Shown in pieces: positions 1 through 53,132 of a stretch of DNA of 53,132 nucleotides. Position numbers and translations under genes: made by a program. Source of the DNA: Pseudomonadales bacterium (GTDB lineage Bacteria; Pseudomonadota; Gammaproteobacteria; Pseudomonadales; Azotimanducaceae); assembly GCA_047920935.1 (NCBI GenBank), contig JBLRXD010000001.1, positions 8,885 through 62,016 on the forward strand. Reading direction: 5' to 3'. Positions within the stretch are counted from its first letter, which is position 1. Each line of letters opens with the position of its first letter. The notes below the pieces were generated by a model. That model was not told the origin of the DNA. It worked only from the letters and a program-made list of their open reading frames with translations, and ran no database searches.

Positions 1-89
1 AGAGCAGCGCCTACGTCAAGGATCCGCTGCGGAATCTTGCCGCCTGGAACGCCAATCTCCGCAATCGCGACCGGCCGGCGAAAGACTGA
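1..89 (+). CDS. 3' end of an unidentified CDS (partial, enters from the left edge)
   Basis: Frame 3 reads ...SSAYVKDPLRNLAAWNANLRNRDRPAKD then TGA at 87..89. Its composition looks more protein-like than the other two frames. No family was recognised. Confidence 0.3.
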   Translation, partial: SSAYVKDPLRNLAAWNANLRNRDRPAKD

Positions 90-116
90 CCGGAGTGCCC
101 AGGAGATGAAGGCGCG

Positions 117-362
117 ATGAACGAGACCATTGGTAAGTTCGGCTATCCGGGCACGCTGATCCACGAGTACGGCCACTGGGTAGTGCTGCTGCGCCCGCAG
201 CAGGTGACCCTGGGATCACTGGTACTGGCTTCGAAGGAGCCCGCCACGGAGTTTCACCAGCTGTCGGCGGCGGGATTCGGCGAGCTGCGTACCGCGGTGA
301 GCGACATCGAGCGCGCCGTGGCCGCAGCCATCCGCGCGCGCTTACGCGCGCACTGGCCATGA
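117..362 (+). pseudogene. HIT-family protein, N-terminal fragment only (histidine-triad part missing)
   Basis: MNETIGKFGYPGTLIHEYGHWVVLLRPQQVTLGSLVLASKEP... matches the N-terminal half of small bacterial HIT proteins as I recall them. After ...DIERAV the sequence becomes AAAIRARLRAHWP and stops. No HxHxH motif follows in any frame. Confidence 0.45.
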
Positions 363-380
363 TCGACCTGCGCTGCGCCC

Positions 381-1403
381 ATGCCTGCGGCTGAGCACAG
401 CGTCGGCCGGGGCGCGCTCGACGCGCTCACCAGCCACAGCCTCGAGGCTCACGGCCACCGCGACGATCCGGCCGTGGCGCGGCTGCTGGCGGAGATCCAT
501 CGGCGCCACGGTGACAAGGTGGCCGCCGTGTTGCTGTACGGCTCCTATCTGCGGGGCAAGCGCGACACCCTGATCGACCTGTACGTGTTGCTCACCGACT
601 TCGACGGTGCGCTGCCGGGGCGCTGGCAGGCGCTGGGCAATCGCAGCCTGCCGCCCAACGTCTATTACCTGTCACTGCAAACCGATCCGCCGGCGGCGCC
701 CACTGCGGGCGCAGACGACGCCGGCGCCGCGGAACCCCAGCGCCAGCAGTCGCAGGCCGCAGTTCGCGCCAAGTATGCGACCCTGTCGCTGGCCCAGTTC
801 GCAAGCGGCATGAACGATTTTCACTGCTATTTCTGGGCCCGCTTCGTCCAGCCAACCGGGCTGGTGTTCGTCCGCGACGAGGTCACCCGCGGCCGCGTGG
901 TGGCGGCCATGGTGAACGCACTGGATACTTTCGCGCATCGCGTCACCCCCACCCTGGGCGAGAGGTTTTCGTCAGCCGATCTGTGGCGATGCGGGTTCGC
1001 GCTCACCTACGCCTGCGAGTTGCGCTCAGAGCATCCCGACGGGATAGCCGCTCTGTACGACCACAACGCCAGCCATTTCGACCAACTGCTGGCCGCCTAC
1101 GCGCAGGCCGATGGCGCGCTGGCCGCCGCAGGCGGCGGTGGCTATCGCGCCGCCTCCGCGGCGGCCGGCAGCCGCGGAGCCAGACTCTCCTGGGCCGTGC
1201 GCCGCAGCCAGGGCAAACTGCTGAGCGTGCTGCGGCTTGTCAAAGCCGCGGGCACCTTCGAAGACCCTCTGGATTACCTGCTGTGGAAGCTGGAGCGCCA
1301 CTCGGGCGTCTACATCGCACCCACCGAACGCCAGCGGCGACGGCCGCTGATCTTCGCCTGGGGCTTGTTGTGGCGGCTGTACCGGCGAGGGGCGTTTCGT
1401 TGA
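381..1403 (+). CDS. nucleotidyltransferase-fold protein, Tam41/Mmp37-like (putative; function unknown)
   Basis: 340-aa ORF starting with ATG. It has the motif LLYGSYLRGKRDTLIDLYVLLTD (GS...ID.., a Tam41-like single-Asp pattern) and an Ala/Pro-rich low-complexity insert. The assignment is by recalled motif only. Confidence 0.45.
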   Translation: MPAAEHSVGRGALDALTSHSLEAHGHRDDPAVARLLAEIHRRHGDKVAAVLLYGSYLRGKRDTLIDLYVLLTDFDGALPGRWQALGNRSLPPNVYYLSLQTDPPAAPTAGADDAGAAEPQRQQSQAAVRAKYATLSLAQFASGMNDFHCYFWARFVQPTGLVFVRDEVTRGRVVAAMVNALDTFAHRVTPTLGERFSSADLWRCGFALTYACELRSEHPDGIAALYDHNASHFDQLLAAYAQADGALAAAGGGGYRAASAAAGSRGARLSWAVRRSQGKLLSVLRLVKAAGTFEDPLDYLLWKLERHSGVYIAPTERQRRRPLIFAWGLLWRLYRRGAFR

Positions 1404-1458
1404 GGGAGGGGATCAACGTGCAGCAGCGCGAAATCCGCCGCGCTCGAGGAGCGAACCG

Positions 1459-2109
1459 CTAGGTTTCGCCAAGCCGGGCAGCGATCTGATCGGCACACTG
1501 ACGGGCTGCGTATTCGATCAAGGCGTCGAGCTTGTGACTGCCATCCTGTCTGATGTCGGACCGATCGATCTGCAGGGTTTTGTCTTCCGACGGGCCTCCG
1601 ACCTTACAAACCTCCTGCCATACCATGCGGCCATTGGACCCGGTCAAGCGCGCATGTGCCCGCAGGATGTACTGGTAGGTCTGCCAGTTCATGGGGCGGT
1701 ATCCGAGCTGGTTCACCTCGGTGAAGACTTCCAGCGTGTCGCGGGCATCCATGCGTACTTCGGCGCGCCTCGACGGAGGCGCAGCCGCATTCGCCACCTC
1801 GCGAAGATTCAGATCGGTTTTCGAGCCCAGGTTGGTTTTCAGACGGCTGGCAATCAGCTCGGACGGACTGGGAAACACTGCGGGAGACCCATCAGGGCGC
1901 GTCAGCCCATCGAGCAGGCCGAGGCCCGTGACGTCGCCCGGCGTGACCACATGCAACCGAGGTTCAGAGTAAACCACGACAGCGATCTCCCGATCGCCGA
2001 ACTCGGAACGCAAGCTGGCGTTGGACACCTCGACGGTTTGCGTCGTGACGCAGGCGCCCAGGGATGCGGTGACCATCGTCAGCAATAGGACGCGGATGGG
2101 GTGATTCAT
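1459..2109 (-). CDS. hypothetical lipoprotein
   Basis: From the internal ATG at 2109 the protein starts MNHPIRVLLLTMVTASLGAC, a signal peptide plus lipobox. The gene lies about 70 nt downstream of spt on the same strand. Confidence 0.6.
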   Translation of the reverse strand: MNHPIRVLLLTMVTASLGACVTTQTVEVSNASLRSEFGDREIAVVVYSEPRLHVVTPGDVTGLGLLDGLTRPDGSPAVFPSPSELIASRLKTNLGSKTDLNLREVANAAAPPSRRAEVRMDARDTLEVFTEVNQLGYRPMNWQTYQYILRAHARLTGSNGRMVWQEVCKVGGPSEDKTLQIDRSDIRQDGSHKLDALIEYAARQCADQIAARLGET

Positions 2110-2179
2110 GCGCAGCAATATATCAGCGACGTACCAGAAAGCCACTGCCGGAACACCTGTGGGAGTGTCAGGAGCGGCC

Positions 2180-3361
2180 CTATGGCGAGGGGGAGGAGCC
2201 TGTTACCGACCGGAAGCCATCGACGATGGCCTGGATCTGCGCGGGCGTATGCGCGGCGCTGGCGCTGCAGCGCAGCAGGCTGGCGCCGTCTGGCGACGCG
2301 GGTGGCATCATGAGATTGGTATACACGCCCAGGTCGAGCAGCGCCCGCCATGCCTGCAGCGCACGGGCGTGCTCCTCGATGCGCACGGCCACCACCGGGC
2401 TGATCTGCGGGCCGAGGCGCAAGCCGAGAGCTTCAAGCCCGTGGTAGAGCTGGCGCGCGTTGCGCCACAGGGCCTCGCGCAACTGCGGGCTCTCGCGCAT
2501 CCGCCGCAGCGCCATGCGGGTGGTGGCCACCACCGACGGGCACGCTGAAGCGGTGAAGATGTAGGCCCGGCTGGCGAAGCGGAACACGCTCACCTCGTCG
2601 TGCCGGCTGACGCAGAAACCGCCGGTGGAGGCCAGGCTCTTGGAGAAAGTGCCAACGATGAAGTCGACCTGATCGAGCACCCCCGCCTCTTCCGCAACGC
2701 CCCGGCCGTGCGCGCCGAACACCCCCAGGGAATGGGCTTCGTCGACGAACAGATAAGCCCCGTAACGGCTTTTGAGATCGACGATCTCCGCCAGCGGCGC
2801 CTTGTCGCCGAGCACGCTGAACAGCCCTTCGGTAACCACCAGCGTCCGGCTGGTGCGCTCGCCCAGGCGCCGCAAGCGCTTCTCCAGACTCGCCACGTCG
2901 TTGTGCTTGAATACGTAGATGTCTGCGCCGGTCATGCGGCAGCCATCGTAGAGGCTGGCATGGGCGTCCGCGTCCAGCAGCACGCAATCGCCGGGCCCCA
3001 GCAGCGCCGCCAGAGTACCCAGATTGGCCGAGTATCCGGTGGAAAACACCATGGCGTGCGGGCAATCGTAGAACTCCGCCAGCTCCCGCTCCAGCTCCCC
3101 ATGACCTGCGAAATTGCCGTTGGCCATGCGCGAGCCGGTGGTGCCGGTGCCGAGCTCGGCCAGCGCCGCCTGGCCGGCTGCGATGCATGCCGGGTCGAAG
3201 GTCAGGCCGAGATAGTTGTTGGTGCCGGCGAGAATCGTTCGGCGCCCGCCGATCATCGCTTCGGTGGCCGACAGCATGCAATCCATAACCACCCGGGTCG
3301 GATCGGTGCCGGTGGCGCTGAGTTCGTCCCGGCGCTGCCGCAGCGGGCCGAATTTGCTCAT
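2180..3361 (-). CDS. spt: serine palmitoyltransferase (alpha-oxoamine synthase family, PLP-dependent)
   Basis: Start is ATG 3361, 10 nt after the ACP stop. The protein is collinear with Sphingomonas SPT as I recall it: N-terminal SKFGPL..., the PLP lysine in GTFSKSLASTGGF, and C-terminal LLRCSASAAHTPAQIQ. The ORF-track 5' extension overlaps the ACP gene. Confidence 0.9.
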   Translation of the reverse strand: MSKFGPLRQRRDELSATGTDPTRVVMDCMLSATEAMIGGRRTILAGTNNYLGLTFDPACIAAGQAALAELGTGTTGSRMANGNFAGHGELERELAEFYDCPHAMVFSTGYSANLGTLAALLGPGDCVLLDADAHASLYDGCRMTGADIYVFKHNDVASLEKRLRRLGERTSRTLVVTEGLFSVLGDKAPLAEIVDLKSRYGAYLFVDEAHSLGVFGAHGRGVAEEAGVLDQVDFIVGTFSKSLASTGGFCVSRHDEVSVFRFASRAYIFTASACPSVVATTRMALRRMRESPQLREALWRNARQLYHGLEALGLRLGPQISPVVAVRIEEHARALQAWRALLDLGVYTNLMMPPASPDGASLLRCSASAAHTPAQIQAIVDGFRSVTGSSPSP

Positions 3362-3371
3362 GAGGTCGTTG

Positions 3372-3617
3372 TCAGACAAGGCTGCGAACCACCGCGTTGG
3401 CGAGTTGGGAGATGGTCCGGACGTGGGAGAGACTCTCCAGATCCAGCGCGATGTCGTAGTGATCTTCGACTTCCATGACGAACTCCATGACCTGCACCGA
3501 TTCCAGCCCGAGATCGGCGACCATGTCGGTGTCACCGGTCAGTGGCACCGGCTTGCTGAGAAACCCGGCAAGGATTCCGGTGATTTCGGCTTCGGTGACT
3601 GCGGGATCGCGCTTCAA
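3372..3617 (-). CDS. acyl carrier protein (dedicated, sphingolipid-cluster type)
   Basis: 81 aa from TTG 3617, preceded by GGAGA. The phosphopantetheine-attachment motif is DLGLESV. The gene sits between the reductase and spt. Confidence 0.85.
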   Translation of the reverse strand: MKRDPAVTEAEITGILAGFLSKPVPLTGDTDMVADLGLESVQVMEFVMEVEDHYDIALDLESLSHVRTISQLANAVVRSLV

Positions 3618-3667
3618 AATCGTTGATCTCCTCGAAAACTGGCCTGCGGCCCTGCGTTGCAGGCAGG

Positions 3668-4564
3668 TCACAGGGTGGCTGCGCCCTGCGCGAGGCCGAT
3701 CTGCGGCTGCCAGCCCGTGGCGAGCGTGAGCGGACGATTATCACACAGCCAGCTTGCCTGCTGAAGCTCGCGCACCTTGCCAGGGGTAAGCATGGGGGCA
3801 TAGCCAAGCACCCCGGACAGCAGCAGATTGCCGCGGGCCAGGGTGTCGAGCAACCACCGTGGAACCGTGATTCTGGGCACCTGCCGGCCCGCCACGGCGT
3901 CGGCGACTTCGCTCCAGTCGTAGCCGCCGGGCTTCCCGTCGTCGAGCGCGAAGCAGCCATGGCGGCAGGCGGCGGGGTGCTCGAGGCAGGCTGCCACCGC
4001 CCGAGCCAGGTCGTGCACGTGCAGCAGCGCCAGACGCTGATCGGCCGGCCCCGGGCAGACCAGCAGCCCCGCTCGCACCAGCTTCAACAGCGGCCGCAAC
4101 TCCACATCGCCGGGCCCGTAGACGGCCGGCGGCCGCAAGATGCTCCAGCTGATGCCAGCCGAGCCGCGCAGCACGTCTTCGCCGGCGCGCTTGCTGCAGG
4201 CGTAGTCCGACAATTCGGGGCGCTCGGCCGCCAGCGACGACAGCAGCACCAGCTGTGGCGGCACGCTGGCAGCGCCCATTGCCGCTACCAGCGACTCGAC
4301 CCCGGCGACGTTGGCCTGGCGGAAGTCGCCGCCGCTGCGGCCGCGCACCGCTCCAGCCGCGTAGACTGCCGCTGTGACGCCGTCGAGCGCCTGCGCCAAC
4401 GCATCCAGGTCCGTGAGTTCGCCACGGCAGATTTCACAGCGCGGGTCGATGTTGGCGTGGTTTCGGCTGCCGGGACGCAGCAGAACGCGCAGCTGGTAAC
4501 CGCGGTCGAGGAGCACCCGCTGCAGGTGTCGGCCGATGAACCCGCCCGCCCCGGTGAGGAGCAC
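3668..4564 (-). CDS. NAD(P)-dependent epimerase/dehydratase-family reductase (CerR-like 3-keto reductase candidate)
   Basis: Rossmann motif LLTGAGGFIGRHL lies right at the N-terminus, and the catalytic YxxxK is in SDYACSKRAGE. The start is uncertain: GTG 4564 or TTG 4585. The 556-aa ORF-track model overlaps the FAAL gene and is rejected. Confidence 0.7.
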   Translation of the reverse strand: MLLTGAGGFIGRHLQRVLLDRGYQLRVLLRPGSRNHANIDPRCEICRGELTDLDALAQALDGVTAAVYAAGAVRGRSGGDFRQANVAGVESLVAAMGAASVPPQLVLLSSLAAERPELSDYACSKRAGEDVLRGSAGISWSILRPPAVYGPGDVELRPLLKLVRAGLLVCPGPADQRLALLHVHDLARAVAACLEHPAACRHGCFALDDGKPGGYDWSEVADAVAGRQVPRITVPRWLLDTLARGNLLLSGVLGYAPMLTPGKVRELQQASWLCDNRPLTLATGWQPQIGLAQGAATL

Positions 4565-4596
4565 CCGGCTCGGCTGCCGAGGCAAGCGCCGGGCCG

Positions 4597-6351
4597 TCAG
4601 CCAGCGGCCACGCGCGACCGCCGGTTGCGATCTTCCAGCGCCACCCGCAGCAGGAAGTCTTCGCGGGTGCGGGAGCGGGCCAGCTTGCCGGAAGAGGTAC
4701 GCGGCAGGGCGCCGGAGGGAACCAGGTCGATGAAGGCGCTGACGCCGAAGTGGCGGCGCACCGCGCCCTCGAGCTCCGCGACCAACGCGAGTCGTTTGGC
4801 CTCGTCCTGCTCGCGGCATTCCACCACCAGCACGGCAAGATCTTCCCCATTGGGCGAGGGCGCCGCGAACGCCGAGACGTTGCCCTGGCGCACCCCGGGG
4901 AGGTCGTCCGCCAGATGCTCCAGATCCTGGGGCCAGATGTTGCGGCCGTTGATGATGATGACGTCTTTGCTGCGGGCGGTGACGAACAAGCGTCGGCCGA
5001 TTCGATAGCCGATATCGCCGGTGTCGAGCCAGCCGTCCTCGGACAGCACCTCGAGGGTCGCCGCCGGGTCCTGAAAGTAACCGCGCATGACACTCGGGCC
5101 GCGCAGGCAGATGCGCCCGCAATGGCGATCGGCGAGCTCCTCGCCGTCGGGGCCGCGAATGGCCAGCTCGTAACTGCCCAGCACTTCGCCGCAATCGACG
5201 AACTCCAGCACCGCCTCGCTGCCAGGCTCGGCTGCCGGACGCGGCTCGGCGAGCAGTTCCTGCGCCATGCGCAGCTTGTCCACCTGATCCACCAGGAAGC
5301 CGCTGCCCAGCGAGGCGAAGCTTACCGCGAGAGCGCACTCGGCCATGCCGTAGCAGGGCACGAAGCTGGCGGGATCGAAGCCCGTGGACGCCAGAGAGCT
5401 GGCGAACTCGCGCAGAGCCTTGGGTTGGATGCGCTCGGCACCGACGCAGGCAGCGCGCCAGCAGGAGAGATCGTAGCGCTCGGTGTCAGACGGCCGCAGC
5501 CGCTTGGCGCACAGGGCGTAACCGAACGGCGGGCTGGAGGACACCGTACCGCGATTTTCCGAGATGATCTTCAGCCACAGCCGCGGACGCATGGCGAAAG
5601 TGCGCGGGTTGAGCAGATCGACGGACAGCTGCGTCGCCACGGGCAGCAGCACGAAGCCCACCAGCCCCATGTCGTGGTACAGCGGCAACCAGGAAACGAA
5701 GCGGTCGGTACGACCCAGGACAAGGCCGGCCTCGGCGATCTCCTGCAGGTTGTTCAATACCGAGGCCTGGGTGATTTCCACACCTCGCGGAAACCGGGTG
5801 CTACCCGAGGTGTACTGCAGATAGGCGGGCTCATCGGACCGCAGGGGCTGCAACGGCACGTCGCTCTCCGGCAGCGCCTGCAGATCTTCGAGGGTGCCCA
5901 CCCACACGCCGCTGAGGCCCTGGGCGGCCTCGCGGAGGAAGCCGATGTGGCTCGGCGGCGCCACGGCCACCTGCGCGGTGCAGCCGTGAAGCATGCGCCG
6001 CAGCTGGCTCACGTATGCATCGTGAGCGCCCAGCTGCACTCCGGCTGGCAACGCTACCGGCAGCAGGCCCGCGTACTGCGAGGCGAAAAATACCTCGTGA
6101 AACATCGGGTCGGTTTCTGCCACGATGGCCACCCGGCTGCCACGTGCGACGCCGAGGCCAAGCAGTTTGCGCCCCAGGGTCTGCGCCTGATCGCGCAACT
6201 GGCGGTAGCCGAGCACGTACTGCAGCTCACCACGACCGTCGTAGAAATTGATGCCCGTCTCGCCGCGCGCCGCGTATTCGAGCGCTTCCACGAGATTGCC
6301 GAAGCCGGAGCTTCGGTATTCCAGGGACTGGTTGATTCCCGTACAGGACAA
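4597..6351 (-). CDS. fatty acyl-AMP ligase / acyl-ACP synthetase (adenylate-forming)
   Basis: 584 aa. The start is TTG 6351 with GGGAGA 9 nt upstream. The AMP-binding motif is [15 protein letters not shown], and the overall architecture is FAAL-type. Confidence 0.85.
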
Positions 6352-6431
6352 TTCAGGTATCTCCCGAATTTTTCTTGAGGATCATCATTGATCAGATACC
6401 CCCACCGTCGGTGCGGGAGAGGCGACGGCGG

Positions 6432-6437
6432 ATTATA
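6432..6437 (-). promoter_or_regulatory. candidate -10 hexamer (TATAAT) for the FAAL-spt operon
   Basis: A perfect TATAAT on the minus strand lies about 80 nt upstream of the FAAL start, in a locally AT-richer stretch. No convincing -35 was found. Confidence 0.25.
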
Positions 6438-6615
6438 ACCAACTGTGGGATCAGATGTAGAGTCCAAAAACACTGTCTCAACTTCATGATTTCCGCCGTG
6501 TTTTGCCCCTTCGGAAGCGCCGCTGGCGACCGTAGCGGGGGCTGTTGAGCCCGCCGCGCGGGCGCAACGGATGCGAAACATGTACTACATTGAGTGCAAA
6601 CGCCAGACACGAATA

Positions 6616-7137
6616 ATGCCAGAATCGACTATCTGCACCAGCTTCACCCTTACCTTGCAAGAACGGGAACCGTCATTGAGCAAAGTCTTCAGACCGGCGC
6701 GACACCGCCCGGCGGCCTATCGACAATACCTTCGCCCGAGCCTCCGCGGGCTGTTGTTGGCCGGCTGCGCGCTGTTGGCCGGATGTCAGTCCATGAGCCG
6801 ACAGGAGCTCGCCTGGCAGGCGCTGCACGCCGTCGACGTGCTGCAGACGCTCGAAGCAGCCCGGGACCCCTGCTACAAAGAGGACGCCTGGCTGACCCAG
6901 CGACTCATCGGCAAGCAACCGAGCGATGCCGCCGTGCTCGCCTGGGGCGCCGGCAGCGCCGTGTTTCATGCCTGGGTGACGCACACCCTGGACCAGCGTG
7001 GCGCCCCTTCCTGGGTGCAGATGGTTTGGGATCTGGGCACACTGGGGCAAACTGCCTACGCCGTCGGCTCGAATCACCGCACCGGCATCCGGCTGTTTCG
7101 CAGCAACAAAACGGTACCCGGCTGCTTCCCTTCCTGA
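6616..7137 (+). CDS. hypothetical lipoprotein
   Basis: Contains ...RGLLLAGCALLAGCQS (lipobox). The start is uncertain: candidates are 6571, ATG 6616, or TTG at LSKVF. No family was recognised. Confidence 0.45.
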   Translation: MPESTICTSFTLTLQEREPSLSKVFRPARHRPAAYRQYLRPSLRGLLLAGCALLAGCQSMSRQELAWQALHAVDVLQTLEAARDPCYKEDAWLTQRLIGKQPSDAAVLAWGAGSAVFHAWVTHTLDQRGAPSWVQMVWDLGTLGQTAYAVGSNHRTGIRLFRSNKTVPGCFPS

Positions 7138-7174
7138 CGATGACGGGGCGTCCGCAGCGGCACTGAGCAAGCTC

Positions 7175-7711
7175 GTGGCAGAACTGTTCGAAACCTTCGA
7201 CGACGCCGGCCGCAGCGCCGGCCTGGTGCCGCGAGACCAGGTGCACGCCCGCGGCCTGTGGCACAAGTCGGCACACGTGTTCCTGTTCACCAGCGACGGC
7301 CGGCTGTACCTGCAGCGCCGGGCGGCCGGCAAGGATCTGTTTCCCGGGCGCTGGGACTTCAGCGTCGGCGAGCATCTTCAGCCCGCAGAGAGCTACCTCG
7401 ATGGCGCGCTGCGCGGGCTCGCCGAAGAACTCGGCGTCAGCGGCGTGGCTCTGGAGCCCATGAGCGGGGTGCGCCGCTGGCAGTACCGGCTGCCCGAACT
7501 CGGGATCGCGGATCGGGAACTGCAGCAGGCGTTTCGCGGCTGCTACGACGGGCCGATCTTTCCGGACCCGCAGGAAGTTGCCGAGGTGCGAGCTCTCGCC
7601 CCGATCGAGGTTGCCGCCTGGCTCGAGCGCAGCCCTGACGACTTTACTCCGTGGTTCGCTGCCGAGCTCCACGCCTTCGAGCTCGACCGGCCTCCGTCGA
7701 CTCGACCTTGA
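7175..7711 (+). CDS. NUDIX hydrolase
   Basis: Nudix box GEHLQPAESYLDGALRGLAEELG. There is no in-frame ATG. GTG 7175 gives MAELFETFDDAGRSAGLVPRDQVH, a typical N-terminus for this family. Confidence 0.75.
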   Translation: MAELFETFDDAGRSAGLVPRDQVHARGLWHKSAHVFLFTSDGRLYLQRRAAGKDLFPGRWDFSVGEHLQPAESYLDGALRGLAEELGVSGVALEPMSGVRRWQYRLPELGIADRELQQAFRGCYDGPIFPDPQEVAEVRALAPIEVAAWLERSPDDFTPWFAAELHAFELDRPPSTRP

Positions 7712-7723
7712 CCGGCTGCGGCA

Positions 7724-10162
7724 TCAGAACAGGCCCAGCTGCCGGTCGTCGCCGATGACCTGGTCGAAATCCAGCCCCACGCTCTGCAGCACCGGCTCGG
7801 CCACCGGCCGCACCTGCCGCTGCAGATAGTGCTCGCGATCCACAGGCGCGGTGCGGGCATCCAGCGGCTCGGGCCCGGCCATGGTCATGACGTACGCGAC
7901 GATCCGACCTGGCGCCCGCGCTGACTTGCGCGCCGCCGCTACGTGGGGCGGCGTGTTGGCGGTATAGGCCTCTACCGGCTTGCGCAATCCCTTCCGATAC
8001 ACCAGCAGCTCGTCCAGCTCACCGCGACGCAGCGCGCTCACCACCTCCAGCAGATAAGCGTCCAGCGGCTTGTCGGCAAACAGCCGCTGGTGAAGCTCGC
8101 GCTGGACCAACTTCGCAAGAGCCGTCCAGTCCCGGCGCACCACCTCCATGCCGACGAACTCCACCTCCCCGGGCGGCCCACCGTAGCGCTGCCCGGCGTA
8201 GCGTTTCCGGGCGCCGGCGGATCCGTGGCGCACCGACGGCAGCAGCAGCCGCACGTAGAGCTTCTCGAACTGCAGCTCCAACGCGCTGTCGACACGCCAG
8301 CGCGCGGCGACGTAGCTGCGCAGGTCGGCATTCAGCTCCTGCACCAGGCGTTCGGCCAACGCCACGGCCGATCGGGCCTCCGCCTGATTCGAACGCACGA
8401 ACAGGCTATCGGTGTCGCCGTAAAGAACCTGGTACCCACGCGCCTCGAACCAGGCCTGCGACCACTTGAGAAAGTGACGGCCCTGAGCGGTGATCGCGTT
8501 GGCTATGGCCGGGTTGTGAAACCTGCAGGCGGGGGTTCCGAGCACGCCGTAGAACGAGTTCATGAGGATCTTGATGGCTTGGGCCGCCACCGCGTCCCCG
8601 CTGCGCTTCGCAGCCTCCCGCCGGGGGAACAGGTCGTCCAACATGGCTGGGAGAATGCCGGGCTGCCGGCGGAAGCCGACGGCATTTTCCAGCACGATCA
8701 GGTCTTCGTCGGTCGTCGCGTTCGTCGTCATGTCGCCCGGGGCGGCCACGAATCCCATCGGATCGATGTTGAAGGTGCGAATCAGGCTCGGATAGAGACT
8801 CTTGAAGTCGAAAACCCAGACCTGCTCATGAAGCCCGACACGAGGTTCCAGCACGTGGCCACCGGCCTGCACCGTGTGCGTCCGAGCAGCGACGGCCCGC
8901 AACGTCGGCGCGGCGTGGCGCCGCTTGCGCAAAGCCGCCAGATAGAGGAAGTCGAACGACGCGATGCTGGCCGCCACCCGATCGGGGGTCATGCCGGTCA
9001 GGCGGCTGCGGGCAAATGCCAGCGTCACCAGGTCGAGGCGCTCGAGGATAGCCAGCGGCAGCCTTGCGTCGGTGCGGGCGTAGCGGGCGAATGCCGGCAG
9101 GTCGTGCCGATAGTTGCCGAGAATCTCCGCCAATCGATCATGGTTGGCGCCCTCGAGCGCCTTGCCCTCGCCCAGCACCTGGCGCGCCACCGCGTCGAGG
9201 CTGTAGTCGTCGGTGCGCACGAAGGCGCCGCGCAGCAGCGCGATGCCATCGAGCACCAGGCGCCCGGCGATGCTGGCGCTGGCGCTGCCGAAGTAGCCGT
9301 TGGCGGCGCGAATCCTGACGCCATCCTGATCGCGGCCCAGGCAGAGCGGCTGGCCCACCCGCTCTGCCACACGCGCGAGCACGGCCAGATCGAAATCCAC
9401 CACGTTCCAGCCGGTGAGCACGTCCGGATCCAACTCTGCCACGCGAGCGCAGAACGCCCGCAGCAGCGCCGCTTCGGTGGCGAACAGCCGCGCCGCTTCG
9501 GCGGCGAGCAGCCGCACCTGCTCCGGCGGCGGGGCGTCAGCAACGACGATGAGCACCTCGTCGGCGCCCAACCCGTAAAGCGAGATAGCCAGCAGCGCAT
9601 CCCGGCCGGGGTCGGTCTCGATGTCGAACGCCAGCACCCGAGGCTGACTCGTGGCGCCGGGCCCCGGATCCGGCTCCACCTCGGGATCGTCGAACACCAG
9701 GTCGACGCCCTCGCCCGGCTGCGATTCGCCGCGGATCAGACAGCAGCCCTTGATGTCGCGATCGATGAGATACCGCGCGGCGAAGCGAACGTCGGCCTCG
9801 TAGGTATCGATCCCCGCCGCGTGCAGCCGGTCGGACACGGCGACGACATCAGCTGGCAAGCGCAGCTCCACGCGGCACAGCGCCTCGCCGCCGAGGCTGT
9901 GCAGGTCGCAGACTTGCGGTTGCAGACCGCAGGCGACCCGCGCGCCCTCGGCATCGCCACGACGGACGTAGAAGTAGGGCCGCTGCCGGGCATCTCGCAC
10001 CAGAAAGCTACGGCCGTCGTCGAGGCGCCCGTAAAGATGCACCACGGGCACCGGCGGGCGCCCGTCGGTGCCGGACCGGACGCGGTAGCTGGCCTGGAAA
10101 ATGACGCCGCGGTGGTGCATGCCGCCATTGTCGCGCGGATGGCGCCGCAACGCGCTGCTCAT
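7724..10162 (-). CDS. polB: DNA polymerase II (family B)
   Basis: 812 aa with the exonuclease motif LAFDIETD and the polymerase motif YGDTDSLFV. GGAGCG lies 5 nt upstream of ATG 10162. Confidence 0.9.
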   Translation of the reverse strand: MSSALRRHPRDNGGMHHRGVIFQASYRVRSGTDGRPPVPVVHLYGRLDDGRSFLVRDARQRPYFYVRRGDAEGARVACGLQPQVCDLHSLGGEALCRVELRLPADVVAVSDRLHAAGIDTYEADVRFAARYLIDRDIKGCCLIRGESQPGEGVDLVFDDPEVEPDPGPGATSQPRVLAFDIETDPGRDALLAISLYGLGADEVLIVVADAPPPEQVRLLAAEAARLFATEAALLRAFCARVAELDPDVLTGWNVVDFDLAVLARVAERVGQPLCLGRDQDGVRIRAANGYFGSASASIAGRLVLDGIALLRGAFVRTDDYSLDAVARQVLGEGKALEGANHDRLAEILGNYRHDLPAFARYARTDARLPLAILERLDLVTLAFARSRLTGMTPDRVAASIASFDFLYLAALRKRRHAAPTLRAVAARTHTVQAGGHVLEPRVGLHEQVWVFDFKSLYPSLIRTFNIDPMGFVAAPGDMTTNATTDEDLIVLENAVGFRRQPGILPAMLDDLFPRREAAKRSGDAVAAQAIKILMNSFYGVLGTPACRFHNPAIANAITAQGRHFLKWSQAWFEARGYQVLYGDTDSLFVRSNQAEARSAVALAERLVQELNADLRSYVAARWRVDSALELQFEKLYVRLLLPSVRHGSAGARKRYAGQRYGGPPGEVEFVGMEVVRRDWTALAKLVQRELHQRLFADKPLDAYLLEVVSALRRGELDELLVYRKGLRKPVEAYTANTPPHVAAARKSARAPGRIVAYVMTMAGPEPLDARTAPVDREHYLQRQVRPVAEPVLQSVGLDFDQVIGDDRQLGLF

Positions 10163-10223
10163 CGTGCGCTCCGGACTCTGGCATCAGCAGCCTTCACATC
10201 CTGCTCACGGCCGACAAAGCACA

Positions 10224-10252
10224 TTGGCAGCCTCATCCAGCCGCTCTAGAAT
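10224..10252 (+). promoter_or_regulatory. sigma70-like promoter placed to give a leaderless response-regulator mRNA
   Basis: TTGGCA (10224..10229), a 17-nt spacer, TAGAAT (10247..10252), then 6 nt and ATG at 10259. No Shine-Dalgarno sequence lies between. Confidence 0.4.
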
Positions 10253-10258
10253 CCGTAC

Positions 10259-10972
10259 ATGTCCCGCGATCACCAAGGTAGCGTGCTGCTGGTCGAAGAC
10301 CATCCGGAGCTCGCCGGCACCGTCGGCGATTACCTGGAGGCAAAAGGCTATCTGGTCGATTTTGCCGCCGACGGCCTGATGGCCATGCAGCTCGCCGCGA
10401 GCGAGCGCTTCGACGCCATCATCCTCGACGTTATGCTTCCCGGGCTCGATGGCATCCAGGTGTGCCGCCGGCTGCGCAAGGAACATCATCTCACCACGCC
10501 GATTCTGATGCTGACCGCCCGCGACCAGCTCGACGACAAGCTTGCGGGGTTCGAAGTCGGCGCCGACGACTACCTGGTCAAGCCCTTCGACATGCCCGAG
10601 CTGGTGGCGCGGCTCGATGCGCTGATCCGTCGCGGTCGCGGCATCGAGTCGATCTATTCGGTAGGCGAACTGACCATGAATCTCGAGACCATGGAAGTTC
10701 ATCGCGGCGGCCAGGAGATCAAGCTGTCGCGAACCATGTTCGACATCCTGCGGGTGCTGCTGCGGGAGTCGCCCAAGGTGGTTCCGCGCGAGACCCTGGA
10801 GCGCGAGCTGTGGGGCGACGACCTGCCGGACAGCGATACCCTGCGCAGCCATCTCTACAACCTGCGGCGCGCGGTGGACAAACCCTTCGACCACCCACTG
10901 ATCGAGACCCTGGCAGGGCGCGGCTATCGCATCCGCACCCTGGCGTCCGCCGACGGCGCGCAGCCGGGCTGA
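10259..10972 (+). CDS. OmpR/PhoB-family response regulator
   Basis: Receiver domain (LLVEDHPEL..., DAIILDVMLPGLDG) followed by a C-terminal winged-helix domain (...LRSHLYNLRRAVD...IETLAGRGYRI). Confidence 0.9.
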   Translation: MSRDHQGSVLLVEDHPELAGTVGDYLEAKGYLVDFAADGLMAMQLAASERFDAIILDVMLPGLDGIQVCRRLRKEHHLTTPILMLTARDQLDDKLAGFEVGADDYLVKPFDMPELVARLDALIRRGRGIESIYSVGELTMNLETMEVHRGGQEIKLSRTMFDILRVLLRESPKVVPRETLERELWGDDLPDSDTLRSHLYNLRRAVDKPFDHPLIETLAGRGYRIRTLASADGAQPG

Positions 10973-10976
10973 CCCA

Positions 10977-12383
10977 TTGCGAACGCTGGTCTGGTTGCGC
11001 AACGATCTGCGGGTGGCCGACAACCCGGCACTGTCGAGCGCCATGGAGGCGGGTGAGGCGGTGGCCGTGTTCTGCATCTGCGCGCGCCAATGGCGTGCTC
11101 ATGATGTCGGCGACAACCGGCTGGGGTTCCTGCTCGACAGCCTGCATGGCCTCGCCGCCGAGCTGGGGCGCCTGGGGGTGCCGCTGCGCATCATCACCGA
11201 ACCGTGGTTCGCCGACGTGCCGCGACGCCTGGTCAAGCTCGCCACCGAACTGGGCGCCGGCGCACTGGTGTGTAACGACGAGTATCCGTTGAACGAGCAG
11301 CTGCGGGATGCCCAGGTCGCTCGCGCCTGCGCCGACGCCGGCATCGCCATGCACATGCACCACGCCGGCACGCTGCTGCCGCCAGGCGCAGTGCTTACCC
11401 AGAGCGGCGAACCGTACACCGTGTTCAGCCCCTTCAAAAAACGCTGGATGTCCCGGCTCGAGCCGGCAGGCTATGAGCCGCTGGCGGTGCCGCGGCGCCA
11501 GCGGCGGCCCTCGGTTGCGGATTCGCCCCTGCCGCAACGGCTCGACGGCGTGGCCCGGGATCAGGTCGAGGGACGCTGGCCCGGAGGCCCTGCGGAAGCC
11601 CAGCGACGACTGCAGGAGTTCGTCAGCGATCGGGTGCTGCGCTACCACCAGGACCGCGACTTTCCCGCTCTCGACGGCACCAGCACGCTATCCCCGTACC
11701 TGGCCGTCGGCAGCATCTCGGCTCGCCAGTGCCTGCACGCCGCGGTGCAGGCCAACGGCGGCAGCCTGCACAGCGGCTCACCCGGCGTGCTGGCCTGGAT
11801 CAACGAGCTCGTCTGGCGTGACTTTTACCGCCACGTCGTGGCCCACTTCCCCCACGTCAGCCGCGGCCGCGCCTTCCGCCGCGAGATGGACGCCATGCCC
11901 TGGCGTCACGCTCCTGCCGAATACCAAGCCTGGAAGGCCGGCCGCACCGGGTATCCGCTGGTAGACGCGGCCATGCGACAACTGGCCGAGACCGGCTGGA
12001 TGCACAACCGGCTGCGCATGGTGACCGCCATGTTTCTGAGCAAGCACCTGCTGCTGGATTGGCGCCTCGGCGAGCGCCACTTCATGAACCTGCTGGTGGA
12101 CGGCGACTTCGCCGCCAACAACGGCGGCTGGCAATGGAGCGCGGCCACCGGCACCGATGCCGCGCCCTACTTCCGGATCTTCAATCCCGTCACCCAGGCA
12201 CAGCGTTTCGACCCCCAAGGCACGTTCGTCCGCCGCTACGTAGCGGAATTGCGCGAAGCGCCGTTGCCTGCGGTGCTCGATCCGGCAAAGCACGGCTTTG
12301 TGGGCTACCCGCGCCCCATGGTCGATCACAGGGCCGCCCGGCAGCGGGCGCTCGACAGCTTCAAGGCGCTGCGCCGCGGCTGA
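10977..12383 (+). CDS. phrB: deoxyribodipyrimidine photolyase
   Basis: The start TTG 10977 lies 4 nt after the response-regulator stop. The N-terminus is RTLVWLRNDLRVADNPAL and the C-terminal FAD-binding region contains WMHNRLRMVTAMFL...GGWQW. Confidence 0.9.
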   Translation: MRTLVWLRNDLRVADNPALSSAMEAGEAVAVFCICARQWRAHDVGDNRLGFLLDSLHGLAAELGRLGVPLRIITEPWFADVPRRLVKLATELGAGALVCNDEYPLNEQLRDAQVARACADAGIAMHMHHAGTLLPPGAVLTQSGEPYTVFSPFKKRWMSRLEPAGYEPLAVPRRQRRPSVADSPLPQRLDGVARDQVEGRWPGGPAEAQRRLQEFVSDRVLRYHQDRDFPALDGTSTLSPYLAVGSISARQCLHAAVQANGGSLHSGSPGVLAWINELVWRDFYRHVVAHFPHVSRGRAFRREMDAMPWRHAPAEYQAWKAGRTGYPLVDAAMRQLAETGWMHNRLRMVTAMFLSKHLLLDWRLGERHFMNLLVDGDFAANNGGWQWSAATGTDAAPYFRIFNPVTQAQRFDPQGTFVRRYVAELREAPLPAVLDPAKHGFVGYPRPMVDHRAARQRALDSFKALRRG

Positions 12384-12461
12384 ACCGCTGCGAGTGTTGC
12401 ATCAGGCGCCACCGGAGTAGTATTTGCGCTGCGTCAATTCGGTCTGTCGACGGGGAGCCTC

Positions 12462-13046
12462 ATGGAAGCTGCAAACATCCAATCCGTGCCAGCCAGCCAG
12501 CGAGGCAAAGTGATACCCACCATCGTCCTGGCGTTCGCCGCCGATCCGCTGGTGCGCTGGCTGTGGCCAGACGCCGGCGCCTACCTCGGCGCCATGCCGG
12601 AACTCACCGTCGCCTTTGCTGGGGGCGCATTCGACCACGGTAGCGCCTTCTGCAACGCGGATTACTCCGCCGCCGCACTGTGGCTGCCCCCCCAGATCAG
12701 CCCCGACAGCGAAACCCTCGGCGCCCTGGTGCAGCGCACGGTGGCGCCTGAGACCCTGGCGGAGATGGCCGGCGTGTCGGAGCAGATGGCCGAGCACCAC
12801 CCGGATGAACCCCACTGGTACCTGCCGCTCATCGGTGTGGATCCGGCCCGGCAGGGCCGTGGCCAGGGCGCCGCGCTGATGAAGCACGCGCTGCGCCGGT
12901 TCGATGCGGATGGCGCCGTGGCGTATCTGGAATCCACCAACCCGCGCAACATCTCCCTGTATGAGCGCCACGGCTTCGAAGCCGTGGGCCGCATCCAGGC
13001 CGGGTCGTCGCCGGTCATCGTGCCCATGCTGCGCCAGCCGAGTTGA
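12462..13046 (+). CDS. GNAT-family N-acetyltransferase
   Basis: Acetyl-CoA-binding-like motif RQGRGQGAALMKHAL. GGGGAG lies upstream of the ATG. Confidence 0.75.
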   Translation: MEAANIQSVPASQRGKVIPTIVLAFAADPLVRWLWPDAGAYLGAMPELTVAFAGGAFDHGSAFCNADYSAAALWLPPQISPDSETLGALVQRTVAPETLAEMAGVSEQMAEHHPDEPHWYLPLIGVDPARQGRGQGAALMKHALRRFDADGAVAYLESTNPRNISLYERHGFEAVGRIQAGSSPVIVPMLRQPS

Positions 13047-13156
13047 GGCGGAACTGCAGATCTCGCCATGTCTCAGGTGATCTTCGCAACCGCGCGCCTG
13101 AGATGCTGCAGGGCGTTGGATTCCTTGTCTTACATGCCTGTCCGCCGGAGCCGATC

Positions 13157-13447
13157 ATGATCCTGGAACTCGCCACGCTCGACGTCATACCAGGCAGGGA
13201 GGAAGAATTCGAAGCCGCTTTCGCCGGCGCCCAGAGCATCATCGCCTCGATGCCCGGCTACCTCGACCATGAGTTGCAGAGCTGTGTGGAAAACCCGGGG
13301 CGCTATGTCCTGCTGGTGCGCTGGGCGCGCCTCGAAGATCACACCATGGGATTCCGCGGTTCCCCTCAGTATCAGCAGTGGAAGGCGCTGCTGCACCACT
13401 TCTACCATCCATTTCCTCTGGTGGAGCATTACGAGAGGATCCTCTAG
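13157..13447 (+). CDS. antibiotic-biosynthesis-monooxygenase (ABM) domain protein
   Basis: 96 aa from ATG 13157, with GGAG 6 nt upstream. The sequence MILELATLDVIPGREEEFEAAF...LLVRWARLEDH is typical of the ABM fold. Confidence 0.75.
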   Translation: MILELATLDVIPGREEEFEAAFAGAQSIIASMPGYLDHELQSCVENPGRYVLLVRWARLEDHTMGFRGSPQYQQWKALLHHFYHPFPLVEHYERIL

Positions 13448-13542
13448 CCCAGCAGAACGGCTCATGTCGCTGCCGTTCACGCAGCTTTCACCGATACCTG
13501 GCTACCTTGAGCAGGTAATCAACGTCATCGGAAAGCCAGCAC

Positions 13543-14490
13543 ATGAGCACAATGCAAGCCCTCCTCGCCCTGATGCCCGACATCGCCGGGCGCCCGCACG
13601 CCAAACCCCAGGGCACACTCGACTGGGTGGGCATGAGCGACATCCATCAGCCCATCCTGGTGCGAGACGGCAGCGAGGAGCAGCGCGTCCAGGCGAACGT
13701 GCAGGTCTATGTGGATCTCAACGATCCTCACGCCAAAGGCATTCACATGTCGCGGCTGTACCTGCTGCTCGACGAGCACGCCCGCACCCGGCCGCTGTCG
13801 GTGGCGGGGCTGAAGATGCTGCTCAGTGCCCTGTACGGCTCTCATGCCGATCTCAGCACCCGAGCTTTCGTGCAGTTCGACTTCAACTTCGAACTGCGCC
13901 AGGCGGCCTTGCTCTCCGACAACGCCGGCTGGGCTTCCTATCCGGTCACCCTCAAGGGCAGCTGGGTCGACGGCGAGATGCAGATCGAACTCGGCGTGCG
14001 CGTCACCTATTCCAGCACCTGCCCTTGCTCGGCCGCTCTAGCCCGCCAGCTGATTCAGCGAGCTTTTGCCGAGCGTTTCGGTTCCCAGGCGGACATGAGT
14101 TTCGAGGACGTCAGCGCCTGGCTCGGCACCGAGCAGGGAATCCTCGCCACGCCGCACAGTCAGCGCAGCTTCGCCATCGCCAAAGTGGCACTGGCCGATC
14201 ACGTGCGCGACCTGCCGCTACGGTCGCTCATCGAGGGGCTGGAGGGTGCCCTGGGCACGCCGGTGCAGACCGCGGTGAAGCGCGAGGATGAGCAGGAATT
14301 CGCCCGGTTGAACGGCGAAAACCTGATGTTCTGTGAAGATGCCGGGCGCAAGCTGCAGGCGGCGCTGGATCGGGATGATCGCTTCAGCGATTTCTGGGTG
14401 CGCATCGAGCACCACGAAAGCCTGCACGCTCACAATGCCGTCGCCATCGTCACCAAAGGCGTCGACGGCGGGTTCCTGCCGACCCCCTGA
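13543..14490 (+). CDS. folE2: GTP cyclohydrolase I type 2 (FolE2/MptA family)
   Basis: 315 aa with ...DPHAKGIHMSRLY..., YSSTCPCSAAL, ...MFCEDAGRKL... and ESLHAHNAVA, motifs characteristic of FolE2. Confidence 0.85.
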   Translation: MSTMQALLALMPDIAGRPHAKPQGTLDWVGMSDIHQPILVRDGSEEQRVQANVQVYVDLNDPHAKGIHMSRLYLLLDEHARTRPLSVAGLKMLLSALYGSHADLSTRAFVQFDFNFELRQAALLSDNAGWASYPVTLKGSWVDGEMQIELGVRVTYSSTCPCSAALARQLIQRAFAERFGSQADMSFEDVSAWLGTEQGILATPHSQRSFAIAKVALADHVRDLPLRSLIEGLEGALGTPVQTAVKREDEQEFARLNGENLMFCEDAGRKLQAALDRDDRFSDFWVRIEHHESLHAHNAVAIVTKGVDGGFLPTP

Positions 14491-14500
14491 AGCCGCCACC

Positions 14501-15787
14501 TCAGCCGACGAAGCGCACCTCGATGGTGGTGCCTTCGCCGGGGCGGCTGTGGGCGGAGATCGTCCAGCCGAACTGTCGTACCAGGCGCTTGACGATGGCC
14601 AGCCCGAGCCCGTGTCCGCGCGTCAGCCCGCGACTTTCGTCAGCTCGGTAGAACGGGTCGAACGCGCGTTCCAGCTCCTCTCCCGACATGCCGATGCCGG
14701 TGTCCGCGACCCGCACGCTGACCGCGGTGACGGTGACATCGACGTTGCCGTCACGCGTGTAGTTGATGGCGTTGCGCAGCAGATTGCCGATGACGATTTC
14801 CACCACCTTGGCCGGGGCGCGCACCTTCAACGCCGCCTGCTCGTGGACGCTCAGCGTATTGCCGGAAGCCTGCACCAGCGGTGACAGCGCGTCCATCTGC
14901 CGCTCCACCAGATCGTTGACGACCACGTCTTCCCGGGGAATTTCCATCTCACTCTCTCGGGCGAGCATCAGCAGGGTCTCGAGCAGTGCTTCCATGTCCT
15001 GCACGGTGCGTCGCATGCGCGCCAGCGCCTTGCGCTCCCCGGGCGGACGGTCCGGGTTTTCTTCCAGCAGATCCAGCGACCCCTTGAACACCGCCACCGG
15101 GGTGCGCAACTCGTGGCCCGCGTCACGGGTGAAGACCCGCTCCCGCTCGACGAACGCCTTGAGGCGGTCGGAGAACGTCGCCACGGCGTTGATCATCGAC
15201 AGCACCTCGGCATCGGCCACCTCCCGCAGCGGGTTCAGATCCACGTGCAGCGTGGTGTCGTGCTCGAAATCGAAGCGTTCGAGCCGATGGGCGAGCTGGA
15301 CGATGGGCGAGATCGCCTGCTGCGACAACCGATAAGCGAGAAACGACAGCCCGTAAATGACAAGCAGAACCACGGCCAACGGGACGATGCCGAAGACGAA
15401 GGCGATCTCGTAGATCTGCGCCTTCGCCCACACCAGATACAGCCGACGGCCGTCACGCTCCGACACATGCACCAGCTGCTCGCCAGCGGCAACGCTGCGC
15501 ACCACTTCATCGGGCGGAATCTCCCGCAGCGGCTCGGGTATGCTGCGCAGATCACCGGCCGGGGCCATGTAGCTGCGCATGTTGGAGGTATCGGGCAGCG
15601 CTGCTGCCGGATCCTGCTCGAGACGCTGCCAGAAATATTCCGCCTCGGTTTCCAGACCTTCGCGCAGCACCAGATCGACGATGATGGTGTTGGCAAAGTA
15701 GATGCCGATGAGGGTGGCAATGCTGATGATGCCCACCTGGATGGCAAAAACCCGAACCAGCTTTGCCCGCAGGCCCTTTCGCTGCAA
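14501..15787 (-). CDS. sensor histidine kinase (two transmembrane segments, periplasmic loop)
   Basis: H-box DAGHELRTPVAV, N-box LLRNAINY, and G-boxes DTGIGM / GHGLGLAIV. The start TTG 15787 lies 33 nt after the cfa stop. Confidence 0.85.
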   Translation of the reverse strand: MQRKGLRAKLVRVFAIQVGIISIATLIGIYFANTIIVDLVLREGLETEAEYFWQRLEQDPAAALPDTSNMRSYMAPAGDLRSIPEPLREIPPDEVVRSVAAGEQLVHVSERDGRRLYLVWAKAQIYEIAFVFGIVPLAVVLLVIYGLSFLAYRLSQQAISPIVQLAHRLERFDFEHDTTLHVDLNPLREVADAEVLSMINAVATFSDRLKAFVERERVFTRDAGHELRTPVAVFKGSLDLLEENPDRPPGERKALARMRRTVQDMEALLETLLMLARESEMEIPREDVVVNDLVERQMDALSPLVQASGNTLSVHEQAALKVRAPAKVVEIVIGNLLRNAINYTRDGNVDVTVTAVSVRVADTGIGMSGEELERAFDPFYRADESRGLTRGHGLGLAIVKRLVRQFGWTISAHSRPGEGTTIEVRFVG

Positions 15788-15820
15788 CGTCTTCCCCTGC
15801 TCGGCTATGAACGCCGTACC

Positions 15821-16861
15821 CTACCGGACGCGACGCTTGTGGAACAGATAGTGGCACACCAGCCACTCGCTGCCATCCCGGTAGCCGAACAGCTCTTCGC
15901 AGGCCATGAAGAACATCCGCCAGCGCTGCACCCAACGAGCAACCTCCGCGTCGCCGTAAACCGGCTGCAGCGCCTGGGTCACGGCGTCGGCGTTGCAGTC
16001 GAGGTTGTCGAGCCAGGCCCGCGCGGTGCGCCGATAGTTGCTGCCGGATAGACTCCAGCGCCGCTGTATCTGCAGGTCTTCCTGGAAGAACAGCAGGGTG
16101 TCAGCCGCCGGCATCAGCCCGCCGGTGAAAAAGTAGCGCGCCATCCAGTTGGCGTCGCCATGAGCCTCGTACGGGTACAGCAGGTTGCGGTGGCAGAAGA
16201 TGTGCACGAACAATCTGCCGTCGTCATCCAGCCAGCTGGCAATCCGGTTGAGCAGCAGTGCGTAATTGCGCACGTGCTCGAACATCTCCACCGAGATCAC
16301 CCTGTCGAAACGACCGTCGAGCTGCAGGTCGTTGACGTCGGCTGTGAGAACGGTGACGTTCTTCAAGCCGCGTTGTTGCGCCTGCCACTCGATGTAGCAA
16401 CGCTGACCGGCAGAGTTTGACACCGCGGTGAAGGTGCTTCCGGGAAACCGCTCGGCCGCCCACAGCGTGAACGAACCCCAGCCGCAGCCGAGATCCAGCA
16501 CCCGCTGACCGTCGACCAACAGCGCGCGCTGTGCGTAAAGCGCGAGCATCTGATGCTCCGCGGCATCCAGATCGGTCGCGCCGCCGTCCCAGTAGGCGCT
16601 GCTGTACTTGAGGTGGGCGCCGAGCACGAGCCGAAAGAAGTCGGCAGGCACTTCGTAGTGCTGAGCATTGGCGCGATCCGCGTGCAGGGCGATGCTGCTC
16701 GCGGCCAGCTCCGCGAGCAGCCGCTGATAACGCTCGTCCCGCACCTCCGGATTGCTTCCGTGCTCCTCACGGAGGTGCCGCGCGACCAGGCGGCGAATGC
16801 CGACGCGAACCAGCGTGTCGGGGACGTACCTCGACTCCGCCAGATCAATGAGCACGCTCAA
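15821..16861 (-). CDS. cfa: cyclopropane-fatty-acyl-phospholipid synthase family SAM methyltransferase
   Basis: SAM motif VLDLGCGWGSF and ...VISVEMFEHV. TTG 16861 is preceded by AAGGAG. The ORF-track 5' extension overlaps the upstream gene. Confidence 0.85.
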   Translation of the reverse strand: MSVLIDLAESRYVPDTLVRVGIRRLVARHLREEHGSNPEVRDERYQRLLAELAASSIALHADRANAQHYEVPADFFRLVLGAHLKYSSAYWDGGATDLDAAEHQMLALYAQRALLVDGQRVLDLGCGWGSFTLWAAERFPGSTFTAVSNSAGQRCYIEWQAQQRGLKNVTVLTADVNDLQLDGRFDRVISVEMFEHVRNYALLLNRIASWLDDDGRLFVHIFCHRNLLYPYEAHGDANWMARYFFTGGLMPAADTLLFFQEDLQIQRRWSLSGSNYRRTARAWLDNLDCNADAVTQALQPVYGDAEVARWVQRWRMFFMACEELFGYRDGSEWLVCHYLFHKRRVR

Positions 16862-17378
16862 AGTCACTCCTTCGGCGCAGGTTCGGCTGGCTCTCCACGC
16901 GCGACAGGGCGAACACCGCCGCGAACAGCGGCGCCCAGACCAGCGATACCAAAGCCAAATGCCACGGGTCGGCAATGGTCACCGCGCCGAAGCGCTCCCC
17001 AGCGAGATAGCTGAGCGGCGCCGAAGCGCCCGCCAGCAACCCGCCCAGCCAGGGCCGCGCCTTGAACATGGACAAGCTGTGGTTGATGCTCAGGCCGACG
17101 CCGACCCACAGCATGACGATCCACAGCGGCGCGATGCCCGCGCCGGCATAGTCGAGAATCCCGGTGCGTATCCACACGGTATCGATGACGAAGCCGATGC
17201 AGGCCGCCACGCAACCCAGCACCAGATCGTGGTCGCGCGTCCTGCCGAGCAGCGCGAAGACGATCAACGAAGCCACCGCCGCCGCGCCCCACAAATTGCT
17301 GCCCTGCGCGCCACCGAGCACGCAGGCGAACCACGCGGCCTGAAACAGCACCCCGTTGATCAGATTACCGTGACTCAC
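16845..17378 (-). CDS. DUF2878-family membrane protein
   Basis: 177-aa polytopic protein. NGVLFQAAWFACVLGG... resembles DUF2878 proteins that commonly accompany cfa clusters (from memory). Confidence 0.65.
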   Translation of the reverse strand: MSHGNLINGVLFQAAWFACVLGGAQGSNLWGAAAVASLIVFALLGRTRDHDLVLGCVAACIGFVIDTVWIRTGILDYAGAGIAPLWIVMLWVGVGLSINHSLSMFKARPWLGGLLAGASAPLSYLAGERFGAVTIADPWHLALVSLVWAPLFAAVFALSRVESQPNLRRRSDFERAH

Positions 17379-17390
17379 TGGCCCAGATTC

Positions 17391-18632
17391 TCATGCCGCA
17401 CGAGCCTTCCGCGCGCGCAACTCGCAAGCCACCCGATCGCCGCTGGCGAAGCCCTCTTCATGAGAACCCGCCCCCCAGTAGGCACCGCAATACCAGGTGC
17501 TGGCGACGCCGTTGATCTCGGCGCGCCGCTGCTGAGCGCGGCACGCCTCGGCCGTGAGCAGCGGCCGCGCATAGCTCCGCTCGCTCCACACGTCGGCCAA
17601 CGGAAACGCTGGATTGAGCGTCACGAAGAACTGCTGCTTTTCTCCCAGCGACTGCAGCCGGTTCATCCAGTAGCTGACGCAACATGAGGGCTCACGGCCG
17701 CCATCGACTACCGCGTTCCAGCTCGACCAGGCCCGGTAACGAGCGGGCATGACCGACGGATCCGAATGCACCACCACGCGATTGCTCTGGTAACGGATGG
17801 CACCGAGGACCTCGCGCTCGGCGTTCGACGGATGCTGCAGCAACGCCAGTGCCTGATCGCTGCGGCAGGCGAACACCACCGCATCGAATGCCTGCGCGCC
17901 CGCAGCGGAGGTAACGACGACCCGCGCGGGCTGCCGCGCGACCGAAACCACGGGATCGCCGATGGCTATGCGGCCGCAGAACCGTTGCGCGAACGCGGCG
18001 ACATAGCAGCTGGAGCCGCCGTCAACCACCCGCCACTCCGGCCGTTCGCCGGTCTGCAGCAGCCGGTGCTGCACCAGGGAACCCAACGCGTATACGAGCG
18101 GCGCATCCAGGACGTTCGCCATGGGCAACGACCACATCGCCGAGCACAGCGGCGCCAGGTGGTCTTGGACGAAGCCGGCGGAATAACCGCCATCGTCCAG
18201 GTACTGCCCAAGGGTACGCGGATCGTCGTTGGCGACCGTGGGCGCTTCGCGATGGAGCCGGCGCAGATCGGTGAGCATGTTGAGGAAGCGCGGCGACAAC
18301 AGGTTGCGGCGCTGGCAGAACAGTGCCGCCATATCGCGGGTGCCGTACTCGAGCCCGCTCTGACGGTTGCTGACCCCGAACGAAACCTCCGAGGGGCGGG
18401 TGGCGACCCCCAGCTGCGCCAGCCAGGCGCTGAATTGTGGGCACGCGGGGTAATTGAAGGCGGTGAAGCCGGAGTCGACCCGATAGGTGCGGCCGCCGGT
18501 GAGAATCGCGTGGGTGTCCGACTGCCCCCCCAAACGCCGAGCCGCTTCGAACAGGGTCACCTCCGCCTCGCGCTGCAGCCCATGAGCGGCGGCGATGCCC
18601 GAGATGCCGGCGCCGATGACGGCGATCTTCAC
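17391..18632 (-). CDS. FAD/NAD(P)-binding amine-oxidase-like oxidoreductase
   Basis: N-terminal dinucleotide fold MKIAVIGAGISGIAAAH. The protein is 413 aa and is the first gene of the cfa cluster. Confidence 0.8.
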   Translation of the reverse strand: MKIAVIGAGISGIAAAHGLQREAEVTLFEAARRLGGQSDTHAILTGGRTYRVDSGFTAFNYPACPQFSAWLAQLGVATRPSEVSFGVSNRQSGLEYGTRDMAALFCQRRNLLSPRFLNMLTDLRRLHREAPTVANDDPRTLGQYLDDGGYSAGFVQDHLAPLCSAMWSLPMANVLDAPLVYALGSLVQHRLLQTGERPEWRVVDGGSSCYVAAFAQRFCGRIAIGDPVVSVARQPARVVVTSAAGAQAFDAVVFACRSDQALALLQHPSNAEREVLGAIRYQSNRVVVHSDPSVMPARYRAWSSWNAVVDGGREPSCCVSYWMNRLQSLGEKQQFFVTLNPAFPLADVWSERSYARPLLTAEACRAQQRRAEINGVASTWYCGAYWGAGSHEEGFASGDRVACELRARKARAA

Positions 18633-18878
18633 GCGGGTTTTCCCCTACCCACCATGCGCATCGGCGCTGCCCGAGCCACGGAGACTGAAGCAGCCGCGAT
18701 CACGATTTCGCTGCGGATCGTTTCCAACCAGCGCGGCAGGGTGTCAAGCATGTGGTCACCGAGGTTTAAAGGCCGACTACTGTGACCAAGGCGTTGTGAA
18801 AGCCGTGTCAATTGCCGAGTCGGGCTCCGCTCAGCGGATTCACGGCTGCTTCACGGCGCCGGGCATACCGTGCGCTCC

Positions 18879-19517
18879 ATGAAAAACCTCCGCGACAACA
18901 ACAAGCCGTTGCACACGTCACCACGCCGGTTGCGCCCCGCTGCCCTACTGGTCGTTGCCCTTCTGGCCATTGCCGTCGGCGTGGCCGGCTGCAGCCAGAC
19001 CCCCAGCAAACCTTATGCCGACAGCTACCGCAACGCGCTGGTCGAACTGCACGGCACCACGGCTGTCTCCACAGCCATGACGGAACGCTTCGTACGTTTC
19101 TTCACTCACGAAGACGGAGCCGGCGCGGCTGCCGAGATCATCGACCCGGACGAGATGTACGGCGACCCGATGTACTTCAGCGACACCCTGGTTACCACCC
19201 GAAACCGCGACGTTGCGCTCGAGCACCTGCGGCGAATGCGGTCATCCACTGGCGCATTGCGCATCCAGGTGATAGATACTCAAGTAAGTGGCCAGGACGC
19301 GTACCTGATCTGGCACATGGAAGCCAGCTTCGAACCCGTCCGGCGGACGGTGACGTCGAACACGGTGGGCGTGACCCATCTTCGCTTCGACGAGCAGGGG
19401 CGCATCATCCTGCACCAGGATTTCTGGGACAGCGCCGAGGGGTTTTACCAGCACGTGCCGGTGCTAGGCACGGTGATCAACGTCGTCAGGAGGAGTTTCG
19501 GCCGCGATGAAGAATGA
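18879..19517 (+). CDS. NTF2/SnoaL-like lipoprotein
   Basis: Signal peptide plus lipobox (LLAIAVGVAGCSQ). The C-terminal half resembles SnoaL-like domains (...HLRFDEQGRIILHQDFWD). The start is ATG 18879 or GTG 18870. Confidence 0.6.
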   Translation: MKNLRDNNKPLHTSPRRLRPAALLVVALLAIAVGVAGCSQTPSKPYADSYRNALVELHGTTAVSTAMTERFVRFFTHEDGAGAAAEIIDPDEMYGDPMYFSDTLVTTRNRDVALEHLRRMRSSTGALRIQVIDTQVSGQDAYLIWHMEASFEPVRRTVTSNTVGVTHLRFDEQGRIILHQDFWDSAEGFYQHVPVLGTVINVVRRSFGRDEE

Positions 19518-20217
19518 ACTGCGAACCGCTTTCACATGGCTTCTGGCCGGCGCTTTGCTGCCGCTGGCGGCGAGTGCGGATACGTCCGGCCGGGAGTACC
19601 ACTTCAGCGTGTATCTGGATGGCAAGCGCATTGGCGATCACCGCTACCAGATAACCGGCCTGCCGGGGTCCGAGCGCGTGCGGTCCGAAGCCAGCTTCGA
19701 ATTCAAACTGCTGTTCGTCACCTTGTACCGCTACCAGCACGTCGCCAACGAAGCGTGGCGAGATGGCTGCCTCACCGATCTCGACGCGGTCACCAACGAC
19801 AACGGCCGCGATTACCGGGTGTCGTCGGATCAGCGCCAGTCCTACCTGCTGCTGACGCGTCTGGAGCCCGACCGCGAAAGCCGTGAGATCGCCGACTGTC
19901 CCGCGAGCTTCGCCTACTGGGATCTGCAGCGCATGAAAGCCGACGCGCTGATCAATGCGCAAAATGGCGAGGTGCTGCGCACCCGCTTGGTTCGCGAAGG
20001 CCGCGAGCGCCTTGCTGACCGGGAAGTGGTGCGGTACCGCCTGGAGGCCGAGGGCCTGAGCCCCATCGACCTGTGGTACCGCGCAGAGGACGACGCCTGG
20101 GTTGGGCTGGCGACGCGCCGCGACGGCCGCCTGCTGGAGTACCGGCTGGAGTCAGCGCCGCCGCGGCAGCCGTCAGTCGCTGATGACGCCCGGGTTGAGG
20201 ATGCCGTTGGGGTCTAG
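19507..20217 (+). CDS. exported protein, DUF3108/DUF6134-like
   Basis: Signal peptide LLAGALLPLAASA followed by YHFSVYLDGKRIGDHRY... The gene overlaps the upstream gene by 11 nt. Confidence 0.5.
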   Translation: MKNELRTAFTWLLAGALLPLAASADTSGREYHFSVYLDGKRIGDHRYQITGLPGSERVRSEASFEFKLLFVTLYRYQHVANEAWRDGCLTDLDAVTNDNGRDYRVSSDQRQSYLLLTRLEPDRESREIADCPASFAYWDLQRMKADALINAQNGEVLRTRLVREGRERLADREVVRYRLEAEGLSPIDLWYRAEDDAWVGLATRRDGRLLEYRLESAPPRQPSVADDARVEDAVGV

Positions 20218-20248
20218 ACTGCCTTTCACTCAGCCATCGATCACCTCT

Positions 20249-20308
20249 CTGATGGCGGCCTCCCTGATGGCGGCCTCCCTGATGGCGGCCGCCATCATGG
20301 CGGTCGCC
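20249..20308. repeat. 15-bp tandem repeat (about 4 units, the last degenerate) spanning the amidase stop codon
   Basis: Units are ctgatggcggcctcc x2, ctgatggcggccgcc and atcatggcggtcgcc. The repeat contains the perfect 16-bp palindrome GATGGCGGCCGCCATC. Confidence 0.85.
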
Positions 20309-21881
20309 GTTTGCCCGCCGCCTGCTCATAGGCGTACGCCAGCGCGAGCAGCCGCGGCTCGCTCCACGGCGCTCCCAAGAGCTCCAGGCCCACCGGCAGC
20401 CCCCCGGCGGCGAACCCCACCGGCAGCGACAACGCCGGCAGACCGGTGTTGGCCGCCAGCAGGCAATTGCTGCCCGGCTGCGGCTGCCCCGCCAGGGCCG
20501 GCAGACGCCGCACCGTGGGGTAGACCAGCGCGTCGAGCCGCGCCTCGGCCATCTGCGCCAGCAGCATCCGCCGCAGCACGTCGCGCTGAGCCAACGCTTC
20601 AAGATATTCGCGCCGGCTGGCCGGGGCCATGGCCGCCGAGGCGCGCAGCGAGTCGTCCACGTCGGGATGATGGAGGCCGGCGGCGATGATGTCCTGCAGC
20701 GATGCCACCGGCGCATCCGGGTTGTCGCGGAGATAACTATTGATGTCGCGCTTGAACTCGTAGACGAGAACGAAGAAGCCGTTCATGTGGGCCTCGAACG
20801 CCGGCCACAAGCCCGGCACCGACACCCGCACGATGGTGGCGCCCAAAGCCTGCATGTCGTCCACCGCCACCCCGATTACCTCGGCTACCGCGGCGTCTTC
20901 GGGATCCACCAGCAGCGCTTCTTCCAGCACTCCGATGCGCGCCCCCCGCAGCGCCAAGGGATTCAGCCCGACCGCGTAGCTCGTGGGCCGGCGGCCGTAG
21001 CCGTCCGCCGTCTGCGGGTCGCGTGCATCGACGCCCACCAGCGCGTCCAACGCCAGGGCCAGATCCGTCACCGAGCGGCTGAGCGGGCCGCCGATGTCCT
21101 GGGTGTGGGACAGCGGCACGATGCCGCGGCGGCTGAGCAGGCCCTGGGTGGATCGCAGGCCCACCAGGTTGTTGAACGCCGCGGGGATGCGAATGGACCC
21201 ACAGGTGTCACTGCCGAGGCCGAACACGGCCAGGTTGGCTGCCACCGCGGCGGCTGTGCCGCTGCTGGACCCCCCGGGGTTGTGCGCCAACGCGTAGGGA
21301 TTCACCACGGCGCCGAATGCGGAGCCTACGCCGGTAATACCGTAGGCGAACTCGTGCATGTTGGTCTTGGCGAGGATGATGGCCCCCGCCTCCTGCAGGC
21401 GCTGGACCAGATAGGCATCGCGCGCCGGCGAAAACCCGCCGAGCGCCAGGGACCCTGCAGCGGTGGGCATGCCGCGGGTCTCGTAGTTGTCCTTAACCAC
21501 CACCGGAATGCCGTGCAGCGGGCCCCTGACAGTGCCCGCGGCACGCTCGCGGTCGAGCATCCTGGCGCGCTCCCGGGCCCGCGGGTTCCGGGCCGCGATG
21601 CTGTTCAAAGCAGGCCCCGCCTGATCGAGAGCCTCCATCCGGGCCAGGTAATAATCCACCAGCGCCAGCGCGCTGGTACGGCCGGCACTCATGGCCGTCT
21701 GCAGACCGAGGATGGATGCCTCCAGGGGGTCGAAAACGGCCTCGGCTCCCACCGGCGCCCCGGCTACCGGCACCAGATCGCTGCCGGAAACCTCGCCCAG
21801 GACGGGCGGCGCGCCCACGCCGGCCGCGGTCAAAACCACCATGACGGCCGCCCAGGCGACCGGCCGCGGCCAGCCGCTCAT
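20295..21881 (-). CDS. amidase-signature family amidase, exported
   Basis: Amidase-signature motif GGSSSGTAAAVAANLAVFGLGSDTCGSIRIPA and an N-terminal signal peptide. The ATG overlaps the upstream stop as ATGA. Confidence 0.85.
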   Translation of the reverse strand: MSGWPRPVAWAAVMVVLTAAGVGAPPVLGEVSGSDLVPVAGAPVGAEAVFDPLEASILGLQTAMSAGRTSALALVDYYLARMEALDQAGPALNSIAARNPRARERARMLDRERAAGTVRGPLHGIPVVVKDNYETRGMPTAAGSLALGGFSPARDAYLVQRLQEAGAIILAKTNMHEFAYGITGVGSAFGAVVNPYALAHNPGGSSSGTAAAVAANLAVFGLGSDTCGSIRIPAAFNNLVGLRSTQGLLSRRGIVPLSHTQDIGGPLSRSVTDLALALDALVGVDARDPQTADGYGRRPTSYAVGLNPLALRGARIGVLEEALLVDPEDAAVAEVIGVAVDDMQALGATIVRVSVPGLWPAFEAHMNGFFVLVYEFKRDINSYLRDNPDAPVASLQDIIAAGLHHPDVDDSLRASAAMAPASRREYLEALAQRDVLRRMLLAQMAEARLDALVYPTVRRLPALAGQPQPGSNCLLAANTGLPALSLPVGFAAGGLPVGLELLGAPWSEPRLLALAYAYEQAAGKRRPP

Positions 21882-23158
21882 CGAGCCTCCGGGAACATCG
21901 GGCTCTGTCCCAGGCCGGGCACCGGCTTGCCTTCCGAATCCTTCGGCGGGTCGATCTGCAGCAGTCGCGCCACCGTGGCGGCAACGTCGACCTGATGAAC
22001 CTCGGACAGCTCCAGGTTGGCATCTACGCCCCGCCCCAGCGCATAGAAAATGGCGGCCATGTCAGGGTGGCTGGGGTGATAGCCGTGGCCACCGGTGCTG
22101 ACGACGAACCTGGTCAGCAGGGACGGCAGCAGCCCCTCGGTGCCCGCTGGCCGCGAGAACGTGTATGGCGGTTCGGTGATGAGCACCACATCGCCACTGC
22201 GACGGGGATGGTGCAGGCGCAACTCGGCGGGCAGCTGGTCTCTGCGGTAGGCCTGCGCAGGCTGCAGCTCCGCTGCAACGGCAAGCGCCGCGTCGGCCTG
22301 CTCCGGATCGTCCAGATAAACCTGAGCCACCGCGGTGCCCGTGACCCGGGCGCCGATGCCCGCCCGCTCCAGCGCGCCGCGCAGATCCAGATAGCGGCCG
22401 GTGGCCGCCATACCATGATCGCTGACGATGATCAGGGTGGTGGTGCCCCACAGAGCCAGTTCATCCATGCCCGCCAGCAGTCGCTGCAGCTGGATATCCT
22501 GCCCCCGCAGCTCCCGATTCACTTCGCGGCTGTCCGGGCCGTGACGGTGACCGACGGAGTCGGCGCCACGCCAATAGCTCATGATCAATCGCGGCCGCTC
22601 GCCCGGCGGCAATGCCAGCCATTCGAGGATCTGCGCCACCTTGACGGCCTCCGGTCGGCTGCCATCGAACGGCGTCATCCGGTAGCGGGTGCCCTGGCCG
22701 CGCCAGTCGGACTCGGAACCCACCCAGAAGTAGGTTGCCGTCGGCACCCCCTGACGCTCCGCAGCGATCCACAACGGCTCGGCCTCGATCCAGTCGGCGT
22801 CGGCGCTCATCCGGTAGCGGCCGCGTTCGGCATCGAAAAAGTGATTGTCGATGATGCCATGGCGGTCTGGATGGGTGCCGGTGGCCAGCGACACGTGCCC
22901 GGGAAAAGTACTGGAGGGAAACACCGGTACCAGGCGCCCGGCGCGGACGCCATCCCGGGCCATGCGCTCGAGCCCGGGCAGGCTGACGCGATCCGGGTAG
23001 TCGTGGCGCACGCCGTCCCAGGACAGCAGCACCACCACCGGAGCATCGATGTGGCCGCCAGCATCGGGTTGCGCCTGCAGGCTGCCGGCCGCCAGCAACA
23101 ATAGCGCCAGCGCCGACAGCAGTGCCGACAGCGGCGAATGGGCCAGCCGGCAGCTCAC
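21878..23158 (-). CDS. ectonucleotide pyrophosphatase/phosphodiesterase (alkaline-phosphatase superfamily), exported
   Basis: Contains VVLLSWDGVRHDY...FPSSTFPGHVSLATGTHPDRHGI. GTG 23158 overlaps the upstream stop as GTGA and yields the signal peptide SCRLAHSPLSALLSALALLLLAAGSLQA. Confidence 0.8.
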   Translation of the reverse strand: MSCRLAHSPLSALLSALALLLLAAGSLQAQPDAGGHIDAPVVVLLSWDGVRHDYPDRVSLPGLERMARDGVRAGRLVPVFPSSTFPGHVSLATGTHPDRHGIIDNHFFDAERGRYRMSADADWIEAEPLWIAAERQGVPTATYFWVGSESDWRGQGTRYRMTPFDGSRPEAVKVAQILEWLALPPGERPRLIMSYWRGADSVGHRHGPDSREVNRELRGQDIQLQRLLAGMDELALWGTTTLIIVSDHGMAATGRYLDLRGALERAGIGARVTGTAVAQVYLDDPEQADAALAVAAELQPAQAYRRDQLPAELRLHHPRRSGDVVLITEPPYTFSRPAGTEGLLPSLLTRFVVSTGGHGYHPSHPDMAAIFYALGRGVDANLELSEVHQVDVAATVARLLQIDPPKDSEGKPVPGLGQSPMFPEAR

Positions 23159-23928
23159 GAGCGCGCTCCGGGCGCTGCCGCCAGCGGCAGGCGCCGCCGA
23201 GCGCTCTGCAGGCTCCGGAGTTCCCGGAGAACGGGCATGGCGTCCAGGTCGGCAGCGCCCAAGCGCTCCCAGGCAACCCTTTCGGGGGGTGGCAACGGGT
23301 CGGCGACATGCAGGCTGCGAGTGGGGGTGCAGATCACGGCCAGCGGCTGGTCGGTGCCATCCACCGGGAAATCTCCCACCACCTGCAGGTCGTGCACGGT
23401 GGTCGCCACCGGCACCGCCGCCCACCCCAACTCGCGCAGAATGGCGTACTCCAGATCGCTGTATCCCGCGCCCTTACCCGCGCGCTTGCCGCTGGCGGTA
23501 ACCGCCACGCAGCCGGTGACGATGGCGTCGAGTTGCGGCATTTGCTCCAGGGCCACCGGAGCCGCCCAGCGGGCCATGGTGGCCCGGGTGGCCGCTTCGC
23601 CAAGGCTCATCCGCGGTATGCGCTGCGGATCCAGCAGCATGAAACCTTCCTGCAGCCGCGGGGTCGGCACGTAGACCCGAATGCCGTGCTGCAGCGCTGC
23701 CTCACGAACATAACGCTGCGGTGAATCCGGGTTGACCTTGATGCTGCGGGCGCTCTGCAGCAGGGGTTCCTGCAGCAGCCGACGGGCGGCGGCGGCCGCG
23801 CCTGCGAAGTTGGCAATCCGGCCGTGGGGAGGCAGCGGCGCGCGCGCTACGCGGCGCTGCTGCAGGGTGTCCCAAACCCACTGTCTGGCCTGGGCCTTGG
23901 TCGCGAAGGCTGCGCTGCATGGCTGCAC
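23155..23928 (-). CDS. 5-formyltetrahydrofolate cyclo-ligase family protein (long, archaeal-like subtype)
   Basis: Contains ...HGRIANFAGAAAAA..., IKVNPDSPQ..., VPTPRL..., GKGAGYSDLEYAILRELG... and TTVHDLQVV. The start is uncertain: GTG 23928 is preferred, while the ORF-track TTG 23985 lies inside the palindrome. Confidence 0.7.
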   Translation of the reverse strand: MQPCSAAFATKAQARQWVWDTLQQRRVARAPLPPHGRIANFAGAAAAARRLLQEPLLQSARSIKVNPDSPQRYVREAALQHGIRVYVPTPRLQEGFMLLDPQRIPRMSLGEAATRATMARWAAPVALEQMPQLDAIVTGCVAVTASGKRAGKGAGYSDLEYAILRELGWAAVPVATTVHDLQVVGDFPVDGTDQPLAVICTPTRSLHVADPLPPPERVAWERLGAADLDAMPVLRELRSLQSARRRLPLAAAPGARS

Positions 23929-23955
23929 GATGGGAACCCGATTTCCGGCTGCGGT

Positions 23956-24002
23956 GCCTCCCAGTGTACTGATTGGCAGGGGCAATCAGTACACTGGGAG
24001 GC
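23956..24002. promoter_or_regulatory. perfect inverted repeat (20-bp arms, 7-nt spacer) in a divergent control region
   Basis: The left arm is gcctcccagtgtactgattg (23956..23975) and the right arm is caatcagtacactgggaggc (23983..24002). They are exact reverse complements. Confidence 0.9.
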
Positions 24003-24017
24003 CGCCACGGAGGCTCC

Positions 24018-25370
24018 ATGGGTAACTTCATTCTGCAGCGCTACCCGGCGCTGGGTTTTCCGATGTTTCGACGCTACTGGCTGGCGTCGTTCGCCTCCGT
24101 GGGCGCAACCCAGCTGATCATCCTCGGCCAGGGCTGGCTGATCTTCCAGCTGTCCGGTTCCGCATTTCAGCTCGGCGTGCTCGGGGCCGCGGCCGCGGTG
24201 CCCAACATTCTCATGACCCTGGCCGGCGGCGTCATCGCCGATCGCTTCGACAAGCGTCGTATCCTCATGTGCACCTCGCTGATCATCACCGTGCTGCTGG
24301 CACTATTGGCGTGGCTGGACGCCACCGACCGGGTAGCCGTCTGGCACGTGCTCACCATCGCGGCGCTGTTTTCGCTGATTAGCGGCCTCGACTGGCCGGT
24401 ACGGGTGTCGCTGTATCCCGAACTGGTCAGCCGTTCGGCCTTCATGAGTGCGGTGGCGCTGAATTCATTCATCTGGCAGGCCACCCGCATGGCGCTGCCC
24501 GCCGTGGGCGGCCTGCTGATCGCCGCCACCGACACCTCGGTGGTGTTTGCGCTGGGCGCGCTGGGTTTCTTCGTCATGTTCGCGGTCATCAGCACCATCC
24601 CGATCGTCAAGGCGCAGACGGCTGCCGGCTCGGCCTGGGACCAGGTACGCGAAGGGGTGAGCTTCATCTGGCACCGGCAGCTGTTCCGCTGGCTGATCCT
24701 GCTGACCTTCGTGGGGATGTTTTTTTCCCAATCCATCAACCAGATCATGCCGGTGTTCGCCCATCTGCTGGATGCCGGCGAGACCGGCTTCGGTTACCTG
24801 CTGTCCGCCGGCGGCGTCGGCTCCGTGGTGGGCACGCTGCTCATCGGTGGCATCCGCCGCTACCGCCGGCTCGGGCTGCTGATGCTGACGGGCGCCGGCC
24901 TCGGCGCGGTGACGGTGATGATCTTCGCGGCGCTGGCGACCGCGGGCTGGTTCGTGGCCGCGCTGCTGGCCATGTTCGTCGGCGCGCTGTTCGCCTCGGT
25001 ATTCATGATCAGCTCGATGACGGTAATGCAGCTGTCGGTACCCGACCGACTGCGCGGTCGGGTCATGGGCATTCAGACCATGGGCTTCAGCCTGATGCCG
25101 CTGGGCGGTCTGCTGCTCGGCGCTCTGGTGGAGCAACTGGGCGCAGCGCCGGCAGTGTGGATCGGCAGTGGCGTCTATCTGACGGTGATTCTCTGGGTTG
25201 CCGCACGCAAGCGCAGCGTTCGCGACCTCGACGGTCGGGCGGTGAGCGATGCCCACGATGGCGCCCAGGATCAGGCTGGGGGCGACGCGGCTGCGGCAGC
25301 GGACGCCGTCAATGCGGACGCCGTCAATGCAGACGCCGTGACCGCAGCACCTGGCACCAGGCGGCCGTAA
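24018..25370 (+). CDS. MFS transporter (EntS/MFS_3-like)
   Basis: About 12 predicted transmembrane segments. The N-terminus is MGNFILQRYPALGFPMFRRYW... with ...GGVIADRFDKRRIL. ATG 24018 has GGAGG 4 nt upstream. Confidence 0.8.
   Translation: MGNFILQRYPALGFPMFRRYWLASFASVGATQLIILGQGWLIFQLSGSAFQLGVLGAAAAVPNILMTLAGGVIADRFDKRRILMCTSLIITVLLALLAWLDATDRVAVWHVLTIAALFSLISGLDWPVRVSLYPELVSRSAFMSAVALNSFIWQATRMALPAVGGLLIAATDTSVVFALGALGFFVMFAVISTIPIVKAQTAAGSAWDQVREGVSFIWHRQLFRWLILLTFVGMFFSQSINQIMPVFAHLLDAGETGFGYLLSAGGVGSVVGTLLIGGIRRYRRLGLLMLTGAGLGAVTVMIFAALATAGWFVAALLAMFVGALFASVFMISSMTVMQLSVPDRLRGRVMGIQTMGFSLMPLGGLLLGALVEQLGAAPAVWIGSGVYLTVILWVAARKRSVRDLDGRAVSDAHDGAQDQAGGDAAAAADAVNADAVNADAVTAAPGTRRP
25302..25346 (+). 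repeat. in-frame 15-bp tandem repeat x3 in the MFS C-terminal tail
   Basis: Units are gacgccgtcaatgcg, gacgccgtcaatgca and gacgccgtgaccgca, encoding DAVNADAVNADAVTA. Confidence 0.85.
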
Positions 25371-25394
25371 CGCCGGCAAGGAGGGGCACGAGAC

Positions 25395-25610
25395 ATGGGT
25401 GATCTGGGCAAGTGGCTGATGCTGGCGGGCGTGGCACTGGTGGTGATCGGGCTGCTGGCCCACCTCGGAGCGCTGAGCTGGTTCGGACGGCTGCCGGGCG
25501 ACATCCGCATCGAACGCCCGAACGCGCGGTTCTATTTCCCCATCACCTCGATGATCGTGGTTTCGGTGCTGCTGTCGCTGCTGCTGAACCTGGCCCGCCG
25601 ATTGTTCTGA
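25395..25610 (+). CDS. DUF2905-family small membrane protein
   Basis: 71 aa with two transmembrane segments. It has the motif GRLPGDIRIERPNARFYFPITS typical of DUF2905. Confidence 0.7.
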   Translation: MGDLGKWLMLAGVALVVIGLLAHLGALSWFGRLPGDIRIERPNARFYFPITSMIVVSVLLSLLLNLARRLF

Positions 25611-25612
25611 TC

Positions 25613-26344
25613 TCAGCCGTTGACCACCCGGGCTGCCAACGGCGCCGCGGCGGCGGCTTCACGGGCCAGCTCGAGTTGCTGCTCCAGGGCCCGTAGCGAT
25701 GCATTCTGCAACTCGCGCTCGCGCATCAGCCCCTCGATCCGCTGCCGTTCCGCCTCGAGGGCTTGGCGCGCCTGGGCAAGCTCGGTGCCGGGGTCGCTCG
25801 AAGCAGAGCCGTGACCGGGAACGTGGTCGGTGCGCGCAGCGATCGCGGGCTCTGCAGCCGCGGCAGACGCGCCTCCGGCAGACGCGCCTCCGGCAGACGC
25901 GCCTCCGGCAGACGCCTGATTGGCGGATGGGCCGCGAGCCTGTGCCACCTCAGGATCCCCCGGGTGCAGTTCCAGCTCATCGTCTGCAGCCACCGTGCTT
26001 GCTGCGCCGCCTACCCTATCGGCGGCGGCCAAGCGCTTGTTGAGCTCCGCGCAGTTGCGTTCAAGCTCCGCCACCGCCCGATCCCGGGCGGCCAGCTGCT
26101 CGGCATGGTCGGCGAGGGCTTCGTCCCGCGCTCTGAGCTCGCCCCGCAGCCCACCGAGCCGATCCTCTTGCTTGCGCAGCGCGGTCTCCATCTGGGGCAA
26201 TCGGCTTCGAGCCTCCATCAACTGGCGCTCGAGGGTTTCTTCGCGAAGCGTCGCCTGAATGTTGCGCAGCAGCCATCCGGCACCAACGCCGAGGCCGAGG
26301 CTGAGCAATAGATACACAAACATCTTGCCAATCAGGTAGATCAC
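25613..26344 (-). CDS. membrane-anchored coiled-coil protein (unknown function)
   Basis: GTG 26344 overlaps the OmpA-like stop as GTGA. One N-terminal transmembrane segment (FVYLLLSLGLGVGAGWLL) is followed by long heptad-like, Glu/Arg/Ala/Leu-rich segments. Confidence 0.6.
   Translation of the reverse strand: MIYLIGKMFVYLLLSLGLGVGAGWLLRNIQATLREETLERQLMEARSRLPQMETALRKQEDRLGGLRGELRARDEALADHAEQLAARDRAVAELERNCAELNKRLAAADRVGGAASTVAADDELELHPGDPEVAQARGPSANQASAGGASAGGASAGGASAAAAEPAIAARTDHVPGHGSASSDPGTELAQARQALEAERQRIEGLMRERELQNASLRALEQQLELAREAAAAAPLAARVVNG
25862..25918 (-). repeat. in-frame 15-bp tandem repeat (3 units plus a partial) inside the coiled-coil gene
   Basis: ggcagacgcgcctcc x3 followed by ggcagacgcctg, encoding (ASAGG)n. 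Confidence 0.85.
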
Positions 26345-27015
26345 TGGTGGTCCCCCATGACACGAAACTCCAGGCGTCTGTTGGCGCTGCGCCCCTCCTC
26401 GGTAGCATTGTCGGCAACGGGCTGGCTCTTGCCGTAGCCAACCGCCTCGAGGCGGGCGGGATCGACGCCGCTCTGCACCAGATGCCGCACGGCGACTTCC
26501 GCGCGGCGCTGGCTGAGCTTGAGGTTGACGGCGGCGTCGCCGCTGCCGTCGGTGTGTGCGGCGACTTCGAACGCGGCTCCGCAGCCCCGGGCGATACTCG
26601 CCACCATCGCCAGCACGGGAAAGCTCGACTCGGTCAGCTCCGGCCGTCCCGGCTTGAATGTCACGGCGCGATCCTGCAGATACTCGTCCATCTTCCACTG
26701 GCAGGTGCCGGCTTCGCCGATGATGTTGATGCGGTTGTCGACGCCGACCACTCCGGCGATGCCGGCGGCGAGCTCGCTGGCGCGCTGCTTCGCCAGGTAG
26801 TCGGGCGCCGCGCCGCTGAGCACCAGGTGCTGGCCGCGCGCCTCGACGCCGACCCAGAACAGATCCTGACGCTCCACGGCCTGCATGGCGCCAGCGCCGA
26901 TCTCATTCTCGATGGCCGACGCCTCGACGAACACACAGATGAAGGCCAGGCACAGGAACAAAGCGCCGGTGCCCGTGGCGATCTCGAATCGGGAGAAATG
27001 AAAATCCATATCCAC
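26341..27015 (-). CDS. OmpA/MotB-family peptidoglycan-binding protein with BON domain and N-terminal membrane anchor
   Basis: BON-like segment (...GQHLVLSGAAPDYLAKQRASELAAGIAGVVGVDNRI) and OmpA_C motifs (TFKPGRPELT..., HTDGSGDAAVNLKLSQRRAEAV.., GRSANRRLEF). Confidence 0.75.
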   Translation of the reverse strand: MDMDFHFSRFEIATGTGALFLCLAFICVFVEASAIENEIGAGAMQAVERQDLFWVGVEARGQHLVLSGAAPDYLAKQRASELAAGIAGVVGVDNRINIIGEAGTCQWKMDEYLQDRAVTFKPGRPELTESSFPVLAMVASIARGCGAAFEVAAHTDGSGDAAVNLKLSQRRAEVAVRHLVQSGVDPARLEAVGYGKSQPVADNATEEGRSANRRLEFRVMGDHQ

Positions 27016-27102
27016 GTGGAGTAACGCGTTGACTTCAAGTATGGCGAGCCAGACGCGCCGGCAGCGTTAACCAGGTCTCAACCCTGGGCCGCCAGAGGCG
27101 GT

Positions 27103-29787
27103 TCACATGCCGGCAGGGTCGGCCTTGCCGAGATCGAGCCCCGCGCCAGCGGCGAATTCCCGGGCCGCGGCCAGCGATTCGCCGCGCTCGCGCGCCAGCG
27201 TAGCGAGGGCGGCAAAGGCGATCCAGGACGCCGACACCTCGAAGTAGTCGCGCAACTGCGGCCGCCCCTCCGACAAACCGTAGCCATCGGTTCCCAGCAC
27301 CGTATACCGACCGGGCACCCACCGACTGATGCTCATGGGCAGAGCTTTCTGGTAGTCGCTGGCCGCCACGAAGACGCCGCGCTCGGCGGCCAGCAGGCGA
27401 CCCACAAGGGTCTGCTCCGCCCCAGGGCCATCGTCGGCCGCCAGCAGCGCGCGCCGCTCCACGGCCAGGGCCTCCCGGGAAAGTTCGGTGTAGCTGGTGA
27501 CGCTCCAGACGTTGCAGCCGAGGCCACGCTCGCGCAGCAGCGCCGCCGCCTGCAGCACCTCCACCATGATCGCGCCGCTGCCGAACAGGTTCACGGCGGC
27601 GTCGGGGTCCCGTTGAAAGCAATACATGCCTGCCAGCACCCCATCTTCCACCCCCTCGGGCATGGCCGGCTGCTGGTAATTCTGGTTGGTCACCGTCAGG
27701 TAATAGAACACGTCCTGCTGCTCGTGATACATGCGGCGAATGCCGTCGCGGACGATCACGGCAATCTCGAAGGCGAAAGCGGGATCGAAGCTCTTCAGAT
27801 TGGGAATCGTCGAGGCCACCAGGTGCGAGTGCCCGTCCTGATGCTGCACGCCCTCGCCGTTCAGGGTGGTGCGGCCCGAGGTGCCGCCGAGCAGAAAGCC
27901 TTTGCACATCATGTCGCCGCAGGCCCAGATCATGTCCCCCACCCGCTGAAAGCCGAAGATGGAGTAGAAGATGTAGAACGGGATCATCGGCAGGCCGTAG
28001 TTGGCGTAGGCGGTGCCCGCGGCCATGAACGATGCCATGGCCCCGGTCTCGCAGATGCCCTCCTGGAGGATCTGACCGTCCTCCGCTTCCCGATAGGGGG
28101 CGATGGAGCCGGCATCCACCGGGCGGTAGCGTTGCCCGGCCGGTGAGTAGATGCCGGCCTGAGGGAACAGCCCGTCCATGCCGAAGGTGCGGGCCTCGTC
28201 GGGAACGATGGGCACGACGTAGCGGCCGATGTGCTTGTCACGCAGCAGCCTGGAGAGCATGCGGACCACCGCCATGGTGGTGGAGATCTCCCGGCTGGAA
28301 CCGTCGAGCATGTCCTTGAACACCGCCAGCGACGGCGGCTGCAGCGGCGTGAAGCGCACGTCCCGGCTCGGCAGATAGCCGCCCAGCGCGGCGCGCCGTT
28401 CGCGTAAATAGTCGATTTCCTCGGCATCCTCCGGCGGCCGGTAGAAGTCCGCGCGCTCGACGGCCGCCGGCGGCAGCGGAATACCGAGACGTTTCGCCAG
28501 TTCGCGGCGCTCTTCCGGGGTCAGGTACTTCTTCTGATGCACGGTGTTGCTGCCTTCCGCCCCCGGCCCGAGGCCGTCGCCCTTCACCGTCTTCAGCAGG
28601 ATCACGCAGGGCTTGCCCTGAACCTGCCCGGCGTGATGGAAGGCGGCGTAGATCTTGCGATGATCCTGGCCGCCGCGCTTGATGGAGCGGATCTCCTCGT
28701 CGGTGAGGGATTGCATCAGCTCGCGCAGCTCGGGGGCGTTCTCGACCCAATGCTCGCGGACCACGTCACCCGAGGAAACGGTGTACATCTGATAGTCGCC
28801 GTCCACCGCCTGCTCCATGCGTCGCTGCAGCAGGCCGTTGACGTCGCGGTCGAGGATCGCGTCCCAGCCACCGCCCCAGATCACCTTGATCACGTGCCAG
28901 TCGGCGCCCCGGAACGACCGCTCGAGCTCCTGGATGATCTTGCCGTTGCCCCGCACCGGCCCGTCCAGGCGCTGCAGGTTGCAGTTGATCACCAGCACCA
29001 GGTTGTCGAGGCGCTCACGGCTGGCGATGTTCACGGTGCCCAACACCTCTGGCTCGTCCGCCTCGCCGTCGCCGACGAAGGTCCAGATCTTGCCGCCATT
29101 TTTCGGCTTCAGGCCACGGCTCTCGAGGTACTTGGCGAATCTCGCCTGATAGATCGCGCTGGGCGTGGACAACCCCATGCTGGCCGTGGGCATCTGCCAG
29201 AACCAGGGCAGGCGCCGCGGGTGCGGATACGACGGCAACCCGCCCTCGGCCGCCAGCTCGCGGCGGAAATTCCCCAGGCGCTCGGTGCTCAGGCGCCCTT
29301 CGAGCCAGGCGCGGGCGTATACCCCGGGCGAGGTGTGCGCCTGAAAGTGCACCTGGTCGCCACCGTAATCGTCGCTGCGGGCACGGAAAAAGTGGTTGAA
29401 GCCCACCTCCATCATGGTGGCGGCGGATAGATAGGTGGCGATATGACCACCGACGCCGGAGCCGCTGTCGTAGGCCTGCAGCACCATGGCCACCGCGTTC
29501 CAGCGGATGATGTTGCCGATACGGATTTCCAGCTCCAGGTCGCCCGGGTAAGCCGGCTGATCGCGCAGGTCGATGGTGTTCTTGTACGGCGTGTTGAGCG
29601 CGGCGTCGGTGAGCACCAGACCGCGGTGGGAAAGGTGAGCCTGCAGCCGCGCCAGCAGCTCCCGCGCTTCGTCGGCGCTGCGAAAACGCAGCACGCCGTC
29701 CAAGGCGTCGACCCATTCCTGCTGCTCTTCGAGCCAATCGTCCAGCCGCTGTTGACCGCCGTTGTGGATATCCCGGGTGCTGGACAT
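27103..29787 (-). CDS. aceE: pyruvate dehydrogenase E1 component (homodimeric type)
   Basis: 894 aa, with an AceE-type N-terminus, a ThDP-binding region (...GDGEADEPE...) and AceE-like length. Confidence 0.9.
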   Translation of the reverse strand: MSSTRDIHNGGQQRLDDWLEEQQEWVDALDGVLRFRSADEARELLARLQAHLSHRGLVLTDAALNTPYKNTIDLRDQPAYPGDLELEIRIGNIIRWNAVAMVLQAYDSGSGVGGHIATYLSAATMMEVGFNHFFRARSDDYGGDQVHFQAHTSPGVYARAWLEGRLSTERLGNFRRELAAEGGLPSYPHPRRLPWFWQMPTASMGLSTPSAIYQARFAKYLESRGLKPKNGGKIWTFVGDGEADEPEVLGTVNIASRERLDNLVLVINCNLQRLDGPVRGNGKIIQELERSFRGADWHVIKVIWGGGWDAILDRDVNGLLQRRMEQAVDGDYQMYTVSSGDVVREHWVENAPELRELMQSLTDEEIRSIKRGGQDHRKIYAAFHHAGQVQGKPCVILLKTVKGDGLGPGAEGSNTVHQKKYLTPEERRELAKRLGIPLPPAAVERADFYRPPEDAEEIDYLRERRAALGGYLPSRDVRFTPLQPPSLAVFKDMLDGSSREISTTMAVVRMLSRLLRDKHIGRYVVPIVPDEARTFGMDGLFPQAGIYSPAGQRYRPVDAGSIAPYREAEDGQILQEGICETGAMASFMAAGTAYANYGLPMIPFYIFYSIFGFQRVGDMIWACGDMMCKGFLLGGTSGRTTLNGEGVQHQDGHSHLVASTIPNLKSFDPAFAFEIAVIVRDGIRRMYHEQQDVFYYLTVTNQNYQQPAMPEGVEDGVLAGMYCFQRDPDAAVNLFGSGAIMVEVLQAAALLRERGLGCNVWSVTSYTELSREALAVERRALLAADDGPGAEQTLVGRLLAAERGVFVAASDYQKALPMSISRWVPGRYTVLGTDGYGLSEGRPQLRDYFEVSASWIAFAALATLARERGESLAAAREFAAGAGLDLGKADPAGM

Positions 29788-29942
29788 GACCGCTCCGCTC
29801 GCCTCTGACTGAATGATTCGCGCTACCCCAGAGAAACTACGCCAAGGCCGAATTCGGGTCCATCCCCGGCAGGCGCAGCTTCTGGTTTCATTTGATAGAC
29901 TCCACCGCTGAATTGGGCATTTTGAAAGGGGAGTCGAGGGAC

Positions 29943-32192
29943 ATGGTTCGAACCATCATGCTGGCGTGCCTGCTGGCCGCCACCTACGGATGTTCGCCGG
30001 ATTCGGGCGACAGCGCCGCCGGCCTGGCAGCGGAAGCGGCGGCGGCGGGCGGCACGAGCGCTACCGGCACGACGCCGGCCGAGCTGATTCGCCAGAGCAC
30101 GGCCACCATAGACGCGAAGCGCATCGGTGCTGCGGACAGCGAGCCGGGCAACTGGCTCAGTCACGGCCGCAACTACGCTGAAGATCGTTTCAGCCGGCTC
30201 GACCAGATCAACGAGGAGACCATCGGCGAGCTGGGTCTCGCATGGCACTGGGACACCGGGACCACCCGCGGCCTGCAGGCCACACCCATCGTGGTCGACG
30301 GCGTGATGTTCTCCACCGGCTCCTGGTCGGTGGTGTGGGCCCACGACGCCCGAACCGGCGAGCTGATCTGGGAGTACGACCCCCAGGTTCCCCGGGAATG
30401 GGGTCGCCTGGCGTGCTGTGACGTGGTCAACCGCGGCGTCGCCCTGTGGGCCGGCAAGGTCTTCGTCGGCACCATCGACGGGCGCCTGGTAGCACTGGAT
30501 GCCGGCACCGGCGCGCCCGTCTGGGAGGTGCAGACCACCGATCGCGACCAGCCCTACACCATCACCGGCGCGCCCCGGGTAGTGAAAGACAAAGTCATCA
30601 TCGGCAATGGCGGCGCCGAGTACGGTGTGCGTGGTTACGTCACCGCCTACGACACCGCCAGTGGCGAGCAGGCATGGCGCTTCTACACCGTGCCCGGCGA
30701 TCCGTCGAAAGGCTTCGAGGCCCCGCACCTCGAGCACGCGGCTACCACCTGGCGCGGCGGCAAATGGTGGGAAGTAGGCGGGGGCGGCACCGCCTGGGAC
30801 TCCTTCGCCTACGATCCGGAGCTGAACCTGCTGTACATCGGGGTCGGCAACGGCGCGCCCTGGAACCGTTTCATCCGCTCTCCCGGCGGCGGCGACAACC
30901 TGTATCTGTCCTCCATCGTCGCCGTTGATCCGGACGACGGCAGCATGCAGTGGTACTACCAGACCACGCCCGGCGACAATTGGGATTACACCGCCACCCA
31001 GCACATGATTCTCGCCGACATCGCCATCAACGGCGCCACGCGTCAGGTGATCATGCAGGCGCCGAAGAACGGCTTCTTCTATGTCATCGACCGTACCAAT
31101 GGGGAGTTCATCTCCGCGGAAGCCTACGTACCGGTGAACTGGGCCACCCACGTGGATCAGGAGACCGGCCGCCCGGTGGAAAACCCCGAGGTCAATTACG
31201 CCAACGATGCCCAGTTGATCCGTCCGGCGCCCTATGGGGGGCACAACTGGCACCCCATGGCCTACAGCCACGACACCGGCCTGGTCTACATCCCGGCGCT
31301 CGACATCCCGTTCAGCTTCGCCCAGGACAACGCCTTCAAGCACAATCCCGGCGAGTGGAATACCGGGGTGGATCTGGCCCAGACCATTCCGCCCAACGAC
31401 CCGGACGACTTGATCGAGGCGCTGGGCACCGTCAAAGGCCATCTGTCGGCTTGGGATCCGGTAACCCAGAAGGAAGTCTGGCGGGTTCAGCACGACACCT
31501 CCTGGAACGGTGGGCTGTTGAGCACCGCCGGCAACCTGGTCTTCCAGGGGCGCGCAGACGGCCGCTTCGCCGCCTACACGGCAGACACTGGTGACCTGTT
31601 GTGGGAGTTTCCCGCCCACGTGGGGATCATCGCCGCCCCCGTGACCTACAGTGTGGATGGAGAGCAGTACGTCTCCGTGCTGGCAGGCTGGGGCGGCGCC
31701 TTCGCCATGGCCTCCGGCGTTCCACGTCATCGAGACAACGTGCTCTCCCAGGGCAGGATTCTCACCTTCAAGCTCGGCGGCAGTGCCACACTGCCGCCGC
31801 CGAACGTGACCTTCATGGAGATTCCCGAGCCACCGGCCATGGAGACCACCCCCGAGCAGATCGCCACGGGCGAAACCCTCTATCACACCTACTGCGCGGT
31901 CTGTCACGGGCCCGGCGCTGTCGCCAGCGGCGGCGGTACCGCCGACCTGCGTTACTCGACCGCCGGGGTGCACGGGGCGTGGGACGCCATCGTGCGCCAG
32001 GGTGCGCTCACCGGCGCAGGCATGGCCGGATTCGACCACGTGCTGTCAGAGGTGGATTCGCAGGCGGTGCAGGCGTACGTGATCAGTCGGAGCCGTGCAT
32101 CCATCGAGCTGTGCAAGAGCGAGTACCGCAAGAACTACCCGGAGGTTGTGGAAATGGCCTGCGTGATCCCGCAGGAGGCTGCGGCTCGCTGA
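29943..32192 (+). CDS. PQQ-dependent quinohaemoprotein alcohol dehydrogenase (type II, C-terminal cytochrome c domain)
   Basis: PQQ beta-propeller with W-motifs and adjacent Cys residues (LACCDVVNRG). The C-terminal haem site is CAVCHG. From ATG 29943 there is a lipoprotein-type signal peptide (LLAATYGCS). Confidence 0.85.
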   Translation: MVRTIMLACLLAATYGCSPDSGDSAAGLAAEAAAAGGTSATGTTPAELIRQSTATIDAKRIGAADSEPGNWLSHGRNYAEDRFSRLDQINEETIGELGLAWHWDTGTTRGLQATPIVVDGVMFSTGSWSVVWAHDARTGELIWEYDPQVPREWGRLACCDVVNRGVALWAGKVFVGTIDGRLVALDAGTGAPVWEVQTTDRDQPYTITGAPRVVKDKVIIGNGGAEYGVRGYVTAYDTASGEQAWRFYTVPGDPSKGFEAPHLEHAATTWRGGKWWEVGGGGTAWDSFAYDPELNLLYIGVGNGAPWNRFIRSPGGGDNLYLSSIVAVDPDDGSMQWYYQTTPGDNWDYTATQHMILADIAINGATRQVIMQAPKNGFFYVIDRTNGEFISAEAYVPVNWATHVDQETGRPVENPEVNYANDAQLIRPAPYGGHNWHPMAYSHDTGLVYIPALDIPFSFAQDNAFKHNPGEWNTGVDLAQTIPPNDPDDLIEALGTVKGHLSAWDPVTQKEVWRVQHDTSWNGGLLSTAGNLVFQGRADGRFAAYTADTGDLLWEFPAHVGIIAAPVTYSVDGEQYVSVLAGWGGAFAMASGVPRHRDNVLSQGRILTFKLGGSATLPPPNVTFMEIPEPPAMETTPEQIATGETLYHTYCAVCHGPGAVASGGGTADLRYSTAGVHGAWDAIVRQGALTGAGMAGFDHVLSEVDSQAVQAYVISRSRASIELCKSEYRKNYPEVVEMACVIPQEAAAR

Positions 32193-32222
32193 GGGCGGGG
32201 GGAGGAATCGCGCTCTGGAGAG

Positions 32223-32316
32223 CGCTCCCACGGTTCGGGGCGCTCCCACGGTTCGGGGCGCTCCCACGGTTCGGGGCGCTCCCACGGGTCGGGGCGCTCC
32301 CACGGGTCGGGGCGCG
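32223..32316. repeat. 18-bp tandem repeat x5 (plus a partial unit) filling a convergent intergenic gap
   Basis: cgctcccacggttcgggg x3 then cgctcccacgggtcgggg x2 then cgcg. The repeat lies between the alcohol dehydrogenase stop (32192) and the EEP-gene stop (32317). Confidence 0.9.
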
Positions 32317-33255
32317 TTAGCCGAGCATCTCCAGAGTGACGGCGATGGGCAGATGGTCGGAGAGCTGGCAGTCCAGCACTTCGTAGTCGCTGATGCTGAG
32401 CAGCGGTGACACCAGCACGTGATCCAGAGCCCGCAGCGGCCGCCACGCCGGGTAGGTCGGCTGCATCTCTCCCACGGGCCGCAGATCGGTCTCGGCCAGC
32501 GGCGAGTTGAACAGCAGTTGCGACAGATGGCTGTTCATGTCGCCCATGAGCACCACGTGATCTTCCCCGTCGATGAGGTTTCTGACGTACTCGAGTTGCA
32601 GCCGCCGCGAGCGCTCACCCAGGGACAGGTGCAACAGCACCACCAGCACGCTGGTGTCGCCGTAGGGCAGGCGAACGGCAATGGCGCCGCGGCCGGGGAT
32701 CGCTCCGGGGAGCTTGTGATCCTGCATCTCCATGGGCGCGATGCGCGACAACAGCCCGTTGCCATGCTGGGCCAGGGGGCCCAAGTCGCGGTTGAGTTGG
32801 GTGTACCAGTAGGGAAAGCGCGCCTGATCGGCGATGTACTGCACCTGATTGACGTAATTGCTGCGCAGGCTGCCGCTGTCGATCTCCTGCAGCGCCACGA
32901 AGTCGTAACCCGCCACCACCTCGGCGATGCGCTGCAGATTCAGAGTGCGGCCCTGGTGGGGCAGCACGTGCTTCCAGCCTTTGGTGAAGTAATGCCGGTA
33001 CTTGGCCGTGCCGATGCCCACCTGAATGTTGAACGACAGGAAACGCAGCGGCCCCACGCCGGTGTGCATGCTCTGCTCGGACGAGTGACCGGTGGACGTC
33101 AGCAGCGCGGGGGCCACGCGCCTGGCGCCGCGCCTGGACCATGCCAACATGGCGCTCTGCTCCAATGATCGGGCCAGCAGTCTAACCGTCCCGGCGGCGC
33201 CGGTCTGTGGACGGGCTGGCAGATCTGCTGCCGGCCGTTGCCGCTGATTCATCAC
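32317..33255 (-). CDS. endonuclease/exonuclease/phosphatase (EEP) family protein
   Basis: Contains LRFLSFNIQ..., ALQEID..., VLMGDMNS... and LDHVLVS. ATG 33255 overlaps the dsbA stop as ATGA. Confidence 0.75.
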   Translation of the reverse strand: MMNQRQRPAADLPARPQTGAAGTVRLLARSLEQSAMLAWSRRGARRVAPALLTSTGHSSEQSMHTGVGPLRFLSFNIQVGIGTAKYRHYFTKGWKHVLPHQGRTLNLQRIAEVVAGYDFVALQEIDSGSLRSNYVNQVQYIADQARFPYWYTQLNRDLGPLAQHGNGLLSRIAPMEMQDHKLPGAIPGRGAIAVRLPYGDTSVLVVLLHLSLGERSRRLQLEYVRNLIDGEDHVVLMGDMNSHLSQLLFNSPLAETDLRPVGEMQPTYPAWRPLRALDHVLVSPLLSISDYEVLDCQLSDHLPIAVTLEMLG

Positions 33256-33959
33256 CTGGCCCCGGCCAGACTGGCCCCAGCCAGACGGGCAGCGCCGTCA
33301 GCAGCATCCCCAGCGGCGGCGGCCGCAGCCGCGGCGCGACGCTCCGCGACGAGATAGTCGACCACCTCGGTCATGGATGCATTGCCCGCCATGCGGGCGT
33401 CGACGCGATACATACCATCGACGATCATGCTGGGCGTGCCGGTCAGGCGGTAAGCCCGGCCCCGGGCATCCGCCTGCTGCACCCGACCGCGGACGCTGAA
33501 GGAGCGGTAAACCTGGTTGAACTGTTCGCTGGAGACGCCGGCGGATTGTTCGAACACCTCTGCCATGAGCGCCGGATCGACGACGTTCTTACCGCGGTCG
33601 TGGATGGCGCTGAAAATGGCAGCGTGCACTTTGTCCGTCACCCCCAGCGCTTCGGCGGTGTAAAACGCCTGCGCGAGCGCCGCCCACTGCTCGTTGAACG
33701 TCGCGGGCATGCGGTGAAAGTCGACGTGATCGGGGGCCGCGGCGTGCCATTGCTCAATCTCGCGCTGGAAGTTCCGGCAGTGGATGCAGGCGTACGAGAA
33801 CACCTCGATCACCTCGACCTTCTGGGGGTTGCGAGTGTCCACCGCCACCGGAAGGCGCTGATAGTGCACGCCTTCCTCGAATTCGGCCCATACGGGGGAA
33901 GCCAGCACCGGCGCCACCACCATGGCAACGAGCACAGTAAGCAAACGACTACGCAGCAT
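33252..33959 (-). CDS. dsbA: thiol:disulfide interchange protein DsbA
   Basis: From ATG 33959 there is a signal peptide MLRSRLLTVLVAMVVAPVLASPVWA. The active site is CIHC. The C-terminal tail is unusually Ala-rich. Confidence 0.85.
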   Translation of the reverse strand: MLRSRLLTVLVAMVVAPVLASPVWAEFEEGVHYQRLPVAVDTRNPQKVEVIEVFSYACIHCRNFQREIEQWHAAAPDHVDFHRMPATFNEQWAALAQAFYTAEALGVTDKVHAAIFSAIHDRGKNVVDPALMAEVFEQSAGVSSEQFNQVYRSFSVRGRVQQADARGRAYRLTGTPSMIVDGMYRVDARMAGNASMTEVVDYLVAERRAAAAAAAAGDAADGAARLAGASLAGAR

Positions 33960-34178
33960 GAACACCTCGGATGTCCTGAAGAATTGGTTGCTCCGGCCGG
34001 GGTTGTCAGGCGTCACGGCTCAGGGCCGCGCCGCGCTGCAAATACCTCACCGGGTTTTACCTGACGCTAGCGGTTAGACCATGATGAAGCTCAATCGTGC
34101 GCTCGGAAGCGCCACCGTGGAAGCGCCAGCGGGCGCTGCGACCTCGTGCCGCCATCGCCCGAATGAGTCTAGTTCAAG

Positions 34179-34811
34179 CTAGTGCAAACCGCGCAGATAA
34201 TCGGCCAGGGCGGCAATTTCGGTATCGGTGAGCCGGGACGCAATGCTGCGCATCATGCCGCCAAAGCCCTCGTCGGTGACCCGCTGGCCCTCGCGATAGG
34301 CGGTGAGCTGCGCGATGGTGTAGCTTCGTGGCTGACCGGCCACCGAGGGAAAGCCGGCAGGAGCATTGCCATCGCCCATGGGTGAGTGGCAGGCGGCACA
34401 AGCGGCCACGCCTTTTTCGAGGATGCCGCCGCGGTATATGGATTCGGCAAGCGCCAGGGTAGCTTCGTCGGCATCGGCCTGACCGACCACGCCCGGCTGG
34501 GCGGCAAAGTACGCCGCCATATCGGCCAGGTCCTGATCGCTTTTGCCGTTCAGCAGGCCGGTCATCAGCGGAATCACCCGCCGGCCCGCCTGAATAGCCT
34601 GCAACTGGCGCAGCGCATAGGCCTCATTCTGACCCGCCAGCACCGGGTAGGAGGGGTCGATCGGCGCAGCACCGCCCTGACCGTGACACGCCACGCAGGT
34701 AACCGCCAAGGTTTCCCCCGCCGCAGGATCTCCCGCAGCGTTGGCAATCGGAGCGAACAATACTGCCGCAAACATCAGCAGCGCGACCGGCAACGGACCC
34801 ATCAACGTCAT
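34179..34811 (-). CDS. dihaem cytochrome c4
   Basis: Signal peptide and two CxxCH sites (CVACHG, CAACHS). Confidence 0.85.
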   Translation of the reverse strand: MTLMGPLPVALLMFAAVLFAPIANAAGDPAAGETLAVTCVACHGQGGAAPIDPSYPVLAGQNEAYALRQLQAIQAGRRVIPLMTGLLNGKSDQDLADMAAYFAAQPGVVGQADADEATLALAESIYRGGILEKGVAACAACHSPMGDGNAPAGFPSVAGQPRSYTIAQLTAYREGQRVTDEGFGGMMRSIASRLTDTEIAALADYLRGLH

Positions 34812-34894
34812 TCCCGCTATTCGTGGGCGCGGAATTATATACTAACTGCCAGCGAGGCACAGACCACTTGTTCGCACAACAGAGCTTATCGCCC

Positions 34895-35593
34895 ATGACC
34901 AACGATGCATCCCGCCCTGACGACCGCCTGGAGGTGGCGTTTCTCACCAGCGCCCCGGATCTGGAGCGCAGCCCACCGCCGGACCAGCCCGAGGTCGCCT
35001 TCGCCGGCAGATCGAATGCTGGCAAGTCCAGCGTGCTGAACCGCCTCACCGGCAGCCGGCAGACGGCCAAGGTGAGCAAGACCCCGGGCCGCACCCAGAT
35101 GCTCAATTTCTTCCAGGTAAACCGCATCGGCCGGGACCCGAGCCGTGGTCGCATCATCGACCTGCCAGGCTACGGCTATGCGAAAGCCGGCCGCGACGCC
35201 CAGGCACGCTGGCAACAGGAGGTGAACCGGTTTCTCTCGGAGCGGCAGAGCCTGGTGGCCATGGTGCTGGTGATGGACATCCGCCACCCGTTGCAGCCCT
35301 ACGACCTGGAAATGATCGACTGGGCCGCGGCCTCGGCGCTGCCGCTGCTGGTGTTGCTCAACAAGGCGGACAAGATCGGCTACGGCGCCCAGCAGAAAGT
35401 TCTGGCCCAAGTACGCACCCATCTGCGCGAGCTGCCGGACGCGGATGCGGTGACGTTTTCGGCCCTCAAGGGCGGCTCCTCGGGGCCACTGCTGGAGGCG
35501 CTGCGCGGCTGGCTCGTCGATGTCGACCTCGATGCATTCATTGACGCCAACGAACCTTCTCAGCCGGACGGGCCGGAGGAGCCTGGCGGCTAG
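34895..35593 (+). CDS. engB: ribosome-biogenesis GTPase YihA/EngB
   Basis: G1 motif GRSNAGKSS and G4 motif LNKADK. The start is the internal ATG 34895. Confidence 0.9.
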   Translation: MTNDASRPDDRLEVAFLTSAPDLERSPPPDQPEVAFAGRSNAGKSSVLNRLTGSRQTAKVSKTPGRTQMLNFFQVNRIGRDPSRGRIIDLPGYGYAKAGRDAQARWQQEVNRFLSERQSLVAMVLVMDIRHPLQPYDLEMIDWAAASALPLLVLLNKADKIGYGAQQKVLAQVRTHLRELPDADAVTFSALKGGSSGPLLEALRGWLVDVDLDAFIDANEPSQPDGPEEPGG

Positions 35594-38331
35594 TGCGCCT
35601 CGTCCCAATTGGCGCCCACGCCGGTGTCCACCACCAGCGGCACTGACAACTCGGCCGCCTGCTGCATGCGCGCCCGCACCCCGGCCACCAGGGCCTCGAC
35701 CTGCGTTTCAGCGACTTCGAACACCAGTTCGTCATGGACCTGCATGATCAGCAGTGCATCCAGCGCCGACTCGGTGAGCCAGGCGTTCACGGTGATCATG
35801 GCGCGCTTGATGATGTCCGCCGCGGTGCCCTGCATGGGGGCGTTGATGGCCGTGCGCTCGGCCGCCTGGCGCCGCTGGCCGTTACGCGCGGCGATCTCGG
35901 GCAAGTACAGGCGGCGCCCGAACACGGTCTCCACGTAGCCCTGCTCGCGCGCCACCTCGCGGGTGCGGTCCATGTAGGCCCGCACCCCGGGATAGCGGTC
36001 GAAGTACCGCTCGATGTAATCCTGCGCCAGCGGCCGGGAGATGCCCAGCTGGCGGCCGAGGCCGAACGCCGACATGCCGTAGATGAGCCCGAAGTTGATT
36101 GCCTTGGCGCTGCGGCGCTGGTCGTCGCTCACCTCGTCGAGAGCGCACCCGAAGACCTCCGCGGCGGTTGCCCGGTGGATGTCCTGGTTGGCCGCGAAGG
36201 CGGTGCTGAGCCCTTCGTCGCCCGACAGGTGCGCCATGATGCGCAGCTCGATCTGCGAGTAGTCGGCAGCGACGATGCAGCGCCCGGAGGGCGCGACGAA
36301 CGCCTGGCGGATGCGCCGGCCCTCGCTGTGGCGAATGGGGATGTTCTGCAGGTTGGGATCGGACGACGACAGCCGGCCGGTGGCGGTAACCGCCTGGTGG
36401 TAAGAGGTGTGGATACGACCGGTGGTGCGGTTGATCTGCGCCGGCAGCTTGTCGGTATAGGTGGACTTCAACTTCGCGAGGATGCGGTACTCGATGATCA
36501 GCCGGGGCAGCTCGAAATCCCGCGCCAGATCCTGCAGTACCTCCTCGGCGGTGGACGGTTGTCCTTTGGGCGTCTTCTTCAACACCGGCAGCGACTGCTG
36601 CTCGTAGAGAATATGCTGCAGCTGCTTTGGCGAATCCAGGTTGAACTGCTGCCCGGCGGCGGCCCAGGATTGCTCCTTGAGCGCCTGCATGCGCTCCGCC
36701 AGCTCGCCGCTGAAGGCCTTGAGCAGCCCACCATCCACCAGCGCACCGTTGCACTCCATGCGCGACAGCACCGGCACCAGCGGCAGCTCGATGTCCTGAT
36801 AGACGGCCGCCAGCCGGGGCTCGGCCTGCAGCTGCGGCCACAGGGCTCGATGCAGCTTCAGGGTGATGTCTGCATCCTCGGCCGCGTAGGCGGCCGCCTG
36901 CTCCACGGGCACCTGATTGAAGCCGATCTGTTTTGCGCCCTTGCCGGCTACGTCTTCGTAGCGGATGGTCTCCACCCCCAGATGGCGTCGGGCCAGATCG
37001 TCCATGTTGTGGCGGCCGGCAACGCTGTTGAGCACATATGACTGAAGCATGGTGTCGTGACGCACCCCGCGCACGCTGATGTCGTAACGGCTGAGCACGT
37101 TGACGTCGTATTTCAGGTTCTGGCCCACCTTGGCCCGCTGATGGTTCTCGAGCCAGGGTTTCAGTCGCTCCAGCACGCCGGCGAGAGGCAGCTGATCGGC
37201 AACGTCCGGGCCGTCGTGGCCCACCGGAACGTAGCAGGCGTCATCCGGCTCGACGCAGAACGACAGACCCACCAGCGCCGCGTCCATGTAGGCAAGGCTG
37301 GTGGTCTCGGTATCGAAGGCAGCCAGATCGCTGCTCATCAGGCGTGCAACCCAGCGGTCGAGGGCATCCCAGGTGGTGACGATGTCCACGTGTCGGGGGG
37401 CGCTGCTGACGACATCGCGGCCCGGCGCCTCCACCGCACCGGCCGCGTCTGACTCGAGCTCCTCGAGCCAGCTTCTGAACTCCAGCTGCCCGAACAACGC
37501 CATCAGGGCCTCTTGGTCCGGCGGGTCGGGCTGCAAGTCGCTGATGTGCACGTCGAGTTCGACGTCGCACTTGATGCTGGTGAGCTCCCGGGACAACGGC
37601 AACCGATCGAGCGCCGCGCGCAGGTTCTCGCCGACCTTGCCCTTGATCTCGGCCGCCGCCGCCATGATGCCATCGAGGCTGCCGTACTCGTTCAGCCACT
37701 TGGCCGCCGTTTTCGGCCCGACCTTGTCGACTCCGGGAATGTTGTCCACGGTATCGCCCATCAGCGCCAGGTAGTCGACGATGCGCTCTGGCGGCACGCC
37801 GAACTTCTCGATCACGCCCTGACGGTCCATGCGGGTGTCGGTCATGGTGTTCACCAGGGTGACGTGCTCGCTCACCAGCTGCGCCATGTCCTTGTCGCCA
37901 GTTGAGACCACCACCTCGCGGCATTCCTCCGTGGCCTGGGTGGCCAGCGTGCCGATGACGTCGTCAGCCTCGACGTCCGGGACGATCAGCAGCGGCAGGC
38001 CCATGGCGCGGATGATTTCGTGGATGGGGGCGATCTGCTCCCGCAGGTCGTCGGGCATGGGCGGCCGGGTGGCCTTGTACTGCGGGTAAATGTCGCTGCG
38101 AAAGGTCTTGCCCTTGGCGTCGAACACCACCGCGATGGGGCTGTCCTGATAGTCCTTGGCGAGCTTGCGCAGCATGCTGATGACGCCCCGCACCGCCCCC
38201 GTGGGCGCACCCTGGGAGGTCCGGAGGTCTGGCAGGGCGTGGTAGGCCCGAAACAGATAGGACGACCCATCTACCAGCAACAGAGGTTTGTCCGCTGCGC
38301 TTTGCGCAGAATCCGTGTTCGCCGCCTTCAA
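35590..38331 (-). CDS. polA: DNA polymerase I
   Basis: 913 aa with 5'-nuclease, 3'-5' exonuclease and polymerase domains. Motifs include ...ADYSQIELRIMAH... and QVHDELVFE. Confidence 0.95.
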   Translation of the reverse strand: MKAANTDSAQSAADKPLLLVDGSSYLFRAYHALPDLRTSQGAPTGAVRGVISMLRKLAKDYQDSPIAVVFDAKGKTFRSDIYPQYKATRPPMPDDLREQIAPIHEIIRAMGLPLLIVPDVEADDVIGTLATQATEECREVVVSTGDKDMAQLVSEHVTLVNTMTDTRMDRQGVIEKFGVPPERIVDYLALMGDTVDNIPGVDKVGPKTAAKWLNEYGSLDGIMAAAAEIKGKVGENLRAALDRLPLSRELTSIKCDVELDVHISDLQPDPPDQEALMALFGQLEFRSWLEELESDAAGAVEAPGRDVVSSAPRHVDIVTTWDALDRWVARLMSSDLAAFDTETTSLAYMDAALVGLSFCVEPDDACYVPVGHDGPDVADQLPLAGVLERLKPWLENHQRAKVGQNLKYDVNVLSRYDISVRGVRHDTMLQSYVLNSVAGRHNMDDLARRHLGVETIRYEDVAGKGAKQIGFNQVPVEQAAAYAAEDADITLKLHRALWPQLQAEPRLAAVYQDIELPLVPVLSRMECNGALVDGGLLKAFSGELAERMQALKEQSWAAAGQQFNLDSPKQLQHILYEQQSLPVLKKTPKGQPSTAEEVLQDLARDFELPRLIIEYRILAKLKSTYTDKLPAQINRTTGRIHTSYHQAVTATGRLSSSDPNLQNIPIRHSEGRRIRQAFVAPSGRCIVAADYSQIELRIMAHLSGDEGLSTAFAANQDIHRATAAEVFGCALDEVSDDQRRSAKAINFGLIYGMSAFGLGRQLGISRPLAQDYIERYFDRYPGVRAYMDRTREVAREQGYVETVFGRRLYLPEIAARNGQRRQAAERTAINAPMQGTAADIIKRAMITVNAWLTESALDALLIMQVHDELVFEVAETQVEALVAGVRARMQQAAELSVPLVVDTGVGANWDEAH

Positions 38332-38403
38332 CTTGCTTCATCCTCGGGTGATCGGCGACCCATGCTTTGCCTTGAGCAGCGCTTTGGGTCAACATTCACG
38401 GTT

Positions 38404-38748
38404 ATGGTAACCGCCTTTTGCAACACCCCGAAACGACCCCGCCAGCCTCCGAGCGTGCGGCTACGACGCGCTGCCGCAGCGGCAGTGGCGGCAGCGCTGA
38501 TGACGGCGGCCGCGTCGGTCGCCGTCGCCGCCGACGAAGACCGGCTGCGCGGCCCCGACGTCACCATCATTGCCGAGGAAGAGCGCGTCATTTACGAGTT
38601 CCGCCAGGCCGGCGTGCTGCGCATGGTGCGGGTGGTGCCCACCTTCGGCAGGCCCTACTATCTGGTTCCCCGGGATCCTACCCGCGGTTTCGGTGATCTC
38701 GAGCGGGCCGACATGTTGCTGCCGTCCTGGGTCATCGTGGAATTCTGA
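38404..38748 (+). CDS. DUF2782-family exported protein
   Basis: From ATG 38404 there is a signal-like Ala-rich N-terminus. ...PYYLVPRDP... is typical of the gene found between polA and thrB in pseudomonads (from memory). Confidence 0.65.
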   Translation: MVTAFCNTPKRPRQPPSVRLRRAAAAAVAAALMTAAASVAVAADEDRLRGPDVTIIAEEERVIYEFRQAGVLRMVRVVPTFGRPYYLVPRDPTRGFGDLERADMLLPSWVIVEF

Positions 38749-38771
38749 TTGGGTTCCCGGATCGGCCCTGC

Positions 38772-39749
38772 GTGAGCGCCACCACCGAGCTGGATCTGCA
38801 GCGCGTTCGGGATCTGCTGGGCAACTACCGGATCGGTGATCTGGTGCGCTACTGGCCGGCCTCCGGCGGCATCGAGAACAGCAATTACTTCGTTGCCACG
38901 CTGCTCCAGAGCGAGCAGCGAGAGTATGTGCTCACTATCATTGAGAGACCGCCCCACTCGGGCGATGCCATCGTCCCTCTGCTGGACACTTGCGTTGCAG
39001 CGGGCCTGCCGGTGCCGGCCGTGGTGCGCACCCGGGACGGCGCAGCCTTTGCCGACGCGGACGGTAAACCGGTCATGGTCTGCCCACGGTTGCCGGGGCG
39101 CCACGTCTGCAACCCGACGCTGCGGCAACTGGAGGCGCTGGGTCGCTTCCTGGCCCGCTTCCATGTGGCCACGACAGCGGCCGAGCTGCAATTGCCCGAG
39201 TATCCTCGCGATATCGATTGGCTGCAGCGTAACGCCAAGGCGTGCCAGGGGTTCCTTCCCTACCACACGCAAACGCTGCTGACGGATACGCGCCTGCGCC
39301 TGGCCAGCGCCCTGGCCCGTGAGGATCTGACGCTGCTGCCGCGTGGCGCCATCCATGGCGACCTGTTTCGCGACAACGTGCTGTTCGACGACCGCGGGCT
39401 GACCGGGGTGCTGGACTTCCACCACGCAGCCGATGGTTTTCTGCTCTACGATCTGGCGGTTGCCATCAACGACTGGTGCACGCGCGCCGATGGCAGCCTG
39501 GACCTGGAGCGCACCCTGGCGCTGCTGCGCGCCTACCACCGGACCCGACCGATCTGCCGCATCGAACTGTGGTACCTGCCGATTTTCCAACTTTACGCCG
39601 CCCTGGCGTTCTGGACCTCGCGCCTGGTGGTGGCGGTGAAGCAGCGCCGCGGTGCAACGCTTCGCGGCAACAACCCGCTGGAACTTCAGCGGATCGTCGA
39701 GCACTGCAACGCGCACTTTCTCTATCTGGACGAGCGCCAGCTGCTATAG
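38772..39749 (+). CDS. thrB: homoserine kinase (ThrB, APH-fold Pseudomonas type)
   Basis: Contains GIENSNYF and the catalytic region IHGDLFRDNVLF. The start is GTG. Confidence 0.85.
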   Translation: MSATTELDLQRVRDLLGNYRIGDLVRYWPASGGIENSNYFVATLLQSEQREYVLTIIERPPHSGDAIVPLLDTCVAAGLPVPAVVRTRDGAAFADADGKPVMVCPRLPGRHVCNPTLRQLEALGRFLARFHVATTAAELQLPEYPRDIDWLQRNAKACQGFLPYHTQTLLTDTRLRLASALAREDLTLLPRGAIHGDLFRDNVLFDDRGLTGVLDFHHAADGFLLYDLAVAINDWCTRADGSLDLERTLALLRAYHRTRPICRIELWYLPIFQLYAALAFWTSRLVVAVKQRRGATLRGNNPLELQRIVEHCNAHFLYLDERQLL

Positions 39750-40733
39750 GGCGCGAAGCAGGAACAGGGCGAAATGCGCGTCTTCGTCTGTCCACCAATC
39801 CAGAGACTCGAAGCCGCCACGCTGCGCGAGGGCGATGAACTCCTCGGGGTGATACTTGAAGGAGTTTTCGGTATGAATGGCCTCACCAGCCGCCAAGGCA
39901 ATCTCGGTCTCGCCAATGCGCACCGTCTGCGTCGAGCGGCTGCGCAGGAACATCTGGATGCAGCCGCGCTCGGGGTTGTAGCGCGCTTCGTGAGCGAACT
40001 GCTCCAGCACGAAATCCGCCCCCAGGCGCTGGTTGATGTGGTTGAGCACGTTGAGGTTGAACTCAGCGGTCACGCCCTGCGTGTCGTTGTAGGCACGCTC
40101 GATCACAGCGACATCCTTCTTGCGATCGACGCCCACCAGCAGCCGCCCACCGGCGCCAATGGTGGCTCCGACGTTGCGGAGAAACCGCTCAGCCCCTGCC
40201 GGATCGAAGTTGCCGATGCTCGAGCCGGGGAAGAAGCCCACCCGAGGCAACCCATCCACCGGCGCGGGCAGCGTGAATGCGCCAGTGAAGTCGGCACAGG
40301 TCGGAAAGACGTCGAGCCACGGGAAATCCTCGTGGAGCGCACGCGCCTGAGCCTCCAGATGCTCGCCGGAAATGTCGACGGGCACATAGGCCACCGGCCG
40401 GAGGCGCTCCAGCAGCTTACGGATCTTTTCGCTGGTGCCACTGCCGTACTCCACCAGACAGATGCCGTTACCCAGGGCCCGCGCCAGGTCATCCAGGTGG
40501 GCATCGAACAGGGCGAGCTCGGTGCGCGTCAGGTAGTACTCGGGCAGGCGCGTGATGTGCTCGAACAGCACCGAGCCCGCGGCGTCGTAAAAGTACTTTG
40601 GCGGCAGCTGCTTTGGCTGTTCTGTCAGGCCCGCGAGCACTTCCTCGAGCATGCTGGCGGTGCGTGGCTGCAGGTCGAAGAAGCGGAACGTTCCGGGCTT
40701 TGACGGCGAGGGCGATCGGGTCGATGTCTGCAC
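39744..40733 (-). CDS. egtD: L-histidine N-alpha-methyltransferase
   Basis: Contains ...LPPKYFYDAAGSVLFEHITRLPEYYLTRTE... and VEYGSGTSEKIR. GTG 40733 has GGAG 7 nt upstream, immediately after the egtB stop. Confidence 0.85.
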   Translation of the reverse strand: MQTSTRSPSPSKPGTFRFFDLQPRTASMLEEVLAGLTEQPKQLPPKYFYDAAGSVLFEHITRLPEYYLTRTELALFDAHLDDLARALGNGICLVEYGSGTSEKIRKLLERLRPVAYVPVDISGEHLEAQARALHEDFPWLDVFPTCADFTGAFTLPAPVDGLPRVGFFPGSSIGNFDPAGAERFLRNVGATIGAGGRLLVGVDRKKDVAVIERAYNDTQGVTAEFNLNVLNHINQRLGADFVLEQFAHEARYNPERGCIQMFLRSRSTQTVRIGETEIALAAGEAIHTENSFKYHPEEFIALAQRGGFESLDWWTDEDAHFALFLLRAL

Positions 40734-40743
40734 GGGCGGCTCC

Positions 40744-41952
40744 TCAGATATCTTGGGCCAGCCGAATACCGCTGAACTGCCAGCGGTCGCCTGGGTAAAA
40801 AAAATTGCGATAGGTGAGTCGCATATGGTTCGGCTGAGTGACGCACGAGCCGCCCCGCAGCACCAGCTGATTGCTCATGAACTTGCCGTTGTATTCCCCC
40901 AGCGTTCCGGGCAGAGGGCGATAACCCGGATACGGCATGTACGGGCTCGACGTCCACTCCCAGACATCGCCAAACAGCGCCCTCAGGCTCCCGGCCTCCG
41001 GGCGGGCGGGTGGCAGCGGGTGCAAAGCCTGGGTGTCGGCAAAGTTGCCGGATACGGGACGGCCGACGGCGGCACGCTCCCATTCCTGCTCCGTGGGCAA
41101 GCGTCGGCCCGACCAGCGGGCGAACGCATCAGCCTCGTAGTAGTTGACATGGGCAACGGGGGCGCGCGGCTCCACGGGTGTCGGCCCGGACAGACGATAC
41201 TCGTACCACTCGCCGTCGCGCCGATACCAGTACAACGGTCCGGAGCGGCCGTCCGCGGCCGGCGGACGATCCGCAGCACGGATCGACGGCGCCGCCGACA
41301 GCGCCGCCCATCCGTCACTGAGCCACAATTCCGGCCGCTCATAACCGGCGTCCTCGACGAACGCCAGGAACTCCCCGTTGGTGACCGGAGCGTCCGCCAA
41401 CGCAAACGGCCGTAACATCACCTCATGGCGGGGCAGCTCGTTGTCGAAACAGAACCCTTCGTCAGCAGCGGCACCGATACCGATGATGCCGCCGTCGAAC
41501 TCCGTATAGGTGCGGGTGCGCGCGCGGTCGTTCGGTCCGGCGGCGGCCGCGGTGCAGAGATCCGACCGATAGGCCGGCAGCAACGGATTGGTGCCCAGGG
41601 TGTACTTGATGTCGGTGAGCAACAACTCCTGGTGCTGCTGCTCGTGATGCAGACCCAACTCGATGCGGCTGTCGATTTGTTCATCGCCACGTGCGAGCAA
41701 CGCCGCCATGGCGGCATCGACGTGCTCACGGTACTGCAGCACCTCGGCGACCGTCGGGCGCGACAGCGCGCCGCGGCGCGCCCGGGGGTAGGGGTGGCCG
41801 ATACCGTTGTAGTAGGAATTGAAGAGGTATTCGAAGCGCTCGTGAAACGGCCGATAGCCAGTCACGAACGCCTTGAGCAGAAAGGTTTCGAAGAACCACG
41901 TGGTATGCGCCAGATGCCATTTCGGCGGGCTGGCATCGGCCATGGGCTGCAC
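40744..41952 (-). CDS. egtB: ergothioneine-biosynthesis sulfoxide synthase (hercynine oxygenase); 5' end unresolved
   Basis: DinB-like N-terminal domain (SPPKWHLAHTTWFFETF) and FGE-sulfatase C-terminal domain (...VWEWTSSPY..., LRGGSC). The homologous reading frame continues upstream to 42042 without a canonical start codon (see findings). Confidence 0.8.
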   Translation of the reverse strand: MQPMADASPPKWHLAHTTWFFETFLLKAFVTGYRPFHERFEYLFNSYYNGIGHPYPRARRGALSRPTVAEVLQYREHVDAAMAALLARGDEQIDSRIELGLHHEQQHQELLLTDIKYTLGTNPLLPAYRSDLCTAAAAGPNDRARTRTYTEFDGGIIGIGAAADEGFCFDNELPRHEVMLRPFALADAPVTNGEFLAFVEDAGYERPELWLSDGWAALSAAPSIRAADRPPAADGRSGPLYWYRRDGEWYEYRLSGPTPVEPRAPVAHVNYYEADAFARWSGRRLPTEQEWERAAVGRPVSGNFADTQALHPLPPARPEAGSLRALFGDVWEWTSSPYMPYPGYRPLPGTLGEYNGKFMSNQLVLRGGSCVTQPNHMRLTYRNFFYPGDRWQFSGIRLAQDI

Positions 41953-42067
41953 ACCGTAATCCTCGATGGCCAGCGGACGGCAGATCGCTTCAGTGGTCTT
42001 GCGGACCTGTTCGTACCTGGTGGCGAGAATGGCTTCGTCCTGTCATCTGTTACGGCGCGCTCGCCTC

Positions 42068-42712
42068 TCAACCGCCCATCCGCGCAGCGAAAGCTCTGAA
42101 CGCCGCTGCAATAGTATCAGCCTGGTGCGGGACCCGCGCGAACCCGTGATAATGGCCGCGGGGATTGACGATGACGATATTCGCAGTGTGGTCCATCGTA
42201 TAGCCATCGGGCTCCCCGGGCACCATGGTGAACGCCGCGTTCAGCTGGGTAGCAAACTCAGCGGTGGCCACCTTGTCGCCGCGCACCCCGAGGAAGTCCC
42301 TGGAAAACGCCTGCACATACGCGGTCAGCGTTTGCTGATCGTCGCGGTCGGGATCTACCGTCACCAGAATACCCTGAAACAGCTCGGCACCAGGCGCCTC
42401 CTCCTCCTGCAACTGCCGCTCGGCCTGGGCCATGATGGCCAGGCTGGTCGGGCAGATGTCCGGGCAGTTGGTGAACCCGAAGAAGATGAACGACCACTGC
42501 CCCTGCAGTTCAGCCACCGTGAACGGCTCACCGGTATGGGTGGTCAGCTCGAACGGCGCGATCTCCCGGGGGGTCGGCAGCACGAACACGCCGAGGTTGC
42601 GCAGCTGATCATCGGTCAGGATCGTGGTACGAGTGACGCTGTAGTAAAACATGCCGAGAACGACGGCAACGAAGCCCAGAGACAACATCACTGTCAGGCG
42701 TAGCTGATTCAT
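42068..42712 (-). CDS. SCO1/SenC copper chaperone
   Basis: CxxxC motif in FGFTNCPDICP, plus ...MDHTANIV. ATG 42712 overlaps the ctaB stop as ATGA. Confidence 0.85.
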   Translation of the reverse strand: MNQLRLTVMLSLGFVAVVLGMFYYSVTRTTILTDDQLRNLGVFVLPTPREIAPFELTTHTGEPFTVAELQGQWSFIFFGFTNCPDICPTSLAIMAQAERQLQEEEAPGAELFQGILVTVDPDRDDQQTLTAYVQAFSRDFLGVRGDKVATAEFATQLNAAFTMVPGEPDGYTMDHTANIVIVNPRGHYHGFARVPHQADTIAAAFRAFAARMGG

Positions 42713-43629
42713 AACGGTTGAAACTCGATCATGGGAATGGGTTGCGCCACCCACAGGTAGTGATCCACCAGCAGCACCACGAACAGGGCAATGAGATAAA
42801 TGATGGAGTACCTGAAGGTTTCCAGCGGCGCACGCGGATTGCGGTTCAACAGCAGGACCACCGCCCAGTAGAGGAAGCCGGCCCCCAGGCCGACGGCGCC
42901 CGCGAGGTAGAGCCAACCGCTCATGCCGATGGCAAAGGGAAGCAGGCTGACGGCGAACATGATCAGCGTGTAAAGCAGGATGTGCAGCCGGGTGTAAGCT
43001 TCGCCATGAGTGACCGGCAGCATCGGCACATTCGCGGAGGCGTACTCCTCCTTACGATCGAGCGCCAGGGCCCAGAAGTGGGGCGGCGTCCAGGCGAAGA
43101 TGATCAGTACCAGCAGCAGCGCTCCGGGCTCGATGGTGTTGCTGACTGCAGCCCAGCCGAACAGCGGCGGCGCGGCACCGAACAAGCCGCCGATGACGAT
43201 GTTCTGGGGGGTTGCCCGCTTCAGGAACAGCGTGTAGACGAGCCCGTACCCCACCCACGAAGCCAGGTTCAACCAGGCCGTCAGCGGATTGACCAGAAAG
43301 TACAGAATCAGCATACCGGTGATGCCGAGCAGCGCCGCGAACAGGGCGCCCTGCAGGAGCGTCACCCGGCCCATGGCCACCGGCCGCGCGTTGGTGCGCA
43401 GCATGCGGGCATCGATCTGGGCATCGGCAATGTGGTTTACGGCCGCCGCCGAACCGGCGACCAGCGCGATGCCGACAAGGCCGAACACCAGCACGTCCAA
43501 CGGCACCATGCCGGGAACGGCGAGGAACATGCCGACCAGGGCGCACAGCAGCATGAGCAGCACGACGCGGGGCTTGGTCAGCTCCAGGTAATCGCGCCAG
43601 CTGGGCAAGGATGCGGTTATTTCACTCAT
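42709..43629 (-). CDS. ctaB: protohaem IX farnesyltransferase (haem O synthase)
   Basis: The UbiA-family polytopic protein starts YLELTKPRVVLLML... The ATG overlaps the ctaA stop as ATGA. Confidence 0.9.
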   Translation of the reverse strand: MSEITASLPSWRDYLELTKPRVVLLMLLCALVGMFLAVPGMVPLDVLVFGLVGIALVAGSAAAVNHIADAQIDARMLRTNARPVAMGRVTLLQGALFAALLGITGMLILYFLVNPLTAWLNLASWVGYGLVYTLFLKRATPQNIVIGGLFGAAPPLFGWAAVSNTIEPGALLLVLIIFAWTPPHFWALALDRKEEYASANVPMLPVTHGEAYTRLHILLYTLIMFAVSLLPFAIGMSGWLYLAGAVGLGAGFLYWAVVLLLNRNPRAPLETFRYSIIYLIALFVVLLVDHYLWVAQPIPMIEFQPL

Positions 43630-44633
43630 GCGTTCCGTCCGTCTCGGAAGGCGCGGTAGTTTACTGTAACCACCGTCACCAGTAACAGGGCGCCAACGGC
43701 GTTATGCGCCGTAGCAACGGCCAGCGGCAACGCCAGCCAGATGTTCAGAACCCCGAGCAGCAGTTGCAGCCCCAGGATGGCGGCAAGCGGCATCGCCAGT
43801 GCCGAGCCGGCTTGGCGCAGGCGCCAGACGAGCAAACCCACAGCGAACAGCACCACCAGCGCGCCCAGCCGATGGACAAAGTGGATGGCGATCCGGGCGT
43901 CGCTCTCGAGCTGGCCGCCGAGATAGTTCGGGCCCACCGCCTGGGCGAAGTTGAAGCCTTCGGCAAAGTTCATCTCGGGCCACCACTCGCCGTGACAGGT
44001 GGGAAAATCGTGGCATGCCAGCGCGGCATAATTGGACGCAACCCAGCCCCCCAGCGCGATCTGCACGACGACCAGGACCAGGGCAACGCCGGCAAGCGGC
44101 AGCACTGCCCGCGGCGCCCGCAGATGGCTGAGCACGCCGAGTCGCAGACACAACAGCCACAGCAGACTGAGGGTGGTGAAGCCGCCCAGAAGATGAGCCG
44201 TCACCACCTGGGGCCAGAGCTTAAGGGTCACCGTCCAGGCGCCGAATGCGGCCTGGCAGATCACCAGCACCAGCAGGCCCACAGACAACTTCAGGGGCAA
44301 CCGCCGCTGGCCCGTGGGGCTGAGGCCGCGGCGAGCGTCACGGATCGCGCCGATCGCCAAGGCAGCAATGACCAGGCCCAGCGAGCCGGCGAAATAGCGG
44401 TGAATCATCTCCCACCAGGCCTTACTGACTTCCACCGGTGCGTCGGGGAAGCGCGTCTCGGCAGTCGCGATGGCGGATTCGGACATCGGAATACCGAGAA
44501 AACCATAACAGCCGGGCCAGTCGGGACAACCGAGCCCCGCGTCCACCAACCGCGTGTACGCGCCAAGCACCACCACTACAACGGTCAGACCGACCGCGAA
44601 CAGCGCCAGCCGTCGAAATCGTTGTTCAACCAA
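43626..44633 (-). CDS. ctaA: haem A synthase (COX15/CtaA)
   Basis: Contains GAYTRLVDAGLGCPDWPGCYG, with conserved His residues in transmembrane helices. The start is TTG. Confidence 0.85.
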   Translation of the reverse strand: MVEQRFRRLALFAVGLTVVVVVLGAYTRLVDAGLGCPDWPGCYGFLGIPMSESAIATAETRFPDAPVEVSKAWWEMIHRYFAGSLGLVIAALAIGAIRDARRGLSPTGQRRLPLKLSVGLLVLVICQAAFGAWTVTLKLWPQVVTAHLLGGFTTLSLLWLLCLRLGVLSHLRAPRAVLPLAGVALVLVVVQIALGGWVASNYAALACHDFPTCHGEWWPEMNFAEGFNFAQAVGPNYLGGQLESDARIAIHFVHRLGALVVLFAVGLLVWRLRQAGSALAMPLAAILGLQLLLGVLNIWLALPLAVATAHNAVGALLLVTVVTVNYRAFRDGRNA

Positions 44634-45174
44634 TTTGCGATACCTTCAATAGCCGCTTGAGGTCATCCAGCACCATCCGTTCGGAACCGTGCAGGGGGTA
44701 GTGCAGCACCAGGTTGCCGATCGGGTCGACGATGTAGACGCCGTGAGCAAGAGCCTGGACGTTGCCGGAAAGAAAGGCCAGCTGCGGGTACAGCGCCTCG
44801 AGGTGAGGATCGGCAGTTACCGTCTGGCTCATCAATGCCCTGCGCACACGCTTGGCATCGCGATTCAGCAGCACGTGCAACTGCCGCATCTGATGCAGAG
44901 CCTCCTGACAAGCGGCTTCGCAGGGGCCCTGAGGGACCACCCACAGCCACCAGGTGCCATCGGTGACGCTCAGGTGCCCGGCTGAATCGCGAATCTGCAG
45001 TTCGGCCGCGGTCAGCGGCGGATCGACGAAGGTACCTTTGTTGGTGGTGCCCCAGACGCTACCGCCCTGTGCCGACTGAAACAGCAGCCAGGCGCCGCCA
45101 AGCGACACTACGGCCATGGAAAAAAGCAGCAGCAGCTGGATTCGCGAAGACGTTCTCTGTGGTTGTGCGGTCAT
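44626..45174 (-). CDS. membrane-anchored hypothetical protein of the cox assembly cluster
   Basis: One N-terminal transmembrane segment and a CEAAC (CxxxC) motif. It occupies the position of the unnamed gene between SURF1 and ctaA in Pseudomonas-type clusters (from memory). Confidence 0.55.
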   Translation of the reverse strand: MTAQPQRTSSRIQLLLLFSMAVVSLGGAWLLFQSAQGGSVWGTTNKGTFVDPPLTAAELQIRDSAGHLSVTDGTWWLWVVPQGPCEAACQEALHQMRQLHVLLNRDAKRVRRALMSQTVTADPHLEALYPQLAFLSGNVQALAHGVYIVDPIGNLVLHYPLHGSERMVLDDLKRLLKVSQIG

Positions 45175-45177
45175 AGC

Positions 45178-45912
45178 TCACTCAACTCGTCTGAAGCCGA
45201 AGATCAGATATCCCACGGTCAGCGCCAGTGCCAGGCCAAACCACTGGAAAGCGTAGCCGTGGTGCCTGGCGGGCGAAAACATCATGTCCAGGGGCGCGGC
45301 GATGAAGCTGCCCGGCTCGCCCGGCTCGAGCCGGAATTCAGCCGCAACCGCGCCGTCAACTTGCTCGGCCATCTTCACCACGTCCAGGCGCTGCACCCGC
45401 TTGGGCCAGGTTTCGGGCCACGGGTCCGCAGCCAGCAGCGGTGGCAGCCCGGTGCTCGGCCACATCATCCCAACCAAGCGGACTGGGCCGCTGGGGGTCG
45501 GCACGTCGGGGAGATCGTCACGGCTTGGCGGCCCCGCCAGCCAACCCCGATTCACCAGCCAAACGCGACCGTCTGCGGTCTCGAGCAGGGAGATCACCCA
45601 GTATCCCGGGCGACCCTGGTGAACCCGGTTATCCACCAGAAAGTGTTTGTCTGGCTGGTACTCGCCCTCGAGAACGATGCGCAGAAAAGCGTTCGCGTCG
45701 CGATCCAGCGGCTGCTCCGGAGGGGGCGCCGGGAGGCTGCTCAGGCGCTGCAGGTAGCGCTCCTCGTACCAGCGCTTTTCGTCGGCCCGTTCCAGCTGCC
45801 ACAGGCCCAGAGCAATCACCACTGGAAGCATCAGGATGACGAAGGTAGTCATCCGCCACCCGGGATGCCAGCGTCCCATCCAATAGACAACGAATGACTC
45901 CTGGCGTTTCAC
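45178..45912 (-). CDS. SURF1-family cytochrome oxidase assembly protein
   Basis: Contains LGLWQLERADEKR and a C-terminal transmembrane segment with HGYAFQWFGLAL. The start is uncertain among the N-terminal Met codons. Confidence 0.8.
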   Translation of the reverse strand: MKRQESFVVYWMGRWHPGWRMTTFVILMLPVVIALGLWQLERADEKRWYEERYLQRLSSLPAPPPEQPLDRDANAFLRIVLEGEYQPDKHFLVDNRVHQGRPGYWVISLLETADGRVWLVNRGWLAGPPSRDDLPDVPTPSGPVRLVGMMWPSTGLPPLLAADPWPETWPKRVQRLDVVKMAEQVDGAVAAEFRLEPGEPGSFIAAPLDMMFSPARHHGYAFQWFGLALALTVGYLIFGFRRVE

Positions 45913-45960
45913 CCCAGGACAACAACGCGTATCAATTCACGCCGCCGGGCAAGTTGCGTT

Positions 45961-46293
45961 ATGGTGGCCTTCCAACTGGAGCAGGCGGCGGCGATGTTGC
46001 TCAAGACGATCATTCTACTACTGCTGCTAGGCGTGGTGCTCAGTCTGTTCAGCGGCTTGGTGTTCCTGTTCAAGGACAGTGATCGTCACGACTCGAGGCG
46101 GACGCTGTATGCGCTGGGAGTGCGCATCAGCCTGGCAGCGGCCCTGCTGTTGACGGTTTTGTACGGGTTCTACACGGGCCAGCTGCGGATAGGGGAGAGC
46201 GCGCCCTGGCACGATCGCCGCGACCGGGCGGCTCCCGCCGATCAGGCGCCCGACGCCCCGCCGGCGGACCACCCCGGCGCGGAAGGGCGCTGA
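45961..46293 (+). CDS. DUF2909-family twin-transmembrane small protein
   Basis: Two hydrophobic helices (LLKTIILLLLLGVVLSLFSGLVFLF, ISLAAALLLTVLYGFY). The start may be ATG 45994. The C-terminal tail is Pro/Ala-rich. Confidence 0.6.
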   Translation: MVAFQLEQAAAMLLKTIILLLLLGVVLSLFSGLVFLFKDSDRHDSRRTLYALGVRISLAAALLLTVLYGFYTGQLRIGESAPWHDRRDRAAPADQAPDAPPADHPGAEGR

Positions 46294-46315
46294 GCCCTTC
46301 CGTCCGAACCCCGCG

Positions 46316-47233
46316 TTAAAGGATGTAGACGACCAGGAACAATATCACCCAGACCACGTCCACGAAGTGCCAGTACCAGGACGCCGCTTCGAATCCGAAG
46401 CACTCCTCCGCGGTGAAGTGGCCTTTGTACGCACGGAATAACTGAACGCCGAGGATGAACGTGCCGAGCGCGACGTGAAACCCGTGGAACCCGGTCAGCA
46501 GGAAGAAGGTCGAGCCATAGATACCGCTGGCCAGGGTCAGCCCCATGTCCCGATACGCCTGAACGTACTCCTCGATCTGCAGCCCCAGGAAGACGATGGC
46601 CAGCAGCACGGTCACCCCGAGCCAGGTCATCAGCTTCTTGCGATCGGCGTTCTTGATGGCGGTGTGCGCGAAGTGCACGGTAACGCTGGAGGTCAGCAGG
46701 ATCACGGTGTTCCAGAACGGCAGATAGGTGAGCCAGTTGCCGATGCTCGGCGCAGCCATGCTTTGCTCGGGCCCCGGGAAGCGGCCCGGATCCGGATTCT
46801 GCATTACTGGCCAGGTGGCCTCGAATTCGGGCCACAGGTAAATGCCCGTCATGCCCTTCTCGCCTTCACCGCCAAGCCAGGAAACGGCAAGCACCCGGGT
46901 GTAAAACAGCGCGCCGAAGAATGCGGCGAAGAACATCACCTCAGAGAAGATGAACCAGCTCATTCCCCAGACGTAAGAGCGCTTGAGTTGCGCGTTGTTG
47001 AGGCCGGCCTGGCCCTCTTCGATCACCTTGGCAAACCAGGCAAACAGTACGAACGCCAGAACCAACGCGCCCAGCCACACCATCAGACGGCTCGGGTCGT
47101 CCCCAGCCTTGATGTCGTTGAGCCAAACCGCCAGACCGGCCACCAGCAGCGCAGCGCCGATGGCCACGCCGATCGGGTACCAACTGCTGGGCGGCACGTA
47201 GTAAACAGACGGGTCAGTTGATGCGTTAGCCAT
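46316..47233 (-). CDS. coxC: cytochrome c oxidase subunit III
   Basis: 305 aa and polytopic, with ...FFLLTGFHGFHV... and WYWHFVDVVW. Confidence 0.9.
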   Translation of the reverse strand: MANASTDPSVYYVPPSSWYPIGVAIGAALLVAGLAVWLNDIKAGDDPSRLMVWLGALVLAFVLFAWFAKVIEEGQAGLNNAQLKRSYVWGMSWFIFSEVMFFAAFFGALFYTRVLAVSWLGGEGEKGMTGIYLWPEFEATWPVMQNPDPGRFPGPEQSMAAPSIGNWLTYLPFWNTVILLTSSVTVHFAHTAIKNADRKKLMTWLGVTVLLAIVFLGLQIEEYVQAYRDMGLTLASGIYGSTFFLLTGFHGFHVALGTFILGVQLFRAYKGHFTAEECFGFEAASWYWHFVDVVWVILFLVVYIL

Positions 47234-47302
47234 GTTCCCAATACTCTCCGATTATCTTCTATGCACAGCGATGAGCGGGCGGTGCGTCACCCTGCTGCCG
47301 GG

Positions 47303-47881
47303 TCATCCCCGCGGGACCGTCTGCTCCAAATCCCGCGATGACATCTCGGTAATGTCGAACAACGCGTAGCTGAGCGAAATAGATTCTACGTTTTTCGCCA
47401 GCTCGGGGCCGACGATGAAGCGCATGGGCATTGCCATGGTCTCACCCGGCTCGAGCACCTGACTGTTGAAACAGAAACACTCGGTCTTGTGAAAGTGTGC
47501 GGCCGCCTTGAATGGCACCACCGACGGGATCGCCTGGCCGACCATGCGCCGATTGGTGGTGTTGGTAACGTAGAAATTCACCTCCTTGAGCTCGCCCGGA
47601 TGAACCCGAACGCCACCTGTTTCGGACCAGAACTTCCACGGCATACCGGCGTTGGTATTGGTGATGAAATTCACCCGGACCAGGCGGCTGGTGTCGCGCT
47701 GCATGCTGGCCGGATCATAGGTGTACTCGCCACCCGTCCGCCCGCCGAGGCCGGTGATCTCGCACAGCACATCGTACAGCGGCACCAGCGCGAAACCGAA
47801 TCCGAACATGCCGACCACCATCAGGCACAGCTTGAATGTGGTCTTGCCGTGCCGTGGCCTGCTTTCGCTTACATCGCTCAT
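47303..47881 (-). CDS. ctaG: cytochrome c oxidase assembly protein CtaG/Cox11
   Basis: Copper-binding motif CFCF in HKTECFCFNSQVL, plus one N-terminal transmembrane segment. Confidence 0.9.
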   Translation of the reverse strand: MSDVSESRPRHGKTTFKLCLMVVGMFGFGFALVPLYDVLCEITGLGGRTGGEYTYDPASMQRDTSRLVRVNFITNTNAGMPWKFWSETGGVRVHPGELKEVNFYVTNTTNRRMVGQAIPSVVPFKAAAHFHKTECFCFNSQVLEPGETMAMPMRFIVGPELAKNVESISLSYALFDITEMSSRDLEQTVPRG

Positions 47882-47911
47882 AGCGTCATCCTCCGGTAGC
47901 CGCTCTCGATC

Positions 47912-49525
47912 TCAGCCGTGCGTCTGGGCTGGAGAAATCTTCGGCGGCGTGCTGAAAGTGTGATAAGGAGCCGGCGACGGGATGGTCCACTCGAGCCCTT
48001 GCGCGCCTTCCCAGACCTCCGAGGTAGCCGGCTTGCCCGCGCGAATGGCCTTGATCACCAGGTACAGGAACAACAGCTGAGAGAACCCGAAGATGAACGC
48101 GCCAACGCTCGACAGCATGTTGAAGTCGGCAAACTGCAGCGGGTAGTCGGGGATGCGCCGCGGCATGCCGGCGAGACCCGAGAAGTGCTGGGGGAAGAAC
48201 GTCACGTTGACGCCGATGAACGACAGCCAGAAGTGCAGCTTGCCCAGTGACTCGTCGTACATGTGCCCGCACCACTTGGGCAGCCAGAAGTACACCGCGG
48301 CCATGATCGAGAACAGCGCGCCCGGCACCAGCACGTAGTGGAAGTGGGCTACCACGAAGTAAGTGTCGTGATACTGATAGTCGGCCGGGGCGATAGCCAG
48401 CATCAAGCCGGAAAAGCCACCGATGGTGAACAGGATGACGAAGGCGATGGCGAACAGCATCGGCGTCTCGAAGGTCATCGAGCCGCGCCACATGGTGGCA
48501 GTCCAGTTGAACACCTTCACCCCTGTGGGAATGGCGATCAGCATGGTGGAATACATGAAGAACAACTGCCCGGCCAGCGGCATGCCCACGGTGAACATGT
48601 GGTGCGCCCAAACGATGAACGACAGAAACGCGATGCTGGCGATGGCATAGACCATCGAGTCGTAGCCGAACAGCTGCTTGCGGGCAAAGGTGGGAATGAT
48701 ATGCGAGACGATGCCGAACGCCGGCAGGATCATGATGTACACCTCGGGGTGCCCGAAGAACCAGAAGATGTGCTGAAACAGCACCGGGTCGCCGCCGCCG
48801 GCCGCATCGAAGAAGCTGGTGCCGAAGTGGATGTCGAACAGCATCATGGTGACCACACCCGCCAGCACCGGCATCACCGCCAGCAGCAGGTAGGCGGTGA
48901 TCAGCCAGCTCCAGACGAACAGCGGCATGCGCATCAGGGTCATGCCGGGAGCGCGCATGTTGAGGATGGTGGCGATGACGTTTATGGCGCCCATGATCGA
49001 TGAGGCGCCCATCAGGTGAACGGCGAAGATGAAGAAGGTCACCGAGTCCGGAGCGTAGGTGGTCGACAGCGGCGCGTAGAACGTCCAGCCGAAATTAGGA
49101 CCGCCACCTTCCATGAACAGCGTCGATATCAGCATGGTGAAGGCGAACGGCAGGATCCAGAACGACAGGTTGTTCATCCGTGGCAGCGCCATGTCGGGCG
49201 CCCCGATCTGCATCGGCAGCAACCAGTTGGCCAGACCGACGAACGCCGGCATGATGGCACCGAACACCATGATGAGCCCGTGATTGGTGGTCATCTGGTT
49301 GAAGAAATCTGGCGCCACGAACTGCAGGCCAGGCTGGAACAGCTCGGCTCGCACCACCAGAGCCAGCACCCCACCGATGAGGAACATCAGGAAGCTGAAC
49401 CATAGATAGAGGGTGCCGATGTCTTTGTGGTTAGTGGTGAATATCCACCGGGTCAGGCCTTTGGCAGGGCCGTGATCGTGGTGGTCGTCGTGATCGTCGT
49501 GGTGAGTTACTACTACTTCGCTCAT
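47912..49525 (-). CDS. ctaD: cytochrome c oxidase subunit I (aa3 type)
   Basis: 537 aa with ...WFFGHPEVYI... and HHMFTVG. Confidence 0.95.
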   Translation of the reverse strand: MSEVVVTHHDDHDDHHDHGPAKGLTRWIFTTNHKDIGTLYLWFSFLMFLIGGVLALVVRAELFQPGLQFVAPDFFNQMTTNHGLIMVFGAIMPAFVGLANWLLPMQIGAPDMALPRMNNLSFWILPFAFTMLISTLFMEGGGPNFGWTFYAPLSTTYAPDSVTFFIFAVHLMGASSIMGAINVIATILNMRAPGMTLMRMPLFVWSWLITAYLLLAVMPVLAGVVTMMLFDIHFGTSFFDAAGGGDPVLFQHIFWFFGHPEVYIMILPAFGIVSHIIPTFARKQLFGYDSMVYAIASIAFLSFIVWAHHMFTVGMPLAGQLFFMYSTMLIAIPTGVKVFNWTATMWRGSMTFETPMLFAIAFVILFTIGGFSGLMLAIAPADYQYHDTYFVVAHFHYVLVPGALFSIMAAVYFWLPKWCGHMYDESLGKLHFWLSFIGVNVTFFPQHFSGLAGMPRRIPDYPLQFADFNMLSSVGAFIFGFSQLLFLYLVIKAIRAGKPATSEVWEGAQGLEWTIPSPAPYHTFSTPPKISPAQTHG

Positions 49526-49593
49526 GCCCTGGTTCCTATCAGTGTCCCTGTTGCCTAACCGGAAGCGGCGCCGGCTCGACGCCGGCCCGCAAA

Positions 49594-49623
49594 GCTATTC
49601 CGCACGCTATTCCGCACGCTATT
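49594..49623. repeat. 12-bp direct repeat x2.5 at the coxB stop codon
   Basis: gctattccgcac x2 followed by gctatt. On the coding strand this gives three in-frame TAG codons spaced 12 nt apart (TAG CGT GCG GAA TAG CGT GCG GAA TAG). Confidence 0.8.
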
Positions 49624-50785
49624 GTTGTTGAGTCTCGCCTTCCTGCACCGCAACAACATCCGCCGGCTGCGTGACGTCGCCGGCGTTGTTGCCCCAGGCA
49701 TGCCGCGTGTAATGGGTCACGGCCGCGATCTGGGCTGCATCGAGCTGCCGGCCGAAGGCCTGCATGGCGGTGCCGGGAACGCCGTAGAGCAGGATCTCGA
49801 TCTGATCCTCCTGCGGGCCGGTGACGATCGGCGTGCCGACGAGCCCGGGGAACACGGGCGGGATGCCCTGCCCGTTGGGCTGATGGCAGGATGCACAGAA
49901 CGTGTTGTAGACCTGTTGCCCGTCGGCCATCAATTCTTCCGGCGTGAAGGTCTTCGACAAGGCTTCCTGGCGACGCCCTTCAACCTCCAACTGCTCGGCA
50001 TACCAGGCGTCGTACTCCGCCTCTGGCATGGCGTGCACGACGATCGGCATGAAACCGTGGTCTTTACCGCAAAGCTCGGCGCACATGCCGCGATAGATAC
50101 CCGGTTCGTTCACCACGGTCCACAACTCGTTGAGCATCCCGGGAATGGCATCGCGCTTGAGCCCGAAATCGGGCACCCACCAGGCGTGAATCACGTCTTC
50201 TGCAGTCAGCAGGAAGCGAACCTTACGATTGATGGGAATGCGCAGCGGGTTGTCGACCTCGAGCAGATAAAACTCACCCTTCGCGGAGCGATTTTCGATC
50301 TCGTCGCGGGGCGTGGTCAGGGTGCTGAAGAAACCGAACGAGGTGTTGAAGTCGTCATCCAGATACTTGTACTGCCAGCGCCACTGATAGCCACGCACCT
50401 CCACCGTCATGTCCTCCCCACCGGTGTCGTACATCTCGATCAACACCTTGGTCGCAGGCCATGCCATACCAACCAGGATGAGGGTGGGGATGAGCGTCCA
50501 GGCAATCTCGAGGCGGGTGCTTTCATGGAACGTGGCGGGCTTGAACCCGCGCGACTTGCGGTGATGAATGAGCGACCAGAAGATCACCCCGAAGACGCCG
50601 ACGCCGATGATCACGCAGATCCAGAGAATCAGCATGTGCAGGTCGTAGACAGCCGCACTGGTGTCGGTGACCCCACGGGTCATGTTCAGGTCGTCCTGGA
50701 AAAACGCTGTCGCATGAGCCGACACCAGCATCGAGGCGACCCCACCCGCCAGCCACGGGGATAACAATAACCGCAATTTCTTCAC
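49619..50785 (-). CDS. coxB: cytochrome c oxidase subunit II with fused C-terminal cytochrome c domain
   Basis: CuA site CAELCGKDHGFM and C-terminal CASCHQ. GTG 50785 is preceded by AAGGTG and gives the signal-like N-terminus KKLRLLLSPWLAGGVASMLVSAHA. Confidence 0.9.
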   Translation of the reverse strand: MKKLRLLLSPWLAGGVASMLVSAHATAFFQDDLNMTRGVTDTSAAVYDLHMLILWICVIIGVGVFGVIFWSLIHHRKSRGFKPATFHESTRLEIAWTLIPTLILVGMAWPATKVLIEMYDTGGEDMTVEVRGYQWRWQYKYLDDDFNTSFGFFSTLTTPRDEIENRSAKGEFYLLEVDNPLRIPINRKVRFLLTAEDVIHAWWVPDFGLKRDAIPGMLNELWTVVNEPGIYRGMCAELCGKDHGFMPIVVHAMPEAEYDAWYAEQLEVEGRRQEALSKTFTPEELMADGQQVYNTFCASCHQPNGQGIPPVFPGLVGTPIVTGPQEDQIEILLYGVPGTAMQAFGRQLDAAQIAAVTHYTRHAWGNNAGDVTQPADVVAVQEGETQQQ

Positions 50786-50896
50786 CGTAGCACCTTGATC
50801 TACTGAGGTTTTCGCAAGCAAGGCGACCCGAGCGGCCAATCCTTCACGCAGTGTAAGCGCGCAAATCGGCCGCCCAAGCGCTTGCGCTCCAGGCGA

Positions 50897-50913
50897 AAAC
50901 AAACTGTTTGTTT
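50897..50913. promoter_or_regulatory. AT-rich 17-bp palindrome upstream of coxB (candidate operator)
   Basis: AAACAAAC-T-GTTTGTTT lies about 110 nt upstream of the coxB start, in otherwise GC-rich DNA. Confidence 0.4.
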
Positions 50914-50963
50914 GAGCCCCTGAGATTTGAGCGGCCGACCGGCGACTCTTGACCAGGGCCCGA

Positions 50964-50991
50964 ATTATAGCAATGCCCGCTCATAAGACAA
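50964..50991 (-). promoter_or_regulatory. candidate sigma70 promoter for the cox operon
   Basis: On the minus strand: TTGTCT (50991..50986), a 16-nt spacer, then a perfect TATAAT (50969..50964). Confidence 0.3.
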
Positions 50992-51088
50992 CAAAACCCG
51001 TGCGAAAAGCCCGGCTTATCAACGCTTTACCCTGACTCGCCGGGCGCTTCGAGAATTCCCCGGAGAACCGCTAAGTATCTGGCGAAGT

Positions 51089-51331
51089 TCAGGATTTAGG
51101 TTTTTTGGCAGGGTCGAGGATTCGCACCGGGGCAATCGTGTCGGTGGCATCGCCACGCCGCCGGGTGATGCGCGTGGCCGGCTCGAGCGGCGCTGCGTCG
51201 GGCAACTCGTCAGCATACCCACAGGCCACGCAGCGGCGGCGCGGCACGCCCTGATCGCGCTCGATGAAGAGCCGATCCATGGCCCGACACTGAGGGCAGA
51301 TCGCGCCGGCGATGAACCTCCTCAACCGCAT
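51089..51331 (-). CDS. yheV: YheV-family zinc-ribbon protein (DUF2387)
   Basis: 80 aa. MRLRRFIAGAICPQCRAMD...RRCVACGY has two CxxC pairs, like E. coli YheV. Confidence 0.75.
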   Translation of the reverse strand: MRLRRFIAGAICPQCRAMDRLFIERDQGVPRRRCVACGYADELPDAAPLEPATRITRRRGDATDTIAPVRILDPAKKPKS

Positions 51332-52182
51332 CACACCCCGCCTCGACGCAGCTGCGCCAGTATCCGCGCCGTGGGCGGGGCGATGCCGCGCCACATTTCG
51401 AACGCCAGCGCCGCCTGCTCGACCAGCATGCCGAGGCCATCGCTTACCCGGCTGGCGCCGTGAGCGGCCGCCCAGCGGCAGAAGGTGGTGGCGCCCGCAG
51501 GGGCCGGTACCGGCGCATACATCATGTCGTAGCAGCACGCGCCGGCAACCACGGCGGGGTCCACCGCCGGAGCGGCATCCCGCAGACCCGCGGAAGTGCC
51601 GTTGATGACCAGGTCGAATGGGCCGGTGGCCGCCGCCAGCGCCCCACCGGAGATCGTCGCCGAGGCATCGCCGCAAAGCGCCGCTTCGGCAACCAGCGAC
51701 TGCACCAGCTGTTCCGCCCGCGCGGCGTTGCGGTTGACCACCACCAGCCGCTGCGGCCGCTGCGCCAGCAGCGGCCGCACCACCCCACGGGCCGCGCCTC
51801 CCGCACCGACCAGCAGCACGCGTGCGCCCCGCAGGGTGACGCCCCAGTTGACGCTGAGATCACGCACCAGCCCGGCGCCATCGGTGTTGCAGCCGCGAAA
51901 GCCGGCACCTGCCCGGACGATGGTATTCACCGCTCCGGCGGCTGCAGCCGCCGCATCCAGCTCGGTGACCCAATCCGCCGCCTGTTGCTTGAATGGCACG
52001 GTGACGTTCAGGCCCGCCCCCCCTGCGGCGAAGAACTCCTCGACGCTTGCCACGAAACCATCTGCCGGGGCCAGCAGCCTGTCGTAGCGCAGCCGCTGGC
52101 CCGTGGCGGCGGCGAACGCCGCATGGATTCGTGGCGACAAGGAGTGAGCCACCGGGTTACCGACGACGGCGTAGCGATCCAT
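51331..52182 (-). CDS. aroE: shikimate dehydrogenase
   Basis: From ATG 52182: MDRYAVVGNPVAHSLSPRIH..., NVTVPFK, NTDG and the Rossmann motif LLVGAGGAARG. The ORF-track extension to 52728 is spurious. Confidence 0.9.
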   Translation of the reverse strand: MDRYAVVGNPVAHSLSPRIHAAFAAATGQRLRYDRLLAPADGFVASVEEFFAAGGAGLNVTVPFKQQAADWVTELDAAAAAAGAVNTIVRAGAGFRGCNTDGAGLVRDLSVNWGVTLRGARVLLVGAGGAARGVVRPLLAQRPQRLVVVNRNAARAEQLVQSLVAEAALCGDASATISGGALAAATGPFDLVINGTSAGLRDAAPAVDPAVVAGACCYDMMYAPVPAPAGATTFCRWAAAHGASRVSDGLGMLVEQAALAFEMWRGIAPPTARILAQLRRGGV

Positions 52183-52272
52183 CAGGCCGCAGCGCCGCGG
52201 CGCGCCCGGTCGGATCCCGAACCCATCAGGACGGCAACGGGTGACATTCGAGTGGCTCCTCTGTTGACGGCG

Positions 52273-52324
52273 GTTGTTGGCTGAGGTTGCTGACCGAGGT
52301 TGTTGACCGAGGTCGATCGACTGC
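52273..52324. repeat. degenerate 13-bp tandem repeat x4 between dprA and aroE
   Basis: Units are gttgttggctgag, gttgctgaccgag, gttgttgaccgag and gtcgatcgactgc. The period is not a multiple of 3. Confidence 0.6.
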
Positions 52325-52339
52325 GCCAGCCGCAAAAGA

Positions 52340-53132
52340 TCACAGCGTACGCGAGGGTCGCCGAATATACCCGCCCGGGACCTGACGGACAAACCCGCCG
52401 AGCTCCAATTCCACCAGGGCAGCAGCGGCGGTTTCAGCCGACGTTCCGGTAGCGCTGACGATCTCGTCCAAGGTGGCGACGGCAGCGCCCGACAAGACAG
52501 CGAGCAACAGCGCCGGAACCCTACCGCCAGGCCCCGCTGGCGCCGCGTCGACGAGCTGAGGCTCAGCCCCGGCAACGACCGGCGAGGCGATCTCGAGCCC
52601 GGTCTGCAGGCCCAGACCGTCGAGCACATCGTCGGCAGTTTCAACCAGTGCGGCGCCATCCCGCAACAGCCGATGACAGCCACGGCTGGCCGGGCTGGTG
52701 ACCGGCCCCGGCACGGCGAACACCTCACGGCCTTGCTCCAGCGCCATGCGAGCGGTGATCAACGAGCCGCTGTGCTCACCGGCTTCGACCACGACCACCC
52801 CGAGGGCCAGGCCGCTGATCAGGCGATTGCGTTCCGGGAAGTGGTGGCGGCGTGGGTGAGCCAGGGGCGGATACTCGCTGGCCAGCAAACCGCCACTGTC
52901 GACGATGGCGCGCATCAGCCCGCGATTGCCAGCCGGGTAAGGACGGACCAGCCCGCTGCCGAGAACGGCCACGGTGCGGCCTTCGCACAGTGCCGCGCGA
53001 TGGGCTGCGGTGTCGATGCCTCGAGCCAGCCCGCTGACGATGGCGGCGCCGCGACGCGCCAGCTCGCCAGCCACGGCGCCGGCCACCTCCGCGCCCAGGA
53101 GCGGGTCCTCGAGCAGCGCCAGCCAGTAGGCG
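52340..53132 (-). CDS. dprA: DNA-processing protein DprA/Smf (5' end outside the window)
   Basis: Contains SGLARGIDTAAHRAAL, ...GSGLVRPYPAGNRGL... and a C-terminal winged-helix-like tail. The frame stays open to the window edge. Confidence 0.85.
   Translation of the reverse strand, partial: AYWLALLEDPLLGAEVAGAVAGELARRGAAIVSGLARGIDTAAHRAALCEGRTVAVLGSGLVRPYPAGNRGLMRAIVDSGGLLASEYPPLAHPRRHHFPERNRLISGLALGVVVVEAGEHSGSLITARMALEQGREVFAVPGPVTSPASRGCHRLLRDGAALVETADDVLDGLGLQTGLEIASPVVAGAEPQLVDAAPAGPGGRVPALLLAVLSGAAVATLDEIVSATGTSAETAAAALVELELGGFVRQVPGGYIRRPSRTL

Follow-up and report, generated by a model that had tools for sequence, protein, structure and literature searches.

The window (the whole stretch of DNA analysed, 53,132 nucleotides) carries on its minus strand, at 2180..6351, four tightly packed co-directional genes for a fatty acyl-AMP ligase (FAAL), an SDR reductase, a dedicated acyl carrier protein (ACP), and an alpha-oxoamine synthase (AOS). 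The aasR-type FAAL gene (4597..6351) encodes a putative acyl-ACP synthetase charging the dedicated ACP; the protein scores 718 bits against the NCBIfam model NF006624 "fatty acyl-AMP ligase" (cut-off 600), and is 45% identical to ECD_02851 of E. coli BL21 (AasR_Ec), which acylates its own AcpR (PMC9386255). Next comes the cerR-type reductase gene (3668..4585 from a TTG start, or 3668..4564 from a GTG start), whose product matches Pfam Epimerase (3.5e-24) and NAD_binding_10, and carries the motifs GAGGFIG and YACSK. It shares 38% identity over 298 aa with ECD_02852 of E. coli BL21 (E = 6e-55), with GxxGxxG and YxxxK both kept; as an extended SDR with both motifs, encoded between aasR and acpR, and homologous to CC_1164 and ECD_02852, it has the features of CerR, and would reduce the 3-keto group of the long-chain base or of an oxidised ceramide. 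The acpR-type gene (3372..3617) begins with TTG behind a GAGGAG ribosome-binding site and specifies 81 aa, the length also called in the closest relative, with a Pfam PP-binding domain (9e-11) and its serine within DLGLESV. The last gene, spt (2180..3361 from ATG, 393 aa; or 2180..3379 from TTG, 399 aa), is an NF047599 equivalog encoding serine palmitoyltransferase. Depending on the start codons chosen, successive genes are separated by 11-32 nt and ~50 nt, and the last two either lie 10 nt apart or overlap by 8 nt, which bears out the four co-directional genes with gaps of about 10-50 nt described in a first, sequence-only reading. Upstream of the FAAL gene, at 6432..6461 on the same strand, lies a sigma-70-like promoter match (TCTACA-18-TATAAT, 10/12 matches, a match to the consensus only). 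A terminator scan gave fewer matches in the window than in shuffled sequence and thus does not delimit the operon ends, and an Rfam scan of the window returned no matches.

Identity of the alpha-oxoamine synthase

The AOS passed the Spt equivalog model NF047599 (588 bits, cut-off 500), and fell below the cut-offs of the models for BioF (327 bits; 426), Kbl (295; 460), ALAS (235; 339), and the CqsA type (197; 428). Its best PDB matches were the SPTs of S. wittichii (2x8u, 426 bits) and S. paucimobilis (2jg2, 417 bits), with Kbl at 216, cysteate acyltransferase at 180, and CqsA at 126 bits. Aligned to 2jg2, the protein keeps the equivalents of His159, Asp231, His234, Lys265, and Arg390, contained in DADAHAS, VDEAHS, GTFSKS, and LLRCS; we take these to be the PLP-binding lysine and the catalytic His, Asp, His, and Arg of SPT. 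The landmarks on which the enzyme had initially been named (an SKF..PL N-terminus, GTFSKS, and LLRCS..HTPAQIQ) match this alignment residue for residue, and the profile comparison agrees with the original call of Spt, not BioF or Kbl. Arg378 of the S. paucimobilis enzyme is replaced by Met in the window and by Leu in the E. coli BL21 Spt, which is experimentally active (PMC9386255) and 55% identical to ours, so that this change probably is not disabling. Identity to alphaproteobacterial Spt versions is ~48-51%.

The missing Arg378, and the membership of all candidates in one superfamily with the Aminotran_1_2 fold, could favour another acyl-ACP:amino-acid condensing enzyme (CqsA/LqsA-type, a cysteate acyltransferase, or a BioF/Kbl paralog) that makes a signal or a sulfonolipid. 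We consider this extremely improbable, since the Spt model alone was passed, the PDB scores separate Spt clearly from cysteate acyltransferase and CqsA, and in relatives ceramide-specific genes accompany spt.

An ACP gene directly preceding spt, together with a FAAL-type acyl-ACP synthetase, is how the tripartite system was defined (PMC9386255), and both are found here, as in the rhodobacterial AasR/AcpR/Spt set. Gene order also equals that of Caulobacter crescentus CC_1165-CC_1162 (PMC9386255, PMC11324152), the four core genes of its CC_1168-CC_1152 ceramide/ceramide-phosphoglycerate locus; along with profile scores and PDB ranking this supports the sphingolipid core operon proposed from the sequence. 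Very likely, then, the four genes are the already published aasR-cerR-acpR-spt operon, known from the proteobacterial ("rhodobacterial") route to sphingolipids and carried chromosomally here by an uncultured gammaproteobacterium of Pseudomonadales type.

Distribution and host

In 43 of 77 related loci the genes for FAAL, reductase, ACP, and Spt follow one another in this order without interruption; in ~10 further loci the FAAL-reductase pair lies a few kb from ACP-Spt, and the FAAL gene is kept upstream of the reductase gene in 55. Such conservation of order shows that the four-gene arrangement is not due to chance. The core block is present in more than 45 gammaproteobacterial genomes (MAGs and isolates), and homologous blocks are found on Pseudomonas (IncP), Klebsiella, and E. 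coli plasmids, one of them between IS5 copies. For gammaproteobacteria the operon has been published in E. coli BL21 (PMC9386255), and in Azotobacter vinelandii and Pseudomonas luteola (PMC11324152); in E. coli BL21(DE3) PGAP itself labels the enzyme "serine palmitoyltransferase". The host is therefore not the unusual one it had first appeared to be.

Several known systems resemble the window closely. In E. coli B/BL21(DE3) the stretch yghO-ECD_02851-02854 has the same FAAL-epimerase-ACP-spt order, with a YghO-type bCerS and LptF/LptG paralogs adjacent; it differs in that yghO is divergent and directly upstream of the operon, and in that the annotation of the stretch examined shows neither a CpgC-like nor a DAGK-type kinase gene. 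The CPG2 clusters of A. vinelandii and P. luteola, likened here by their published description, have contiguous genes for biosynthesis and transport in Pseudomonadales hosts (PMC11324152). On the IncP plasmid pPNP1 of Pseudomonas sp. JS425, an ABC transporter gene comes after FAAL-epimerase-ACP-Spt, and LptF/G, a nucleotidyltransferase, and an acylglycerol kinase are encoded nearby; by comparison the window copy is chromosomal and without flanking IS elements, and its Spt is ~56% identical to that of the plasmid.

These plasmid-borne blocks, the IS5-flanked one included, and the proposed horizontal transfer into gammaproteobacteria (PMC11324152) might suggest a mobile island that the lineage gained recently, and not a resident trait. 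We regard this as very unlikely: the operon is like the window in GC content (0.66-0.71), no integrase, IS element, or tRNA adjoins it, and relatives with Spt identity as low as 71-78% still have the operon beside the same phr-RR-polB-NUDIX flank, so that any acquisition would be older than the diversification of this group.

The convergent operon at the window edge

On the plus strand, facing spt, lies the end of a second operon. Its last gene, orf340 (381..1403), encodes a CpgC-like nucleotidyltransferase of predicted Tam41 fold; before it come a HIT-domain gene remnant (117..362) and, at the edge of the window, the 3' end (28 codons plus stop, 3..89) of an OlsC/LpxO-type acyl hydroxylase gene. 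The truncation by the edge is seen directly, as the product of 3..89 is 82% identical to the C-terminus of a 264-aa Asp_Arg_Hydrox protein in the closest relative (L078), a protein that matches the OlsC model at 244 bits. The HIT remnant has an in-frame internal deletion that leaves 81 aa where relatives have 142-149 aa, and the lost segment includes HFHVIPR; a full-length homolog matches Pfam HIT at 23.1 bits (cut-off 21.5).

The cpgC-like gene is convergent with spt in 46 of the 77 loci, spanning alpha- and gammaproteobacteria; it is directly adjacent to spt in ~30 and ~1.2-1.5 kb away, with one gene between, in ~14. Among the directly adjacent cases are four Caulobacterales/Maricaulaceae MAGs in which the gene is followed by a DAGK-type kinase, just as CC_1161 is followed by CC_1160. 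The AF2 model of orf340 (pLDDT 84, pTM 0.83) has as its top Foldseek matches the Tam41 CDP-DAG synthases 6ig4, 6ig2, and 7ecd, all with a match probability of 1.00, and the protein has no Pfam domain; a CDP-DAG synthase InterPro domain has been reported in CC_1161 (PMC11324152). On gene position and modelled fold, orf340 is the equivalent of Caulobacter CpgC (CC_1161/CCNA_01219). We also considered orf340 as a candidate bCerS and rejected it, the fold being of the Pol-beta/Tam41 nucleotidyltransferase kind and not GNAT.

E. coli YghO served as the reference for bCerS, after PMC9386255; no homolog (~380 aa, GNAT-related) was found in the 53-kb window, the best tblastn match being no better than E = 0.06. 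To this extent the sequence-only reading stands; its suggestion of a free sphingoid base or an atypical lipid does not, because the window edge cuts an operon that carries a YghO-type bCerS in the closest relative. That relative (L078-L080) has an 89% identical Spt, 80-83% DNA identity, the identical phr-RR-polB-NUDIX flank, and the full convergent operon, which beyond the part equivalent to the window holds genes for the acyl hydroxylase, a CpgB-like ceramide kinase, a CofC/CC_1153-like nucleotidyltransferase, a YghO-type bCerS (382 aa, 52% identical to YghO, E = 3e-145), an MsbA-like ABC exporter, and LptF/LptG paralogs (LptF2/LptG2). That the window has no ceramide synthase gene is very probably due to its left edge, which cuts this convergent head-group and transport operon, and from the position of bCerS in the relative we infer that the gene should lie ~3-4 kb beyond that edge in this genome as well.

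It is unlikely, by contrast, that the genome has the core operon only, with bCerS lost alongside other head-group genes, and makes a long-chain base that stays free or is modified in an unconventional way. The lack of a YghO homolog in the window, the gene loss and crippled HIT gene of this lineage, and the insertion of an unrelated lipoprotein gene would all fit such a state; gene order, however, is collinear with the relative up to an edge that falls inside its bCerS-bearing operon, and the CpgC-like gene is intact and strongly conserved. Caulobacter CpgC acts downstream of ceramide 1-phosphate (PMC9393093), and retention of the gene would make little sense without ceramide.

The inserted lipoprotein gene (1459..2109, minus strand; ATG at 2109, lipobox LGAC) starts 70 nt downstream of the spt stop, in a ~800-bp insertion between the two convergent operons; in the closest relative spt and the next gene are just 17 nt apart. 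No homolog was found in the 77 related loci or in L078, and only 9 exist among 5.8 billion proteins, those with context sitting in unrelated neighbourhoods. Its AF2 model (pLDDT 70) is predicted to be LptE-like, and equally DUF330-, FlgT-, or PelC-like according to Foldseek; against Pfam LptE it reaches 20.5 bits, under the cut-off of 23, and the contexts of its homologs are unrelated to a typical lptE context. From this distribution the gene is a lineage-specific insertion and not a conserved operon member, contrary to its earlier listing as a possible fifth member of the operon. As a sphingolipid-specific LptE it was likewise rejected as a conserved component.

Predicted pathway and product

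Judging from experimentally studied homologs, AasR would adenylate a long-chain fatty acid and load it onto AcpR, and Spt would condense L-serine and the acyl-AcpR into 3-ketodihydrosphingosine, releasing CO2. The Spt enzymes of E. coli, Caulobacter, and S. wittichii prefer acyl-AcpR, and AasR acylates AcpR (PMC9386255). A YghO-type N-acyltransferase (bCerS) and CerR would then yield dihydroceramide, the order of these two steps being disputed in the literature. The core operon thus appears to be one half of a larger locus, whose convergent half ends in the window with the CpgC-like gene and, by comparison with the closest relative, would continue past base 1 with hydroxylase, kinase, nucleotidyltransferase, bCerS, exporter, and LptF2/LptG2. 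Such a continuation points to an anionic phospho-ceramide, hydroxylated and of the ceramide-phosphoglycerate type, as the likely end product in place of a free sphingoid base, with export to the outer membrane.

As in Caulobacter, where CpgC (CC_1161) lies beside spt, the window has the equivalent gene adjoining, and the closest relative shares with Caulobacter a CpgB-like kinase, a CofC-like (CC_1153-like) nucleotidyltransferase, bCerS, and LptF2/G2 in the neighbouring operon (PMC11324152; CC_1161/CpgC, CC_1160/CpgB, CC_1154/bCerS, and the LptF2/G2 paralogs are defined there and in PMC9393093). Unlike Caulobacter, this relative has no CpgA (a CDP-alcohol phosphatidyltransferase), no CC_1158 phosphoesterase, and no CpgD; genes like all three, and a GMC oxidoreductase gene also missing from it, are kept in more distant relatives. 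Which of two nucleotidyltransferase families corresponds to CpgD was assigned by Pfam type and gene position only; NCBIfam holds no model for CpgC, bCerS, CpgB, or the CC_1153-like nucleotidyltransferase, and no CpgD or CpgB relative was found in the PDB. An OlsC/LpxO-type hydroxylase, the HIT gene, and an MsbA-like ABC exporter are additions in the window lineage, in which no LptC2 or Wzx-type flippase was seen.

These gene losses and the disabling HIT deletion suggest that the locus may be undergoing reduction, and leave the head group uncertain. One doubtful scenario, for a lineage that keeps CpgB-, CpgC-, and CC_1153-like genes and the hydroxylase, has lost the CpgA-, CpgD-, and CC_1158-like ones, and has its HIT gene inactivated, is a head group that differs from that of Caulobacter: the end product might be made from CDP-ceramide, or might be ceramide-phosphoglycerate alone, and the LptE-fold lipoprotein of 1459..2109, encoded immediately downstream of spt, might have been recruited as an outer-membrane sphingolipid partner.

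The operon is of a kind already known, and the current picture of the pathway is unchanged by it. What the locus adds is a further Pseudomonadales lineage, uncultured and from soil, sediment, or wastewater, to the Gram-negative bacteria, growing in number, that are predicted to place anionic sphingolipids in their outer membrane. The CpgC-like Tam41-fold gene emerges as a widely conserved partner of spt across alpha- and gammaproteobacteria, and its distribution and fold match support the proposal in the literature that CpgC uses a nucleotide to activate ceramide 1-phosphate.

The four-gene operon and its serine palmitoyltransferase

Four minus-strand genes lie within positions 2180..6351 of the window, as the sequence-only reading had accurately described. 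The first (4597..6351) encodes a fatty acyl-AMP ligase (FAAL, AasR) of 584 aa, which scores 718 bits against NCBIfam model NF006624 (cut-off 600); a sigma-70-like match lies upstream of it on the same strand (6461..6432). It is followed by an extended-SDR/epimerase-family reductase (CerR; 3668..4585 from a TTG start or ..4564 from GTG) with the motifs GAGGFIG and YACSK; by a PP-binding carrier protein (ACP, AcpR; 3372..3617) that begins with TTG behind GAGGAG and whose 81 aa equal the length called in the closest relative; and, fourth in the block, by a PLP-dependent alpha-oxoamine synthase (AOS; 2180..3361 or ..3379). The genes are separated by 11-32 nt, by about 50 nt and, at the last junction, by a 10-nt gap or an 8-nt overlap. 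The four-gene finding is real and its core was correctly named.

By the available tests the AOS is a serine palmitoyltransferase (Spt). It falls with Spt and not outside that clade, because it passes the curated NCBI equivalog model NF047599 (588 bits against a cut-off of 500), stays under the cut-offs for BioF (327 vs 426), Kbl (295 vs 460), ALAS (235 vs 339) and the CqsA-type autoinducer synthases (197 vs 428), and keeps the equivalents of Spt residues H159, D231, H234, K265 and R390. Among solved structures, it scores 417-426 bits with the Sphingomonas SPTs and 257 with the Sphingobacterium enzyme, against 216 for Kbl, at most 186 for BioF, 180 for cysteate acyltransferase and 126 for CqsA. 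The Spt landmarks named in the earlier reading align residue for residue to the S. paucimobilis SPT. The mobile-loop R378 of Sphingomonas SPT is Met in the window's protein and Leu in that of E. coli B/BL21; production of 3-oxosphinganine by the Leu-bearing E. coli B enzyme has been demonstrated (PMC9386255).

In alpha-, beta- and gammaproteobacteria spt is always accompanied by genes for its dedicated ACP, AcpR, and for the acyl-ACP synthetase AasR; AasR was shown biochemically to load AcpR, and the Spt enzymes of Caulobacter, E. coli BL21 and S. wittichii prefer acyl-AcpR (Padilla-Gomez et al., PMC9386255). The E. coli BL21(DE3) locus reads yghO, fatty acyl-AMP ligase, epimerase-family protein, ACP, 'serine palmitoyltransferase', then lptG and lptF paralogs: the same FAAL-reductase-ACP-Spt order as in the window, with yghO preceding the block. 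The window proteins are 45% (FAAL), 38% (reductase) and 55% (Spt) identical to these counterparts. Contiguous clusters for ceramide or ceramide-phosphoglycerate are also described for Azotobacter vinelandii and Pseudomonas luteola (Olea-Ozuna et al., PMC11324152). The window's operon is an instance of this published, already machine-annotatable arrangement.

A lipoprotein gene with a good lipobox, LGAC (1459..2109, minus strand), starts 70 nt past the spt stop and may be co-transcribed with it. Its proposed role as a fifth operon member finds no backing in conservation: a counterpart is missing from all 77 loci of our survey, and the gene sits, between the two convergent operons, within a segment of about 800 bp that is lacking in the 89%-identical relative, where 17 nt separate spt from the homolog of orf340 (381..1403). 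A collection of 5.8 billion proteins held only nine homologs, and those with readable context have unrelated neighbours (redox enzymes, a type I restriction system, an OMP beta-barrel gene). Its structural model, of moderate quality (pLDDT 70), has an LptE-like lipoprotein fold matching DUF330/XCC0632, FlgT, LptE and PelC about equally; the Pfam LptE score of 20.5 bits is below the threshold of 23.

Host range and probable residence of the cluster

The survey, which scanned one genome per GTDB species, yielded these 77 loci. More than 45 are listed as Pseudomonadales, Lysobacterales, Halieaceae (cultured Halioglobus and Mangrovimicrobium among them), Salinisphaeraceae, Chromatiaceae or unclassified Gammaproteobacteria; the remainder include Nitrosomonas and several alphaproteobacteria. 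The four genes are contiguous and in this order in 43 loci, and in Halieaceae and a few others the FAAL-reductase pair lies a few kb away from ACP-Spt. Plasmids of Pseudomonas, Klebsiella, E. coli, Rahnella and Diaphorobacter carry Spt homologs of about 55% identity. In Pseudomonas sp. JS425 the FAAL-epimerase-ACP-Spt block is carried by the IncP plasmid pPNP1 (NZ_CP073662.1, 1..12017), where it is flanked on both sides by IS5 copies, beside genes for an ABC transporter, LptF/G paralogs, a nucleotidyltransferase and an acylglycerol kinase; sphingolipid clusters therefore appear mobile among gammaproteobacteria. With the host class documented in BL21, A. vinelandii and P. luteola, the gammaproteobacterial majority of the loci and the plasmid copies, the window's bacterium is hardly the unusual host it had been taken for. 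In its own lineage the cluster looks resident and not newly acquired: its GC content is unremarkable, and the flank of photolyase, response regulator, PolB and NUDIX genes is common to relatives down to 71-78% Spt identity.

Two plus-strand genes on that side may be recorded here. The NUDIX protein (6998..7711), kept in the flank of several relatives, best matches an isopentenyl-diphosphate isomerase model, at 88 bits under the cut-off of 127. A small ORF (6571..7137; conserved part 6793..7125), divergent from the FAAL gene across an intergenic region of about 440 nt, has a lipobox-like LLAGC and no family match, and occupies the same position in related loci L002-L008 and L078.

The convergent operon and the predicted ceramide synthase

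Convergent with spt lies orf340 (381..1403, plus strand, 340 aa), which matches neither Pfam nor NCBIfam models and has an invariant GS...D.D motif (G54, S55, D62, D66). Of the 77 loci, 46 show this orientation: in about 30 the two genes are immediate neighbours, and in about 14 one gene intervenes and the distance is some 1.2-1.5 kb. Four Caulobacterales/Maricaulaceae MAGs have a DAGK-type kinase gene next after the orf340 homolog, like CC_1161 and then CC_1160 in Caulobacter. An AlphaFold model built from 32 homologs (pLDDT 84, pTM 0.83) found its best structural matches in Tam41 CDP-diacylglycerol synthases (probability 1.00, E about 1e-6), which fits the CDP-DAG-synthase-type InterPro domain of CC_1161, or CpgC (PMC11324152). 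In Caulobacter the step from ceramide 1-phosphate to ceramide phosphoglycerate depends on CpgC (PMC9393093). The gene upstream of orf340 (117..362, plus strand) encodes a HIT-domain protein; compared with its homologs of 142-149 aa in L078, L002 and L006 it has lost about 61 internal codons in frame, among them those for the histidine motif HFHVIPR, so that this copy is probably inactive. At 3..89 (plus strand) the window start cuts a gene for an OlsC/LpxO-type acyl 2-hydroxylase, leaving the codons of its final 28 residues. The window therefore begins within a second, convergent operon, and the sphingolipid locus runs past its left edge.

What probably lies beyond can be read from the closest relative, three metagenome contigs (L078-L080) with an Spt 89% and DNA 80-83% identical to the window's and the same flanking genes. 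After spt, on the opposite strand, L078 carries genes for the orf340 homolog (333 aa), the HIT protein (142 aa) and the hydroxylase (264 aa, scoring 244 bits on the OlsC model), then for a CpgB-like DAGK_cat kinase (323 aa), an NTP_transf_3 protein (281 aa), a 382-aa protein, an MsbA-like ABC exporter and paralogs of LptG and LptF. Along its entire length the 382-aa protein shares 52% identity (E = 3e-145) with YghO, the E. coli counterpart of the Caulobacter ceramide synthase CC_1154/bCerS (PMC9386255); its NTP_transf_3 neighbour, by type and position, would be the CC_1153/CofC-like one. Since the gene order is collinear with L078, bCerS should lie about 3-4 kb left of base 1 in the window's genome. 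The earlier remark that no bCerS stands beside the operon holds for the 53-kb window, in which tblastn found no YghO/bCerS-like sequence (best E = 0.06), but it misread the neighbourhood, in which the window edge cuts the convergent operon. The position of the window's edge is the best explanation for the ceramide synthase that seems to be missing.

Head-group genes in the window's lineage

Four loci with an Spt 71-77% identical to the window's (L002, L003, L008 and L009) have further genes inside the convergent operon, at about 12,100-17,300 of each locus: a CpgA-like CDP-alcohol phosphatidyltransferase, a CC_1158-like metallophosphoesterase, a second, CpgD-like nucleotidyltransferase and a GMC oxidoreductase. 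None of these was found between orf340, HIT and hydroxylase genes in L078 or the window, so that head-group gene content varies within the clade. Applying to these absences the reasoning of PMC11324152 on Zymomonas, we conjecture that the lineage's lipid would be of the ceramide-phosphoglycerate type and not the diphosphoglycerate form. What our analysis adds is that a CpgC-like, Tam41-fold gene widely accompanies spt in both alpha- and gammaproteobacteria, and that the window's lineage has a reduced set of head-group genes.
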